Assembly (NCBI RefSeq): GCF_054482525.1 | Contig: NZ_CM137006.1 | Length of the DNA stretch: 64,000 nt | Direction: 5' to 3' (one strand) | In this document: piece by piece, positions 1 through 64,000 of the stretch | Position numbering within the stretch: position 1 is the stretch's first letter | How the letters are laid out: each line of letters opens with the position of its first letter | Position numbers and translations under genes: made by a program | Notes under the pieces: model-generated | Told to the model about the DNA's origin: nothing | What the model saw: only the letters and a program-made list of their open reading frames with translations | Database searches by the model: none

Positions 1-294
1 GGCTGGTTGCTGCATGGGCAGGAGTCGATTCTGGTGCCAGATTTCAACACCAAATGTCAGTGCCAGATTTTAGGTGAAGGGATTGGTTTTTTGCCGGATT
101 ACATGGTCCGTGAGGCGATGACGCAATCCCTGCTGGTTACCCGACAAATCCATAATCCGCGCCAGGATTCGCGCATGTTACTGGCGACTCAGCATTCTGC
201 TACGGGTCAGGTGACGCAGTGGATTAAAAAACAATTTGCGCCAAATGGCATATTAACGGGGATCTATCAGGATTTACTGCATCGGGAGAATTAA
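1..294 (+). CDS. yahB: LysR-family transcriptional regulator, C-terminal part (5' end lies outside the window)
   Basis: Open frame runs in from the window edge to a stop at 294; the LysR co-inducer-domain-like C-terminus converges on pdeL as in K-12 synteny. Confidence 0.6.
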   Translation, partial: GWLLHGQESILVPDFNTKCQCQILGEGIGFLPDYMVREAMTQSLLVTRQIHNPRQDSRMLLATQHSATGQVTQWIKKQFAPNGILTGIYQDLLHREN

Positions 295-335
295 TCGCTG
301 CCAACCTCCCGATGCGCTGTGAATAGCGGTTTACA

Positions 336-1424
336 TCAACCACCTGCTTTCATTACCCATTCAGAGATAAATTTATTACCCGGAACTGGCGGGGAGTACA
401 AATAGCCCTGTAAAAAGTGAACGCCTTTGCCGATCATTAAATCCGCCTGCTCCTGGGTTTCTACCCCTTCCGCCACGATACTCAGACCAGGCTTACGCGC
501 CAGTTCGACAATATTGTCCACAATATGACCGGATATTTCGTCCACGCTCGCCATTTGCACAAATGACTTATCGATCTTAATAAAATCGACCGGGAACGCC
601 TGCAAGTAACGATAGGTCGCATAACCCGTACCAAAGTCATCCAGCGCAAAGGTAATGTTGTGCTGATGAAGGCTGTCAAATATCGCTCTGGCTTCTGGCG
701 TTACCGGAATAGGGTTACGTTCCGTTAGCTCGAGAACCAGTTTGATTTTATCGTTACCTAATTTCTTAACCAGGTTCAGACACTCTTTTTCAAATCCCGC
801 AGCCAAAAAACAACCCGCCGAGACGTTGATGCCAATATGGAAATTGTCCGGCAGCAAATGTTTTACCGGCATCAGAATATCCGCAGTCTGTTTCATCAAC
901 TGGCGAGTCATTATGACGATAAGACCAGATGACTCCGCCAGAGGAATAAACTGATCCGGTGGGATAATTCCCGTTTGTGGATGTTCCCAGCGGACAAGCA
1001 CCTCACAGCCCGTCAGTACCCCAGTCTGCGCGCAGAAAACCGGTTGGATCCACGGTTTAAACTCATGGTTTTCCAACGCCAGACTGATGGCTTCAGGCGT
1101 GACGATATGGTGATAGTGATTATCATTAATATATTTGTGACTATTATTACCCGTGGCGGATATGATCTCCGGATTGTACTGAAAGAAAATATCCCGCCAG
1201 AAAGTAATATCACTCTGAATCCCCAGTTTCTCAAAGAGCTGTTTCTTTTGATGTGAAATGGTCTTTGCACTGCGATTTCTGTACTGTGATATTTCTGTTA
1301 CAGACATTCCCTGCATCAGCAGCTTGAGTAGCAGTCGTTCTTTCTCGGATACGCTACCAGGCAATGACAAATGAACCGTTGTACCGAACTCTTGCAGAAA
1401 AACACGAAAATCACATGAATTCAT
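336..1424 (-). CDS. pdeL: c-di-GMP phosphodiesterase PdeL (LuxR-type HTH + EAL domain)
   Basis: 362-aa product starting MNSCDFRVFLQEF, with an EAL-domain body and N-terminal LuxR HTH; the track ORF has 2 extra N-terminal codons. Confidence 0.93.
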   Translation of the reverse strand: MNSCDFRVFLQEFGTTVHLSLPGSVSEKERLLLKLLMQGMSVTEISQYRNRSAKTISHQKKQLFEKLGIQSDITFWRDIFFQYNPEIISATGNNSHKYINDNHYHHIVTPEAISLALENHEFKPWIQPVFCAQTGVLTGCEVLVRWEHPQTGIIPPDQFIPLAESSGLIVIMTRQLMKQTADILMPVKHLLPDNFHIGINVSAGCFLAAGFEKECLNLVKKLGNDKIKLVLELTERNPIPVTPEARAIFDSLHQHNITFALDDFGTGYATYRYLQAFPVDFIKIDKSFVQMASVDEISGHIVDNIVELARKPGLSIVAEGVETQEQADLMIGKGVHFLQGYLYSPPVPGNKFISEWVMKAGG

Positions 1425-2256
1425 GAACACACCTTTTATCTTTTATCGCTGTTCAGTATGAGTGATTACCTGTGGATTCCTGAGCACACATAAGGGGTAA
1501 CCATAAACATCAGCGATGCCATACGCATAACATCCCACATCACTATCAAAAAGATTATCTTTACCTCTGATGCTCGCTCAAAAACAGTTACGCTAAATAC
1601 CTTAAAAAGGTAATCACAAGTCAAACTCAGGAGATAATCACGCAAGAATGCAATATTAAAATTCAGATACTCATTTTTGGTAATAAAGAAGTAGTTGGAC
1701 TATTTCAATATTTATAATTTCCCACTACGTATTGACGCCCATTCATGAGTAAAGGCGCATTATATGAATTTAACAATCCAGATCAACTGAAAATACCTCA
1801 ACCTCATAAACACATAGCGTCAACATTCAATGACATAATGAGTAAAGATGTTGGTTATGCATACACGTCATTACTCTATGCCTATCCCTTAACAACCTGC
1901 TTTTTAAGGCTGAATCCATTCAGCAATAGATGGCCAACATTATAACAATGACAATAAAAACAATATTTAAAACAATCAATAAAATATCAGACACAGACAA
2001 TTAAACCTTAAACAACAAACAGTTACATTGATTTTAGTTGATTTGCGCTACGCGTTTCCCATGAATAAAGCGTCATTTCAAATTAGCACCAATATTTACA
2101 TTAAATAAGACTAAGCTTATTGAACATTCACAACAGTCCAAGCGTAGGTTTTGGGCTTCAATAGTTCTTTTCTTTTTTATTATCTGTTGCCTGGCAATCA
2201 TCAATCGATACTAAGGGCTTAACTGTACACAGATATAACGTATCAAGAGGTAAGAG

Positions 2257-2290
2257 AAACCGCGCCATATGCAGACATGGCGCGGTTTTA
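2257..2290. terminator. Hairpin ACCGCGCCAT / ATGGCGCGGT with flanking A/T runs, immediately downstream of betT
   Basis: Perfect 10-bp inverted repeat seen in sequence, U-rich on both strands. Confidence 0.55.
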
Positions 2291-2301
2291 TGCAATAACA
2301 A

Positions 2302-4335
2302 TCACGCGTCCGGGAACATCACGCTATGGCCCGGCGCTTCACGATGGAGATGGATAAAGTTAAGGTGCCGCTCGTACTGGTCGAGAATATCGGTGATCAC
2401 CTGCTCTTTGCTGTAGTCCATCAGGTCGTTGCCCTGGCTGCCTTCTAACAGGAAGGTTTCCAGCCGGTAGTAGGTCGATTTACCGCTACGTGCGCGGTAG
2501 GTAAAGCCCGGCACCGAATATTGCTGCGGCCAAATCTGATAGACAAAGTTTTGCTCTTCGCCCATATGCACCAACAAATCCAGATGCCCCAACTGTTGCC
2601 CCTCTTCCGGCGGCAGGCTTTTTAGCTCCACGTACGCGCCGCGCAACCGCAGTTCCTGCGCCACTTCTTCCATTGCCGGGTAACAGACCGTCTCCATCAT
2701 CTGTTTAGTGTAACGCGTGCCCGGATAATTCATCAGGCGCGAGAGACGTTTTTTCCAGCTCAGGCGATCCTGAAGCCCCAGCGGTCGCGGCGCGGTATCA
2801 CGGTTGGCACTTTCACGGCGGTAATCTTCTACCTTCAGAGATTTATACAACCCCGCCATCACGAAGAAAATCACAAAGCTGAACGGCAGCCCCATGATTA
2901 CCGTGGTGTTTTGCAGCGCGGATATCCCGTTGGTCATCAGCATGCCAAGCGTCAGCAGACCAATCGCCACCGACCAGAAGACGCGCAGCCAGCCGGGGGC
3001 GTCGCTGTTGATATCTTTAAGCTGCGAGGTGAAATTCCCCAGCACCAGCGCACCGGAGTCCGCCGAGGTCACATAAAACAGCAGGCCAGTAATGGTGGCG
3101 ACGGAGGCGCTAAAGGTAAACGCCGGATACTGCGCCAGCAGGCTGTAGAAGCCGCGCTCCGGATGGACCATCGCTTCCTCAGCAAATGCCGCGCCGCCGT
3201 GGATGATTTCATACAGCGCGCTATTGCCGAATACCGAGAGCCATAACAGCGTGAAGGTAAACGGAATAATCAACGTGCCCAGCACGAACTGGCGAATGGT
3301 ACGCCCACGCGAGATACGCGCCAGGAACAGGCCGACAAACGGCGACCATGCCACCCACCATGCCCAGAAGAAGAGCGTCCAGTTATTCATCCACTCAACC
3401 GGACGGTCGAAGGCAAAACTGTTGAGCGTCATTCCCATAAAGCGATTCACATAGTCGCCAACGTTCAGCACCAGCGCATTAAGCAGGAACGAGGTGTCGC
3501 CCATAAACAGCACGAACAGGATCAACCCCAGCGCCAGCGCAACGTTGAGTTCCGATAACACGCGAATGCCCTTATCGACACCGGAGGTGACAGAGATCGT
3601 TGCGATGATCACCGACAAGGCGATCAGTGCTGCTTTCGCCGCCATCGAATCGGGAATATCAAACAGTACGCTCAAGCCATAGTTAAGCTGCACCACACCG
3701 ATACCGAGCGTAGTGGCAATACCGAAGATGGTGCCGATTACCGCTGCAATATCCACTGAATGACCAATCGGCCCGTTAATCCGTTTACCGAAGATCGGGT
3801 ACAGCGCCGAGCGGATGGTGAGCGGCAAATTATAACGATAGCTAAAGTATCCGAGCGCCATGCCCATCAGCGCATACATCGACCAGCCGGTTAAGCCGTA
3901 GTGAAACAGCGTCCAGACCATCGCCTGACGCGCGGCCTCAATCGTCTGACCCGCGCCTTCCGGCGGCTGCATATACTGCGTTACCGGTTCGGCTACGGAG
4001 AAGAACATCAGGTCGATACCGATCCCGGCAGCAAACAGCATCGCCGCCCAACTCAGCAGACTGAACTCCGGTTTGGATTGTTCTGGCCCGAGCTTCACCG
4101 AACCAAAACGCGAACAAGCGATGCAGACCACAAAGACAATATAGAGCGTTGCCGCCAGCAGATAGTACCAACCGAAGGTTTTAGAGACCCAGTCCAGCGT
4201 GCGGCCAATCCACAGGGCCGAGAAGTCGCGAAACAGGATCGTTGTCAGGGAAAACAACAAAATCAGTCCGGCGGAGGTGTAAAACACCACCGGATTGATT
4301 TTGTCCTTTTCCCTGCTGTGTGAAAGGTCTGTCAT
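2302..4335 (-). CDS. betT: Choline transporter BetT (BCCT family)
   Basis: 677-aa polytopic membrane protein, divergent from betIBA. Confidence 0.95.
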   Translation of the reverse strand: MTDLSHSREKDKINPVVFYTSAGLILLFSLTTILFRDFSALWIGRTLDWVSKTFGWYYLLAATLYIVFVVCIACSRFGSVKLGPEQSKPEFSLLSWAAMLFAAGIGIDLMFFSVAEPVTQYMQPPEGAGQTIEAARQAMVWTLFHYGLTGWSMYALMGMALGYFSYRYNLPLTIRSALYPIFGKRINGPIGHSVDIAAVIGTIFGIATTLGIGVVQLNYGLSVLFDIPDSMAAKAALIALSVIIATISVTSGVDKGIRVLSELNVALALGLILFVLFMGDTSFLLNALVLNVGDYVNRFMGMTLNSFAFDRPVEWMNNWTLFFWAWWVAWSPFVGLFLARISRGRTIRQFVLGTLIIPFTFTLLWLSVFGNSALYEIIHGGAAFAEEAMVHPERGFYSLLAQYPAFTFSASVATITGLLFYVTSADSGALVLGNFTSQLKDINSDAPGWLRVFWSVAIGLLTLGMLMTNGISALQNTTVIMGLPFSFVIFFVMAGLYKSLKVEDYRRESANRDTAPRPLGLQDRLSWKKRLSRLMNYPGTRYTKQMMETVCYPAMEEVAQELRLRGAYVELKSLPPEEGQQLGHLDLLVHMGEEQNFVYQIWPQQYSVPGFTYRARSGKSTYYRLETFLLEGSQGNDLMDYSKEQVITDILDQYERHLNFIHLHREAPGHSVMFPDA

Positions 4336-4400
4336 CCAGTATCCCCACTGTTATTGTTACCATTTAAAATCAAATTCGTAACAATTAAGACACATTTTAT

Positions 4401-4414
4401 ATTGAACGTCCAAT
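4401..4414. promoter_or_regulatory. Candidate BetI (TetR-type) operator in the betT-betI divergent promoter region
   Basis: Near-palindrome ATTGAACGTCCAAT centred in the 128-bp intergenic region between the divergent betT and betI starts. Confidence 0.5.
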
Positions 4415-4463
4415 CAATAACCGCTTTAATAGATAAACAACGCTGATGAATGGAGTGGCGAAA

Positions 4464-5051
4464 ATGCCCAAATTGGGGATGCAGTCGATCCGGCGCAGAC
4501 AACTGATCGACGCCACGCTGGAAGCAATAAATGAAGTGGGCATGCACGATGCAACGATCGCGCAGATCGCCCGCCGTGCAGGCGTTTCTACGGGGATCAT
4601 CAGCCACTATTTCAGGGACAAAAATGGCCTGCTGGAAGCAACCATGCGCGATATCACCAGTCAGCTGCGTGACGCGGTTTTGAATCGATTACATGCACTT
4701 CCGCAGGGCAGTGCAGAGCAGCGATTACAGGCGATTGTTGACGGGAATTTCGATGAATCGCAGGTCAGTAATGCTGCGATGAAAGCCTGGTTGGCGTTTT
4801 GGGCCAGCAGTATGCATCAGCCGATGCTTTACCGTTTGCAGCAGGTGAGCAGCCGCCGCTTGTTGTCGAATCTGGTGAGCGAATTTCACCGCGAGTTACC
4901 GCGCCAACAGGCACAGGAAGCGGGCTACGGCCTTGCCGCGCTGATTGACGGATTATGGCTGCGCGCGGCACTGAGCGGCAAACCGCTGGATAAACCTCTC
5001 GCACACTCGCTGACCCGTCACTTTATTACTCAGCATTTACCCACCGATTAA
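4464..5051 (+). CDS. betI: TetR-family repressor BetI
   Basis: 195-aa product starting [24 protein letters not shown] with a TetR HTH; internal start chosen over the track ORF start. Confidence 0.93.
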
Positions 5052-5064
5052 CCGAGGAAACGTG

Positions 5065-6537
5065 ATGTCCCGAATGGCAGAACAGCAGCTTTATATACAT
5101 GGTGGTTATACCTCCGCCACCAGCGGTCGCACCTTCGAGACCATTAACCCGGCCAACGGTAACGTGCTGGCGACCGTGCAGGCCGCCGGGCGTGAGGATG
5201 TCGATCGCGCCGTGAAGAGTGCCCAACAAGGGCAAAAAATCTGGGCGGCGATGACCGCTATGGAGCGCTCGCGTATTCTGCGTCGGGCCGTTGATATTCT
5301 GCGTGAACGCAATGACGAACTCGCAAAACTGGAAACCCTCGACACCGGAAAAGCGTATTCGGAAACCTCAACCGTCGATATCGTTACCGGCGCGGACGTG
5401 CTCGAGTACTACGCCGGGCTGATCCCGTCGCTGGAAGGCAGCCAGATCCCATTGCGTGAGACGTCATTTGTTTATACCCGCCGCGAACCGCTGGGCGTAG
5501 TGGCAGGGATTGGCGCATGGAACTACCCGATCCAGATTGCCTTGTGGAAATCCGCACCGGCGCTGGCGGCAGGCAACGCGATGATTTTCAAACCGAGCGA
5601 AGTCACCCCGCTTACCGCGTTAAAGCTGGCTGAAATTTACAGCGAAGCGGGCCTGCCGGACGGTGTATTTAACGTGCTGCCGGGCGTAGGTGCGGAAACC
5701 GGGCAGTATCTGACCGAGCATCCGGGCATTGCCAAAGTGTCATTTACCGGCGGTGTCGCCAGCGGCAAAAAAGTGATGGCTAACTCGGCGGCTTCCTCCC
5801 TGAAAGAAGTGACCATGGAGCTGGGCGGTAAATCACCGCTGATCGTTTTCGACGATGCAGATCTCGATCTCGCCGCTGATATCGCCATGATGGCGAACTT
5901 CTTCAGCTCCGGTCAGGTGTGTACCAACGGCACCCGCGTCTTCGTTCCGGCGAAATGCAAAGCCGCATTTGAACAAAAGATTCTGGCGCGCGTTGAGCGC
6001 ATTCGCGCGGGCGACGTTTTCGATCCGCAAACTAACTTCGGCCCGCTGGTCAGCTTCCCGCATCGCGATAACGTGCTGCGTTACATCGCCAAAGGCAAAG
6101 AGGAAGGCGCGCGCGTACTGTGCGGCGGCGATGTATTGAAAGGCGATGACTTCGATAACGGCGCATGGGTTGCACCGACCGTGTTCACCGATTGCCGCGA
6201 CGAAATGACCATCGTGCGCGAAGAGATCTTCGGTCCGGTGATGTCGCTTCTCACTTATGAATCTGAGGACGAAGTGATTCGCCGCGCCAATGATACCGAC
6301 TACGGCCTGGCGGCGGGCATCGTGACGGCGGACCTGAACCGCGCGCATCGCGTCATTCATCAGCTGGAAGCGGGTATTTGCTGGATCAACACCTGGGGCG
6401 AATCCCCGGCAGAGATGCCCGTTGGCGGCTACAAACACTCCGGCATTGGTCGCGAGAACGGCGTGATGACGCTCCAGAGTTACACCCAAGTGAAGTCCAT
6501 CCAGGTTGAGATGGCTAAATTCCAGTCCATATTCTAA
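5065..6537 (+). CDS. betB: Betaine aldehyde dehydrogenase BetB
   Basis: 490-aa aldehyde dehydrogenase family protein; 13-bp gap after betI. Confidence 0.95.
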
Positions 6538-6550
6538 CCAGGAGGTTTAT

Positions 6551-8221
6551 TTGCAATTTGACTACATCATTATTGGTGCCGGCTCAGCCGGCAACGTTCT
6601 CGCTACCCGTCTGACTGAAGATCCGAACACAACCGTGCTGCTGCTTGAAGCAGGCGGCCCGGACTATCGCTTTGACTTCCGCACCCAGATGCCCGCCGCG
6701 CTGGCGTTCCCGTTACAGGGTAAACGCTATAACTGGGCCTATGAGACGGAACCGGAACCGTTTATGAACAACCGTCGCATGGAGTGCGGACGCGGTAAGG
6801 GGCTTGGCGGGTCATCACTGATCAACGGCATGTGTTACATCCGTGGTAACGCGCTGGATCTCGATAACTGGGCGCAAGAACCCGGTCTGGAGAACTGGAG
6901 CTACCTCGACTGTCTGCCCTACTATCGCAAGGCCGAGACTCGCGATGTGGGCGAGAACGACTACCACGGTGGCGATGGCCCGGTGAGCGTCACTACCTCC
7001 AAACCCGGCGTCAATCCGCTGTTTGAAGCGATGATTGAAGCGGGCGTGCAGGCGGGCTACCCGCGCACGGACGATCTCAACGGCTATCAGCAGGAAGGTT
7101 TTGGCCCGATGGATCGCACCGTCACGCCGCATGGCCGTCGCGCCAGCACCGCGCGTGGCTATCTCGATCAGGCCAAATCGCGCCCTAACCTGACCATTCG
7201 TACTCACGCCATGACCGATCACATCATTTTTGACGGCAAACGCGCGGTGGGCGTCGAGTGGCTGGAAGGCGACAGCACTATTCCGACCCGCGCGGCGGCG
7301 AATAAAGAAGTGCTGTTATGTGCAGGCGCGATTGCTTCACCGCAGATCCTGCAACGCTCCGGCGTCGGCAACGCTGAACTGCTGGCGGAATTTGATATTC
7401 CGCTGGTGCATGAATTACCTGGCGTCGGCGAAAATCTTCAGGATCACCTGGAGATGTACCTGCAATATGAGTGCAAAGAACCGGTTTCCCTCTACCCTGC
7501 CCTGCAGTGGTGGAATCAGCCGAAAATCGGTGCGGAGTGGCTGTTTGGCGGCACCGGCGTTGGTGCCAGCAACCACTTTGAAGCAGGCGGATTTATTCGC
7601 AGCCGTGAGGAATTTGCGTGGCCGAATATTCAGTACCACTTCCTGCCAGTGGCGATTAACTATAACGGCTCGAACGCAGTGAAAGAGCACGGCTTCCAGT
7701 GCCACGTCGGATCGATGCGCTCGCCAAGCCGTGGGCATGTGCGGATTAAATCCCGCGACCCGCACCAGCATCCGGCAATTCTGTTTAACTACATGTCGCA
7801 CGAGCAGGACTGGCAGGAGTTCCGCGACGCAATTCGCATCACCCGGGAGATCATGCATCAACCGGCGCTGGATCAGTATCGTGGCCGCGAAATCAGCCCC
7901 GGTGTCGAATGCCAGACGGATGAGCAGCTCAATGAGTTCGTGCGTAACCACGCCGAAACCGCCTTCCACCCGTGCGGTACCTGCAAAATGGGTTATGACG
8001 AGATGGCAGTGGTTGACGCCGAAGGCCGCGTACACGGGCTGGAAGGCCTGCGCGTGGTGGATGCGTCAATTATGCCGCAGATTATCACCGGCAATTTGAA
8101 CGCCACGACTATTATGATTGGCGAGAAAATGGCGGATATGATTCGCGGGAAGGATGCGTTGCCGAGGAGCACGGCGGGATATTATGTGGCAAATGGGATG
8201 CCGGTGAGAGCGAAAAAATGA
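6551..8221 (+). CDS. betA: Choline dehydrogenase BetA (GMC oxidoreductase)
   Basis: TTG start preceded by the GGAGG RBS; FAD-binding motif [11 protein letters not shown]; 556 aa. Confidence 0.92.
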
Positions 8222-8431
8222 GTCGTGATGTGAACTGACTCAGGAACCTATCAGATTGAGAGTTACCGTTCTACTATGAGGACCGAATCCTTATATAAAA
8301 CACTGAGGTAACTCTCATGCTTCATATCCAGTATTCATGATGCTGGCTTTTTGCTGATATTTAACCCGAACATTCCTGATACAGACTATTAATTCATTTA
8401 TCTGCGGCAGATTTTATTTTCTGGATATATT

Positions 8432-9100
8432 ATGAGTGAACAAATCAAACAGGATATCGATCTGATTGAGATTTTATTTTATCTGAAGAAAAAGATTCGT
8501 GTTATTCTGTTTATTATGGCTACCTGTATGACAATGGTGCTGTTGTTTCTGTACATCAATAAAGATAATATAAAAGTGAGTTACAGCCTAAAAATAAACC
8601 AGACAACACCAGGCATACTTGTTAGCTGTGATAGCAATAATAATTTTGCCTGTCAGACCACAATGACTGAAGATGTTATTCAGCGAATTACTACATTTTT
8701 TCAGACCAGACCAGATGTCAAGAACAGAGAAATAAAGCTGGAATGGTCAGGAGATAAGAGAGATTTGCCAACTGCTGAAGCGGAAATATCTCGCGTGCAG
8801 GCGTCTATTATCAAATGGTATGCGTCAGAATACCATAATGGCAGGCAAGTTCTCGATGAGATACAAACACCTTCAGCAATTAACAGTGAGCTTTATACAA
8901 AAATGATATACCTGACCAGGAACTGGTCATTGTATCCGAACGGTGATGGCTGTGTAACTATAAGCTCACCAGAAATAAAAAGTAAATATCCTGCTGCCAT
9001 TTGCCTGATTCTGGGATTTTTTCTAAGCATTGTGATTTCTGTAATGTTTTGCCTTGTCAAAAAAATGGTAGATGAATACCAACAAAACTCTGGGCAGTAA
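8432..9100 (+). CDS. ykgH: Inner-membrane protein YkgH
   Basis: 222-aa ORF with N- and C-terminal hydrophobic segments; synteny. Confidence 0.8.
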   Translation: MSEQIKQDIDLIEILFYLKKKIRVILFIMATCMTMVLLFLYINKDNIKVSYSLKINQTTPGILVSCDSNNNFACQTTMTEDVIQRITTFFQTRPDVKNREIKLEWSGDKRDLPTAEAEISRVQASIIKWYASEYHNGRQVLDEIQTPSAINSELYTKMIYLTRNWSLYPNGDGCVTISSPEIKSKYPAAICLILGFFLSIVISVMFCLVKKMVDEYQQNSGQ

Positions 9101-9198
9101 TAAACAGCATTCTGATAGAGAGTGCCTGTATAAAACTGAAGTGACAATGACCGGGAAGGGAACCCGTTTTCAGGAATGGATGCCTGTCTTTTTCACTG

Positions 9199-9234
9199 TA
9201 AATATCCTGGCATTACTAATGCCAGGATATTTAA
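9199..9234. terminator. Bidirectional hairpin terminator between convergent ykgH and ykgG
   Basis: Perfect 15-bp inverted repeat AAATATCCTGGCATT / AATGCCAGGATATTT with a 3-nt loop. Confidence 0.6.
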
Positions 9235-9340
9235 AGAAGAGGAGCATAACCATGACAGAACGGGGTTAAGTCAGGTTGTCCTTAGCGCTATTCGCAACCT
9301 CGTGCCGCCTTCAGGTTTATGTCCAGACTTCATATCTCTC

Positions 9341-10036
9341 TCAGCAATCCTCAATAATCAGATACACCGCTTTCACCGGACCATGAACCCCGACGACTTT
9401 GATAAGCTCAATGTCCGCCGTTGAACTGGGACCACTGATGATGTTAATACATGACGGCATTCGTTCACCGGCCTGCGCTTTCTGATGCAATTTTTCTGCG
9501 AGTTGCGCTACACGCGGCAGGATTGTGCTTTTACGCAGGATAAAAAGAGAAGATTCCGGGAGCAGGCTCAATGAACGCCCGCGCTCGGCGGCGGAAAAAA
9601 GAACCACGCCTCCCGATTCGGTTAAACCATATTCAGCATACACGACACCCACTTTAGCCTGCTCTGCCTGTGAGATATTCTCGGCACCTTTCGCCGGATC
9701 CCAAACAACGACATTGCATTCCTGCTGCAAACGTTCGCTAATCCCCAATTCCTCCAGCCTCGTGTCACCGCTAATCACGACCGACTGATCTCCCAGCTCT
9801 TTACACAGACGTATTGCAGCTTCTGCCGCCTTCGCCTCGCTGGTCAGTTCACAGCGCGTCAACATAACATCGCTGGCAAACTGAATAAACGCGTCACAAC
9901 GCTGCTGTTGGGTAAGTTGGGTAAGCCGCTCGTTAGCATAGTTGTTAAGCGGCGCATCTTCTGCTTGCGGTTCAAGTCGCAGCGGGCGACCCAGTGCCTG
10001 AGCAACGTTATTCAAAAATTCGCTCCGATTATCCAT
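9341..10036 (-). CDS. ykgG: LutC-like lactate-utilisation protein YkgG
   Basis: 231-aa product from internal start MDNRSEF; 8-nt overlap with the ykgF stop. Confidence 0.88.
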   Translation of the reverse strand: MDNRSEFLNNVAQALGRPLRLEPQAEDAPLNNYANERLTQLTQQQRCDAFIQFASDVMLTRCELTSEAKAAEAAIRLCKELGDQSVVISGDTRLEELGISERLQQECNVVVWDPAKGAENISQAEQAKVGVVYAEYGLTESGGVVLFSAAERGRSLSLLPESSLFILRKSTILPRVAQLAEKLHQKAQAGERMPSCINIISGPSSTADIELIKVVGVHGPVKAVYLIIEDC

Positions 10037-11456
10037 TCTTTTTCTCCTGCGCCTGATGTTTCTTAAACCAACTACGGAAACTCTCTCCGTCAGCTTCAGG
10101 AAGATCGCGTGCTTCCATCCAGTCGCTAATCGCGCCAAATTTGAGTGGTGTTTTGCCGCCATTGATAAACCAGCTTGCCGCATGAGCACCAGCCATCATC
10201 CCGACTTTCCACAATCCTGGATGACTATTGGCATAAGCGAACATTTTTATCGCCCGTTGCTCTGCTTTTGCGGTGATCCCTTTTTCAGCCATCACCCGAC
10301 GATGACGCAAAATCAGTTTTGACAGCGGAATACGCACCGGACACACGCTGTCACAAGCTGTGCATAAAGAGCAGGCGTAGGGTAAATCTTTAAAATCTTT
10401 ATAGCCGCCAAGTAACGGGGAAATCACCGCACCAATTGGCCCTGGATAAATAGAGCCATATCCATGACCGCCAATATGGCGATATGCCGGACAAGTATTC
10501 ATACAAGCCCCGCAGCGAATACAGCGCAGCACATCCCGAAATTCAGAGGCCAGCACCTCAGAACGCCCGTTATCGACAATAACCAGATGAAACTCTTCAG
10601 GACCATCAACGTGCCCCGCTTCGCGCGGTCCTGTCAGCCAGGTGTTGTATCCCGTCAAACGTGCACCAACGGCACTGCGCGCCAGCATGGTGATCAATAC
10701 ATCTACCTCGGCAAACGTGGGGGCAATACGCTCCATTCCCATCACTGCAATATGCGTTTTAGGCAGCGTGGTACACATTCGCGCATTACCTTCATTGGTC
10801 ACCAGGCATACCGAACCGGTCTCTGCCACCGCGAAATTACAGCCGGTAATACCTATTTCAGCACTGAGGAAATCTTCGCGGATTTTTTGCCGGATGAATA
10901 AGGTCATTGCTTCAGGCGTTTCCGACCCCTCATAGCCCAGACGTTCGTGTAGCACCCGACGGATCTGATGGCGATCTTTATGAATTGCCGGGACCACAAC
11001 ATGAGAGGGCGGATCTTGATCCAGCTGGAGAATGTATTCACCCAGATCGGTTTCAATCACCTGAATGCCAGCATCCTGCAACACATGATTGACACCAATC
11101 TCTTCGGTCACCATCGATTTAGATTTCACCACCTTCCGGGCATTTTTGCGTTGGGCAACCTGTAAAATGTAGCGGGTAGCGTCTTCTTTGGTTTTTGCAA
11201 AATAGACGTGACCGCCGTTTTGCGTCACTTTTTCTGAGAGCTGGTACAGATAAGCGTCGAGATTACTCAGAACATGATCACGTATCTGGGCGGCCCGATC
11301 GCGCCACTCCTCCCAGTGCCCCAATTCATCGACCATTTTTTGCCGATTTGCCCCGATACGCTGCTGCGCGTTTGCCACCGCTTTGCGCATGATAGGATCT
11401 TCAATTTGCTGACGGATGCGTGTCTTAAAATCTGTATTACTGGTTTTGATCGACAT
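10029..11456 (-). CDS. ykgF: LutB-like iron-sulfur oxidoreductase YkgF (4Fe-4S ferredoxin motifs)
   Basis: 475 aa with CxxCxxCxxxCP motifs (CIRCGACMNTCP, CSLCTACDSVCP). Confidence 0.92.
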   Translation of the reverse strand: MSIKTSNTDFKTRIRQQIEDPIMRKAVANAQQRIGANRQKMVDELGHWEEWRDRAAQIRDHVLSNLDAYLYQLSEKVTQNGGHVYFAKTKEDATRYILQVAQRKNARKVVKSKSMVTEEIGVNHVLQDAGIQVIETDLGEYILQLDQDPPSHVVVPAIHKDRHQIRRVLHERLGYEGSETPEAMTLFIRQKIREDFLSAEIGITGCNFAVAETGSVCLVTNEGNARMCTTLPKTHIAVMGMERIAPTFAEVDVLITMLARSAVGARLTGYNTWLTGPREAGHVDGPEEFHLVIVDNGRSEVLASEFRDVLRCIRCGACMNTCPAYRHIGGHGYGSIYPGPIGAVISPLLGGYKDFKDLPYACSLCTACDSVCPVRIPLSKLILRHRRVMAEKGITAKAEQRAIKMFAYANSHPGLWKVGMMAGAHAASWFINGGKTPLKFGAISDWMEARDLPEADGESFRSWFKKHQAQEKKNG

Positions 11457-11466
11457 CTTTATATCC

Positions 11467-12186
11467 TCAGCGGCTCATCAGCACTTCAGCAATATGCATT
11501 ACTTTGACTTTCTGCCCTTCCCGTTGTAATCGCCCACTGATGTTCAGCAGGCAACTCACGTCAGCACCAATTAAATACTCAGGGCGGACTTCCATCAGGT
11601 GCGCAACCTTTTCTTTCACCATCTCGCCGGATATTTCGGCCATTTTGACCGAGAACGTGCCGCCAAATCCGCAGCAGGTATCCTGTTCAGCAAAGGTCAA
11701 CAGCTCCAGTCCACGCACATTTTTCAGCAGCATAAGTGGCTCGTCCTTCACCCCCAGCTTACGGGCCAGGCTACAAGATGGGTGATACACCGCTCTCCCT
11801 TGCAAACTGGCACCTACATCGACTACCCCTAATTTATTAACAATAAAAGAGGTGAGATCCTGCATACGCGCGGCTACCTTTTCGGCACGTGATGCCCATT
11901 CAGGTTCATCCGCCAGATACGTCGGGTAACTTTTTACGGCATAGGTGCAAGAGCCAGCCGGTGAAATAATGGGATCGTCGTTATCCTCCAGTGCGGCGAT
12001 CAGATTTTTCATCCCTGGAATCGCTTCTTTGATATAACCACTATTGATCGCAGGCTGACCGCAGCATCCCTGTTTCTCCGGGAAATTTACGCGACAGCCG
12101 AGTTTTTCCAGTAGCAGCACGGAGTCTCGTGCCATTCTTGATTTCAGGGCGTCACCAATACAGGTGACAAAGAAATTGACATTCAC
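11467..12186 (-). CDS. ykgE: LutA-like Cys-rich (CCG domain) oxidoreductase YkgE
   Basis: 239 aa with CCG motifs; first gene of the ykgEFG operon. Confidence 0.9.
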   Translation of the reverse strand: MNVNFFVTCIGDALKSRMARDSVLLLEKLGCRVNFPEKQGCCGQPAINSGYIKEAIPGMKNLIAALEDNDDPIISPAGSCTYAVKSYPTYLADEPEWASRAEKVAARMQDLTSFIVNKLGVVDVGASLQGRAVYHPSCSLARKLGVKDEPLMLLKNVRGLELLTFAEQDTCCGFGGTFSVKMAEISGEMVKEKVAHLMEVRPEYLIGADVSCLLNISGRLQREGQKVKVMHIAEVLMSR

Positions 12187-12712
12187 AACTAATACTCCAT
12201 TACTTCATGCCCATTTATGCCCGATGGTTCCCCCCACCGGGGGATCAATCATCAATAAATATGGCGTTCTTTTTTAATTGGCTAGCAACATACCACCCCT
12301 CATTTGTATGACAAATGATAATCTTTCATCCAAACTTCAAATGCAATAACTAATTTTATTTCTTTCGGCATCGCTCACATTTTATGGGGAAATCGACGAT
12401 CATTTTTGGCATAAGAAATCCATTTAAAAATGGCTACATCTCTTATACCTATTCAGAGCTACTTATTCAGGGGTTATTGAGATATACACTGATGGTGTAC
12501 AAAAAAATCACCGACAATAATCACGTATCAAGTAATAGTCGGCATTTTATTTAATTGAAGCAATTTAGTTTGCATTTTTATTTAAAAACTGAGCTAGAGT
12601 CCATCAGAAAAAAACATATAAATCCCAAACCACCGTTGGAAATAGAAATAGTTGAAAGGCTCACAACTCCCGGAATGCGGATTATCTTTGCCCTGATTTC
12701 TGGCGGTTTTAT

Positions 12713-13567
12713 TCAGGGTGCAAGCTGTCTGACCCTTTCCCGATATTCTCCCGGGGTACAACCAAACTCGCGAACAAACGCCTTGTGAAAAGATGATTCA
12801 CTGGCATAGCCTACTGACTCAGCGATCACCACAACAGGGAGCGTTTCCCGGGAAAACATCTGGGCCGCTATTTGTAGACGCAACTTTGTTAATACAGACA
12901 GCGGCGTGGTTCCGGAAACATCACGGAAAAGCTGGGCAAAACTTGCCCGGGACATGTGGGCGATGCTGGCCAGCGATTCGACGGTCCAGGCGTGTCCTGG
13001 CATTTCCATCATTTGCTGTATTACCGCACCAAGACGTGGATGCAGAAGCAAACTGAGAATGTTTTTCTCTGTATTAACCTGTGCAATCCATTCACGCACC
13101 GCGAGGGTAAAGAATGTAGCGCAGATCTGGCTACACAGAGCATCCACTCCCGGCATTGCCGATCTGGATTCCTGTTGTAAAAACGGGATCGCCTCCCTCA
13201 GCCAGTTATATTCCACGCTGTGGTTAACCGGTGCTACAAACAGCGTTTCCGGCAAAGACGTTAAAAAATAACGCGCCGAATGTTGCAGCCGAAGAGTGCC
13301 ACAGACAATACAGGTCGATTCATTATCGACATGACTCAGGCGATGAGCTGAATTTTGTGGTAGCAGGACCACATTTCCCGGGCGTAATGTAAAAATCTCT
13401 CCCGTCGGCATTTCCAGCTTCGCCGCTCCTTGCGTTAACGCATGCCAACGAATAACCGACAATTCCCCGGCACCATGTGGAAGTTGCCAGTCACTTCCTA
13501 ACACGCAATTCTTATCGATCGTTCCTTGTGGAGCGTTAAGCATCAACAAACGGCTAAGAGCATCCAT
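12713..13567 (-). CDS. rclR: AraC-family reactive-chlorine-responsive activator RclR
   Basis: 284-aa product from MDALSRLLML; C-terminal AraC HTH; divergent from rclA. Confidence 0.9.
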   Translation of the reverse strand: MDALSRLLMLNAPQGTIDKNCVLGSDWQLPHGAGELSVIRWHALTQGAAKLEMPTGEIFTLRPGNVVLLPQNSAHRLSHVDNESTCIVCGTLRLQHSARYFLTSLPETLFVAPVNHSVEYNWLREAIPFLQQESRSAMPGVDALCSQICATFFTLAVREWIAQVNTEKNILSLLLHPRLGAVIQQMMEMPGHAWTVESLASIAHMSRASFAQLFRDVSGTTPLSVLTKLRLQIAAQMFSRETLPVVVIAESVGYASESSFHKAFVREFGCTPGEYRERVRQLAP

Positions 13568-13793
13568 ATCAGACTCCTGAGTAGTTTTTTGATTACAAAC
13601 ACCAACAATCTTAGTCAATAATTAATCTAATACCATCAAATAGTTAATCATGATTTTTGTTTTGTGATTCTGATTAAGAAAAAGAAAATACCAGACGATA
13701 AGACAAAATATCAAGCGTTGTGAAGAAATGTTATTTGCTCTTTTGCGTCTATAGTCATGATGTCAAATGAACGCGTTTCGACAGGAAATCATC

Positions 13794-15119
13794 ATGAATA
13801 AATATCAGGCAGTTATTATTGGTTTTGGCAAGGCTGGAAAAACATTAGCCGTCACGCTGGCAAAAGCAGGTTGGCGTGTGGCTCTCATCGAACAATCAAA
13901 TGCAATGTATGGCGGGACCTGTATTAATATCGGCTGTATCCCAACCAAAACATTGGTTCATGACGCACAGCAGCACACAGATTTTGTCCGTGCCATACAG
14001 CGTAAAAATGAAGTGGTTAATTTTTTACGTAATAAGAATTTTCATAATCTTGCGGATATGCCCAATATCGACGTGATCGACGGCCAGGCGGAGTTTATCA
14101 ATAATCATAGCCTGCGTGTTCATCGGCCTGAGGGAAATCTGGAAATTCATGGCGAGAAAATTTTTATTAATACCGGTGCACAAACCGTGGTTCCGCCAAT
14201 TCCTGGAATTACCACCACGCCAGGAGTATATGACAGCACCGGATTACTTAATCTAAAAGAATTGCCTGGGCATTTAGGTATTTTGGGCGGCGGATATATT
14301 GGCGTTGAGTTCGCCTCTATGTTCGCTAATTTTGGCAGCAAGGTAACCATTTTAGAAGCAGCTTCGCTGTTTTTGCCTCGGGAAGATCGGGATATTGCTG
14401 ATAATATCGCGACGATTTTACGCGATCAGGGCGTCGATATAATCCTCAATGCCCATGTGGAGCGAATCAGTCACCATGAAAATCAAGTGCAAGTGCATAG
14501 CGAGCACGCCCAACTGGCGGTGGATGCACTGTTAATAGCTTCCGGTCGTCAACCGGCTACCGCTTCGTTACATCCAGAAAATGCAGGTATCGCAGTAAAC
14601 GAGCGCGGGGCAATTGTCGTTGACAAGCAATTACATACCACCGCAGACAATATTTGGGCGATGGGAGATGTTACCGGCGGGCTGCAATTTACTTATATTT
14701 CACTGGATGATTACCGCATTGTGCGTGATGAGTTGCTGGGAGAAGGCAGACGTAGTACTGATGATCGGAAAAATGTGCCTTATTCCGTATTCATGACACC
14801 GCCACTGTCCCGGGTTGGTATGACAGAAGAACAGGCCAGAGAGAGTGGTGCTGATATTCAGGTGGTGACATTGCCTGTAGCTGCAATTCCGCGCGCCAGA
14901 GTGATGAACGATACCCGTGGGGTATTAAAAGCGATTGTTGATAATAAAACCCAACGTATATTAGGGGCATCACTGCTGTGTGTTGACTCCCACGAGATGA
15001 TTAATATAGTGAAAATGGTGATGGATGCCGGGCTGCCTTATAGCATATTACGCGATCAGATATTTACTCATCCGTCGATGAGCGAATCACTCAATGATCT
15101 ATTTTCATTACTCAAATAA
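13794..15119 (+). CDS. rclA: Flavoprotein disulfide reductase RclA
   Basis: 441 aa starting MNKYQAVIIGFGKAGK; FAD/NAD Rossmann motifs and CINIGC redox-active site. Confidence 0.93.
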   Translation: MNKYQAVIIGFGKAGKTLAVTLAKAGWRVALIEQSNAMYGGTCINIGCIPTKTLVHDAQQHTDFVRAIQRKNEVVNFLRNKNFHNLADMPNIDVIDGQAEFINNHSLRVHRPEGNLEIHGEKIFINTGAQTVVPPIPGITTTPGVYDSTGLLNLKELPGHLGILGGGYIGVEFASMFANFGSKVTILEAASLFLPREDRDIADNIATILRDQGVDIILNAHVERISHHENQVQVHSEHAQLAVDALLIASGRQPATASLHPENAGIAVNERGAIVVDKQLHTTADNIWAMGDVTGGLQFTYISLDDYRIVRDELLGEGRRSTDDRKNVPYSVFMTPPLSRVGMTEEQARESGADIQVVTLPVAAIPRARVMNDTRGVLKAIVDNKTQRILGASLLCVDSHEMINIVKMVMDAGLPYSILRDQIFTHPSMSESLNDLFSLLK

Positions 15120-15227
15120 ACTCAAAATCAGACGCCAGGACAAATATTCTGGCGTCTCAGAGAAAAGAATCTTATTAATTCCCTGTTATTATATAACTTC
15201 TTAATCACTTCATTGATGGTATTTTAT

Positions 15228-15464
15228 ATGTTTAAAAAATCTGTTTTATTTGCAACACTATTATCTGGCGTTATGGCATTTTCCACCAATGCAGATGATA
15301 AAATAATTCTGAAACATATCAGCGTCTCGTCAGTATCAGCATCACCGACAGTTCTTGAGGATGCCATTGCTGATATAGCCAGAAAATATAATGCTTCATC
15401 CTGGAAAGTCACATCGATGCGAATTGATAATAATTCAACCGCAACAGCAGTATTGTATAAATAA
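15228..15464 (+). CDS. rclB: Small periplasmic protein RclB (DUF1471-like)
   Basis: 78 aa with a signal peptide, MFKKSVLFATLLSGVMAFSTNA. Confidence 0.85.
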   Translation: MFKKSVLFATLLSGVMAFSTNADDKIILKHISVSSVSASPTVLEDAIADIARKYNASSWKVTSMRIDNNSTATAVLYK

Positions 15465-15475
15465 GGATGTTCACA

Positions 15476-16069
15476 ATGGAAAAATACCTGCACCTGTTAA
15501 GTCGGGGAGATAAAATTGGCCTGACATTGATTCGTCTGAGTATTGCGATTGTTTTTATGTGGATTGGGTTATTAAAGTTTGTCCCTTACGAGGCAGACAG
15601 CATTACACCATTCGTCGCAAACAGTCCACTAATGTCGTTCTTTTATGAACACCCGGAAGACTATAAACAGTATCTGACTCACGAAGGCGAATACAAACCA
15701 GAAGCAAGGGCATGGCAAACGGCCAATAATACCTATGGTTTTTCCAACGGTCTTGGCGTCGTGGAGGTGATTATTGCTCTGCTGGTTTTGGCTAATCCTG
15801 TCAATCGCTGGTTAGGTTTATTGGGAGGGCTGATGGCATTTACCACACCGTTGGTAACACTCTCATTTTTAATCACCACCCCGGAGGCATGGGTACCCGC
15901 ATTGGGTGACGCTCATCATGGTTTCCCTTATTTATCCGGTGCTGGTCGCCTGGTATTGAAAGATACTCTGATGCTGGCAGGTGCTGTCATGATAATGGCA
16001 GATTCGGCGCGGGACATTCTTAAACAACGCAGTAATGAATCCAGTTCAACGTTAAAAACTGAATATTGA
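15476..16069 (+). CDS. rclC: Inner-membrane protein RclC
   Basis: 197-aa hydrophobic protein starting MEKYLHLLSRGDKIGL. Confidence 0.88.
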   Translation: MEKYLHLLSRGDKIGLTLIRLSIAIVFMWIGLLKFVPYEADSITPFVANSPLMSFFYEHPEDYKQYLTHEGEYKPEARAWQTANNTYGFSNGLGVVEVIIALLVLANPVNRWLGLLGGLMAFTTPLVTLSFLITTPEAWVPALGDAHHGFPYLSGAGRLVLKDTLMLAGAVMIMADSARDILKQRSNESSSTLKTEY

Positions 16070-16228
16070 TAATCCGAACACTGTCTGTTGTTCACTTTTT
16101 CAGGCGTCAGGCCCCCTTTCTGATAATGAAGCCTGACGCCATATTACCGGAGATATGACAGAGTGAAGATCAATATCACTCCCCTGTTAAAAGATTCTTG
16201 TCGTCTCAGGTAAAATACATGATTAATA

Positions 16229-17113
16229 TCAATCATGTATTTTTACAGCAAGACAACCACGAACAAACTCAGGATTAAAATGTTTTACCGATTCCCCAAC
16301 ATAACCCAAATCAAGCGAACTAATTTGCGCTATTTCTTTCTCTGTCAGTGAGAAATCCCAAATAGCAAAATTTTCTTCGATACGCTGTTGATGTGTCGAT
16401 TTCGGAATAACGACCACTCCCCGTTGAATATTCCAACGCAGAATGACCTGAGAAATCGATTTTTGATGGGCATCTGCAATACTCTGAAGCAGATTATTTT
16501 CAAAGGGTTTATGTCGTCCACCACCTAACGGAGCCCATGCTTCAGGCTGCACGTTATAATACTTCATGGTTGCCAGCGCCTCTGGTTGGGCAAAATAGGG
16601 ATGCAACTCGACCTGGTTGACCATCGGTTTAACTCTTACCGTTTCACAAAAGTTCGCCAGAACATGAGGGTAGAAATTGGAAACCCCAATCGCTTTTAAT
16701 TTGCCCTCTTCATAGGCATCTTCGAGTGCACGCCACGCACTGAAATAATCGCGCATGGCCTGGTGCAATAAATAGAGGTCGAAGTATTCTAGTCCCGATT
16801 TTTTTAATGACGCTTCAATACCTGCTTTTGCCGTATCCTGATTCAACATATCCTGCACCCACAATTTAGACGTTATAAATAACTCTTCTCGGGTACATAA
16901 ACCTTCAGATATGGCTTCACGAACGGCTTCACCGACGGCATCTTCATTACCGTATACCGCTGCAGTGTCGATGAGTCGATAACCCGTGCGGATAGCATTC
17001 AACACTGACTGTTTGCACACGTTTTTATCGGTAACCTGAAAAACACCAAATCCCATCATCGGCATTTTCAGATTGTTACTTAATACGGAAAATTCCACTG
17101 TCAGTCCCTCCAT
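16229..17113 (-). CDS. Aldo-keto reductase (DkgA/DkgB-like), intact
   Basis: AKR motifs ([20 protein letters not shown]); divergent from the Rob-like regulator; a K-12 pseudogene (name not recalled with certainty) appears to be the remnant. Confidence 0.8.
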   Translation of the reverse strand: MEGLTVEFSVLSNNLKMPMMGFGVFQVTDKNVCKQSVLNAIRTGYRLIDTAAVYGNEDAVGEAVREAISEGLCTREELFITSKLWVQDMLNQDTAKAGIEASLKKSGLEYFDLYLLHQAMRDYFSAWRALEDAYEEGKLKAIGVSNFYPHVLANFCETVRVKPMVNQVELHPYFAQPEALATMKYYNVQPEAWAPLGGGRHKPFENNLLQSIADAHQKSISQVILRWNIQRGVVVIPKSTHQQRIEENFAIWDFSLTEKEIAQISSLDLGYVGESVKHFNPEFVRGCLAVKIHD

Positions 17114-17313
17114 TAGGCATGAACAATGAGTCTACGTTAAAACATAACCTCAAATTAGTATGTGGATTTTGATATCACTTATGCAAAAAATTCATTAATA
17201 ATGTAGGGCTGAAACCTCTCTATTTTCGGGGACAACGAAGCAGACGCTACCAGTGCTTTTGCCTTGGGCCTTGCTGTTTTTGATACACTTAGGGCCCAGG
17301 GCATAACGAAAAT

Positions 17314-18204
17314 GTGCGATATGACAAAGAATTAATGGAGAATGTGATGATCAGGCAGAAGATTCTACAGCAGCTCCTGGAGTGGATTGAGTGCAATCTT
17401 GAGCACCCTATTTCAATCGAAGATATCGCACAGAAATCTGGCTACAGCAGACGCAACATCCAGCTTCTGTTCCGAAATTTCATGCATGTGCCTTTGGGAG
17501 AATACATTCGCAAACGAAGGCTTTGTCGTGCCGCCATTCTTGTCCGGCTCACCGCGAAATCTATGCTTGATATTGCACTCTCTTTGCATTTTGATTCACA
17601 GCAGTCATTCAGCCGCGAATTTAAAAAGTTATTCGGCTGCTCTCCCCGTGAATACCGCCACCGTGATTATTGGGATCTCGCAAATATCTTCCCTTCTTTT
17701 TTAATACGTCAACAGCAAAAGACGGAGTGTAAATTAGTCAACTTTCCTGAGACACCTATTTTTGGCGATTCATTTAAATATGACATTGAAGTGTCGAATA
17801 AATCACCGGATGAAGAAGTCAAACTGCGACGTCATCATTTAGCCAGATGTATGAAGAGTTTTAAGACGGATATCTATTTCGTCTCCACATTCGAACCGTC
17901 AACAAAATCGGTCGATTTGCTCACAGTTGAAACTTTTTCCGGTACGGTATGCAAACAAACCGATTCAGAGATGTCGAAAGAGTGGACAATTAACCGAGGA
18001 CTGTATGCCTCTTTCCGCTATGAAGGTGAGTGGGAGCACTACCCTGAATGGGCGCGAAACCTCTATCTGATGGAATTACCTGCCAGGGGGTTAGCCAGAG
18101 TGAACGGCAGTGATATTGAGCGATTTTATTACAATGAAAACTTCGTCGAAATTGATAGCAATAACATTGTTTGCGAAATTTTTATCCCCGTTCGCCCGGT
18201 TTAG
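17314..18204 (+). CDS. ykgA: Rob-like AraC/XylS regulator (MarA-type dual HTH + GyrI-like effector domain), intact
   Basis: N-terminus aligns to the Rob/MarA HTH region (DIALSLHFDSQQSFSREFKKLFGCSPREYR); C-terminus DIERFYYNE...IPVRPV is Rob-like; the true start may be an internal Met. Confidence 0.75.
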   Translation: MRYDKELMENVMIRQKILQQLLEWIECNLEHPISIEDIAQKSGYSRRNIQLLFRNFMHVPLGEYIRKRRLCRAAILVRLTAKSMLDIALSLHFDSQQSFSREFKKLFGCSPREYRHRDYWDLANIFPSFLIRQQQKTECKLVNFPETPIFGDSFKYDIEVSNKSPDEEVKLRRHHLARCMKSFKTDIYFVSTFEPSTKSVDLLTVETFSGTVCKQTDSEMSKEWTINRGLYASFRYEGEWEHYPEWARNLYLMELPARGLARVNGSDIERFYYNENFVEIDSNNIVCEIFIPVRPV

Positions 18205-18258
18205 CTGTAGCGATGTTTACATGAATTTATAACGAGACTACTGTCAGGCAATTCAATA

Positions 18259-18295
18259 AATAATGGCGTTGAAGATGTCAACGCCATTATTGTTT
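18259..18295. terminator. Bidirectional hairpin terminator between ykgA and eaeH
   Basis: 13-bp inverted repeat ATAATGGCGTTGA / TCAACGCCATTAT flanked by A- and T-runs. Confidence 0.6.
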
Positions 18296-18324
18296 ATTAG
18301 AATGTTACTTTCATATTCTTAATA

Positions 18325-21300
18325 TTACTTCATCGCCTCCTCGCCCTTTGCCGTATCGGCATCCACCGCGGTTATGGTCACCGTCACTGGCTTCATTTCG
18401 TACCCGCCATAGGTCAGGGCGTTAAATGTGAACGTATAGACACCAGGCTTGCTGGTACTAAATGTACGCGTGATTTTTCCGCTCACGAAATGGTCATTTT
18501 TCGACGGCAGGAATTGATAATCCTTCTCCGTCACTCCTTCCGGAGCCTCAATGTCGACCCACACATTCCCCCCAACAGGGTTATTTGCCGAGAACAGGGT
18601 AACCTCCAGCTTCGCAGTCGATTTCCCATCCGCCACCAGCGATTGCACATCAGATGATGCGGTGAGCTCCGCGTTTTTATCATCCGCGACGAATTTAGAT
18701 TCGGCAGTTTTCGTTGATACCTGACCGTTGGTCTGACTCACTTGCGCCTTGAGTGTGTATGTCGCCGCAACAGTAGTGGTAGCGGTGAAAATAGCCTGCC
18801 CTTGCTCATTCGTTGTCGCAGTGCCATTCGGTTCCAGGTTTAACGAAGCCGGGCTGGCAGTCAGCGTCACGTCGCTATCTTTCAACAGGTTGTTATTGGC
18901 ATCAGTCACCGTAACTTTATACGTCTGTTTGGCTTTGCCGTCCGCCAGTGCATAGTTGCCAATCATCTCAATACTGGAAACGGTTGCGGTAGCCTTATCG
19001 GCTACAAACGTTATAGTCTGCGCATCTGAAGGCTGGTCATTTCCTGCCGACGCCGTGATCTCATAGGTTCCGGCAGTCACGGAAACCACCTGCAACTCTG
19101 CTTTCCCCTCATCGTTGGCTTTCACCCAGACATTATCGCCAGTAAGCGGCTTGACACCCCGGGGCAGATTAAAGGTCACCAGTGTGCCTGGAACAGGGTT
19201 ACCGTTTTTATCCTCAACGGTCACCGTCAGCGTAAAGGCATCTTTGCCGTTTGCCACTTTTTGAACGGCGGTGTCTACCTGCAGGTTTGCCTGACCGGTG
19301 CTGGCATCCGCGTTGAATTTCACCGTGACCGTCTTCTGAGAGTTTTTCACCGCGGCCGCGATTTCAAGTTCCCCTGCAACGGTTGATATCAATTCAATAT
19401 CCGCTTTACCTGCCGCATTGGTTGTTACTGTATTCCCCGTCTTGCTAGTCACACCCTGCGGTAAAGTCAGCGTAACTTCTTGCCCCTGCAACGGGTTACC
19501 ATAGCTGTCCACGACGGTCAGGGTTACCTGGTTAGCAGACTGTCCATTTGCCAGTTGGTTATTCACCTTCACCGCCATATCACTGATCACTGCCCGGGAA
19601 GCGTCGCCTGCAACATTCAGCACCAGTGGCTGAGCAACGGCATTTTGGCCGTTCACTCGCGGCATCACAGACAACTGACCCGCGGCAGATCCCAGCGTTA
19701 AGGTCGCCACGTAGACCCCATTACCTTTCTCTGTCCAGTTTCCTGCTGAAGGACGCTCACTCCCCGTGCTGGCGGCACCGCTAAACACTGGTGCATCTGG
19801 CTTCAGCCCGGTGACCGAGTTCCCATACGCATCCTTCACGGTGAAGGTGAGTTCCGTCGTCGTTTTGACGGTCGGAGCCTTATTGTCCGCAACAAGCGTA
19901 GAGTTCGCTGATGACATCTCTCCGGCGATGACCGTCAACTGTGCGGCTTCGGTGGCTGCTGGCTGGCCGTTGAAGAGCGGCATGACGCGAAGCTCGCCCG
20001 TCTTTCCGCCTGTAGTCAACGTAGCAACATAGGAACCGTCACCTTTTTCGGTCCAACTGGAAACGGTCGCCCCTTCAGAGGCGGTCCCCGTCAAACTTGC
20101 CGACAACGAAAGACCACTGATAGCGTTGCCATGTGCATCTTTTGCAATAAGCGTCACGGTTGTGCTTTCGCCGGCTTTTACGTGATCTTCTGCGACAGAG
20201 ACTTTCGACTGGTTTGAAGATAACGCATCAGCCACCACGGTTACTTTTGCCGCATTTGCTGCCGCATCCTGTCCATTTAGCTTCGGCATAACTTCTAATT
20301 CACCCGCCGTAGAGCCGAGAGTAATCTGCGCAGTCCACGTCCCATCACCATTATTTGTCCAGCCCGATGCCGTAGAACCTACAGCAGCGGCACCCGCTAA
20401 TGACGGCGCTTCCGGCGTGAGGCTGGTCACAGGGTTGTCATAGGCATCTTTTACCGTCCAGATTGCCGTAACTGTACCCCCAACCACCGGTTTATCAGGA
20501 TTCAGGGTGATGGACGAATGTGCTGCATCAAGCGGCCCGGCAACAAACTTCAGCGTTTGTTGTAATGTGCCCAGTTGATACTGCTCGCTGAAGGCACGTA
20601 CAACAACGTTTCCGGCACGGGTCGAAGAAACCGTGGCGCTGTAAACCCCTGGTTTTATTTCCGAAATGGCACCAACGGTAACACCATTAGTGTCTTGCGG
20701 AACAAGTCGCAGGCGGATGGCTTCTCCCGTCACCGGATTACCCTCGGAGTCCACCGCAGTCAGCGTCAGCGTGTAGGCTTGCTGACCATCAGCAACCACG
20801 TCACCTGACGGCTCGTTAGCGCTCAGGGTGGAGTTTGCCACATCCATCATCGTGGCCCGCAGTTCTGCAGTGACGGTTTTGCTCATGCCATCAACGCTAA
20901 CAGTAATCGTTGCCTCACCTGACTGCGTTCCGGTAGTAAAGACAGACTGATACACCCCTGCTTCAGTTTCGGTGAACTCACCCAGTGTTGGCTTTGCCTG
21001 TGATTTAGTGGCCTTCAGGGTACGAGTCACAATATTTCCAGCCGGTTTGAAGGTTAGTTCAGTCTTGATCTGATCTTTCATGCCCGTGACTGGCTGGCCC
21101 TCGGCGTCGCGCAGAGACAGCACCAGCGGCTTTTGCTCATTACCGTTAGCAAGCATTTGAATACGGCTCTGACCGTCAAGCGTTAACGCCGTACGATCGG
21201 CGCTCATACCAGCTCCGCTAATAACCACTTCTGTCTGCACACGTTTCGAGGCATTGCCTTTGTTATCGTAGGCAATCGCTGAAATCGCATAATAATTGTC

Positions 21301-22578
21301 TTTGCCTGGACGATAAGCCGGGAGCGTTACTTGCCACTGACTACCCTGACCGGTAATTTTGCCACCTTCAGCCAGTAATGACGGCGCTTCCCACTGCACA
21401 TTTTTCAGTCCGTGAGTTGCTTTGCTGACCACAAGCCCCAGGGAAACCGTCTGACCGCCCTTACCTTCAATCCGCTCAGGCAGAGCAATACGGATCACTT
21501 CAGATTTGCGGTACTCAAGAACGATGTTGTTATTACGCTCAACCAGGTCATAGCGGCTGCCTGCCAGCATTCGACGCTCGCGAATGCTGTCTGTATCGAG
21601 TTGTTTTTGCAGAGGTTCGCCAATCCGATAATTAACTTCCAGGCCAAAGCGAGTGTCATTCTCACCACTCTTGCCCTGCTTATGCCCGGCACTCAGGGTC
21701 AGAAGAGGCACTGGCGTGTAATTCACTTCAGCGGTAATCGCATGTGGATCTTTCTGGCGTTTATCTTTGCCAAACAGCCCGACTTCATCGCCATAATACT
21801 GCTCATACATCAGGCTTGCGCCAAGCTGCGGCCAGGCGGGTAAATAGCCCTCAGCACGAATATCCCAGCCATTCGCCGGGCGTTCCTGATAATCCTCAAC
21901 ATCCGGCGATTTTTTCCAGCCAGAAGCCCGGATATAACCATTGGCGCTCAATTTCAAATAATCACGCCAGTATTCCGCACCAACACCAATGCGGGTATGA
22001 CTACGGGATAAATCATGGTCGATAAAGGTGTTCACCCCCGCCATCCAGTCATTTCCTGAAAAATGACGCCAGCCAAAACCAATATTTGACTGAGTACGAT
22101 CGTCGGTACGATGTATTGCTCCCTGAGTGAACAACATATTTGTCGGCGTATCATAAATAGGATAAAGCATTTCCAGCGAAGAATCCTTCAGCGAGAATTC
22201 TTTATCGACATTCAGTTTGACGCGCGCAGTACCATATTTCCCGAGCCACTCCTGTATTTCCTGGTTAGCTTTAGCTGTGGCCATTCCGGTAATAAAGTTA
22301 CGTGTCGCATCGCTATCTGGCTGACTGCTTAAAAATGTCCCGGCATTTGCGGCAAACGACGCGACATTTTTCTCCACATTATTATCAGCAGCTACCGTGG
22401 TATTTTCCATGCTCAACCGTGGCTGAACCGCATGCTGCGCGCGTGCCGCCATTACTGGGGTAAAGGTGACAGCGAGTGGAAAAAGAACCTGAACAGAGAT
22501 ATTTGCCCACGCCACGCAGCGGGCCAGAACTGAATAACGAAATCGTGGTTGTTTATGACCTGTTTTATAACGTGACAT
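18325..22578 (-). CDS. eaeH: Intimin/invasin-like inverse autotransporter adhesin EaeH (FdeC), full length
   Basis: 1417-aa ORF with N-terminal signal and beta-barrel region followed by many Big-like repeats; uninterrupted, unlike the IS3-disrupted K-12 allele. Confidence 0.9.
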   Translation of the reverse strand: MSRYKTGHKQPRFRYSVLARCVAWANISVQVLFPLAVTFTPVMAARAQHAVQPRLSMENTTVAADNNVEKNVASFAANAGTFLSSQPDSDATRNFITGMATAKANQEIQEWLGKYGTARVKLNVDKEFSLKDSSLEMLYPIYDTPTNMLFTQGAIHRTDDRTQSNIGFGWRHFSGNDWMAGVNTFIDHDLSRSHTRIGVGAEYWRDYLKLSANGYIRASGWKKSPDVEDYQERPANGWDIRAEGYLPAWPQLGASLMYEQYYGDEVGLFGKDKRQKDPHAITAEVNYTPVPLLTLSAGHKQGKSGENDTRFGLEVNYRIGEPLQKQLDTDSIRERRMLAGSRYDLVERNNNIVLEYRKSEVIRIALPERIEGKGGQTVSLGLVVSKATHGLKNVQWEAPSLLAEGGKITGQGSQWQVTLPAYRPGKDNYYAISAIAYDNKGNASKRVQTEVVISGAGMSADRTALTLDGQSRIQMLANGNEQKPLVLSLRDAEGQPVTGMKDQIKTELTFKPAGNIVTRTLKATKSQAKPTLGEFTETEAGVYQSVFTTGTQSGEATITVSVDGMSKTVTAELRATMMDVANSTLSANEPSGDVVADGQQAYTLTLTAVDSEGNPVTGEAIRLRLVPQDTNGVTVGAISEIKPGVYSATVSSTRAGNVVVRAFSEQYQLGTLQQTLKFVAGPLDAAHSSITLNPDKPVVGGTVTAIWTVKDAYDNPVTSLTPEAPSLAGAAAVGSTASGWTNNGDGTWTAQITLGSTAGELEVMPKLNGQDAAANAAKVTVVADALSSNQSKVSVAEDHVKAGESTTVTLIAKDAHGNAISGLSLSASLTGTASEGATVSSWTEKGDGSYVATLTTGGKTGELRVMPLFNGQPAATEAAQLTVIAGEMSSANSTLVADNKAPTVKTTTELTFTVKDAYGNSVTGLKPDAPVFSGAASTGSERPSAGNWTEKGNGVYVATLTLGSAAGQLSVMPRVNGQNAVAQPLVLNVAGDASRAVISDMAVKVNNQLANGQSANQVTLTVVDSYGNPLQGQEVTLTLPQGVTSKTGNTVTTNAAGKADIELISTVAGELEIAAAVKNSQKTVTVKFNADASTGQANLQVDTAVQKVANGKDAFTLTVTVEDKNGNPVPGTLVTFNLPRGVKPLTGDNVWVKANDEGKAELQVVSVTAGTYEITASAGNDQPSDAQTITFVADKATATVSSIEMIGNYALADGKAKQTYKVTVTDANNNLLKDSDVTLTASPASLNLEPNGTATTNEQGQAIFTATTTVAATYTLKAQVSQTNGQVSTKTAESKFVADDKNAELTASSDVQSLVADGKSTAKLEVTLFSANNPVGGNVWVDIEAPEGVTEKDYQFLPSKNDHFVSGKITRTFSTSKPGVYTFTFNALTYGGYEMKPVTVTITAVDADTAKGEEAMK

Positions 22579-23128
22579 TGAGATAATTTCCTGATGAACG
22601 AATTAACGAACATAGGCAGACACAAATAGTGGCGTCTGCTTGTCAGAAAAACCGGGAAATCCCCGATTTCCTTTTCCGCAGAAAAGGAAATACCTTTATG
22701 TAAGAAAGTACACCGCCACCTAATATATCCAGTGTCTGTAGCCACTCATCAGGTGGTTGGGCGCGGGATTATATTTTTATTTATGGGTAAAAATTTAGCT
22801 TTTTGTGCAAGTCATTAAATAGATACTTAAGTTATATTTCTTACTCTGCGGGCAGTGAATAATTCATTATTCAGAGTGAATAATAATGACCCGTCTTTAA
22901 TTAATCGCTATTGGGAATACGTCGAAGTAGGTATATACACCAGGATAAACCAATATATTTTTTATGGATATTCATTTTCCTTCATCAGACTGTGAATTGC
23001 AGGGATATCGAACTTGCACGACTCATCGCAACACTCAAGCAGATTTATGAATTTCGTTCATAACCCCTGACAAATCCTGCCGTCTAATCGAGCTCTTCTC
23101 TTTACGTTATGCTTCTCATGAACGATAA

Positions 23129-25995
<2,867 letters not shown>

Positions 25996-26135
25996 CTATT
26001 ATTTTAGCCACATTATTAGTAACAATGATAATCTGGCTGTATCGAAAATAATTCTAAACTTTCAGGAGATTTATTATGAATAAACGTATCCTCACGATTG
26101 CGCCATTCTTCTTACCGATATTCTGACACATATCA

Positions 26136-27062
26136 TCAATTTTCGAGTTTTACTCTTTTCTCCACCATAAAATCAATAAAAGCACGAACTTTAGAGGGCA
26201 TTCTCACCCGTGATGAAACATATATATAAAATCCAGGAAATGAAACGGCCCAATCCTCAAGAATCGGCTGTAACTTGCCCGCATTAATATGTTCAGCGAT
26301 TGCAAAATCCAGATGTTGAATGATACCCGTTCCATTCAGCGCCATTCGTATCATGCTTTCGTCATCATTAGAAATATACTTACCTGACACCTCTATTTCG
26401 AACTCTTCATTACCCCCCACAACATTCGAAAACTCCCATGCAGAGAGTGCACCGCTACTTTTATGCCGCAACCGAAGACAATTATGGTTACTCAATTCCT
26501 GAGGCGTTTCAGGAATACCGTGTTCTTTTAAATAATCTGGCGATGCCACAGTAACCAGTTTAATAAGCGGAGAAACAGGAACGGCAGTCATATGCTCATC
26601 CAGTCCTTGCTCAAGACGTATGCCCACATCACAGCCGTCCGCAATAATGTTAGATAAACCGTCATCCATAATGAGTTCTATCTTTGTTTTGGGGTAACGA
26701 GTAAGAAACTCGCCAATATGAGGCTCAACAAGCATCCGTGCTGCAACACGGGAGGAATTTATTCTCAACAGGCCTGTAGGTTCAAGTTGGGTATCACCAA
26801 CATCTTTCAAAGCATCATCAATTTGTCCCAAAGCCGACACCAGCACTTCATACAGACGCTGTCCTTCCTCAGTAAGCGACATATTGCGGGTCGTACGGTA
26901 TATCAGCTTGGTGTTAAGACGTTCCTCAAGAGATTTTAAATTCTGGGACAATGCGGCCCGCGTAATACCCATTTCAGAAGCGGCTCTGGAAAAACTGCCG
27001 GCACGAACAATAAGCGCAAACCAGGCAAGAGAAGGCAAAATTGAAGGCTCTATTTTCATCAT
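26136..27062 (-). CDS. LysR-family transcriptional regulator
   Basis: HTH FALIVRAGSFSRAASEMGITRAALSQNLKSLEE; divergent from the hydrolase gene; start uncertain (Met32/33 of the track ORF). Confidence 0.8.
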   Translation of the reverse strand: MMKIEPSILPSLAWFALIVRAGSFSRAASEMGITRAALSQNLKSLEERLNTKLIYRTTRNMSLTEEGQRLYEVLVSALGQIDDALKDVGDTQLEPTGLLRINSSRVAARMLVEPHIGEFLTRYPKTKIELIMDDGLSNIIADGCDVGIRLEQGLDEHMTAVPVSPLIKLVTVASPDYLKEHGIPETPQELSNHNCLRLRHKSSGALSAWEFSNVVGGNEEFEIEVSGKYISNDDESMIRMALNGTGIIQHLDFAIAEHINAGKLQPILEDWAVSFPGFYIYVSSRVRMPSKVRAFIDFMVEKRVKLEN

Positions 27063-27218
27063 TGTAAACCTTAACTTAACACTGTGATAGATATTAGACC
27101 ATTGATGATAACCAATACAAGTCATACTATTACGCCGTTCTCGATATGAACACAAATGCCAGTTGCGGATAATAGAAATGATATTTAAATCTGTTTAGGC
27201 AAATCCCCGGAGCTTGAA

Positions 27219-28139
27219 ATGAAAACTGTTTCGATAAAACACACTTACTGGGATATAGCTGCTGATATCTATTTCCCTGACGATTTTAATAGTAAAAAAA
27301 AGTATCCTGCCATTATCAGCGCCCATCCAATTGGAAGCTGCAAAGAACAGACATCGGGTAGTGTGTATGGTGCCGCCCTGGCAAAAGCTGGCTTTATCGT
27401 CATTGCTTTTGATGCCAGTTTTCAGGGAAGCAGCGGTGGGGAACCGCGTTATCTGGAAGATCCAACAATGCGAGTAAAAGACTTCAGCATTGTCGTTGAT
27501 TACCTTACCAGCTTACCTTACGTTGATGCCTGGCGTATTGGTGTACTGGGTATTTGTGGTGGAGGTGGATATGCCATTAATGCCGCAATGACAGAACGTC
27601 GAATTAAAGCTATTGGTACTGTCACGGGTGCAAACTACGGGCGTCTTATGCGTGAGGGATTTACAGCGTTTAATCCTATCGGAGCACTCGAAGCAATGGC
27701 GCAACAAAGAACAGACGAAGCTAACGGCGCAAAACTTCGCGTAGATGATTTACTCCCCTCTTCTCCAGATGCAGCTCTTGAAGCGGGATTAACAGAAATA
27801 GACCTTTTTGAAGCCACAGAATATTATCGTTCGCCACGAGGCTGTGCACCTAATGGGGTAAATCGTTCGCTATTCTCACATCAGACTGTTGCCGTGGGTT
27901 GGGATGCATTTCATCTTGCAGAAGTGCTGTTAACTCAACCAATAATGGTTGTGGTGGGCGATAGAGTGGGCGCATTTGGTGCCTACCGTGACGGCTGCGA
28001 AATTATTGGCCGCGCTGCCTCAAAACATAAAGAGCTGGTCGTGGTTGAAGGTTATTCACATTACGACCTGTATGATAAGCCAGAACCGGTGAAACAGGCA
28101 CTCGATAAATTAATTCCTTTTTATAAAACACATTTGTAA
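27219..28139 (+). CDS. Alpha/beta-fold hydrolase, dienelactone-hydrolase-like (GxCxG nucleophile)
   Basis: 306 aa with a GICGGGGYA elbow; no signal peptide. Confidence 0.75.
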   Translation: MKTVSIKHTYWDIAADIYFPDDFNSKKKYPAIISAHPIGSCKEQTSGSVYGAALAKAGFIVIAFDASFQGSSGGEPRYLEDPTMRVKDFSIVVDYLTSLPYVDAWRIGVLGICGGGGYAINAAMTERRIKAIGTVTGANYGRLMREGFTAFNPIGALEAMAQQRTDEANGAKLRVDDLLPSSPDAALEAGLTEIDLFEATEYYRSPRGCAPNGVNRSLFSHQTVAVGWDAFHLAEVLLTQPIMVVVGDRVGAFGAYRDGCEIIGRAASKHKELVVVEGYSHYDLYDKPEPVKQALDKLIPFYKTHL

Positions 28140-28383
28140 TAATTTTACAGGGAGATTCCTTATCTCCCTGACATTTATCCTTTATTGACTACACAACAAT
28201 AATAAAATTACTCAAAAAGAAATTTCATTAAAGAAACAAAAAAGCAGCAACTCAATTATTAAGATTATTAGAACCCCTTTGAAGGGATTATAAATAAAGC
28301 CAGAAATCTTGGTTCCAAAGCTGGCAACAACTAACCAGTTAAAACATACGCATCAAAATCAGATAAACATTTGAGGTATTGTT

Positions 28384-29526
28384 ATGACAAATAAACACCC
28401 ATCATTGTTTTCTCCTTTTATGCTGACAGAAAAAATAAAGCTACGTAATCGTATCGTTATGGCTCCTATGACGACCTGGTCAGCGAATCCTGATGGAACC
28501 ATCTCTGAGCAAGAACTCGAATTTTATAAACGCCGCTCACAAAATGTTGGTTTAGTAATAACAGGATGTACCTATGTCACGCCAAGCGGCATTGGGTTTA
28601 CTCATGAATTTGCCGCATATGACGACCGTTTCATTAACAGCCTTGAAAAGTTAGCAGCGGCAGCCCAAAGTGGGGGTGCTCCGGCTATTTTGCAGATTTT
28701 CCACGCCGGTAATAAAGCCATCCCGGAGCTTGTACCAAATAACGATGTTATTAGTGCCAGCGCATCAAGCGTAAAATCTGGTGACTTTGTGAAGAGAGTG
28801 GTACAAAGCAGGGAAATGACTGAAAACGAAATTCAGGAAACCATTAGAGCATTCGGAGATGTCACAAAAAGGGCGATTAAAGCAGGTTTTGATGGCATTG
28901 AACTTCATGGTGCGCACGGATTCCTTCTACAGAATTTCTTCTCCCCTCTATTTAACCAGCGTAATGACCGATGGGGAGGAGATCTCGAAGGACGTATGCG
29001 CTTCCCGCTGGCCGTATTACAGGAAGTAAAAAATGTAGTCTATGAATATGCGACAAAGCCCTTTGCCATCGGTTACAGAATATCTCCTGAAGAATCTGCA
29101 ACAGGGGGGCTGCGGATAGAGGATACTTATAAACTCCTTGATCGGCTCATTTCATCCGGTATTTCGTATATACATACCTCGCTGGTCAGTATTAACGATA
29201 GCTACCCTGTTGAGTCGCCAAATGGCCCCCGAACTATTGAATTGATTTTAAATCATATTGCAGGCAGAGTGCCGGTAATCGCCGCAGGTAAAATACGCAC
29301 ACCGTCTCAGGCTCAAGAAGCAATTTCCGCTGGCCTGCCACTTGTTGCGATCGGTAAAGGGCTGGTGATAAATCCAGAATGGGTGACTTTAGCTGAATCA
29401 GGTAGAAGCCATGAAATTCAAACAACCCTTAATCCACAACTTGTTCCTGAATTAACCATTCCGGATAAACTATGGGATCAAATTCAGGCATCTAGAGGAA
29501 CTGGCTGGTTTCCGTTAATGGATTAA
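28384..29526 (+). CDS. NADH:flavin oxidoreductase (Old Yellow Enzyme family)
   Basis: 380 aa TIM-barrel flavoenzyme with the HGAHGFLLQNFFSP motif. Confidence 0.85.
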   Translation: MTNKHPSLFSPFMLTEKIKLRNRIVMAPMTTWSANPDGTISEQELEFYKRRSQNVGLVITGCTYVTPSGIGFTHEFAAYDDRFINSLEKLAAAAQSGGAPAILQIFHAGNKAIPELVPNNDVISASASSVKSGDFVKRVVQSREMTENEIQETIRAFGDVTKRAIKAGFDGIELHGAHGFLLQNFFSPLFNQRNDRWGGDLEGRMRFPLAVLQEVKNVVYEYATKPFAIGYRISPEESATGGLRIEDTYKLLDRLISSGISYIHTSLVSINDSYPVESPNGPRTIELILNHIAGRVPVIAAGKIRTPSQAQEAISAGLPLVAIGKGLVINPEWVTLAESGRSHEIQTTLNPQLVPELTIPDKLWDQIQASRGTGWFPLMD

Positions 29527-29998
29527 ATATCTATTACTCTCCCGAGAGTAAAACTATCAAATCAATGAGTAACCGATACAGCCTCGCAAATTCTTTCAGA
29601 TAATTAACCCGTCACTGCGGCACGTTCTCTCATAAGGCGTGCCTGCAGTGTAATCAAGTATGTATCCGGCATAGTTGACGGTTTAATAGAACTCAATTCC
29701 TCTCCCAGGTCACCAACAACGATATCTTGTATAACACCCCAGGAGATACGACATTATGATGAGATGAGGTATGCTCCTCAGCGCCAATCAACGCCAGGGC
29801 TGGGCCAGTTTTGAGATCAGACTCATTCCCGGACTGACTTCAGGCGACATATATCAATGACGTTGGGGCAATAAAAGATAGCCGATGTAATACATCTATT
29901 CAAATTTGTGATACATGTCAAAAAATTGGTTGACCAAACTCGTTATTTATATAAGGGCACTTACGAAGTGCACTCTTTTTTAAAGCGAGGAAGTACCA

Positions 29999-30100
29999 AT
30001 GAAAGAGAATAAAGTACAGCAAATCAGTCATAAACTGATTAATATCGTTGTTTTTATCGCAATTGTAGAATACGCCTATTTATTTCTCCATTTCTATTAA
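29999..30100 (+). CDS. ykgR: Small membrane protein YkgR (33 aa)
   Basis: ATG AAA GAG AAT... encodes MKENKVQQISHKLINIVVFIAIVEYAYLFLHFY; too short for the ORF track. Confidence 0.75.
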   Translation: MKENKVQQISHKLINIVVFIAIVEYAYLFLHFY

Positions 30101-30420
30101 TAACGGCAGTAAACTGTTCACTTCAGTGATATTTAAAATATGCATCCTCTCCCTTTTTGTAAGTAATTATTATATCCGTGGGAGAGGAATACACGCTGTC
30201 AGGTAATCAATCATACTGCGATAAATCATCGGCCAGTAAAGTGGAGATAACCTCCATTCTCGAAAAAGCGAAACTATCATCAATCACTCATCCAGGCGTT
30301 TATGGGAGCGTCGCCAACGGCTGCTAACAATGCCAGACTTCCCCGTTGGGGAAATTCCACATACCACAAATAGTCACAGGGATTGGGTGTTGAAATGATC
30401 CGGATGAGCATGTATCTTTA

Positions 30421-30443
30421 TGGTTATGTTATAACATAACAGG
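30421..30443. promoter_or_regulatory. Zur box upstream of ykgM-ykgO
   Basis: TGGTTATGTTATAACATAACAGG contains the palindrome ATGTTATAACAT, abutting the ykgM RBS. Confidence 0.65.
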
Positions 30444-30451
30444 TAAAAATG

Positions 30452-30715
30452 ATGAAACCCAATATCCATCCTGAGTATCGTACTGTGGTGTTCCATGACA
30501 CCAGTGTTGATGAGTACTTTAAAATCGGCTCGACTATCAAAACAGACCGTGAGATTGAGCTGGATGGCGTAACGTATCCGTACGTGACAATTGATGTCTC
30601 TTCGAAATCGCACCCGTTCTATACAGGGAAGCTGAGAACAGTAGCATCAGAAGGAAATGTTGCACGGTTCACCCAACGTTTTGGTCGTTTTGTTAGCACG
30701 AAAAAGGGGGCGTGA
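30452..30715 (+). CDS. ykgM: Ribosomal protein L31 type B (zinc-independent paralog)
   Basis: 87 aa starting [18 protein letters not shown]; lacks the CxxC zinc ribbon. Confidence 0.92.
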
Positions 30716-30855
30716 TGAAAGTCCTTAACTCTCTGCGTACCGCAAAAGAACGCCATCCAGACTGTCAGATTGTGAAGCGAAAAGGACGGCTATATGTGAT
30801 TTGTAAATCTAATCCACGTTTTAAGGCCGTTCAGGGTCGTAAGAAAAAACGTTGA
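30715..30855 (+). CDS. ykgO: Ribosomal protein L36 paralog (zinc-independent)
   Basis: 46-aa [49 protein letters not shown]; ATGA overlap with the ykgM stop. Confidence 0.88.
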
Positions 30856-30905
30856 TTCAAAATTCGACGGATTAATGATATTTGTCTGATTAATAATCAG
30901 ACCTG

Positions 30906-30946
30906 ATTAATGTTGGTGTATTTATTACACCAGCATTAATTTTCTT
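30906..30946 (+). terminator. Rho-independent terminator of ykgM-ykgO
   Basis: 15-bp stem ATTAATGTTGGTGTA / TACACCAGCATTAAT followed by TTTCTT. Confidence 0.65.
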
Positions 30947-31869
30947 GGGGATGTATCTTCCTGTTCATTTAAGGTCAACTGCCTGACGTTTCTCTCCGAA
31001 TATTCCATTATATTAATGTTGACTTGTTAACCAGGTGCGCCCTGTATGCTGGCATCAACTCTCTTTTAGACTGAACACGCCACTCAGTTTCCTCCCTTTG
31101 CGACGCAGCCTGCATTTACACTCAAACGGTTAAGATGATAAATGTGGTAAATCTGTTGGTACTGACATAAAAACGTTTACGTCACAGGAACGGCCTGATC
31201 CACCGGTAACCCCATCGCCGACGTTCGAGTGCCAGTTAGAGTAACGCGCACAGATGACTGAATGCAGTGCCCTGGCAAAGAGGCCATCGTTCCTGTGACA
31301 ACTGGCAGTCTTCGTTTAACTTCACTTAATTTGGCTCTTAGGGGGCTTACCGGACAGATGACGTACTTACACCTGTTTAATTTTTCATCACTTATTGGGA
31401 TGAACACCCATAACCATTTTGTGCGGCATGTTAATCCATTAAAACACCTTACTGATTGGCAAATCATCTTTAATTATGACTCATGATAGTTTTATATTCT
31501 ATTTCTTATCATTTAAACTTGTTTTTTTACTAGTCCATCACACAACACATTAAGACTATTCCTAACACCTCAGGGCAAAGTTCCTGGCTAATATAAAATG
31601 CAAGTAAGAATTGAACGTTATATTGCCAATAACCTTATGAAACTGAATGTCTTTTTCTTCTTATCAAAAAAGCAATATTTTCATTTTTTGTAAATATTGA
31701 CTTAACCATGGAATTCCTTTTCTGTTCACATATTGACACTCATCAGGAAAAAAACATAAATTTAAACCTAATCGAAATAATTAAAACTTAATCTCGTTTA
31801 ACCTATATTGATATGTGCTACGTATCTTATTTACTTCCGATTTACTAAAGAAACTGAATGTACCTGTAA

Positions 31870-32481
<612 letters not shown>

Positions 32482-32555
32482 ACTCCAGGCAAGTTAGTTT
32501 TAAAAAATGACTCACAGGGACATCACGTCCTCAATTCAACTCGGGAAGAAATGCA

Positions 32556-33143
32556 ATGAAAAAAAAGGTTCTGGCAATAGCTCTGGTAACGGTGTTTACC
32601 GGCATGGGTGTGGCGCAGGCTGCTGACGTAACAGCTCAGGCTGTAGCGACCTGGTCGGCAACAGCCAAAAAAGACACCACCAGTAAACTGGTTGTGACGC
32701 CACTCGGTAGCCTGGCGTTCCAGTATGCCGAAGGCATTAAAGGTTTTAACTCACAGAAAGGTCTATTTGACGTAGCTATCGAGGGTGACTCAACGGCTAC
32801 CGCCTTTAAACTGACCTCACGTCTTATAACCAACACCTTAACCCAGTTGGATACCTCAGGTTCCACACTGAATGTGGGCGTGGATTATAACGGCGCGGCA
32901 GTCGAAAAAACTGGCGATACCGTGATGATCGATACCGCCAACGGCGTACTGGGCGGCAACCTTAGCCCACTGGCTAACGGTTACAATGCCAGCAATCGTA
33001 CCACCGCACAGGATGGTTTCACTTTCTCCATCATCAGCGGCACCACCAATGGTACCACCGCAGTAACCGATTACAGCACTCTACCGGAAGGCATCTGGAG
33101 CGGCGACGTTAGCGTACAGTTCGACGCTACCTGGACCAGTTAA
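32556..33143 (+). CDS. ecpA: E. coli common pilus major subunit EcpA (MatB)
   Basis: 195 aa with a signal peptide [22 protein letters not shown]. Confidence 0.93.
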
Positions 33144-33199
33144 TTTCTCTGATGTACCAGCAGGGGTACCCCCCTGCTTTATTCCTGGACGGAATTGTT

Positions 33200-33868
33200 A
33201 TGAAAAAGCACCTTCTGCCTCTCACTCTGCTGTTTTCCGGAATATCTCCGGCCCAGGCGCTGGATGTCGGCGATATATCATCGTTTATGAACAGTGACAG
33301 CAGCACGCTGAGCAAAACGATCCAAAACAGTACCGACAGTGGCCGCCTCATCAATATCCGTCTCGAACGGCTCTCTTCACCGCTTGACGACGGGCAGGTT
33401 ATCGCAATGGACAAGCCGGATGAGTTGCTACTCACTCCCGCCAGCTTGCTGCTACCCGCCCAAGCCAGCGAAGTGATCCGCTTCTTCTATAAGGGACCAG
33501 CAGATGAAAAAGAGCGCTACTACCGCATTGTCTGGTTTGATCAGGCCCTCAGTGATGCGCAGCGCGATAATGCCAACCGTAGCGCTGTGGCCACTGCTTC
33601 CGCCCGCATCGGCACCATTCTGGTCGTCGCACCCCGCCAGGCGAACTACCACTTTCAGTACGCCAACGGCTCCCTGACAAATACAGGAAATGCGACGCTG
33701 CGGATCCTCGCCTACGGCCCCTGCCTGAAAGCCGCCAATGGTAAGGAGTGTAAAGAGAATTACTACCTGATGCCGGGCAAGTCGCGTCGTTTTACCCGCG
33801 TGGACACGGCGGATAACAAAGGACGGGTTGCACTTTGGCAGGGTGATAAGTTCATTCCCGTGAAATAG
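33200..33868 (+). CDS. ecpB: ECP chaperone EcpB
   Basis: 222 aa from [12 protein letters not shown]; signal peptide. Confidence 0.9.
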
Positions 33869-33893
33869 ATAGCTGTGCAGATGGATAACGACA

Positions 33894-36419
33894 ATGCCTT
33901 TACGACGGTTCTCCCCAGGACTGAAAGCCCAGTTTGCCTTCGGCATGGTCTTTTTGTTCGTTCAGCCCGATGCCAGCGCTGCTGACATAAGTGCGCAGCA
34001 AATAGGTGGGGTGATTATTCCGCAGGCCTTCAGTCAGGCGCTTCAGGACGGCATGAGCGTCCCGCTCTATATTCATCTTGCCGGTAGCCAGGGTCGCCAG
34101 GACGATCAGCGAATCGGCAGCGCTTTTATCTGGCTGGATGATGGACAGCTACGCATCCGGAAAATACAGCTTGAAGAGAGTGAAGATAACGCCAGTGTCA
34201 GCGAACAAACTCGACAACAGCTGATGGCTCTGGCGAACGCCCCGTTCAATGAGGCCCTTACCATCCCCCTGACTGACAACGCGCAGCTGGATCTCAGCTT
34301 GCGCCAACTGCTGCTGCAGCTGGTGGTCAAGCGCGAAGCGCTGGGCACTGTACTACGCTCACGTAGCGAAGACATCGGGCAGTCCAGTGTTAACGCCCTC
34401 AGCAGTAATCTGAGCTATAACTTCGGCATCTATAACAACCAGTTGCGTAACGGCGGGAGCAACACATCCAGCTATCTGTCGCTGAATAACGTTACAGCAC
34501 TGCGCGAACATCATGTGGTGCTCGACGGCTCGCTGTATGGGATCGGTAGCGGTCAACAGGACAGTGAATTATATAAAGCGATGTATGAACGCGATTTTGC
34601 TGGTCACCGATTTGCCGGTGGAATGCTCGACACCTGGAACTTGCAGTCCTTAGGGCCGATGACCGCCATTTCAGCAGGGAAGATTTACGGCCTTTCCTGG
34701 GGAAACCAGGCCAGCTCCACCATCTTCGACAGCAGCCAGTCAGCCACGCCAGTGATCGCCTTTTTACCGGCGGCGGGCGAAGTACATCTCACCCGTGATG
34801 GGCGGCTACTAAGCGTTCAGAACTTCACCATGGGCAATCATGAAGTGGATACCCGGGGTCTACCGTACGGTATTTACGATGTGGAAGTTGAGGTGATCGT
34901 TAACGGTCGCGTGATCAGCAAACGCACTCAACGGGTCAATAAGCTGTTTAGCCGGGGGCGCGGCGTCGGTGCACCACTGGCGTGGCAGATATGGGGTGGT
35001 AGCTTTCATATGGATCGCTGGTCGGAAAACGGGAAAAAGACGCGACCAGCTAAAGAGAGTTGGCTGGCAGGTGCCTCGACCTCCGGCTCACTGAGTACGC
35101 TTAGCTGGGCGGCAACGGGATATGGATACGATAATCAGGCGGTGGGTGAAACCCGTCTGACGCTGCCGCTTGGGGGAGCGATCAACGTTAACCTGCAAAA
35201 TATGCTGGCCAGTGACAGCTCATGGAGCAACATCGCCAGCATCAGCGCCACTCTACCGGGAGGCTTTAGTTCGCTGTGGGTTAACCAGGAAAAAACCCGC
35301 ATTGGCAATCAATTGCGACGTAGCGATGCCGACAACCGTGCAATCGGCGGCACACTCAACCTGAACTCACTGTGGTCGAAGCTGGGCACATTCAGCATCA
35401 GCTACAATGATGACCGCCGTTACAACAGCCATTATTACACGGCAGATTACTATCAAAATGTCTACAGCGGTCCCTTTGGTTCGCTTGGCCTGCGGGCCGG
35501 TATTCAGCGCTATAACAACGGCGACAGCAGCGCCAATACAGGGAAATATATCGCTCTCGATCTCTCGCTACCACTGGGCAACTGGTTTAGCGCAGGGATG
35601 ACCCATCAAAACGGCTACACCATGGCAAACCTGTCAGCACGCAAACAGTTTGATGAAGGAACCATTCGCACTGTTGGTGCCAATCTGTCACGAGCCATCT
35701 CCGGCGATACCGGTGATGACAAAACCCTCAGCGGTGGGGCGTATGCACAGTTCGACGCTCGTTACGCCAGCGGAACGCTGAACGTCAATAGCGCGGCGGA
35801 CGGCTACATCAATACCAATTTGACCGCCAACGGCAGCGTCGGCTGGCAAGGTAAAAACATCGCTGCCAGCGGGCGGACCGATGGCAATGCTGGGGTGATA
35901 TTCGACACTGGCCTGGAGAACGATGGTCAGATCAGCGCCAAAATCAACGGGCGGATTTTCCCGCTTAACGGCAAGCGTAACTATCTCCCGCTCTCTCCCT
36001 ATGGAAGATATGAGGTGGAGTTACAGAACAGCAAAAACTCACTCGACAGTTACGATATCGTCAGCGGTCGCAAAAGCCATCTGACTCTCTATCCAGGCAA
36101 TGTCGCTGTCATTGAGCCAGAGGTGAAGCAGATGGTTACCGTCTCCGGTCGTATCCGTGCGGAAGACGGCACACTGCTGGCTAACGCACGGATTAACAAC
36201 CATATCGGCCGAACCCGAACCGATGAAAACGGCGAGTTTGTCATGGACGTGGACAAGAAATACCCCACTATCGATTTTCGCTACAGTGGCAATAAAACCT
36301 GCGAAGTGGCACTGGAACTCAACCAGGCGCGCGGTGCCGTCTGGGTCGGTGATGTGGTCTGCAGCGGCCTCTCATCGTGGGCGGCGGTGACGCAGACAGG
36401 AGAAGAGAATGAGAGTTAA
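33894..36419 (+). CDS. ecpC: ECP usher EcpC
   Basis: 841-aa outer-membrane usher-like protein. Confidence 0.93.
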
Positions 36420-38052
36420 CCTACTGATAGCGATGATAATCTTTGCGCTAATCTGGCCTGCAACCGCGCTCAGAGCGGCAGTGAGCAAAACAACCTGGGC
36501 GGATGCTCCGGCACGCGAGTTTGTGTTTGTCGAAAACAACTCAGACGACAACTTTTTCGTCACGCCTGGCGGGGCGCTGGATCCGCGCCTGACCGGTGCC
36601 AACCGCTGGACCGGTTTAAAATACAATGGTTCAGGAACCATCTATCAGCAAAGTCTCGGCTACATTGATAACGGTTACAACACCGGCCTTTATACCAACT
36701 GGAAGTTTGATATGTGGCTGGAAAATTCACCAGTTTCATCTCCTTTAACTGGCTTGCGCTGCATCAACTGGTACGCAGGGTGTAATATGACCACCAGTCT
36801 TATCCTGCCGCAAACCACCGACGCCAGTGGATTTTATGGCGCGACGGTGACCAGCGGCGGCGCGAAGTGGATGCACGGCATGTTGTCAGACGCGTTTTAC
36901 CAGTATCTGCAACAAATGCCCGTCGGCAGCAGCTTTACAATGACCATCAATGCCTGCCAGACCTCTGTGAACTATGACGCCAGCAGCGGCGCACGCTGTA
37001 AGGATCAGGCCTCCGGCAACTGGTATGTTCGCAACGTCACCCATACGAAAGCAGCAAATCTGCGGTTGATAAATACCCACTCGCTGGCGGAAGTATTTAT
37101 CAACAGCGACGGAGTACCGACTCTGGGCGAAGGGAACGCCGACTGCCGGACGCAAACCATCGGCAGCCGTTCAGGATTAAGTTGTAAGATGGTTAACTAT
37201 ACCCTGCAAACAAACGGACTCAGCAACACCTCAATCCATATATTCCCGGCGATCGCCAACTCGTCGTTAGCCTCGGCCGTCGGGGCGTACGATATGCAGT
37301 TCAGTCTGAATGGCAGTTCATGGAAACCGGTGAGCAATACCGCCTATTACTACACCTTCAACGAGATGAAGAGCGCAGACTCGATCTATGTTTTCTTCTC
37401 GAGCAACTTCTTTAAGCAGATGGTGAACCTCGGGATCAGCGATATCAACACCAAAGATCTATTCAACTTTCGCTTTCAGAACACCACATCACCGGAGTCT
37501 GGCTGGTATGAATTTTCTACCTCCAACACGCTGATTATCAAACCCCGTGATTTCAGCATCAGTATTATCTCCGATGAATATACTCAGACACCGTCGCGGG
37601 AGGGATATGTCGGCAGCGGCGAGTCGGCACTCGATTTCGGCTATATCGTAACCACCAGCGGTAAAACAGCTGCCGACGAAGTGCTGATCAAGGTGACCGG
37701 ACCCGCGCAGGTGATTGGCGGACGCTCCTATTGTGTCTTCAGCTCCGATGACGGTAAGGCGAAAGTACCGTTCCCGGCGACGCTTTCCTTTATTACCCGC
37801 AACGGAGCTACAAAAACCTACGATGCCGGGTGCGATGATAGCTGGCGGGATATGACCGATGCGCTGTGGCTGACTACACCGTGGACTGATATCTCTGGCG
37901 AAGTGGGGCAGATGGATAAGACCACTGTCAAATTTTCGATTCCAATGGATAACGCCATTTCGCTGCGTACGGTAGATGATAACGGCTGGTTTGGCGAAGT
38001 CAGCGCTTCAGGAGAGATTCATGTTCAGGCGACGTGGCGTAACATTAACTAA
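36409..38052 (+). CDS. ecpD: ECP tip adhesin EcpD
   Basis: 547 aa; overlaps the ecpC stop. Confidence 0.92.
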
Positions 38053-38731
38053 GGCCCTGCTGACAGCGGTCTGTATGCTGGCGGCACCTTTGACACAGGC
38101 GATTTCGGTCGGCAATCTGACATTTTCGCTGCCGTCCGAGACTGACTTTGTCAGCAAACGTGTAGTGAATAACAACAAAAGCGCACGGATATACCGTATT
38201 GCCATCAGTGCTATTGATAGCCCGGGCAGCAGTGAATTGCGCACCCGACCGGTGGATGGTGAACTACTTTTCGCCCCCCGCCAGCTGGCGTTGCAGGCTG
38301 GTGAGAGCGAGTATTTTAAATTTTACTATCATGGTCCACAGGATAACCGCGAGCGCTACTACCGGGTCTCATTTCGCGAGGTCCCCACTCGCAACCAGAC
38401 AAGACGCAGCCCAACCGGCGGCGAGGTCAGCACGGAGCCGGTGGTGGTGATGGATACCATTCTGGTAGTACGACCACGTCAGGTTCAGTTTAAATGGTCC
38501 TTCGACCAGGTGACAGGAACGGTAAGTAACACCGGCAACACGTGGTTTAAGCTACTGATTAAACCAGGATGTGATTCGACCGAAGAGGAAGGCGACGCCT
38601 GGTATCTACGTCCGGGAGACGTTGTTCATCAGCCTGAGTTACGTCAGCCGGGGAATCATTATCTGGTCTATAACGACAAATTCATTAAGATTAGCGATTC
38701 CTGTCCGGCTAAGCCCCCTTCGGCGGACTAA
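38021..38731 (+). CDS. ecpE: ECP chaperone EcpE
   Basis: 236 aa from [14 protein letters not shown]; paralog of EcpB. Confidence 0.9.
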
Positions 38732-39043
38732 GACTTATCCATCGGTCGAGGGAAGAACTCCACCTCAGAGACTCAAAAATCGTTTAAATAATGTGGAAGC
38801 GATCGTCAATGTCACCTGTAACGATGGGCTTTCTCATATGTACACCATAGTGTTCAGGAGACACGGAAAGGTACCAGGCAGCCTGCTAACGAGTGGTTTA
38901 TTCACGAATTAGTACGTAAAATCGGTAACGGCTGGAAATCATTCAATACTCACACTATCGAAAGTTCCCCAGCCAACCGCGGTACGTTCTTACATACGAT
39001 GTACCGCTGTTCTCTTTACGATTTAAAGCTGTACTGGTGAATT

Positions 39044-39373
39044 ATGAGCAATCTGAATCCATGCATGACGTGTGGTGCCTGTTGTGCATTTTTCCGCGTC
39101 TCTTTTTACTGGGCCGAAGCCGACGATGCTGGCGGTACCATTCCCGCCAGGCTCACGGAACAAATATCCCCTTTTCACCGATGCATGAGCGGTACCAATC
39201 AGAAAAACCCCCGATGTATTGCCCTTGCAGGAACACCGGGCAAAAATGCCTGCTGCACGATATATAAAAATCGATCGTCCACGTGCAGAGAATTCGCCAT
39301 GTCTGGTGAGAACGGAGTCGTCAATGAGGCTTGCAATCGTGCAAGAGCTAAATACGGGCTGACACCGTTATAA
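39044..39373 (+). CDS. ykgJ: YkgJ, Cys-rich putative zinc/iron-chelating protein (UPF0153)
   Basis: 109 aa, [17 protein letters not shown]... Confidence 0.85.
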
Positions 39374-39395
39374 ATATGCAATAATTAATTGCACT

Positions 39396-39429
39396 GCCCC
39401 GCCAGCTATAATCGCGGGGCTTCGTTTTT
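39396..39429 (+). terminator. Rho-independent terminator after ykgJ
   Basis: GCCCCGC / GCGGGGC stem followed by TTCGTTTTT. Confidence 0.65.
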
Positions 39430-39575
39430 CAGGGATAACAAAACCCGAAACTTCTTCCATCTGCCAGCAACAATGCCTCTTCCTCTATAGTGTTCTCCGG
39501 ATCTACAGCATCCTGAAGTAGCGCGATGTACTCACTAGCTATCTGTTTCAGAAAGTAAAAAGCAATGTTTTTAAC

Positions 39576-39612
39576 CTATAAAAATGGCGCTGTATTTGCG
39601 CCATTTTTATTA
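39576..39612. terminator. Bidirectional terminator between ykgJ and yagU
   Basis: AAAAATGGCGC-TGTATTT-GCGCCATTTTT perfect palindrome with A/T runs. Confidence 0.65.
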
Positions 39613-39621
39613 TTCAATGCA

Positions 39622-40236
39622 TTATCTGTTTGAGCCTAAAGGGATCTCAGGGTCTGGCTCATGAGTAATTCTGTTTCGTAAATCTCTGCGAATAATTTCA
39701 ATGGACCAGAACCAGACTAAATGTCCAAAAATTTCAGAAACATTCTCATACCACGGGAGATCAAACAGAGGTGGCGTCAGTCCCATGAGAGGGAATGAAA
39801 TCATATGAACAAAAAGTTGGGCTAAAGCACCTGCCAGTAAGCCCTGCCAGAGTTTAATTTTTGGAAATACTTCAGCGACCACACAATAACCGACAGCAAA
39901 CACTATCGAAAAGATAATGTGCGTAACACCAACCCAGTTAAAGACATGCCCGGCAAAGGTATAAACAGCCGCATTGGGATCTGTCAGTCCCAACCAATCC
40001 CGAAGAAAAATGTACGGAGGATTGAGAAAGTTACGGGAGCAATCAATTTGGCCTGCAGCCCTGATTAATGATTCCGGGCCACACGCTGCATTAAACATAT
40101 CCACCGGGCTACGTGGCGGCAATGGAACTTCAGCCCCCCACTTCACAAATGCGGAAACAACGCCAGCAATCAGCCCAATGAATGCAGCAAGACCATAACG
40201 TCTGCGGTTCGGTGGAGTTTGTTCAAATATATTCAT
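39622..40236 (-). CDS. yagU: Inner-membrane protein YagU (DUF1440)
   Basis: 204-aa hydrophobic protein. Confidence 0.88.
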
Positions 40237-40642
40237 ATCTACCCTGCTTGTACCATTATGTTATACACCTCTTCAGGAGTATTCATAAAACAAGACAAAT
40301 GTAAAGAACTGTATTGTTTTGTATAACAAAATAGTTTCCTAATCGCCAATGAATATAAGCACCATCATTTCTCCCTATTTTTATGTTAGAAGTGACAAAG
40401 ATTTGTAGGGTGATGCAGAGCTGACAATCACAGGTTTCCTTATCGGTTTTTGCATCGCACAACTAAAGCAATAAACGAGCTCCCGTCATCGGCGAATATG
40501 AATTAATTAGCCGGGCTCATAGCTGCATTCGCGTTTTAAGAATAATCCTCCTGCTCTCACCGACTATGCTTAACATTTAAAAAAGCATCAGCACTCTCGC
40601 AACGCTCTCTTATTTTCCCCTTTAGAATACCGGAGGCCTGGT

Positions 40643-41332
40643 ATGAGCAACCAAGGCGAATACCCCGAAGATAATCGGGTTGGGAAGCACGAGCCGCACG
40701 ATTTTAGTTTGACCCGTCGCGATCTGATTAAAGTCAGCGCCGCAACGGCGGCGACCGCCGTGGTTTATCCTCATTCTACGCTTGCAGCAAGCGTTCCGGC
40801 AGCTACACCCGCGCCCGAGATAATGCCCCTGACACTTAAGGTGAACGGCAAAACCGAGCAGTTGGACGTTGATACCCGAACCACGCTACTGGACGCTTTG
40901 CGTGAAAATCTGCATCTGATCGGTACCAAGAAAGGTTGCGATCACGGGCAGTGCGGAGCCTGTACCGTGCTGGTCAATGGTCGCAGGCTTAATGCCTGCC
41001 TGACGCTTGCAGTCATGCATCAGGGGGCAGAGATCACCACCATTGAAGGCCTGGGTTCACCAGAGAATCTTCACCCCATGCAGGCGGCCTTTATCAAGCA
41101 TGATGGCTTCCAGTGCGGCTACTGCACCTCCGGGCAAATTTGCTCATCAGTTGCGGTGCTAAAAGAGATTCAGGACGGCATTCCCAGTCACGTCACGGTC
41201 GATTTGGTTTCCCCTCCAGAAAGAACGGCCGATGAGATCCGTGAACGTATGAGCGGCAACATCTGTCGCTGTGGTGCATACGCTAACATCCTTGCCGCCA
41301 TTGAAGATGCTGCGGGGGAGATAAAATCATGA
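40643..41332 (+). CDS. paoA: Periplasmic aldehyde oxidoreductase 2Fe-2S subunit PaoA (Tat signal)
   Basis: 229 aa; twin-arginine motif TRRDLIK; two [2Fe-2S] Cys clusters. Confidence 0.93.
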
Positions 41333-42285
41333 AGGCGTTTACCTATGAACGAGTGAACACCCCGGCCGAGGCGGCACTTAGCGCTCAGCGCGTACCCGGC
41401 GCAAAATTTATCGCTGGCGGGACCAATCTGCTGGACCTGATGAAGCTGGAAATTGAAACGCCAACCCACCTTATCGATGTGAACGGGCTCGGGCTCGATA
41501 AGATTGAAGTGATCGACGCGGGTGGGCTGCGCATCGGCGCACTGGTACGGAACACCGACCTGGCAGCTCACGAGCGCGTGCGTCGTGATTACGCGGTACT
41601 CTCCCGCGCCCTGCTCGCTGGCGCGTCTGGTCAGTTACGCAATCAGGCAACCACCGCAGGTAATCTGCTCCAGCGCACGCGCTGCCCCTATTTTTACGAC
41701 ACCAATCAGCCCTGCAATAAGCGCCTGCCCGGGAGCGGCTGCGCGGCACTTGAAGGCTTTAGCCGTCAGCACGCGGTGGTAGGCGTAAGCGAAGCCTGCA
41801 TTGCCACCCATCCGAGCGATATGGCGGTCGCAATGCGGTTGCTGGATGCGGTGGTGGAAACCATCACGCCGGAGGGAAAGACTCGCAGTATCACACTGGC
41901 TGATTTTTATCACCCTCCGGGAAAAACGCCGCACATTGAAACCGACCTGCTTCCCGGTGAGCTTATCGTTGCGGTGACGTTACCTCCGCCGCTCGGCGGA
42001 AAACATATTTACCGTAAGGTGCGCGATCGCGCCTCCTACGCCTTTGCCCTGGTATCGGTCGCAGCGATTATTCAGCCTGACGGCAGCGGGCGCGTCGCGC
42101 TGGGCGGAGTAGCACATAAGCCCTGGCGCATTGAGGCTGCGGATGCTCAGCTATCCCAGGGGGCGCAGGCCGTATATGACGCGCTGTTCGCCAGCGCCCA
42201 TCCCACCGCTGAAAACACCTTTAAACTCCTGTTGGCGAAGCGAACGCTTGCCTCCGTACTGGCTGAAGCGAGGGCACAGGCATGA
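41329..42285 (+). CDS. paoB: Aldehyde oxidoreductase FAD-binding subunit PaoB
   Basis: 318 aa; ATGA overlap with paoA. Confidence 0.93.
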
Positions 42286-44480
42286 AATTTGATAAACCCG
42301 CAGGGGAAAACCCGATCGATCAGCTGAAGGTTGTCGGTCGTCCCCATGACCGCATCGACGGACCGCTGAAAACTACCGGCACGGCACGCTACGCCTACGA
42401 ATGGTATGAAGAAGCTCCCAACGCCGCCTATGGCTATATCGTCGGTTCCGCCATTGCCAAAGGACGCCTCACCGCCCTCGATACGGACGCCGCGCAAAAA
42501 GCGCCGGGCGTACTGGCTGTCATTACCGCCAGTAACGCCGGGGCACTCGGCAAAGGCGACAAAAACACCGCCAGCCTGTTAGGCGGCCCCACTATTGAGC
42601 ACTATCATCAGGCCATTGCGCTGGTAGTGGCTGAGACCTTCGAACAGGCGCGAGCGGCGGCCTCGCTGGTGCAGGCGCACTATCGCCGTAATAAAGGAGC
42701 TTACTCCCTGGCGGACGAAAAACAGGCCGTCAGTCAGCCGCCGGAAGACACGCCCGATAAAAACGTTGGTGACTTTGACGGGGCTTTCACCTCCGCTGCG
42801 GTGAAGATTGATGCTACCTACACGACCCCGGACCAGAGCCATATGGCGATGGAGCCGCATGCCTCGATGGCCGTCTGGGATGGAAATAAGCTTACCCTCT
42901 GGACCTCAAATCAGATGATTGACTGGTGCCGCACCGATCTGGCAAAAACGCTGAAAGTGCCCGTGGAGAATGTGCGTATTATCTCCCCGTATATCGGTGG
43001 AGGGTTTGGCAGCAAGCTGTTCCTGAGAAGCGATGCGCTGCTGGCGGCCCTCGCCGCCCGTGCGGTGAAACGTCCGGTTAAAGTGATGCTCCCCCGCCCC
43101 ACTATTCCCAATAACACCACGCACCGCCCCGCCACCCTTCAGCACTTGCGTATCGGTGCCGACCAGAGCGGGAAAATCACTGCTATCTCACATGAAAGCT
43201 GGTCCGGAAACCTGCCCGGCGGCACGCCGGAAACGGCGGTACAGCAAAGCGAATTTCTTTACGCAGGGGCGAATCGTCATATCGGCCTGCGGCTCGCCAC
43301 GCTTGATTTGCCGGAAGGGAACGCCATGCGTGCGCCCGGCGAAGCCCCCGGTCTGATGGCGCTCGAAATCGCGATCGATGAACTGGCGGAAAAAGCGGGC
43401 ATCGATCCCGTCGAGTTTCGCATCCTGAATGACACTCAGGTTGACCCCGCCGACCCGACGCGCCGCTTCTCTCGCCGTCAGCTTATCGAGTGCTTGCGCA
43501 CCGGAGCGGATAAATTTGGCTGGAAGCAGCGCAACGCCACACCCGGACAGGTACGCGACGGAGAGTGGCTAGTCGGCCACGGCGTCGCGGCGGGCTTTCG
43601 CAATAATCTGCTGGAAAAATCGGGGGCTCGGGTTCACCTCGAACCAAACGGCACCGTTACCGTGGAAACGGACATGACCGACATTGGCACCGGCAGCTAC
43701 ACCATTCTGGCCCAGACGGCAGCGGAAATGCTTGGCGTACCGCTGGAGCAGGTTGCGGTTCACCTCGGCGATTCCAGTTTCCCGGTTTCTGCGGGGTCTG
43801 GTGGACAATGGGGCGCAAATACCTCCACCTCCGGCATTTACGCCGCCTGTGTGAAGCTTCGCGAAATGATTGCCTCGGCAGTCGGGTTTGATCCTGAGCA
43901 GTCGCAGTTTGCCGACGGCAAGATTACCAACGGTACCCGAAGCGCCATGCTACATGAGGCCACCGCAGGCGGCAGACTGACAGCGGAAGAGAGCATTGAA
44001 TTCGGAACACTGAGCAAGGAGTACCAGCAGTCGACCTTTGCCGGGCATTTTGTGGAGGTCGGCGTGCATAGCGCGACGGGAGAAGTTCGGGTCCGGCGTA
44101 TGCTCGCTGTGTGTGCTGCAGGACGCATCCTGAATCCGAAAACTGCACGCAGCCAGGTCATTGGCGCAATGACTATGGGCATGGGTGCGGCACTGATGGA
44201 GGAGCTGGCGGTGGATAACCGTTTGGGCTACTTCGTTAATCACGATATGGCGGGGTATGAGGTGCCGGTCCATGCGGATATCCCAAAACAGGAGGTGATT
44301 TTCCTGGATGATACCGACCCCATCTCCTCCCCGATGAAGGCCAAAGGTGTCGGTGAGCTGGGCCTGTGCGGCGTGAGCGCGGCTATCGCCAACGCGGTGT
44401 ATAACGCCACCGGTATTCGGGTACGGGATTATCCCATCACTCTGGATAAGCTGCTCCATAAACTGCCGGATGTGGTTTAA
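42282..44480 (+). CDS. paoC: Aldehyde oxidoreductase molybdopterin-binding subunit PaoC
   Basis: 732 aa xanthine-dehydrogenase-family Mo subunit; ATGA overlap with paoB. Confidence 0.93.
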
Positions 44481-44489
44481 GGAGGAACA

Positions 44490-45446
44490 ATGTCATACTC
44501 GCTTTTTGACAAAGACGAGCACTGGCATAAGCCAGAGCAGGCGTTTCTCACCGATGACCACCGGACCATTCTGCGCTTCGCCGTAGAGGCGCTAATGTCC
44601 GGTAAAGGAGCGGTGCTGGTGACGCTGGTGGAGATACGCGGCGGCGCGGCGCGCCCGCTCGGGGCTCAGATGGTGGTGCGCGAAGATGGTCGTTACTGCG
44701 GTTTTGTCTCTGGCGGCTGCGTGGAGGCCGCTGCCGCTTTTGAAGCGCTGGAGATGATGGGCTCAGGCCGCGATCGCGAAATTCGCTATGGCGAAGGTTC
44801 GCCGTGGTTTGACATCGTTCTGCCCTGCGGCGGTGGGATCACGCTGACGCTCCATAAACTACGCTCGGCACAGCCTCTGCTCGCCGTGCTGAACCGCCTG
44901 GAACAGAGAAAACCGGCGGGTCTGCGCTACGATCCGCAAGCACAATCGTTGGTGTGCCTGCCCACGCAAACCCGGACGGGCTGGAATCTCAATGGCTTTG
45001 AGGTGGGGTTCAGGCCATGCGTCAGGCTGATGATTTACGGACGTTCTCTTGAGGCGCAGGCAACCGCGAGTCTTGCAGCAGCCACAGGCTATGACAGCCA
45101 TATCTTCGATCTTTTTCCGGCCTCAGCCAGCGCTCAGATCGATACCGATACGGCGGTCATTTTGCTGTGCCATGATCTCAACCGGGAGCTGCCAGTGTTG
45201 CAGGCCGCGCGAGAAGCAAAACCCTTTTATCTCGGCGCATTGGGCAGCTATCGAACCCACACTTTACGTCTGCAAAAGCTCCACGAGCTGGGATGGTCCA
45301 GGGAGGAGACAGCGCAAATCCGGGCACCCGTCGGGATATTCCCCAAAGCCCGGGATGCGCATACTCTGGCACTCTCCGTGCTGGCAGAAGTCGCCTCTGT
45401 ACGTCTCCATCAGGAGGAGGATTCATGCCTGCCCCCGTCGTCCTGA
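44490..45446 (+). CDS. paoD: XdhC-like Moco insertion chaperone PaoD
   Basis: 318 aa. Confidence 0.9.
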   Translation: MSYSLFDKDEHWHKPEQAFLTDDHRTILRFAVEALMSGKGAVLVTLVEIRGGAARPLGAQMVVREDGRYCGFVSGGCVEAAAAFEALEMMGSGRDREIRYGEGSPWFDIVLPCGGGITLTLHKLRSAQPLLAVLNRLEQRKPAGLRYDPQAQSLVCLPTQTRTGWNLNGFEVGFRPCVRLMIYGRSLEAQATASLAAATGYDSHIFDLFPASASAQIDTDTAVILLCHDLNRELPVLQAAREAKPFYLGALGSYRTHTLRLQKLHELGWSREETAQIRAPVGIFPKARDAHTLALSVLAEVASVRLHQEEDSCLPPSS

Positions 45447-45500
45447 TCCTTGCGGCCGGGCGTGGAGAGCGCTTTCTCGCCTCCGGGGGAAATACCCATA
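45425..45500 (+). pseudogene. N-terminal stub of a MobA/MocA-like molybdenum-cofactor nucleotidyltransferase gene
   Basis: ATG overlapping the paoD end encodes MPAPVVLILAAGRGERFLASGG (nucleotidyltransferase P-loop-like), then similarity is lost in an AT-rich junction. Confidence 0.5.
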
Positions 45501-45625
45501 AATTAAGAGAAAAATCTGCAGTAGCCGTTTTAGAAAATCACCTAAATCGTTTAAAAGAGCACCCAACCCATAGTGGGCGCTCATCGCCTTGTGTAACTTA
45601 TTCAGCAACGCGCGCCCTCGCCGGA

Positions 45626-46819
45626 CTAAAGCGCACCGGCCTTCTGGCGTGCGGTAACAAAGGTCAGTACGCCAGCGCAAAGGAGCAGCACGCTACTCAT
45701 AGCAAACGTGCTCTGCCAGCCAAGGCGGTCAAATACGATGCCTCCTGCTGTTGATCCAAGGGCGATGGAGAGCTGAATCACCGCGACCATGAGCCCGCCT
45801 CCGGCTTCGGCGTTGTCAGGCAACGTACGCGCAATCCATGTCCACCATCCGGTTGGCGCGGCGGTGGCCAGCATGCCCCAGAGTCCTAACAGCAGCGAGA
45901 CCGTCCAGACGTGATGCCCGGTCAGCATCAGACCGATAGCAATGACGGCCATCAGTCCGGGTATGGCCATCAGCGTGGGGTAGAATTTTCTGTTGAGAAA
46001 TGCCGAAACAACCAGCGTGCCAATAAAACCGGCCACGCCGATAATCAGCAAAATCAACGACAAGCCTAAGGAATTAACCCGTGTCACCGACTCCAGAAAC
46101 GGGCGCACATAGGTGAATAGTGCAAACTGCCCCATGAAAAACAGGCAGCAGGCTATCATGCCGACCACAACCATGCGGCGGCTAAATAAGCGGAATACCG
46201 CGCCACATGAAGTGTGGCTTTTATTCGCATCCATGCTTGGCAGGCTGATGCACTGCCAGATAAAGGCGACAACCGCGATGGGCACCAGGCACAAGAAAGC
46301 GCCTCGCCATCCGACCGTAGCCCCCAGATAGCTTCCCAGCGGTGCGGCCACGACCGTCGCCAGCGCATTACCGGCGTTGAAAATTGCCAGCGCACGCGTG
46401 ACCTGATGCTGCGGCACCAGACGAATCGCCGTTGCCGCTGACATCGACCAGAATCCGCCAATAGCCACACCAATCATCGCACGACCGACCATATACATCA
46501 GATAACTGGAAGCCAGCGCAATAATAAGCCCCGATACGGCCATCAGAACCGTCATCCCCAGCAGCAGGAACTTACGATTCATCTTTCCAGCTAGCGTTGA
46601 AAGCGTCAGGCTGGTCAGAACCGCCAGCGCGCCGGAGATAGCAATCCCCTGCCCTGCCAGCCCCTCCGTCACGCCTAAATCGCGGGTAATCGGCGTGAGC
46701 AGGCTGACGGGCATAAATTCAGAAGCAATCAGCACAAACACGCACAGGGTCATGGCAAAAATACCGCCCCAGTATGCGCGCTGATGATGAGGTGATAGTG
46801 TTTGGCTTAGTGTCGACAT
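45626..46819 (-). CDS. MFS transporter (12-TM, efflux-type)
   Basis: 397-aa hydrophobic protein with MFS-like repeats. Confidence 0.85.
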   Translation of the reverse strand: MSTLSQTLSPHHQRAYWGGIFAMTLCVFVLIASEFMPVSLLTPITRDLGVTEGLAGQGIAISGALAVLTSLTLSTLAGKMNRKFLLLGMTVLMAVSGLIIALASSYLMYMVGRAMIGVAIGGFWSMSAATAIRLVPQHQVTRALAIFNAGNALATVVAAPLGSYLGATVGWRGAFLCLVPIAVVAFIWQCISLPSMDANKSHTSCGAVFRLFSRRMVVVGMIACCLFFMGQFALFTYVRPFLESVTRVNSLGLSLILLIIGVAGFIGTLVVSAFLNRKFYPTLMAIPGLMAVIAIGLMLTGHHVWTVSLLLGLWGMLATAAPTGWWTWIARTLPDNAEAGGGLMVAVIQLSIALGSTAGGIVFDRLGWQSTFAMSSVLLLCAGVLTFVTARQKAGAL

Positions 46820-46894
46820 AGTGAAATTTCACAAAGATCAGGATAAAAGCCACCAGCCTATGGCCGGTGGCTTTGCATCAATTCAGGAGAGGTT

Positions 46895-48031
46895 TTATTT
46901 CAGTTTGGTCTGGAAAAATTGTTCGAACTTCGCGAAAGGTATTTTTCCGGCCACGTTATCGTACAGGTCCACGTGATTTGCCCCTGGTACCACCACCAGC
47001 TCTTTGTCGTTACTGCCAACCACCTTGTAAGCATCTTCAGCAAAATAGCGTGAATGCGCTTTCTCACCGGTCACAATCAGCGTCGGGATGGTGATTTCAC
47101 TGGCGTAGCTCAACAGCGGCATATTCATAAATGACAGCGGCATCGTTGCCGTCCACGCCCCGGTAGAGTTAACGGAACGTTCGTGGAAGCCGCGCGGCAT
47201 GCGATAGTAGTCAAAGAACTCTTTCAGTACCGGATGAGGATTTGCCGGCAGCGTTTCTGGCAGAATGCGCTCGCCCGCACTGACCTTGCCGTTGCTGTCG
47301 ACATTAATATCATGACCACCGTGAGCGAACGTTCCGCTCTGCGCATCCTTCCAGCGCTGTTCATTCAGATATTGCAGAACGGCACGACGGTCGGCGGTAG
47401 AATAACGGTCTTTGCCATCCCCCACACCATGACCCATCGCCCGGCTCATGTCATACATCACGCTGGTAGCTACCGCTTTAACGCGGGTATCCATCGCCAC
47501 GTCGTTCAGCGCCATGCCGCCCCAGCCACAAATACCGAGCAGCCCGATACGGTTGCGATCTACCTCTTTTTGCAGCCCTAAGAAATCCACCGCCGCGCTG
47601 AAATCTTCAGTGTTGATATCCGGTGAGGCGACGTTTCGCGGATAGCCGCCGCTTTCCCCGGTGTAAGAAGGATCGAACGCCAGGGTAACAAACCCTCGTT
47701 CCGCCAGCGTCTGCGCATACAAGCCGCTGGATTGCTCTTTCACCGCGCCAAATGGCCCACTGACCGCAATCGCCGCCAGCTTGCGATCGCCACGGTCTTT
47801 AGGCAGGTAAAGATCGCCCACTAAGGTGATGCCATATCGGTTCGGGAACGAGACTTTACGGTGATCGACTTTCTGGCTCTCGGCGAACGTTTTATCCCAT
47901 TTATCTGCCATGGACACAGGGGCATTAGGATTGGTTGAATCAGCATAACTCATTGTCGTGACTCCACTTAATGATGCGAAAAGCAGCATGGTCGGCATCG
48001 CGGTTTTTAGCGTGCGGGTGAAGGCTTTCAT
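46895..48031 (-). CDS. Secreted alpha/beta-fold hydrolase (GxCxG), paralog of the 27219-28139 gene
   Basis: GICGWGGMALN elbow; N-terminal signal peptide ...LLFASLSGVTTMSYA; start may be 48052. Confidence 0.75.
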   Translation of the reverse strand: MKAFTRTLKTAMPTMLLFASLSGVTTMSYADSTNPNAPVSMADKWDKTFAESQKVDHRKVSFPNRYGITLVGDLYLPKDRGDRKLAAIAVSGPFGAVKEQSSGLYAQTLAERGFVTLAFDPSYTGESGGYPRNVASPDINTEDFSAAVDFLGLQKEVDRNRIGLLGICGWGGMALNDVAMDTRVKAVATSVMYDMSRAMGHGVGDGKDRYSTADRRAVLQYLNEQRWKDAQSGTFAHGGHDINVDSNGKVSAGERILPETLPANPHPVLKEFFDYYRMPRGFHERSVNSTGAWTATMPLSFMNMPLLSYASEITIPTLIVTGEKAHSRYFAEDAYKVVGSNDKELVVVPGANHVDLYDNVAGKIPFAKFEQFFQTKLK

Positions 48032-48218
48032 AAAAATCCCCATAAAAAACAACAGAGAGATACAGGTTTCCGACGGACAACGCTGCGGTGCTTTACTTTG
48101 ATGGGGTCATTATAGTGAGCAGAATTAGTGCTGATTAGGGGGCGATTAATGCTAAGATTAATACCATATTGTTATAAATTAATGCGGAGATTGCCGGCAT
48201 GAAGGGGGGGATGTTTCA

Positions 48219-49103
48219 ATGGCGAAAAGGGAGAACTACAACGAGCTGTACCTGTTTATGCAGGTGGTGCGGGAAGGCAGCTTTACCGCAGCGGCTCAGC
48301 GGCTGGGTCTTGCTCAGTCAGGAGTCAGCCGTTCTGTTCGCGAGCTTGAAGAAAGGCTGGGCGTCCAGCTGCTAGTGCGCACCACGCGTAAACTGTCGCT
48401 GACACAAGCAGGCGAGCAGCTCTACCAGAAGACGGCATCTGGATTTGAAATGTTAGATCTTGGGCTTGCCACGCTGGCGCACTATCGAGAGACGCCCTCC
48501 GGCACGGTGCGTATCAATGCCAGCCAGCACGCGATTGATAAATGCCTGCTGCCAAAGCTGGCGGTATTTAAACAGAGATATCCTGATATCCGGCTTGAAC
48601 TGATAAATGAGAGCCGGTTCGTCGATATCATCGAGGAAAGATTCGATGCAGGTGTCCGCCTGGGGCCTGAAGTCGGCCAGGGTATGGTCGCGGTACGCAT
48701 CACGCCCGATATGGAGATGGCAATTGTGGGGACTCCGGAACATTTTCGTCGTTATGGTTTTCCGCAAACCCCGGCGGATTTAAAGGCGCATCCCTGTATC
48801 GCCTATCAGTTTGCCGACGGCAGCGTATACCAGTGGGAACTCAATCAGGATGATAAAAAAATCACTCATCGCCCTGAAGGGCAATGGGCCCTATCCGACA
48901 GCTATATGGAAGCAGAAGCCGCCCGGCTGGGCCTCGGATTGGCCTATGTTCCTGTTGAACTGGTCGCGGATGATTTAGAACACGGTAACCTTATCAGGGT
49001 GTTGCAGCGTTACAGCCTGCGAATGGAGGGATTGTTTCTCTATTACCCTCATCGCAACGTCTCCCCCGCTCTGCGGATGGTCATTGATACATTGAAAATC
49101 TGA
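48219..49103 (+). CDS. LysR-family transcriptional regulator
   Basis: 294 aa; HTH VVREGSFTAAAQRLGLAQSGVSRSVRELEE; divergent from the hydrolase gene. Confidence 0.85.
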   Translation: MAKRENYNELYLFMQVVREGSFTAAAQRLGLAQSGVSRSVRELEERLGVQLLVRTTRKLSLTQAGEQLYQKTASGFEMLDLGLATLAHYRETPSGTVRINASQHAIDKCLLPKLAVFKQRYPDIRLELINESRFVDIIEERFDAGVRLGPEVGQGMVAVRITPDMEMAIVGTPEHFRRYGFPQTPADLKAHPCIAYQFADGSVYQWELNQDDKKITHRPEGQWALSDSYMEAEAARLGLGLAYVPVELVADDLEHGNLIRVLQRYSLRMEGLFLYYPHRNVSPALRMVIDTLKI

Positions 49104-49316
49104 ACGTTAACAACGACCGACTCTTTACTGTGCAAAATTGTGTCAGGTAGTCCCTCTGCGTTCAATTCCAGGGTCTGTACACCCTGCTTTGAGCGAGAAA
49201 GAGGGGACTATCCAGCAATGGAGATCACCCAAAAGAAAAAACCACCTGGCTCCCTCGACAACCTTCATCCAGGCATTTAGCCTCAATCAACATTTTTATA
49301 TCTGTCAGGTTACTTC

Positions 49317-49590
49317 ATGATGAAAACTGATCATTATCGTTGTTTTTGTTGCAATAGTAGAATACGCGTATTTATTCCTCCATCTCTATTAATAACGGCA
49401 ATAAACTGTTCACTTCACTGATATTTAAAATATGTATCCTTTTCAAGCTGTTCAGCGGCGTAAGAAAAAGCATTAATTATGAATTCGACGATTTAACCAT
49501 TTCAGTCTGATTGGTAATCATCTGTGATTAATGCTGGTCTATTGATTACGCCAGCATTAACCGCTTAGGGATGTATTCTTCCTGTTCATA
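49317..49590 (+). repeat. Degenerate second copy of the ykgR-(ykgM-ykgO) locus: frameshifted ykgR paralog fused to the 3' end of an rpmJ2-like gene plus its terminator
   Basis: 49327-49441 matches 30040-30150 (ykgR 3' part and downstream) and 49441-49590 matches 30824-30966 (ykgO 3' end and terminator), about 85-90 percent identity by eye, same orientation. Confidence 0.7.
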
Positions 49591-49793
49591 TAGCCCTCGA
49601 AAAAGAGAGAAAATAAAACTGTGTCCAATATTAATTTACCACTCCAGACCGAAGCATCGGTGGGATTAGCAGGACGACTGGTACAGAAGGATGGTATAGC
49701 GTCATTTGTCGGGCATTCCATTGCCATAATAATGACAATTTTGAATCAATAGACATGCTTCTTGATCATGTCTTAAAAATTAGACCATGAGCC

Positions 49794-50024
49794 TTACGAA
49801 GCATCATTTTTACTGACTGGTATTAACTTTGCTATCATATAAACTCTATTCTTAAAAAACGCGCCCAGAATTTTATATGATTTTCCTTGTTTTGCTGCCT
49901 GTAAAGAAATTTCTTTTTCAGTGCTGTCGATGGTTGAACCGACGGCAGTAATCGTTTTGGCGACGCTACTGAAGGATATTAAAGACAGTGTAACCACAAC
50001 AATTAAAGAATAGATAATATTCAT
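49794..50024 (-). CDS. Small periplasmic DUF1471 (YhcN/BhsA-family) protein
   Basis: Signal peptide MNIIYSLIVVVTLSLISFSSVA and C-terminal ...GKSYKILGAFFKNRVYMIAKLI pattern. Confidence 0.5.
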   Translation of the reverse strand: MNIIYSLIVVVTLSLISFSSVAKTITAVGSTIDSTEKEISLQAAKQGKSYKILGAFFKNRVYMIAKLIPVSKNDAS

Positions 50025-50239
50025 GCTAATTCTCCTGACAATTGAGAGGATGAGTTTTATATACAAAGGCATTAAATATGAGTCATGTTTACTCCCTGTG
50101 AAAATAATCTTACTGTAATTAAACCTTCATCTCCTTCGGAGTGAGCAATGCATAATATAATGCATCTTGCTATTCAAAACAGTGGATATAAATTTTCCTT
50201 CCGACCTATTTAATAAAACGTGAATATAAAAGTTATTCT

Positions 50240-50791
50240 TCAGTTTGCAGATGCAGTAGGTCTGATGGTAATTTCGGTTGTATCAACGCTTTCGGGAGAT
50301 TCAATAATATGCCTTACAGCACGGGCAATATCCGCGGGTTGAAGTGCAACAGAACGGTAGGCGTCTATTGACTTCATGGTTTCCACATGGGTAATGGTTG
50401 AAGCCAGTTCACTTTCTACAACCCCAGGATTTACGCAGGTCACACGGATTTTCGAGCTTTCCTGCCGTAAGCCATCCGAAATAGCCCGTACTGCAAATTT
50501 TGACGCGCAATAGACTGCGCCTGTGGGCACAACAGAAAGGGCACCAATAGAACCAAGATTGATTATCTGACCGGAACCCTGTGCTTCCATCACCGGAAGT
50601 ACAGCGCCAATTCCCCAAAGTACACCTTTGATATTCACGTCAATAGTGAGTTCCCATTCATCTTGTTTTCCTGCTGCAAGCGGTGAAAGCGGCATAACGC
50701 CCGCATTATTGATAAGAACATCAACTCGCCCCCAGCTATCCAGCGCTGCTTGCACGAAATCTGCCATGGACTGTCGGTCTGTGACATCCAA
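50240..50791 (-). pseudogene. 5'-truncated short-chain dehydrogenase/reductase gene
   Basis: Contains NNAG, the catalytic Ser and YxxxK but lacks the N-terminal TGxxxGxG Rossmann segment (about 60 aa missing); frame abuts the integrase fragment. Confidence 0.6.
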
Positions 50792-50794
50792 CTT

Positions 50795-50962
50795 GCATTT
50801 TCAGAAATGGGAGGCTGGGAGTCTATCGAAATGGTTCGTCGATATGCTCACCTCGCGCCTAATCACCTTACCGAACACGCACGGCAAATAGACTCAGTCC
50901 TGAACCCATCGGTCCCAAATTTGTCCCAGTCAAAAAAAAAGGAAGGTACTAATTATGTGTAA
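50795..50962 (+). pseudogene. 3' fragment of a tyrosine recombinase (phage/P4-type integrase) gene
   Basis: Encodes ...[24 protein letters not shown], the integrase C-terminal motif carrying the catalytic Tyr; no upstream integrase body. Confidence 0.6.
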
Positions 50963-51174
50963 CTTATTGATTTAAATGGTGCGATAATAGGAATATAACA
51001 CACCACATATATTCTTTGATAAATATGACTATTTTCTTGTTTCATCTTTATAAATGCCCCCTTTTGTGCCCCCACCTTGTTTTTCATGCGACTCGATGAG
51101 ACTTTCATCGAGTCGTTAATCTCATCAAATTCTTCACGTATCGTGGAAACCTTCGCAGATCTCCATCCCCTCAC
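50953..51174 (-). CDS. Hypothetical small protein coupled to the toxin gene
   Basis: 73-aa ORF whose ATG overlaps the toxin stop (ATGA). Confidence 0.3.
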
Positions 51175-51539
51175 AGCCGTGATCGGCTAAGAACAATATT
51201 ACTTACCTCCCTGTAAGAACACCGGCTCATCAGCCCGCACGCTTTCCTGGCTTGAAGAATGTCTGTCGCAGTCAAATATGGTGCTTGTACCTGAGAGGTA
51301 AATCCATTGCGATCAATACGAACTAACTCATATTTCTCTACCAGAAAGTTAACGGCATTAGCCAGAGTGATACCGGCATCGATATGCTCCTTTATAACGG
51401 TTTCATCGCTAAAAGGTGTGTCGCTTAGCATTAGGCCATAGTGCTGCTCAAGCAGACGAGTAAGTAACATTTGCCAGATTGCAACGGGCGACAGACAGGG
51501 CTTCGCCGCCCGCGAAATTGTAGCAGGTAGATTTTTCAT
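51171..51539 (-). CDS. CbtA/YeeV/YkfI-family toxin (cytoskeleton-targeting type IV TA toxin)
   Basis: [36 protein letters not shown]... is collinear with CbtA; ATGA overlap with the antitoxin stop. Confidence 0.85.
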
Positions 51540-51877
51540 GTTTGCTCTCGTGAAATTTGTTTGCGCTGAGGGGGATAAATGGCGATGTATACGTAGCCGC
51601 AACTACCAAGGGTATCGGCTTCGCAGGTGAAACCGTTGTGGTACAGGGTGACACAGTGGGCATGGCGGGGATTCATTTCACCAGTGGTCAGCATCGATTC
51701 CATCTGACTGATAAAATGTGGAAATACGACATCCAACTTCAGGCTTTCGGCATCACTAAACTTACCGGTGATACTTGCCCGGTCAGCCAGATAGTGCAGC
51801 CGGTTGCCCTCCTGCACCAGACGTGCTCCCAGGCACGGCGTGATATCCCGCTGCAGGCCCCATGTGGGGTTGCTCAT
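51536..51877 (-). CDS. CbeA/YeeU/YfjZ-family antitoxin
   Basis: ...[20 protein letters not shown]...[10 protein letters not shown] matches the YeeU family. Confidence 0.85.
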
Positions 51878-51894
51878 TTATAACCTCTTTATTG

Positions 51895-52116
51895 TCAGTT
51901 CAGGGTAATACTCACCAGACAGGTATAAGGTCCGTTGCGATCCTGGCGGCGTTCGACGTATACCGCCAGCACACTGGAAATGTCAGGAACCACCTTAACG
52001 GTGTATTGACAGACACTGCCATGCCACTGGTATCTGCCAGTGCAGAATCGAACAATGCGGGAGGCCGGATGCTGACGGTAAATCGTCATCGCCAGGCGTT
52101 TACTGATAATTTTCAT
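51895..52116 (-). CDS. DUF987 protein (YeeT/YkfH family)
   Basis: MKIISKRLAMTIYRQHPASRIVRFCTGRYQWHGSVC... Confidence 0.75.
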   Translation of the reverse strand: MKIISKRLAMTIYRQHPASRIVRFCTGRYQWHGSVCQYTVKVVPDISSVLAVYVERRQDRNGPYTCLVSITLN

Positions 52117-52124
52117 GTAATACC

Positions 52125-52604
52125 TCAAAGCAGACCATGTTCAGCGAACGACAATATCTGCGTACCACCGACGATAAGGTGGTCGAGCACCCGGATCTCC
52201 ACCAGCATCAGTGCATGTAACAGTCGTTGAGTGATAGCCTTGTCGGCCTGGCTTGGAGTCACTTCTCCGGACGGGTGGTTATGGGCAAATATCACCGCCG
52301 CCGCATTAAAGTACAGCGCGCGTTTCACCACCTCGCGAGGATGAACCTCAGTGTGACTGATGGTGCCGGTAAAGAGCGTTTCGTGGGCAAGCAGCTGGTT
52401 CTGGTTATTGAGGTACAACACGACAAACACTTCGCGCTCAAGGGGGCCCATTTTCAGCCTGAGCCAGTCGCGGGCAGCCTGAGTCGAGGTGAATGCCACA
52501 CCCGGTTCTAGCAAGTGCTGGTCAAGCAGAACCAAGGCTCGCTTAATGGTACGCAGTGCTGGTAACGGCAGTTCAGGTGTAAACATAGTCAGTTGTTTCG
52601 CCAT
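52125..52604 (-). CDS. RadC-like JAB-domain protein (YeeS/YkfG/YfjY family)
   Basis: HNHPSGEVTPSQAD JAMM-like motif. Confidence 0.85.
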   Translation of the reverse strand: MAKQLTMFTPELPLPALRTIKRALVLLDQHLLEPGVAFTSTQAARDWLRLKMGPLEREVFVVLYLNNQNQLLAHETLFTGTISHTEVHPREVVKRALYFNAAAVIFAHNHPSGEVTPSQADKAITQRLLHALMLVEIRVLDHLIVGGTQILSFAEHGLL

Positions 52605-52978
52605 AGCAAATATCCTTAATTAAAGGTGGTGAGAATGACACTGGATTCGGCACGACAGGCGTGATGGTCGTATTCGAGTAGGAAGATGGTAATATGATTG
52701 CGGAATGCATGAGGAAACGAAGCCAGCAATGACCCAGTGACTCACACCCAATCACAGTGTTAAAAATAAAAAAATCCCGCAATCCAGCGAGGATTGCATT
52801 GGGATAATATCTATCTGTAATTATTTAGAAAAAATGTTTTTTTTCTGAGGTCTATTATAAATTTTTTTCGTTCAGAAACTTCTCGGATATGATCATCTGC
52901 TGAGTACCAAGAACGGACATTGTACCCAATAGTGAGTTAATCATTGGAACGTTGATCACCCCAATTGAAAATTTTCAC

Positions 52979-53006
52979 AATATCCAATATCCAATATCCA
53001 ATATAT
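52979..53006. repeat. Tandem 7-bp repeat CAATATC x about 4
   Basis: CACAATATCCAATATCCAATATCCAATATATC, about 27 bp left of the IS end. Confidence 0.7.
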
Positions 53007-53032
53007 CGGTGTAGAGGGCTTCTCTCTTAAAC

Positions 53033-54230
53033 TGATCCTACCCGCGTAATGTGGACACGCTCCTAAGCGAGATTCTGGTTTTCAAACTGTTTCGGGCTGA
53101 GGCCGCCATAATCGCTGTGACGCCGCCAGCGATTGTAATCGCACTTAATCCGCCGTCCGCATGATTTCCCGGCTGATAAAGCGTTCTCCGTGGATACACT
53201 CGACTTTTAACGAGTGTAAGAAGCTTTCCGCACAGGCATTATCATAACAGCAACCTTTTGCGCTCATGCTGCCATGCAGATTATGTCGTTTCAGCAGAGC
53301 CTGATAATCCGCTGAGCAGTACTGCCCGCCACGGTCGGTGTGAATTCGCCGCCACAGCGCCATCTGCAGTGCATCACAGGCAAGTTCTGCCGTTATTTGC
53401 GAGGACACCAACTAGCCAATAATAGCACGCGACCACCAGTCTATAACCACGGCAAAGTATAACAAGCTTTCATCGATGCGAAGGTACGTGATGTCACCAG
53501 CCCACTTCTGGTCCGAGCCACTAGATCTGAAGTCCTGCTTCAGCAGATTCTCCGGCACTGGCTGGTCGTGAGCACAGTAGATTAACGGGCTGAACAGACG
53601 TGAGGTTTTTGCCCGCAGGCCCTGACGACGCGAACTGTTGCTATCGTTTTGATGTTGTATTCCGGCGGCTCGTCTGCAAGACGAGCCGCACCATAACGCT
53701 GTTTTGCCTCAACGAATACCTTACAGACAGCTTCATTGAAGACGCACCGGAACTGTTGCCGATGGCTCAGTTGGGGACGACGCAGACACCAGGTATACCA
53801 GCAGCTGTGCGCCACGCACAGCACCCGACACATAGCTTTGATACTGAACTCAACCTGATATTTTTCGATAAAGATATACTTCATTTCAGGCGCTACGCGA
53901 AGTATGTCGCGCCCTTTTGGAGAATAGCCAACTCATTATCCCGCTCAGCCAGTTGACGTTTGAGGCAGGCAATCTCCGCTGCTTGTGCGCTCTCTCTCAG
54001 AGGATATTGTCTGGTGCAGTTGTTTGTAGAGCTGGGAATCGTAAAGGCTGAGTTCACGGGCGGTAGTGGCCACACCGAGACGTTCGGCCAACTTAAGGGC
54101 TTCTTCACGAAATTCAGGCGTGTGTTGTTTGCGTGACTTTTGTTGATTGATGCTGATTTTGTCATGTGAGCTACCTCTGATTGAGAGTTTACTCGCTTAG
54201 TCCCGTGTCCACTATTGGTGGGTAGGATCA
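53033..54230 (-). mobile_element. Degraded IS3-family insertion sequence (IS3-like) with frameshifted orfA/orfB
   Basis: Terminal inverted repeats TGATCCTACCCGCGTAATGTGGAC (left) and TGATCCTACCCACCAATAGTGGAC (right, reverse complement); minus-strand ORF fragments match IS3 InsE (…[23 protein letters not shown]) and InsF (MKYIFIEK..., ...[14 protein letters not shown]...CCYDNA...), split by frameshifts; no target-site duplication. Confidence 0.8.
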
Positions 54231-54579
54231 TTATTGATCAAAGATCAAGATGTGCAAAAATTCCCAAGTAAAGCCTTATCTGAACCTTCCGTTTTGTTAG
54301 CACATCTGACATTATTATTCAGTCAAATCCCTTCAGTTGATTGAGTTCAAAGGCGGTAGCTATGCTGATTTGCATTACTGTAAAACTTTTAAAGCAGAGG
54401 TTTATATAGAATTGCTCTGTTGAATAAATTAGTAGGTTCACATGGATTTTGAGTTCACCAAGCATGACAACTTGCGTTCTTCAAGCGATCCTGAGAAGCC
54501 TATTATATTAGTGTACAAGATGCCTCACGTGGCACCACTGAATTTTACATTAGACTCTATCCATTAAAACGATAAAATT

Positions 54580-56313
54580 ATGTACATAGCAAAAATTAAA
54601 TTTACAAATTTCAAATCATTCAAAGAGATGTCTTTTGAGTGCAATGATAAATTCAACATAATTGTTGGTGAAAATAATATTGGTAAAAGCACATTATTTG
54701 AGGGGGTAAGTTTATGGAAATATGCTTATGACAACCTTATTCAAGAAAAAAACAAAAACAAATTCTACAAAGCTTCAACTAACTACTACATTACCTATTC
54801 TACACTCGATCAAATAAGACTTGTTGACGATATTGATATTTTTAACGACCCAAAGAATAGCTCCGCATCAATATGCATTACAATTAAAGATGAACAAAAT
54901 GAATTTGATTTAGAGATTAGATTTGAAAAGCCAGGGATTAAAAATTCATACTTACGGATATTTAATAGCAATGGTTCTGATAATGACACACAGTTTTCAA
55001 ACTTTGAACGATTCTCAAACTATATAAAAGAAAAGGATTGCACTCTAAAAGATGCCATTTACATTTACCAAACAAGACCAATATCAACTATTTTTAGAGA
55101 TGAGCCATTTTACAATAATGCGCAGATAGAGAAAAAAATAAATATTGGAAAGTCACATGATGTCTTAAGGAATAAAATATTAAAAACCGAAAATACTCAA
55201 GCCACAAGGGTTGCACAAAAATTTGAAAATCTTGAGATTCGCCTACAAAAAGTCCTTGGTGAAAACTATATCTTAAAATTTAAGAATAGAAATCGAATCG
55301 ATGATGAGTATGTTAAAATAACTGCAACAAAGGAAAACGGGAAAGAATTGGAAATATCACTTATGGGTAGTGGTTTTTTGCAAGTCTTAGAGATATTTTC
55401 AACAATTGAGTATATGGAAAAGAATTCAACCGGTATTAACCTCATTCTTATCGATGAGCCTGATTCACATATCCACTCAAATTTACAAGCAAATTTAATT
55501 GACGAACTAAAGCAACAAACAGCATGTCAAATTTTTGTCATAACACATAATGACAGACTAACATCAAAAGCTAATGAAGGTGAGCTTTTTTATCTAAATC
55601 AGATAGTTAAGGATCTTGGTTTATTGTCTCACCTTGAAATATCTGATTATTCAAAAGTTAAAGATGGTCTAGCTAATGTACTAACAGCTATAAATGATGG
55701 AGATGAAACACCCATTGTTATAACTGAAGGAAAAACGGACCAGAAAATTTTAACAACTGCTTGGGAAAAGCTAAACCCAGGAACTCCTATGCCTTTTAAA
55801 ATAATTTCATCCGGCATTCAAATTGAAGAGGAAAAAAGAACTGGGTGCGCAGAGGCAGTTAGAAGATCTTTAGAATACATTTCAACATTAACTGATAGAA
55901 CAATTATCGGTTTATTTGATAATGATCGGGAGGGAAATGAGCAGTTCAAAGGATTAAATCGTTCTATTTTTGAACCTCATGACCTGCAAAATAACTCCCG
56001 AAAACATCAGATAAAAAATATCTATGGGCTTATTCTTCCCGTTCCTGTGCATAGAGAACGTTTTGTACAAAACAATTCTTTAACGCAGCGTTACTTCGTA
56101 ATTGAACAATATTTCCAAGATGAAATATTACTACAGCATAACATGAAAGGTGAGTCAATATTAGGTACTGAGGTATTTTTTGTTAATGACTCAAGAAAGA
56201 ATGAGTTTTCAGAGTCAACCAATGACCTTCCGGTAGAATGCTTTGGGGATTTTAGTATTTTATTCGATAAAATTTCCGATTTATTGGCTAACAATAGACC
56301 AGAAAACACTTGA
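54580..56313 (+). CDS. OLD-family protein: N-terminal ABC-type ATPase fused to a C-terminal TOPRIM nuclease-like domain (P2 Old / Gabija GajA / PARIS-like); candidate anti-phage defense protein
   Basis: 577 aa; Walker A GENNIGKST (aa 30-38), Walker B LILIDEPD (aa 288-295), H-loop ITHND; TOPRIM-like ITEGKTD (E383) and FDNDREG (D447, D449); strongly AT-rich codon usage. Confidence 0.7.
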   Translation: MYIAKIKFTNFKSFKEMSFECNDKFNIIVGENNIGKSTLFEGVSLWKYAYDNLIQEKNKNKFYKASTNYYITYSTLDQIRLVDDIDIFNDPKNSSASICITIKDEQNEFDLEIRFEKPGIKNSYLRIFNSNGSDNDTQFSNFERFSNYIKEKDCTLKDAIYIYQTRPISTIFRDEPFYNNAQIEKKINIGKSHDVLRNKILKTENTQATRVAQKFENLEIRLQKVLGENYILKFKNRNRIDDEYVKITATKENGKELEISLMGSGFLQVLEIFSTIEYMEKNSTGINLILIDEPDSHIHSNLQANLIDELKQQTACQIFVITHNDRLTSKANEGELFYLNQIVKDLGLLSHLEISDYSKVKDGLANVLTAINDGDETPIVITEGKTDQKILTTAWEKLNPGTPMPFKIISSGIQIEEEKRTGCAEAVRRSLEYISTLTDRTIIGLFDNDREGNEQFKGLNRSIFEPHDLQNNSRKHQIKNIYGLILPVPVHRERFVQNNSLTQRYFVIEQYFQDEILLQHNMKGESILGTEVFFVNDSRKNEFSESTNDLPVECFGDFSILFDKISDLLANNRPENT

Positions 56314-57088
56314 TACTGTACTGCATTTTCCATATCGAGCTAAAACGGACCATTCGCTTTTAAAGTGATTACGGCATACGGGACAGATTTTCCTTAAAGC
56401 AAACGTCTCCTTCACGCCCTGAGACATTCGACATTAAGTAAGAACGGGGGTGCGCCTCGAGTGCCAGCAAATATTTTGCTTCGTCGTAGCGGGTTCTGGT
56501 CATCCAGCAGCTGTAAATGATCCTTATCCATTTATACGCCAGAGCCCAAATGGCTGATTGATGCGATTTTCCTTTTCTTCGCAGCTCTTACTAATAAAGT
56601 CTGGCCCAGAATGATGAGTTAATCGTCTTTGCAGCCCATTCCACGAATGTCTGTCGGACGAGCTCCGCACATTGCCAACATCAGTGTACCCAAGATTTCT
56701 GGCCGCTTTGTTCTGTCACCGGAAAAATACCTGCGTAGTTTTGAATTTCTTCAGCGCAGTTTAACTGGTCACGGTTACTTGAAGAAAGAAACTGACCACT
56801 GCGCTCGTCGTTCGGAAGTGCCAGGGCTATCGGTGGATATTAAGGGAAACCTGACAGCCGGAGGTAATCAGGGTTATTAATGCCGTCAGTGTGGGCCCCG
56901 CTACCAGTGAAACACTAATGTATTGATTAAGTTTCATATTCTTCCTTAATGAAAATAAGCATGTTTTCTTTTGCTAAATCAGTCGTCGTTGGCGATGAAA
57001 CCGGCTCACACATCACGCGATTGTTAAATGAAAAAGCCCCTATTGCGTGAGCAACAGGGGCTATATTTATTTTGTGTCTATAGAGGCA

Positions 57089-57499
57089 TCAGTAACCAGT
57101 TTTAACCTTGTACATCAATAGTGTTTTACTGCCCCGGACAATTTTCACATACAGGGCATTATCTTTCGTGCCTCGCACAAAACCGGCCTGCACATCGCCC
57201 TTACAGTCACCACCGTCGTAAGGAATATTGACACCTGTCTGACGCACCAGATCAATAACCCCGAAGCTTAAGTCCTCACAGGCCGGGCCCGGCAGGTCCT
57301 GAATCAGGGCAAATTTATGGTCGTCGCTGACACCGGTCAGTGAGCACATGGAGGTATTGATGTCGTTTCCCTGGCACCAGTACTCCTGACCGGGATTATC
57401 TTTATCCATCAGACTTGCCGGAAGCTGAGCGGCACCGGCACTGAAGGCGGCAAGTGACAGAATGAGGGCGGGTACAGCAGAGGTCATTATTTTCAGCAT
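57089..57499 (-). CDS. Secreted 4-Cys protein of unknown function (island-associated)
   Basis: Signal peptide MLKIMTSAVPALILSLAAFSAGAA; motif W-C-x9-C...C...C. Confidence 0.6.
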   Translation of the reverse strand: MLKIMTSAVPALILSLAAFSAGAAQLPASLMDKDNPGQEYWCQGNDINTSMCSLTGVSDDHKFALIQDLPGPACEDLSFGVIDLVRQTGVNIPYDGGDCKGDVQAGFVRGTKDNALYVKIVRGSKTLLMYKVKTGY

Positions 57500-57565
57500 G
57501 GTTTTCTTCCTGAATTAATCCAGCCCGCTGTCGGGCAAAATGAGGGAGGTTGGTATCGGGTATTA

Positions 57566-58003
57566 TCAGAAGCGCCGGTAGCGAAACAGCTCTTTGCCCT
57601 GGTAAAGTGCCACCAGGTCGTCATATTCCGGCTTCTTCTGGTTGGGCTTAAAGGTCACTACCGTGCCCGGACGGCACAGATCTTTTACGGTGAGACCGAA
57701 TTTCCTATCCGGAGTAATGGTGAATCCCTTCGACACATCGTTGTGCATGATAGTTATCCAGCCCCACAGGCCGCCTTCGCAGTCCTTAAAGGGTGCTGAA
57801 CGAACTGTTACCATCCCACCCAGGCGGTCAACAGACATGGCTTCACATTTTCCGGTAACCTGTCGATGCGCATCACACCAGAAAATATTCCCGTTGTTGT
57901 CATTGACGACTGCAGGTAGCGTTCGGTTATAAGGCTGAGCCTGAGCGCCCACACAGAGCAGAAGGCTGCCGGTAATACCCAGTACTTTAATCAGTGTTTT
58001 CAT
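57566..58003 (-). CDS. Secreted 4-Cys protein, paralog of the 57089-57499 gene
   Basis: Start at MKTLIKVLGITGSLLLCVGAQA; same W-C-x9-C...C...C spacing. Confidence 0.55.
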   Translation of the reverse strand: MKTLIKVLGITGSLLLCVGAQAQPYNRTLPAVVNDNNGNIFWCDAHRQVTGKCEAMSVDRLGGMVTVRSAPFKDCEGGLWGWITIMHNDVSKGFTITPDRKFGLTVKDLCRPGTVVTFKPNQKKPEYDDLVALYQGKELFRYRRF

Positions 58004-58044
58004 TACGTTGGTCCTTAACAGAGAAAGAATCAGGTAGCAGTCAT

Positions 58045-58581
58045 TCAGGCCCAGACGGTCAGGCCCAGCATCAAAAGCCATACCCAGAAGTAAGCCGGTT
58101 TCTGACCGAGAGTTTTCGCCCGCCGCCACAAATAGAACGGCACCAGCCAGGCCAGTTTGCCGAACGTGGTAGTGTCCACTCCGGCCTTACGAAGGCGTCG
58201 TTCATCGAGATACCCCAGAGCGATATTGAGCAGCAGCGTGATAAACCAGTACTGCCCACCCGAGACGGCATCATATGCCTCGTCAAATGACATCCCGCTC
58301 AATCCTGCAGTCCACAACTCCAGCGCGTAGCCAATGAAGGGAGCAAATGCAAGCGTCCACACAACGCCACCCGGAATGCGGTTCCCCGTCAGCGCTGGCG
58401 GTGTGGTGCTGTGGAGCAGCGCCGAAGCCAGCGGGGTGGCGGAGACCGGTTGCCAGTCCGGCATGCCCTGTCGCCACACCAGCGTGGCAGCGGTGAGTTC
58501 ACCGCGCTTAATCAGGTTAGTGATGTCGTCTTCGGTCACATTGTCGTGACGTATGCCATTTTTCTCGTAATGCCAGGTCAT
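58045..58581 (-). CDS. Membrane protein with N-terminal GYF-like (DUF4339-like) domain
   Basis: WHYEKNG...ATLVWRQGMPDWQPV then 3-4 hydrophobic helices. Confidence 0.5.
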   Translation of the reverse strand: MTWHYEKNGIRHDNVTEDDITNLIKRGELTAATLVWRQGMPDWQPVSATPLASALLHSTTPPALTGNRIPGGVVWTLAFAPFIGYALELWTAGLSGMSFDEAYDAVSGGQYWFITLLLNIALGYLDERRLRKAGVDTTTFGKLAWLVPFYLWRRAKTLGQKPAYFWVWLLMLGLTVWA

Positions 58582-58606
58582 TGTTTTTCCTTCTTAACAG
58601 AGGTAA

Positions 58607-59317
58607 TTAAATCAGTGTATTGCCATGCTCCTCCTCAGAGGGCCCATGAGACAGGACTTCGCGAATACAGCTGAAGTGCGGAAGAGCCCGAATAAAGCCC
58701 GCCTGTGTGGTTAACTGGCTGAGACGTTTTCGCGGGGTAAAAGTGGTGTTCAGGACTGTCACCGCATGGATGGTCGCCAGAGGGTGCACAGTGATATGCC
58801 CGTTAAGTTCACCGGTGAGGTACCAGCAGCCGTCGAGTGATATCAGGCGGTACGGAGCCAGCCCGTCACAGCGCTCTCCCTCGGCCAGCAGCAGTACCCG
58901 CTGGCAGGCGGTAATGGCACTGACGAGACGGTAGAACACCAGTGAGATGGTCGGTGACACAGACTGTGGCGGCTGCCATACCAGACACGGCATCCCTCCC
59001 GCAGTGAGCAACATGCCCGCCAGACGCCGGTCCAGCCCCGGAAAAATATCGGCCAGTCCGGCCCGGTGTGCGAAGGTCAGCGCATCAAGCTCCCCCTGTA
59101 CGCCCCCACCGGTGCTGCGCAGGCGGCATTGCCCCCGTCGATACTCAAGGTCGAGGTACATCAGCCGTTCGCGAAAATCCCGTCGCAGGGTACGGACTGA
59201 CACACCAAACTCTGCAGCCAGCCGCGCCATGTTCAGCGTTTCACCGGCAACCAGGCGGCTGATTATCAGTGACAGCCTGACAGCCAGCCGGTCATGACGG
59301 CGATCTGCCTGTGTCAT
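58607..59317 (-). CDS. YfjR-like HTH transcriptional regulator (DeoR-like)
   Basis: N-terminal HTH LNMARLAAEFGVSVRTLRRDF; position relative to the yfjP/yfjQ-like genes. Confidence 0.6.
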   Translation of the reverse strand: MTQADRRHDRLAVRLSLIISRLVAGETLNMARLAAEFGVSVRTLRRDFRERLMYLDLEYRRGQCRLRSTGGGVQGELDALTFAHRAGLADIFPGLDRRLAGMLLTAGGMPCLVWQPPQSVSPTISLVFYRLVSAITACQRVLLLAEGERCDGLAPYRLISLDGCWYLTGELNGHITVHPLATIHAVTVLNTTFTPRKRLSQLTTQAGFIRALPHFSCIREVLSHGPSEEEHGNTLI

Positions 59318-59525
59318 CTTAAATCTCCGTAATAATTAACTGACTGAATATGAAATGATTCTAAAGAGGGGGGCGGACAGGGTATGGACACGGAATGAAC
59401 TATTTTTTATCTGCCACCGGAAGCAGGTCTGACGCGGTGCTCCGTGAAATACGATGAAAAAACACCCAATCAAATGGAGGTAAAACGGACAGGGAGTGTC
59501 CTTTCCCAACATACTGATAACAAGC

Positions 59526-60365
59526 TCAGGACTGAAATCCACTCAACATCGCTTCTGCCATCACCCAGAGAGCCCGGTTGAGCTTCACATCTCCGTCGAT
59601 ACCACGCACGGCGCGGGTATGCGTTCGCCCGCCTTTCGCACTCCGACCACTGAGCCCGCCCTTAATCAGGTTCTCCTGAATACGCTGATATGTGGTCCAC
59701 AGATCATTGCTCTCATCCTGCCAGCGGCGTGGGGAGAGTATCTGAGGTGCTGTCACTGGCTGGTGGTCCTCACCGAAACGGTACGTCAGTGCAGCCTGTG
59801 CCAGAGCCTGTTGTGCAGGTGGCGGCAGCATCAGCGACTGCATGGCATCCCGCTTCTCTTCCACACGGTCAAAAATACCCAGTACTTCATACGCCCCCTC
59901 AATCACCTGACTCACAACATCTCCTTTGTGCGGCACACGCACCTCGCCAAACGACTCACCGCAGACAAGCCCGTTCTGGCATACCGCGCGGAATAATCCC
60001 GGCAGCATCTGATACGAGCTGGTGCCGTCATGAGAGTTGAGCAGAATGATTTCCGGGACTTGCTTGCCGGTAATTTGCCCCTCCCGACGCAGGCGCAGCA
60101 TGTGCTTTGTGTGGTCGCGGCGACCTGGGTCACGCACTCTGGTCTGACAGGCAAAGAAGGGCTGAAAGCCTTCGCGCTGCAGACTGTCGAGGAGAGAAAT
60201 CGTGGGTATATATGTGTACCGTTCACTGCGAGATTCGTGTTTGTCCTCGCTGAAAACACTGGGCACTACACGAAATAGCTCTTCGCGGGTTAACGGACGG
60301 TCACGACGGATAAGATTTGATGCGCCAAAGCGCGAAGCCAGACGGGTCATAAGCAGACTCCTCAT
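59526..60365 (-). CDS. YfjQ/YafZ-like protein (DUF932/UPF0380-like)
   Basis: 279 aa; island synteny yfjP-yfjQ-yfjR; family assignment from memory. Confidence 0.5.
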   Translation of the reverse strand: MRSLLMTRLASRFGASNLIRRDRPLTREELFRVVPSVFSEDKHESRSERYTYIPTISLLDSLQREGFQPFFACQTRVRDPGRRDHTKHMLRLRREGQITGKQVPEIILLNSHDGTSSYQMLPGLFRAVCQNGLVCGESFGEVRVPHKGDVVSQVIEGAYEVLGIFDRVEEKRDAMQSLMLPPPAQQALAQAALTYRFGEDHQPVTAPQILSPRRWQDESNDLWTTYQRIQENLIKGGLSGRSAKGGRTHTRAVRGIDGDVKLNRALWVMAEAMLSGFQS

Positions 60366-60445
60366 GATGGGAAAATAAAGACAGAAAAGCCCTACCGCTC
60401 AATCGCGGCAGGGCTCAGGAAACTACGGGTTAGAAGGGTTAATGT

Positions 60446-61309
60446 TCAGAAGAAGAAGTTCCAGACTGCACGAGCGACCGATACCACGATGTCGCGTACA
60501 GACTGGATGACAGTCCGAACCGGGGACGGTATCAGGGGCATGGAACTTACTGTATCCAGTACCGAGCCGACCGTTTCACCAAAATCGTCGCGGGCTTTTT
60601 TATTAATGGCATCGGTACGAAGTGGATCACTAAGCTGTACCGCCACCGGACTACTGGCCTCCCGCGGCAGGCAATGAATCATCCGTTCAGCCATTACCCG
60701 CAGCCCCCATTGCAAACGTACCGACACCGCACAGACAGGGTTAACAGGTTGGAACAACTCATGCAGTAGACAGATTTTGCGGCTGATATTTTGTTTCTGC
60801 TCTGTAGACAGCTTTTCACCACCGCTGGTGGGTTCAACCTTGTCGGACTGACTGATAACAAACAACACCTTATGCCGGTATGCTTCACCAATCACCTGCA
60901 GGTAAAAATGTTCATCCACCGCTAGTGCTCGATCATCGGCCTTAATCAGCCACAGTACCAGATCGAGTTGCGTCAGTTGCTGGCGATACATCGCAGCATA
61001 TTCCGCATCACGACTTTTGCTTTCACCGACACCGGGCAGATCTACTATGGTCATAAAGCGTTCGCCAACTTGCAGGCGAAAGCGCAAAGGTTCGCGTGTG
61101 CAGGCGCTCACATCGCTGACCGGAGAGATTTTTCCGGCAAACAGCGCATTACAGAGTGATGATTTACCCGACCCGGTTTTCCCCATAATGCCGATCACCG
61201 GCTCATAGTGAGTAAGCTGGTTTACCTGTTGCAGAATACGCTCTGATGCCCACTGCGGCAGGCCAGAAAGCGATTGCTGCAGCGACTGCAAACCTTCAGA
61301 TTTTTTCAT
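60446..61309 (-). CDS. YfjP/YkfA-family GTPase
   Basis: G1 motif GKTGSGKSS, G3 DLPG, SQSDK; start at MKKSEG preceded by GAGGA. Confidence 0.8.
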   Translation of the reverse strand: MKKSEGLQSLQQSLSGLPQWASERILQQVNQLTHYEPVIGIMGKTGSGKSSLCNALFAGKISPVSDVSACTREPLRFRLQVGERFMTIVDLPGVGESKSRDAEYAAMYRQQLTQLDLVLWLIKADDRALAVDEHFYLQVIGEAYRHKVLFVISQSDKVEPTSGGEKLSTEQKQNISRKICLLHELFQPVNPVCAVSVRLQWGLRVMAERMIHCLPREASSPVAVQLSDPLRTDAINKKARDDFGETVGSVLDTVSSMPLIPSPVRTVIQSVRDIVVSVARAVWNFFF

Positions 61310-61431
61310 CACGGTTCCTCTGAAATAAAAAAAACGGCAGAACAATGGAGTTCAGCCGTTAATGAGGTATGTTCAGGGTAATGATATATATCTGTTTCTT
61401 TTTCAGATAAACCCGCGCAATCGATTAGAGA

Positions 61432-62490
61432 TCAGGAATGCGCCCTGACTTTTTCTGTTTTTACCATTAATCCGGCATACTCACGTTCAATAAGTGAGGA
61501 CATTAAATCTGACTCAGACTCACCATATATTTCTGACAGTCTGGCGAGTTTCTTTTTAGTTCTGGCTGAAATTTTTATTGTCATATCGTTCTCTTTAGAC
61601 TGTCTGCGAAACAGTTTCTGATCCCAGGCTTTTTGCAGTTCACCCATCAGGACTGCTTTATGTCGCAGGGGAGAGCGCGGAAGCGTCAGTAAATCAGCGA
61701 AGTTCTGACTCATTTTTTTTCGATTTCCCTTTAAATAACTCAGTTGCTCATGAGTCCAGCCCTCCCACTGATCAAAAGTAGCACAAATAAAAAGCCAGCG
61801 TTGATAGTTATTCAGCGGATTTATCGGAGGGCAAACCGCCTTCTTTTTCATCAGGTTCCATACCCACAAGCACTGTTTTTCATCATTGATATCCAGCCAT
61901 GAAAAAGCTTCAGGAAAGTCACCACAGGCCTGTCCCCATGCAGTATTTATTGCTTTTATTAGCTTGCGCCGGGTTTCAGTTTCTGCATCACAGAGTTCTC
62001 TTAATACACACTCAAAAACATCATCAACTCCAGTTGCCATTTCCCTCATGAATGGTGAGTAAATCCCATTGGCGTAATAAAAATCTGGCGGCATCATCTT
62101 TTTTGGAGTGGACATTTTACCCAGGGTTGATTTTTCAGAAGCTGATTCAAGGTTTGTGTTTAATATGTTTTCTAACAGCTCATCACCTTCATAACCCTTA
62201 CCTTCATTTGTTTGATTAAAATTAAATTCTGGCATCATTCCTGGAAGTGTTGCTGCTTTATTTTTTTCAATACTTAGCTCAATTGACTCCGTCCCCAGAG
62301 CCCTAGCAGATATCTGACTGGGTTCGTCTATATGATCCTGGCGAACAACTGCTGACCTCCACTCACTCAGAAAACGAGCAATATAGAAAAAATAGAAACA
62401 TGCGGCACGGGGATTTTTATCAAGCCACCTCAGCTTCTTTTTTAATAACTTGTATTTTTCTTGAGCGCCCAGCGCCTTCTCTTTGCTCAT
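61432..62490 (-). CDS. Hypothetical protein (352 aa), no recognisable motifs
   Basis: Long ORF with a Lys-rich N-terminus, upstream of the GTPase on the same strand. Confidence 0.5.
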   Translation of the reverse strand: MSKEKALGAQEKYKLLKKKLRWLDKNPRAACFYFFYIARFLSEWRSAVVRQDHIDEPSQISARALGTESIELSIEKNKAATLPGMMPEFNFNQTNEGKGYEGDELLENILNTNLESASEKSTLGKMSTPKKMMPPDFYYANGIYSPFMREMATGVDDVFECVLRELCDAETETRRKLIKAINTAWGQACGDFPEAFSWLDINDEKQCLWVWNLMKKKAVCPPINPLNNYQRWLFICATFDQWEGWTHEQLSYLKGNRKKMSQNFADLLTLPRSPLRHKAVLMGELQKAWDQKLFRRQSKENDMTIKISARTKKKLARLSEIYGESESDLMSSLIEREYAGLMVKTEKVRAHS

Positions 62491-63466
62491 TATTCACCCA
62501 GATTCAGTTTCCATTAATGATGTCATTATGATGTAAAACCATAGGCAATCAACAGGAAAAAATGTAATTTCAAGAGTGAGTAATGATGAATCAATGTATT
62601 TTTTTCGTAGTAGATTCGTAGTAAGATATCGCGTGGCAAAACACTAATTATCAACAGGTTGTAAGTGCTCCCTTCCTCAGACTACCATTACCAATATGGG
62701 ACTGCAGTATGAAGACCCTGGCATGTGAAGTTAAACAACAACGACATGACATTCGTGATGTTGCCATGCGTTGGGGAGTGCAAATCAAACGACCTGCGTC
62801 ATTCCTTCATCAGGATTTCTGCTACCCTGATAGGGTCAGCACCTCCGCACACTTCGTGACAATCGCAACATCAGATGACACCCGATGCGATTGCTGATAT
62901 CGCATTCGTGTTGTTTTCGATAATTAAGGTTAATTAATAATATAGTGCATAGTGCCTGCCCTTTCTCATCCATGCCCCATTTTACCCTTGGACCGTGTTT
63001 CAACATATTTACATTCAGTACCTGTTTCTCCACGCGCTATCTTCCCTGCAAAAAAAAACAGTACCAGGCAATCCTTTGAGCAAAAACCAAAGGATTACTG
63101 AAATACAAAAACACTACCCATCTTTCCAGAATATTATCCCTGATGATTGCCTTCTCAACATGATTAATCACCACCTTAATCAGATGCTGGAACGTTACTC
63201 AAAGATTCTGGCTTTTCGCATGGACTTCAGTTACCGGAAAGGAATCAATAGGTATATCCGTAATTCCGCCCTTGAAATATAGGATGTTCTTCGCGAGTTA
63301 ATGCCATCCATTTTAACCAAAGATGCGTCTGTGGCTGTTTTTGGGCGTTAGAATGGACAAGAGAAGGTGCAGTGCACTCACATGCCATTTTTTATATCAA
63401 TGGACAAAATCATAAGAAATCATTCCCTTTTGTACTGGAGGCAAAAAGCATGTGGTTAAAAATCTC

Positions 63467-63490
63467 GAAGGAAGAAGGAAGAAGGAAGAA
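63467..63490. repeat. Tandem 7-bp purine repeat GAAGGAA x about 3.4
   Basis: GAAGGAAGAAGGAAGAAGGAAGAA in the non-coding stretch upstream of alpA. Confidence 0.7.
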
Positions 63491-63783
63491 TAAAATGGTG
63501 TCCGGCGGATAGTTATCACAGGGATACTATAAACAGAATAGTGGAATAAAAAAATGAGGTTGATGTGCAGAGTTTGAGACGGATAGCCAGCTATCAGACA
63601 AAAGAAGACCAGAAATATGGATTACCAATATGGGGATACAACGAAATTAATTTGCCCGCCAGACAGGGCAGACCGAGGAAGTTTAGTTAGTTTTTTACAG
63701 CAGCACCGGTTGCTATGCCGGAGTGGGTAGTAGTAATTCATCACTGGACTCCGGTACTTATTTAGCTACCGGAGAATCAAATC

Positions 63784-63996
63784 ATGACCAGTAAACCTTC
63801 CTTGTCCGAAGACCAGTTCGTTGATATGGCTTTTATCACCCGCCTGCTGGGGGTCAGCGATAAATGGATTTACCGACTCATTAAGGATGGCATATTTCCA
63901 AAACCCATCAAACTGGGACGAAGCTCCCGCTGGTTACAAAGCGAAGTCGAAGCCTGGCTGCAGGCCCGTATTGATGCATCCCGCCCTCAACACTAA
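63784..63996 (+). CDS. alpA: AlpA-family phage regulatory protein / excisionase-like (MerR-type HTH)
   Basis: 70 aa; MTSKPSLSEDQFVDMAFITRLLGVSDKWIYRLIKDGIFPKP... is typical AlpA. Confidence 0.8.
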   Translation: MTSKPSLSEDQFVDMAFITRLLGVSDKWIYRLIKDGIFPKPIKLGRSSRWLQSEVEAWLQARIDASRPQH

Positions 63997-64000
63997 ACCC

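Follow-up and report, generated by a model that had tools for sequence, protein, structure and literature searches.

The closest described relatives of the locus analysed here are the CP4-57 and CP4-6 islands of Escherichia coli K-12, which belong to a well-known family of islands that carry a P4-type integrase and AlpA and are inserted at tRNA genes. CP4-57 has the gene order yfjP-yfjQ-yfjR-ypjK-yfjS-yfjT, followed further on by yfjX-yfjY-ypjJ-yfjZ-ypjF, while CP4-6 has the order ykfA-yafZ-...-ypjK-yafY-ykfB-ykfF-yafX-ykfG-ykfH-yafW-ykfI. The initial annotation of the present locus knew of no function for genes of this type, and yfjQ, yafZ, ypjK, yfjS and yfjT indeed still belonged to the y-ome in 2024 (PMC11551758). 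Deletion of K-12 yfjP or yfjR caused no marked phenotype in one screen (bioRxiv 10.1101/2021.04.10.439273).

The DNA studied (the window, 64,000 nucleotides) is from E. coli SCU-102 and is identical to record NZ_CP051753.1. The run of seven genes lies inside an island at tRNA-Thr/proA, which is the insertion site of CP4-6, and PGAP annotation and Pfam matches place a P4-type integrase at the tRNA gene and AlpA upstream of the run. Gene order and orientation are those of CP4-57 and CP4-6, and the RadC-DUF987-CbeA-CbtA tail (51171..52604) is common to all three islands. The seven genes make up the backbone, conserved but still uncharacterised, of an island of the CP4-6/CP4-57 type. Three differences from K-12 were found: the three genes after the regulator show no BLAST or hhalign similarity to YpjK, YfjS and YfjT, the position upstream of the GTPase gene is taken by a gene for a ribbon-helix-helix (RHH)-like protein of 352 aa instead of cargo, and DUF905 and the antirestriction gene are replaced by an IS3/OLD-nuclease insertion (53.0-56.9 kb). 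Defence cargo and a toxin-antitoxin (TA) module do adjoin the run, as had been noted. However, the TA module is not a separate neighbour: RadC (52125-52604), DUF987 (51895-52116), the CbeA antitoxin (51536-51877) and the CbtA toxin (51171-51539), assigned by PGAP, Pfam and synteny over 80 loci, belong to the same backbone as the run and are split from it by the insertion.

All seven open reading frames (ORFs), which lie on the minus strand, as do the hairpins, repeats and sites described below and the RadC-to-CbtA genes, are real and annotated by PGAP at the coordinates proposed initially, and the family assignments held throughout (YfjP 82%, DUF932 94-96%, YfjR 58%, GYF_2 1e-12). Start codons were corrected to 61309 (not 61345) for the GTPase, to 60350 for the DUF932 protein and to 58003 (not 58129) for the first secreted protein, which begins MKTLIK and has 145 aa. 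Co-orientation was confirmed, whereas tight spacing applies only from the regulator through the GYF protein and 4-Cys protein A to 4-Cys protein B, where only 25, 41 and 66 bp separate the genes. The remaining gaps measure 122 bp (352-aa gene/GTPase), 95 bp (GTPase/DUF932) and 208 bp (DUF932/regulator). A terminator-like hairpin with a 12-bp stem, 8 G-C pairs and a T-run occupies the 95-bp gap (60387..60416), the 208-bp gap holds conserved promoter-region sites, and a second such hairpin (57035..57062; 12-bp stem, T-run) follows the last gene and ends the WYL operon. Because of these hairpins and the distribution of the genes, the run is three separate units and not one operon or system. With the copies of Citrobacter, Yersinia, Photorhabdus, Buttiauxella and Enterobacter as references, dN/dS was 0.03-0.19 for the six genes from the GTPase to 4-Cys protein B, indicating purifying selection.

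The distribution was assessed in a sample of 80 species loci, 59 of which reach 6 kb or more past the GTPase gene. There, a DUF932 gene was found in 44 and a WYL gene in 40 of the 59 loci, RadC, CbeA and CbtA in 37 each and an antirestriction gene in 30. Both DUF932 and WYL were present in 32 loci; 12 had DUF932 without WYL, 8 had WYL without DUF932 and 7 had neither. The recurrence of the GTPase-DUF932-YfjR triad that the initial annotation had stated was borne out. The triad is contiguous in 571 of 5426 E. coli genomes; some piece of it occurs in 5199, the partial matches listed being DUF932 genes. GTPase, WYL and exported ORFs remain adjacent even in rearranged loci, e.g. L089 and L091. Such recurrence of co-oriented genes would agree with all seven forming one conflict or maintenance system, as first proposed. 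In such a system, co-transcribed and co-inherited, the GTPase might act as motor or switch, with DUF932 and the regulator as partners and the envelope proteins as effectors. Against this proposal stand the hairpins between the units, the loci in which DUF932 and WYL part or are both missing, the place of DUF932 relative to the regulator, which differs from clade to clade, and its far wider spread, independent of the other genes (a homologue on at least 5000 plasmids as against 75 for the GTPase). Moreover, the envelope cassette is swapped under nearly identical GTPases, and PADLOC (PADLOC-DB 2.0) called no defence system in the run, matching only its generic WYL model and, weakly, the GTPase. 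We consider a single system very unlikely.

The first unit would pair a fast-evolving protein with a predicted GTPase. The gene of the 352-aa protein (61432..62490) is the first of the backbone and divergent from alpA. Its product has a variable helical N-terminal part, a Trp-rich core and a C-terminal segment (about residues 308-345) that resembles RHH proteins, and it matched no Pfam or NCBIfam family. Relatives form 19 clusters. In 25 of the 80 species loci one is encoded 40-156 bp ahead of the GTPase gene, with identities down to 29%; loci L012 and L015 also show such a relative. The family profile gave weak C-terminal matches in the PDB (best E 0.0077, the rest 0.08-1.9), the best of which (E 0.008-1.5) are mostly to the RHH proteins CopG, ORF56, SvtR and MatP, and Pfam RepB-RCR_reg weakly matched three members (0.005-0.1). 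Structure prediction, suggested earlier as a check, yielded a poor AF2 model overall (pLDDT 47) with two helices at pLDDT ~77. By position, the protein is linked to the GTPase, and its profile suggests an RHH-like C-terminus. An 11-bp inverted repeat (61333..61360) is located between this gene and the GTPase start. The Era-like GTPase of the YfjP/YkfA type (60446..61309, 287 aa) shows 82% identity with YfjP and 79% with YkfA and has the motif set of TRAFAC Era/Der-like (MMR_HSR1) proteins, namely the G1 P-loop, switch-I Thr, DxxG and [NS]QxD; in the GTPase alignment (A2), GKTGxGKS of G1, ACTR, DxPGVGE and xQxDK are invariant. The conserved C-terminus is hydrophobic or amphipathic and ends W-x-F-F-F. 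Among PDB structures and NCBIfam models it comes closest to Era and Der, with all matches far under the equivalog cut-offs, and the PADLOC matches to LeoBC and LeoA are weak (1.7e-6 and 2e-4).

The second unit is the DUF932 protein (59526..60350, 274 aa; PF06067), the orthologue of YfjQ and YafZ, to which it is 94-96% identical. It matches its Pfam family over the full length and PHROG 12094 at 1e-124, and the family comprises 5444 representative clusters. The AF2 model is of high confidence (pLDDT 95); comparison with solved structures gave no convincing match. AFDB50 yielded matches at TM ≥0.9, and AFDB entries bear the name 'F plasmid protein 32-like'. The F plasmid has a homologue in its leading region beside oriT, the gene annotated as 'protein 32'. 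At least 5000 plasmids carry a homologue with 67% identity, which adjoins an SLT gene and traM/oriT; 88% of these plasmids are conjugative. F-like leading regions contain 'protein 32', DUF905, antirestriction, ssb, psiB and hok/sok genes. Members of the DUF905 and antirestriction families also occur in the island backbone at other loci, and a toxin-antitoxin element is found in both settings. Unlike the leading region, the island has no identified ssb, psiB or ParB-like gene, and unlike DUF932, the GTPase and the 4-Cys proteins are rare on plasmids. By analogy, drawn from shared gene families, DUF932 may work with the downstream DUF905, antirestriction, RadC, DUF987 and CbeA/CbtA genes and might thereby help the element to establish and persist in the cell.

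The third unit is headed by a YfjR-like HTH(DeoR)-WYL regulator of 236 aa (58607..59317; PGAP, PADLOC, BLAST). It is 58% identical to YfjR and matches HTH_DeoR at 3e-4, Pfam WYL at 0.2 and the PADLOC WYL model at 2e-19 over model positions 1-218 of 229. The HTH part is 77-98% conserved across clades (52-63% in the most distant one), while the C-terminal part changes along with the cassette that follows it, for which physical linkage alone could be the cause. Two sites are present in the 208-bp gap. The palindrome GGACA-N5-TGTCC (59487..59501), a candidate distal operator, occurs once in the window against 0.05 expected, and lies within about 300 bp upstream of 32 of 54 WYL genes, with 38 matches in total in 1.45 Mb of loci. 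The direct repeat TGTCC-N6-TGTCC (59375..59390) lies ~55 bp before the regulator ATG and is a candidate for a proximal operator or a promoter element; it precedes 34 of the 54 WYL genes (37 matches in total), and 29 genes carry both. The conserved bases of these TGTCC sites are invariant in five divergent loci and the sites are almost limited to WYL upstream regions. The regulator may bind both of these sites ahead of its own gene and autoregulate the operon, and its WYL domain might sense a signal derived from nucleic acid, as do those of PafBC, DriD, BrxR and CapW. Like these proteins, it combines an N-terminal HTH with a WYL domain, and its gene is the first of its own presumed operon with repeat sites in the promoter region. 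In contrast to BrxR, it is too short for a C-terminal WCX domain, and in contrast to BrxR/CapW, the genes that follow encode envelope proteins and not a defence system recognised by PADLOC.

The regulator is followed by a GYF_2 (DUF4339) protein (58045..58581), which is predicted to reside in the inner membrane, as its C-terminal half is hydrophobic by hydropathy. The GYF_2 domain (PF14237, 1e-12) spans residues 3-50, and relatives were found in Enterobacterales only. Next come two exported proteins with signal peptides, 4-Cys A (57566..58003, 145 aa), which belongs to the family of 'Y157' of Yersinia and Hafnia loci, and its distant paralogue 4-Cys B (57089..57499, 136 aa). The paralogy claimed initially proved sound: the mature cysteines (C43/C53/C75/C110 and C42/C52/C74/C99) share the spacing W-C-x9-C-x21-C, and a weak BLASTP match between the two (26% over 62 aa, E 8e-5) rises in profile-profile comparison to 94% probability (hhalign, E 1.3e-7, 106 columns). 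Both match PHROGs 8968 and 17072, which have no known function. Lytic jumbo phages encode 4-Cys B homologues (34-53% identical) with an adjacent 4-Cys A-like gene (weak matches), while the paralogues are almost absent from plasmids, B being found on two only. In 59 of 68 loci, the 3.5 kb that follow the GTPase gene contain a small exported or membrane ORF, and ORFs of this class account for 37% of downstream as against 12% of upstream genes (p 5e-18). The three envelope genes form a cassette that can be exchanged: the proteins differ under near-identical backbones, and the K-12 slot holds the unrelated YpjK, YfjS and YfjT.

Taken together, the explanation we tentatively favour, at somewhat less than an even chance, is a three-unit CP4 backbone in which establishment genes accompany an envelope exclusion cassette run by the WYL regulator. 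As a statement of function, a WYL-controlled exclusion cassette next to leading-region-like establishment genes is our best guess, made with low confidence. Upon a signal to the regulator, the GYF_2 membrane protein and the two predicted disulfide-bonded periplasmic paralogues would be expressed and, at the inner membrane and in the periplasm, would hinder incoming DNA by superinfection or entry exclusion. Imm (membrane) and Sp (periplasmic) of phage T4 and entry-exclusion proteins such as TraS/TraT, Eex and MbeD likewise combine a small inner-membrane protein with a small exported protein or lipoprotein on a mobile element. The likeness is architectural, complemented by the relatives of the 4-Cys proteins in lytic phages; profile searches including PADLOC and PHROGs revealed no similarity to any named exclusion protein, no PADLOC model matched the genes downstream of the regulator, and no annotated homologue ties these proteins to exclusion. 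A further point against this explanation is that the GYF cassette was also found in other E. coli islands where the 7 kb inspected ahead of it showed neither a small GTPase nor a gene called as WYL.

The same genes may instead be surface or envelope cargo of benefit to the host, in adhesion, aggregation or envelope stress, and play no part against incoming DNA, with the WYL protein just a local regulator. The Ag43 autotransporter that fills the slot after the regulator in three loci (L021, L029 and L038) is as compatible with surface cargo as with exclusion, selection within a cassette type is purifying and not diversifying, and expression of ykfB in K-12 depends on a FliA promoter located within yafY (PMC4183435). 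However, the almost constant presence of small exported proteins of several families and the tandem homologues in jumbo phages that are strictly lytic and have no use for host adhesion argue against cargo, as does the fact that WYL regulators are typically tied to DNA-damage or defence circuits. We regard the cargo reading as possible, if rather unlikely. An abortive-infection or toxin-like module, in which a derepressed small membrane protein damages the membrane and the periplasmic proteins modulate it, appears highly improbable. Candidates for the membrane protein would be the GYF_2 protein with its transmembrane part and, in K-12, YpjK (78 aa, Gly/Ala-rich, very hydrophobic), and a small hydrophobic protein follows the regulator in many loci. 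Many cassettes, however, consist of signal-peptide proteins only, e.g. Y157+YfjT and J204+YfjS, and a search for toxicity data found none.

For the first unit, a role in the life cycle of the island is conceivable, in which the 352-aa protein and the GTPase would serve segregation of the excised circle or control excision or transfer. The conserved adjacency of the two genes beside alpA, the RHH-like C-terminus and, by analogy, the pairing of RHH centromere-binding proteins with NTPases point in this direction, as does the purifying selection on the six run genes from the GTPase onwards in islands regarded as cryptic. On the other hand, Era-like GTPases are not known as partition motors, no 352-aa relative is recognisable in many islands that keep the GTPase, K-12 CP4-57 and CP4-6 among them, and the GTPase homologues of 5.9-kb ColE1-type plasmids have other partners, EcsC and a hypothetical protein. 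Such a role is doubtful in our view. It is compatible with the exclusion and establishment functions favoured for the other two units.

A wider and unlikely interpretation is that GTPase, HTH-WYL regulator and interchangeable envelope proteins are an unrecognised exclusion system of Enterobacterales islands, with jumbo phages reusing the 4-Cys effectors and DUF932 having a new fold. If true, an envelope-acting exclusion system would be widespread in these islands, lytic jumbo phages would use 4-Cys periplasmic effectors for their own superinfection exclusion, and DUF932 would be a plasmid leading-region protein of new fold acting on incoming DNA.

All seven open reading frames that the initial annotation had placed on the minus strand (57089-62490) are present, and the families proposed there for the GTPase, the DUF932 protein, the regulator and the GYF-domain protein hold. 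PGAP and Prodigal-type gene calls corrected the starts of three longest ORFs, to 61309 for the GTPase, 60350 for the DUF932 protein and 58003 for the first exported protein. The GTPase matches MMR_HSR1, has Era and Der as its best solved relatives and shares 82% identity with YfjP and 79% with YkfA; its G1-G4 motifs are unchanged in an alignment spanning 40-87% identity. The DUF932 protein reaches 94-96% identity to YfjQ/YafZ and has matches to PF06067 and PHROG 12094. The regulator, which has a DeoR-type helix-turn-helix (HTH) and 58% identity to YfjR, aligns end to end with the PADLOC WYL model (2e-19), while the GYF protein carries a GYF_2 domain (1e-12). The two exported proteins, designated here SecA (57566-58003) and SecB (57089-57499), each possess a signal peptide and four mature cysteines and have the pattern W-C-x9-C-x21-C in common. 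Pairwise BLAST between them is marginal; profile-profile comparison gives a probability of 94% over 106 columns, and two PHROGs are common to both. In all six genes comparable with copies from Citrobacter, Yersinia, Photorhabdus, Buttiauxella and Enterobacter, dN/dS lies between 0.03 and 0.19, and these are working genes, not prophage remnants in decay.

The description of the run as one unit has to be given up, since hairpins, wide gaps and gene distribution split it. A strong terminator-like hairpin separates the GTPase gene from that of DUF932 (60416-60387) and a second one follows the last gene (57062-57035). The intergenic gaps upstream of the regulator are 122, 95 and 208 bp, and those downstream 25, 41 and 66 bp; from this layout, only the stretch regulator-GYF-SecA-SecB looks like an operon. 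The gene distribution agrees with this division. At least 5000 plasmids, of which 88% are conjugative, have a DUF932 homologue of 67% identity, compared with 75 that have the GTPase and two that have SecB. Some piece of the GTPase-DUF932-regulator stretch (the triad) is present in 5199 of 5426 complete E. coli genomes, with a median of five and a maximum of 21 places per genome matching part of it; the partial matches listed are all DUF932, and the contiguous triad occurs in only 571 of the 5426. We therefore hold with considerable confidence that three units are set in an island backbone, namely a 352-aa protein with the GTPase, DUF932, and the WYL operon with its envelope genes. Most E. coli genomes contain genes of this backbone, often as multiple copies, and among these genes are K-12 y-ome genes that have gone for decades without an assigned function; the division into three units allows concrete experiments instead of one vague island module.

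To compare gene content across species, one genome per species was scanned with the GTPase alignment, and the 80 loci obtained, nearly all from named Enterobacterales, were annotated by HMMs made from the window and K-12 genes. Of the 59 loci in which 6 kb or more follow the GTPase, 44 have DUF932, 40 the WYL regulator, 32 both and seven neither; 37 loci each have RadC, CbeA and CbtA, and 30 have an antirestriction gene. The order of the genes follows three recurrent patterns: GTPase-DUF932-WYL-envelope genes-(DUF905)-antirestriction-RadC-(DUF987)-CbeA-CbtA-(DUF4942); GTPase-WYL-envelope genes-DUF932-antirestriction-RadC and onwards; and, in Providencia and Proteus, GTPase-antirestriction-DUF932-WYL-4TM protein-two signal-peptide proteins. 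DUF932 thus shifts relative to the regulator, and it tends to accompany the antirestriction and RadC genes. One island variant common in E. coli (chromosomal loci L098-L101) has Ag43, a 794-aa dynamin-like protein, YjcZ, patatin, a 57-aa ORF and a GYF_2 gene, followed by a 137-aa gene and DUF932-antirestriction-RadC-DUF987-CbeA-CbtA-DUF5983-DUF4942; in the 7 kb examined upstream of its GYF gene, neither a WYL gene nor a small GTPase was called.

Positions 57000-62600 match the E. coli SCU-102 chromosome (NZ_CP051753.1) with 100% identity, and in the annotated record of that chromosome the island sits at tRNA-Thr beside proA, the insertion site that it has in common with CP4-6 of K-12. From the tRNA inward, the island encodes a tyrosine integrase, SLATT, a nucleoid-associated protein, a GTP pyrophosphokinase, DprA, a RecQ helicase, an inovirus-Gp2-family protein, a zinc-ribbon protein, a hypothetical protein and AlpA. 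Then comes the run with its seven genes, and past it a transposase fragment, an ATP-dependent (OLD-type) nuclease, a broken IS3, RadC, DUF987, a CbeA-type antitoxin and, at the island end, the CbtA toxin. The toxin-antitoxin module noted earlier beside the run is thus present; rather than being a separate neighbor, it is the tail of the same backbone, cut off by the insertion of IS elements and the OLD-type nuclease. Compared with the K-12 islands, the envelope cassette is a different one and the gene of the 352-aa protein is additional. The run belongs to an island backbone that is familiar yet uncharacterised, and is on present evidence no new kind of system.

The 352-aa protein, encoded at the upstream end of the run, belongs to a small family and had no Pfam or NCBIfam match. 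An impression from Megablast that its gene is strain-specific cargo was ruled out by positional conservation in protein-level and HMM searches. Relatives of 29% identity in Yersinia and 41% on a metagenomic contig hold the same place, both between divergent alpA and the GTPase gene, and an iterated HMM placed relatives upstream of the GTPase, at a distance of 40-156 bp, in 25 of 80 loci, with three further loci in which inserted cargo separates the two genes. In a 21-member alignment, a C-terminal segment resembling a ribbon-helix-helix (RHH) is conserved, and a profile of this alignment gives weak but consistent matches, exactly on this segment, to ORF56, SvtR, CopG-family regulators, CopG and MatP; three family members also touch Pfam RepB-RCR_reg. 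The AlphaFold2 model (pLDDT 47, from an 11-sequence alignment) was too poor for a fold search, and a Plesiomonas 377-aa gene upstream of the GTPase, considered as a relative, showed no similarity. We have no good analogy for the RHH-GTPase pair, which may serve the island's own life cycle. The 1.3 kb between the 352-aa gene and alpA (62491-63783) lack a convincing gene; weak HMM matches in two frames at about 63157-63412 correspond to consecutive parts of the inovirus-Gp2/YfjJ family, which suggests a degraded remnant, and other loci have an intact Gp2-type gene at the corresponding position. The GTPase family also occurs in a minimal context on small mobilisable plasmids: on the 5.9-kb ColE1-type plasmid NZ_CP051752.1 of E. 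coli SCU-301 (L009), a member of 40% identity is preceded by an EcsC-family gene and a 144-aa hypothetical gene, a context which might aid in finding its partners.

On F and IncF plasmids of E. coli and Klebsiella, the DUF932 homologue is located in the leading region, within about 1 kb of traM and oriT, and adjoins an SLT transglycosylase gene; AFDB entries of the family bear the names 'F plasmid protein 32-like' and 'Gene 32 protein'. The F leading region also resembles the island backbone of other loci in having DUF905 and an antirestriction gene. DUF932 and the antirestriction-RadC-TA group could be establishment and maintenance genes of the leading-region type. A role of DUF932 in DNA entry would bear on the establishment of IncF resistance plasmids; no function for the homologous gene was found in the literature on plasmid leading regions. 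The family comprises 5444 clusters, and its confident structural model had no convincing match among solved structures. A relationship to sugar 3,5-epimerases (phmmer E 3e-4, residues 197-260) was rejected, as that stretch is mostly helical in the model. The DUF932 gene (59526-60350) has a dS of only 0.03 relative to a Citrobacter copy (L016), compared with 0.2-0.6 for neighboring genes, which looks like recent recombination or gene conversion among its many copies.

Two candidate operators of the regulator can be proposed from conserved motifs in the DUF932-regulator spacer, the palindrome GGACA-N5-TGTCC (59487-59501) and the direct repeat TGTCC-N6-TGTCC (59375-59390). The conserved bases of both are invariant in five divergent loci while the flanks vary, and the 64-kb window contains each exact pattern a single time. 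In 1.45 Mb of loci the palindrome has 38 matches, with 32 WYL genes having one within about 300 bp upstream, and the direct repeat has 37, one being upstream of 34 WYL genes. The sites are absent only where the HTH itself has diverged. We had taken the hairpin at 59487-59501 for the DUF932 terminator; because the sites accompany the WYL gene whether DUF932 or the GTPase precedes it, this was dropped in favor of a promoter-region site. The HTH (residues 1-62) remains 77-98% identical even where the GTPase is at about 51%, but falls to 52-63% among the most distant clades. Every locus having the full GYF-SecA-SecB cassette shows at least 66% identity in the C-terminal part; in two close relatives with a truncated or replaced cassette the figure is still 89-90%, and beside every other recognised cassette type it is down to about 41-51%, even at a GTPase identity of 87-88%. 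Since C-terminal identity mostly tracks the cassette, the sensor domain and the cassette move for the most part together, for which adjacency alone could be the source.

The 3.5 kb following the GTPase contain a small signal-peptide or membrane ORF in 59 of 68 loci, and such ORFs make up 37% of downstream versus 12% of upstream genes by one crude predictor applied to both (p 5e-18). The position next to the regulator (the slot) nearly always codes for envelope proteins and holds, variously combined, YpjK/YfjS/YfjT, GYF/SecA/SecB, J204, Y157 (the SecA family), P154 (related to YfjT) and 4TM proteins. A distant relationship of YfjS and YfjT to the four-cysteine proteins is not supported, as the sole hhalign match, SecA-YfjT (77%), covers the signal-peptide region alone and YfjS stays below 20%; hand alignment hints at a common cysteine pair. 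Full-length SecB homologues (34-53% identity) are encoded by lytic jumbo phages of Erwinia, Salmonella, Proteus and E. coli. In E. coli phage EC001, the only phage whose coordinates were compared, the best SecA match adjoins the SecB homologue, so that the tandem pair is not peculiar to islands; the two genes (164877-165612) sit in a run of small hypothetical genes. The phages are of about 240 kb, and their four-cysteine homologues, as at 168005-168409 of Erwinia phage ChrisDB (L097), are full length including the signal peptide.

The WYL operon might be a sensor-controlled envelope cassette that hinders incoming DNA. This reading draws on an architecture resembling that of phage and plasmid exclusion pairs, on the recurrence of cassette proteins in lytic phages, on a cassette swapped like conflict genes, and on WYL regulators elsewhere responding to nucleic-acid signals; argued by analogy, it is possible and rather doubtful. 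If the cassette did exclude phages or plasmids, it would be an extra layer of defence missed by current tools, and the presence of the same proteins in jumbo phages would be explained. The main rival, that the slot merely holds surface cargo of use to the host, is favored by loci of Citrobacter (L021), Buttiauxella (L029) and Enterobacter (L038) in which the autotransporter adhesin Ag43/Cah directly follows the WYL regulator, which prompts one to ask if Ag43 is under its control in those loci; we consider this rival unlikely. The three-unit organisation and exclusion by the envelope cassette, taken together as one best explanation, are put forward tentatively, at somewhat short of even confidence. 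If neither exclusion nor the DNA-entry role of DUF932 were true, the run would be the ordinary backbone of a familiar island family. In the literature on DUF932, the yfj/ykf genes, yubP/orf273 and plasmid leading regions, no study addressing the function of these backbone genes was found. The K-12 genes of the backbone are still listed as uncharacterised (PMC11551758), and deletion of yfjP or yfjR had little effect in one screen (bioRxiv 10.1101/2021.04.10.439273).

No Rfam family was matched within 50-64 kb. The OLD-type ATP-dependent nuclease that breaks the backbone between the exported-protein genes and RadC (577 aa; 54580-56313, plus strand) has an ATPase and a DxD/TOPRIM-like C-terminus, lies in a patch of 34% G+C and is flanked by IS fragments (53038-54231 and about 56.4-56.8 kb). 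Among PADLOC models it matches NsnB, GajA and AriAB best, and no partner gene adjoins it. Past the right end of the window, the same island (L001, 26785-37618) has two groups of genes that look like candidate defence cargo, one composed of SLATT, the nucleoid-associated protein and the RelA/SpoT-type GTP pyrophosphokinase, and the other of a RecQ-family helicase gene overlapping DprA.

Follow-up and report, generated by a model that had tools for sequence, protein, structure and literature searches.

What occupies the 1,293 nt that precede alpA at the right end of this stretch of DNA? The window (the whole 64,000-nt stretch that was analyzed) ends shortly after an alpA-like gene, and a sequence-only reading had taken the interval before it, 62491-63783, to be non-coding apart from a hairpin and a purine repeat. 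The chromosome of E. coli SCU-102 (NZ_CP051753.1) matches approximately the last 13.5 kb of the window, with no differences from ~50990 to the end. RefSeq/PGAP annotates no feature across 62491-63783 in that identical stretch, leaving a gap flanked by a 352-aa hypothetical gene (61432-62490, minus strand) and the alpA-like gene (63784-63996, plus strand). The complete interval is present in one of 5,426 complete E. coli genomes. As the earlier reading stated, the open reading frames are all short, those overlapping the interval reaching 95 aa at most in the frame listing. The longest are the following.

62995-63282, plus strand: open reading frame of 95 aa
Minus strand: open reading frame of 65 aa
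62709-62897, plus strand: open reading frame of 62 aa

Individual searches of the short frames against Pfam and NCBIfam returned nothing useful, and relatives came from a frame-stitched translation only. Comparison of the three forward frames resolved a single protein-like sequence with two frame changes and stop interruptions, of which the frames of 95 aa (62995-63282), 46 aa (63372-63512) and 41 aa (63565-63690) are successive fragments in two frames. The stitched translation returned 12 intact protein matches of 176-214 aa, named in their sources as either 'inovirus-type Gp2 protein' or 'rolling circle replication-associated protein', the best of which (P0001) shares 65% identity at E 2e-64. 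When P0001 was aligned back onto the interval by tblastn, the match covered 63037-63681 (E 1e-83), with the middle part readable in another frame only; by both measures the similarity to the Gp2/PF23343 family is full length. At the nucleotide level, a distant-mode DNA search showed 14 other E. coli genomes to have the gene in intact, annotated form at 65-73% identity, and the identity to the intact genes of E. coli ET358 (L003) and Combat11I9 is ~73%. Judged from these alignments, the right half of the interval is an unannotated, dead Gp2-type gene of a kind that normally stands just before alpA.

63103-63690, plus strand: pseudogene of an inovirus-type Gp2 / rolling-circle replication-associated (HUH-type) protein, ~192 codons if intact

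The sequence-only reading was correct in that the interval contains no intact gene. Its right ~45%, however, is pseudogene rather than intergenic or RNA-coding DNA, and the view that the short frames correspond to no known protein is overturned, the 95-, 46- and 41-aa frames being pieces of a decayed Gp2-type gene.

All five lesions were placed by nucleotide alignment with two intact E. coli genes (L002 and L003).

63103-63105, plus strand: lesion 1, start codon ATG changed to ATA
63280-63282, plus strand: lesion 2, nonsense change of CAG to TAG
Between 63326 and 63327, plus strand: lesion 3, 1-nt deletion giving a -1 frameshift
63467-63490, plus strand: lesion 4, 7-nt insertion equal to one surplus GAAGGAA unit
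63547-63549, plus strand: lesion 5, nonsense change of CAC to TAA

Removal of one heptamer unit gives ...KISKEEGRIKWCPADSYH..., which is equal in length to ...ITRSEGKIRWCHAESYH... of P0001. Because the -1 and +7 changes cancel, the original frame is regained after the repeat. The gene is dead despite this cancellation, as the start loss and the two stops persist; the intact reading frame that a functional family member needs is broken here by the ATA start, TAG, TAA, -1 and +7. Taken alone, the -1/+7 pair could be read as partial repair, beside which two nonsense codons and a lost start remain. Unusually fast decay was also considered and set aside: the nucleotide identity of the pseudogene to ET358 is 73.6%, as compared to 73.5% for the 352-aa gene, 84.6% for alpA and 84% for the GTPase gene, which gives no clear signal.

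The fragments might conceivably still be useful, for example as a truncated N-terminal peptide made from the 95-aa frame, which is open from GTG 62995 and includes ~60 well-conserved first residues of the family. That frame nonetheless lacks the H-x-H motif, the tyrosine and most of the fold discussed below; the family's own start codon is gone, and GTG 62995 lies upstream of the conserved leader hairpin with no evident ribosome-binding site. We consider a retained peptide function extremely unlikely.

The purine repeat falls inside this gene. The (GAAGGAA)n array noted previously is indeed present at 63467-63490 (plus strand), where TRF reports 3.4 copies with 100% unit identity. It is the only homopurine/homopyrimidine run of at least 18 nt in the 64-kb window, and is for this reason not a chance occurrence. 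The sequence-only reading also proposed a comparison of copy number among strains, which was informative. A search of metagenome contigs with a 24-nt flank recovered two more copies of the locus: L143, with 1 base different from the window in 3 kb and 3.4 units, and L144, with 10 substitutions in ~930 nt (~99% identical) and 7.4 units (52 nt). The other four lesions (ATA, TAG, 1-nt deletion and TAA) are common to L144 and the window, and the inactivation is therefore older than the split between the two alleles, since which the array has changed by four units. Such variation is in keeping with slippage once selection on the gene has ceased. We read the repeat as a replication-slippage tract that grew within a Lys/Glu/Gly/Arg-coding stretch of the Gp2-type gene and now grows and shrinks without consequence.

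A heptamer array that varies between near-identical loci (3.4 versus 7.4 copies) also calls to mind a contingency switch, in which frame shifting by phase variation turns the Gp2-type gene on and off. Every 7-nt unit shifts the frame, and the +7 of the window allele exactly offsets the -1 upstream. Against this, the ATA start, TAG 63280 and TAA 63547 are present in both alleles, and consequently no copy number reopens the frame. Moreover, intact relatives have no array at this position, and the tract is short (3-7 copies). Phase variation is thus very unlikely, and slippage in a dead gene remains our preferred account. As a natural variable-number repeat that differs at ~1% divergence (3.4 versus 7.4 units), the array could serve to mark strains carrying the island.

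What kind of protein was lost? With the stitched translation, the Pfam model PF23343 (REP_ORF2-G2P) scores 17.8 bits, below its gathering threshold of 27.8, and intact relatives are themselves borderline at 26.9-32.6 bits, two of four passing 27.8. A profile search collected 971 clusters at E <= 1e-3, among them proteins of ~350-400 aa that carry the Gp2-type domain as their C-terminal half. In a 46-member alignment, R39, D41, G78, E84, H92, H94, W118, Y162 and K165 are invariant; H92 and H94 form an H-x-H motif and Y162 is a catalytic-type tyrosine. The family also conforms to the HUH-nuclease fold. The codons for VHSHAIFY and SYQTKEDQKY survive in the pseudogene, in two different frames. No relative was found by tblastn in 50,697 phage genomes, nor by the Gp2-type profile in IMG/VR, and the 'inovirus' label is accordingly a remote one; plasmids hold distant paralogues at 33-41% identity. 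The family name 'Gp2/Rep-like' appears to rest on remote similarity. We infer that the gene belonged to an HUH-type, Rep-like island family with putative nicking or replication activity, whose protein may have acted as the nicking/replication initiator for the excised island.

Left of the pseudogene, the interval has a different character. Two features occupy its first part.

62491-62918, no strand assigned: poorly conserved spacer between the leftward 352-aa gene and the rightward operon
62884-62912, plus strand: terminator-like hairpin, directly upstream of the conserved promoter block

In E. coli ET358 (L003), the syntenic spacer aligns with this one at ~55% identity. Other loci have no counterpart of it, and searches against plasmid and phage collections returned no match. 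It contains a promoter-like site for the leftward 352-aa gene (62552-62525, minus strand, from the promoter scan) and a direct repeat of TTCGTAGTA present twice (62604 and 62615) with an 11-nt period, which also occurs in ET358. The 62-aa frame at 62709-62897 is not kept in ET358 and has no Pfam or NCBIfam match. The hairpin that the earlier reading placed at about 62884-62912 is present, with arms ATGCGAT (62885-62891) and ATCGCAT (62899-62905), a 7-nt loop and then the T-rich run CGTGTTGTTTTCG. Its fold of -11.8 kcal/mol (z = -2.3; 7 of 200 shuffles fold equally well) is modestly better than chance. The pattern scan for terminators picks it up; the stem has 8 pairs, of which 3 are G-C, and the T tail is interrupted. 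A comparable hairpin is weakly kept in L003 and absent in L002.

These observations bear on whether the interval is instead a non-coding or small RNA locus, with a transcript of the left half ending at 62884-62912 or a structured RNA before alpA. The terminator-like hairpin (z = -2.3) and the lack of any protein family match for the left-half frames would suit such a locus, as would the leader of alpA, which is strongly conserved and can form a long nested hairpin. The left half, however, is only ~55% identical to its nearest syntenic counterpart and is absent at all other loci, and the hairpin is lost in L002. An Rfam scan for small RNAs, which the sequence-only reading had proposed, came back empty: with E <= 1 as the limit, none of the Rfam 15 covariance models has a match within 62491-63783. 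Protein homology accounts for the right half, and the alpA leader, described below, has covariation no better than that of shuffles and a minimum-energy z-score of -1.8, with two incompatible folds that fit it equally well. An RNA locus is thus unlikely. We regard the interval not as an RNA locus but as an ordinary case of gene decay with a slippage tract, accompanied by an island operon's regulatory DNA.

Three short, conserved non-coding elements lie between the terminator-like hairpin and the dead gene.

62919-62946, plus strand: putative promoter/operator block GATAATTAAGGTTAATTAATAATATAGT, conserved
63052-63061, plus strand: AAAAAAACAG motif (A7CAG) of the Gp2-type 5' leader, with little or no variation across 14 aligned loci
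63070-63096, plus strand: 9-bp inverted repeat AATCCTTTG / CAAAGGATT, nearly invariant

Within the first, the palindrome TAATTAAGGTTAATTA (62921-62936) lies between -35-like and -10-like hexamers. Of the 19 loci that have the Gp2-type gene, 15 carry ATAATTAAGGTTAATT, with at most 1 mismatch, at ~150-185 nt before its start. The block overlaps the sole forward promoter-like site (TCGATA and TATAGT separated by 18 nt, a 9/12 consensus match), in a scan whose sites are as a whole no more frequent than in shuffled sequence. The 3' arm of the inverted repeat holds the Gp2-type Shine-Dalgarno sequence (AAGGA), and the hairpin folds at -12.7 kcal/mol (z = -4.4). A set of 12 distinct sequences has 97% of its cells paired; seven of the nine pairs are invariant, and the two outer ones differ between two lineages in both partner bases. 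In L136 and L137, two divergent E. coli loci, the 3' arm is different and the stem forms again, including a G-U pair. This pattern would fit a hairpin that limits translation of the Gp2-type (HUH) gene, though the invariance of seven pairs makes for thin evidence.

The second set of conserved elements lies on the other side of the pseudogene.

63691-63783, plus strand: alpA leader, a T-run followed by four CCGG-core blocks
63704, 63717, 63749 and 63768, plus strand: CCGG blocks CACCGGT, GCCGGAG, CTCCGGT and ACCGGAG, in that order
63784-63996, plus strand: alpA-family gene, 70 aa, intact (PF05930)

The identification of alpA at the window's edge is borne out by a match to Pfam Phage_AlpA (38.3 bits against a cut-off of 21, E 1.2e-9) and to a PHROG described as 'excisionase and transcriptional regulator' (E 8.5e-13). 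Between the window and L144, alpA has two differences, both synonymous, and the leader also has two, both within the variable stretch between blocks 2 and 3. More than 20 E. coli genomes match the leader over 88 nt at 83-86% identity. Across genera, the CCGG blocks are nearly invariant, the fourth including the alpA Shine-Dalgarno GGAG, and block 2 is separated from block 3 by 13-40 nt of freely varying sequence. Of 15 leaders, 10 have a nested hairpin as their minimum-energy fold; the other 5 form two side-by-side hairpins in which the Shine-Dalgarno sequence is paired. The two folds pair 87% and 90% of cells, respectively, and covariation does not exceed that of shuffles with nearly all pairs invariant; the near-invariance of the CCGG blocks is what makes covariation uninformative between them. 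In a search for paired ends or an origin, no second copy of the CCGG-block element was found in the island. The scan detected no sigma-70 promoter in the leader; inspection by eye shows TTTACA and, downstream of it, TATGCC, with a spacing of just 14 nt. An exact 14-mer of the leader gave at least 120 matching stretches in IMG/VR, and none among the matches listed is a leader; these are chance matches. An RNA switch, an operator and a single-strand hairpin are all candidates for the role of this element.

Extension of the window into SCU-102 (L001) places these elements in their island. Downstream of alpA are a hypothetical gene, a zinc-ribbon gene, a PF11726 gene, a RecQ-family helicase gene and dprA, followed by a cluster of SLATT, nucleoid-associated protein and GTP-pyrophosphokinase genes, a tyrosine integrase gene, tRNA-Thr and proA; seven other genes come before the integrase. 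The cluster beside the integrase may be defence cargo. A 20-nt stretch over the 3' end of tRNA-Thr (thrW) is repeated at L001 483-502, which has its counterpart in the window.

50974-50992, no strand assigned: distal att copy, 19 of 20 nt of the tRNA-Thr 3'-end repeat, with a 1-nt deletion in the window relative to SCU-102

A tyrosine integrase thus lies by the tRNA and a direct repeat of the tRNA 3' end lies at the far border, the arrangement of a tRNA-integrated island. The sequence-only reading had expected the integrase and attachment site just beyond the window. Both exist, the attachment site at thrW, yet one has to go 9.2 kb beyond the window to reach the start of the integrase gene and 10.5 kb to reach the tRNA, and the window itself contains the other att copy. 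Given the distal att copy at 50974-50992 and an integrase and tRNA 9.2-10.5 kb beyond the window, the island is ~23.6 kb long and alpA is internal to it.

How general is this arrangement? An intact Gp2-type gene lies 90-110 nt upstream of an alpA homologue at 12 loci in ten genera (Enterobacter, Yersinia, Citrobacter, Brenneria, Lelliottia, Buttiauxella, Hafnia, Rahnella, Serratia and Budvicia) and at 7 further E. coli loci. The neighbours of the E. coli relatives are as here: a hypothetical gene, a GTPase, a DUF932 protein, a DeoR-type regulator and a DUF4339 protein. E. coli strain 2273-PO3 is without the Gp2-type gene and keeps the alpA leader, and in MSB1_9D the Gp2-type gene is cut by IS903B. 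The gene is always found beside alpA, yet has been lost in three ways, through point mutations, deletion and an IS element. This suggests it is dispensable, or costly, in a resident island.

Drawing together what is established, namely the homology, the five lesions, the constant position by alpA, the polymorphic repeat and the conserved non-coding blocks, we conclude that the interval is very probably the front of a rightward two-gene operon (a Gp2-type HUH gene and alpA) of a thrW-integrated island, in which the first gene has decayed. From left to right, the proposed layout comprises a spacer shared with the divergent 352-aa gene, the promoter/palindrome block, the hairpin leader, the dead gene, the alpA leader and alpA. 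The block at 62919-62946 would be the operon promoter, alpA would still be transcribed through the pseudogene, and the ribosome-binding-site and leader hairpins may act on translation.

A broader interpretation can be placed on the same elements. The promoter palindrome, the ribosome-binding-site hairpin and the leader with four CCGG blocks could together form an undescribed control cassette, common to a widespread class of tRNA-integrated Enterobacterales islands, that co-regulates the HUH protein and AlpA and so couples excision with rolling-circle replication. The CCGG hairpin would then be either a translation switch for alpA or the site at which the HUH protein acts. We consider this doubtful; if it were true, the islands that have lost the HUH gene (this one and those of 2273-PO3 and MSB1_9D) would be ones unable to replicate after excision. 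The two-gene operon with a decayed first gene is the reading we retain. It accounts for a 1.3-kb gap in the annotation, which holds an unannotated pseudogene, and an empty stretch beside alpA in other islands of this kind may likewise hide a decayed Gp2-type gene. Current understanding is unchanged by this unless the regulatory cassette is functional. The conserved non-coding blocks are the only parts with some potential, as concrete targets for the control of alpA, the presumed excision activator.

The closest known systems are the intact genes of the same family, exemplified by WP_057107875.1 (E. coli Combat11I9) and WP_039026316.1 (E. coli S43). They occupy the same position 90-110 nt before alpA, are 57-65% identical to the pseudogene in protein and ~73% in nucleotide sequence, and have the same upstream palindrome block, ribosome-binding-site hairpin, alpA leader and neighbours. 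Unlike them, the copy described here is unannotated and carries all five lesions: a lost start codon, nonsense changes at two codons, a deletion of 1 nt and a repeat grown by 7 nt.

A second family shares the name but not the sequence. YagK and YfjJ (PF11726), of the E. coli K-12 cryptic prophages CP4-6 and CP4-57, resemble the pseudogene family in their NCBI-style name, 'inovirus Gp2 family', and in the kind of island they occupy. The present island has an intact PF11726 member 1.1 kb downstream of alpA (L001 14862-15473, E 9e-48). Kinship between this 'inovirus Gp2 family' gene and the pseudogene was considered and rejected, as the two have no similarity and belong to different subfamilies; neither the stitched translation nor its relatives match the PF11726 (YagK/YfjJ) profile.

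Further afield, comparisons with HUH rolling-circle nucleases (SIRV1 ORF119 Rep, parvovirus NS1 and AAV Rep nuclease domains) give moderate scores at 11-15% identity, and the Gp2-type family differs from these proteins in being without a helicase or other domain. The transposase gene of IS200 is preceded by a stem-loop that occludes its ribosome-binding site and, further upstream, by a terminator-like hairpin. By analogy, the Gp2-type gene is likewise an HUH-type gene preceded by a Shine-Dalgarno-containing hairpin and an upstream terminator-like hairpin. It has no sequence relationship to IS200, and an effect on translation is suggested here by analogy.

A parallel in gene layout lies in the tmRNA-integrated islands I23, I44 and I55 of Pseudomonas, which have a tyrosine integrase at one end and alpA at the other (PNAS 2025, PMC12595487). 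An inovirus Gp2-like ORF lies directly before alpA in these islands, which also carry RadC and phage-defence cargo (PMC12595487). The island described here is similar in having an integrase, alpA, RadC and Gp2-type genes; it differs in its host, in its thrW site, in an alpA that is internal rather than terminal, and in that its Gp2-type gene is dead. Because the Pseudomonas islands have it too, the pairing of a Gp2-like gene with alpA can be regarded as a recognised island core (PMC12595487).

The leader of alpA occupies the same place, directly 5' of the gene, in the related loci L002-L015 and L136-L140.

63691-63783, + strand: alpA leader

It carries four near-invariant CCGG-core blocks, which are conserved across ten genera. 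A variable loop separates blocks 2 and 3, and the fourth and last block overlaps the ribosome-binding site of alpA. Two alternative folds fit the leader equally well; covariation was looked for across the aligned loci and none was found, and an Rfam search of the leader returned no match. Two Rfam matches elsewhere in the window score far under the gathering score and are most likely due to chance.

61328-61409, - strand: CyaR, 24.8 bits, across the GTPase gene start and the spacer upstream of it
62191-62267, + strand: sroE, 19.5 bits, within the 352-aa gene described below

The Gp2-type gene upstream of alpA has been inactivated independently in two E. coli strains, 2273-PO3 (L138) and MSB1_9D (L142).

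L138 2655-3093: Gp2-type gene absent, alpA leader retained
L142 1436-2825: Gp2-type gene truncated by IS903B

Two E. coli islands carry a second Gp2-type paralogue farther downstream, and about 260 nt 5' of it lies a relative of the promoter/palindrome block at window 62919-62946, TTAATTTCGGTTAATTAATATAAT.

L138 4399 and L140 4541: TTAATTTCGGTTAATTAATATAAT block, related to window 62919-62946

Because a related block lies upstream of the second paralogue in both of these loci, the two Gp2-type paralogues may share a common regulator. A related block was also sought 5' of the PF11726 paralogue of the window island and was not found.

The leftward 352-aa ORF was assigned no family in Pfam and PHROG searches, and a weak BfmA/BtgA-like match at its C-terminus is the sole family match. 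Its homologues adjoin a GTPase gene in related islands. The homologue in E. coli ET358 is annotated 63 codons shorter, yet the tblastn alignment covers the full 352 aa.

61432-62490, - strand: 352-aa ORF, no assigned Pfam or PHROG family
62604-62623: direct repeat, two copies of TTCGTAGTA 11 nt apart, 5' of the promoter-like site of the leftward gene

ET358 has a similar CGTAGTA pair, and the corresponding spacer in 2273-PO3 contains CGTAG repeats. The TTCGTAGTA repeat is a candidate regulator site.

Compared with E. coli SCU-102, the distal att copy in the window shows a 1-nt deletion (TGGTGC-GATAA), and the window is therefore not strictly identical to the SCU-102 assembly.

50974-50992: distal att site, a copy of the 3' end of thrW

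Past the window end, in the SCU-102 extension (L001), two further groups of genes adjoin the integrase.

L001 19867-22441: SLATT-domain, nucleoid-associated-protein and GTP-pyrophosphokinase gene cluster; RecQ-family helicase and DprA pair

Both the cluster and the helicase/DprA pair look like island cargo, and these same genes may constitute a defence system.
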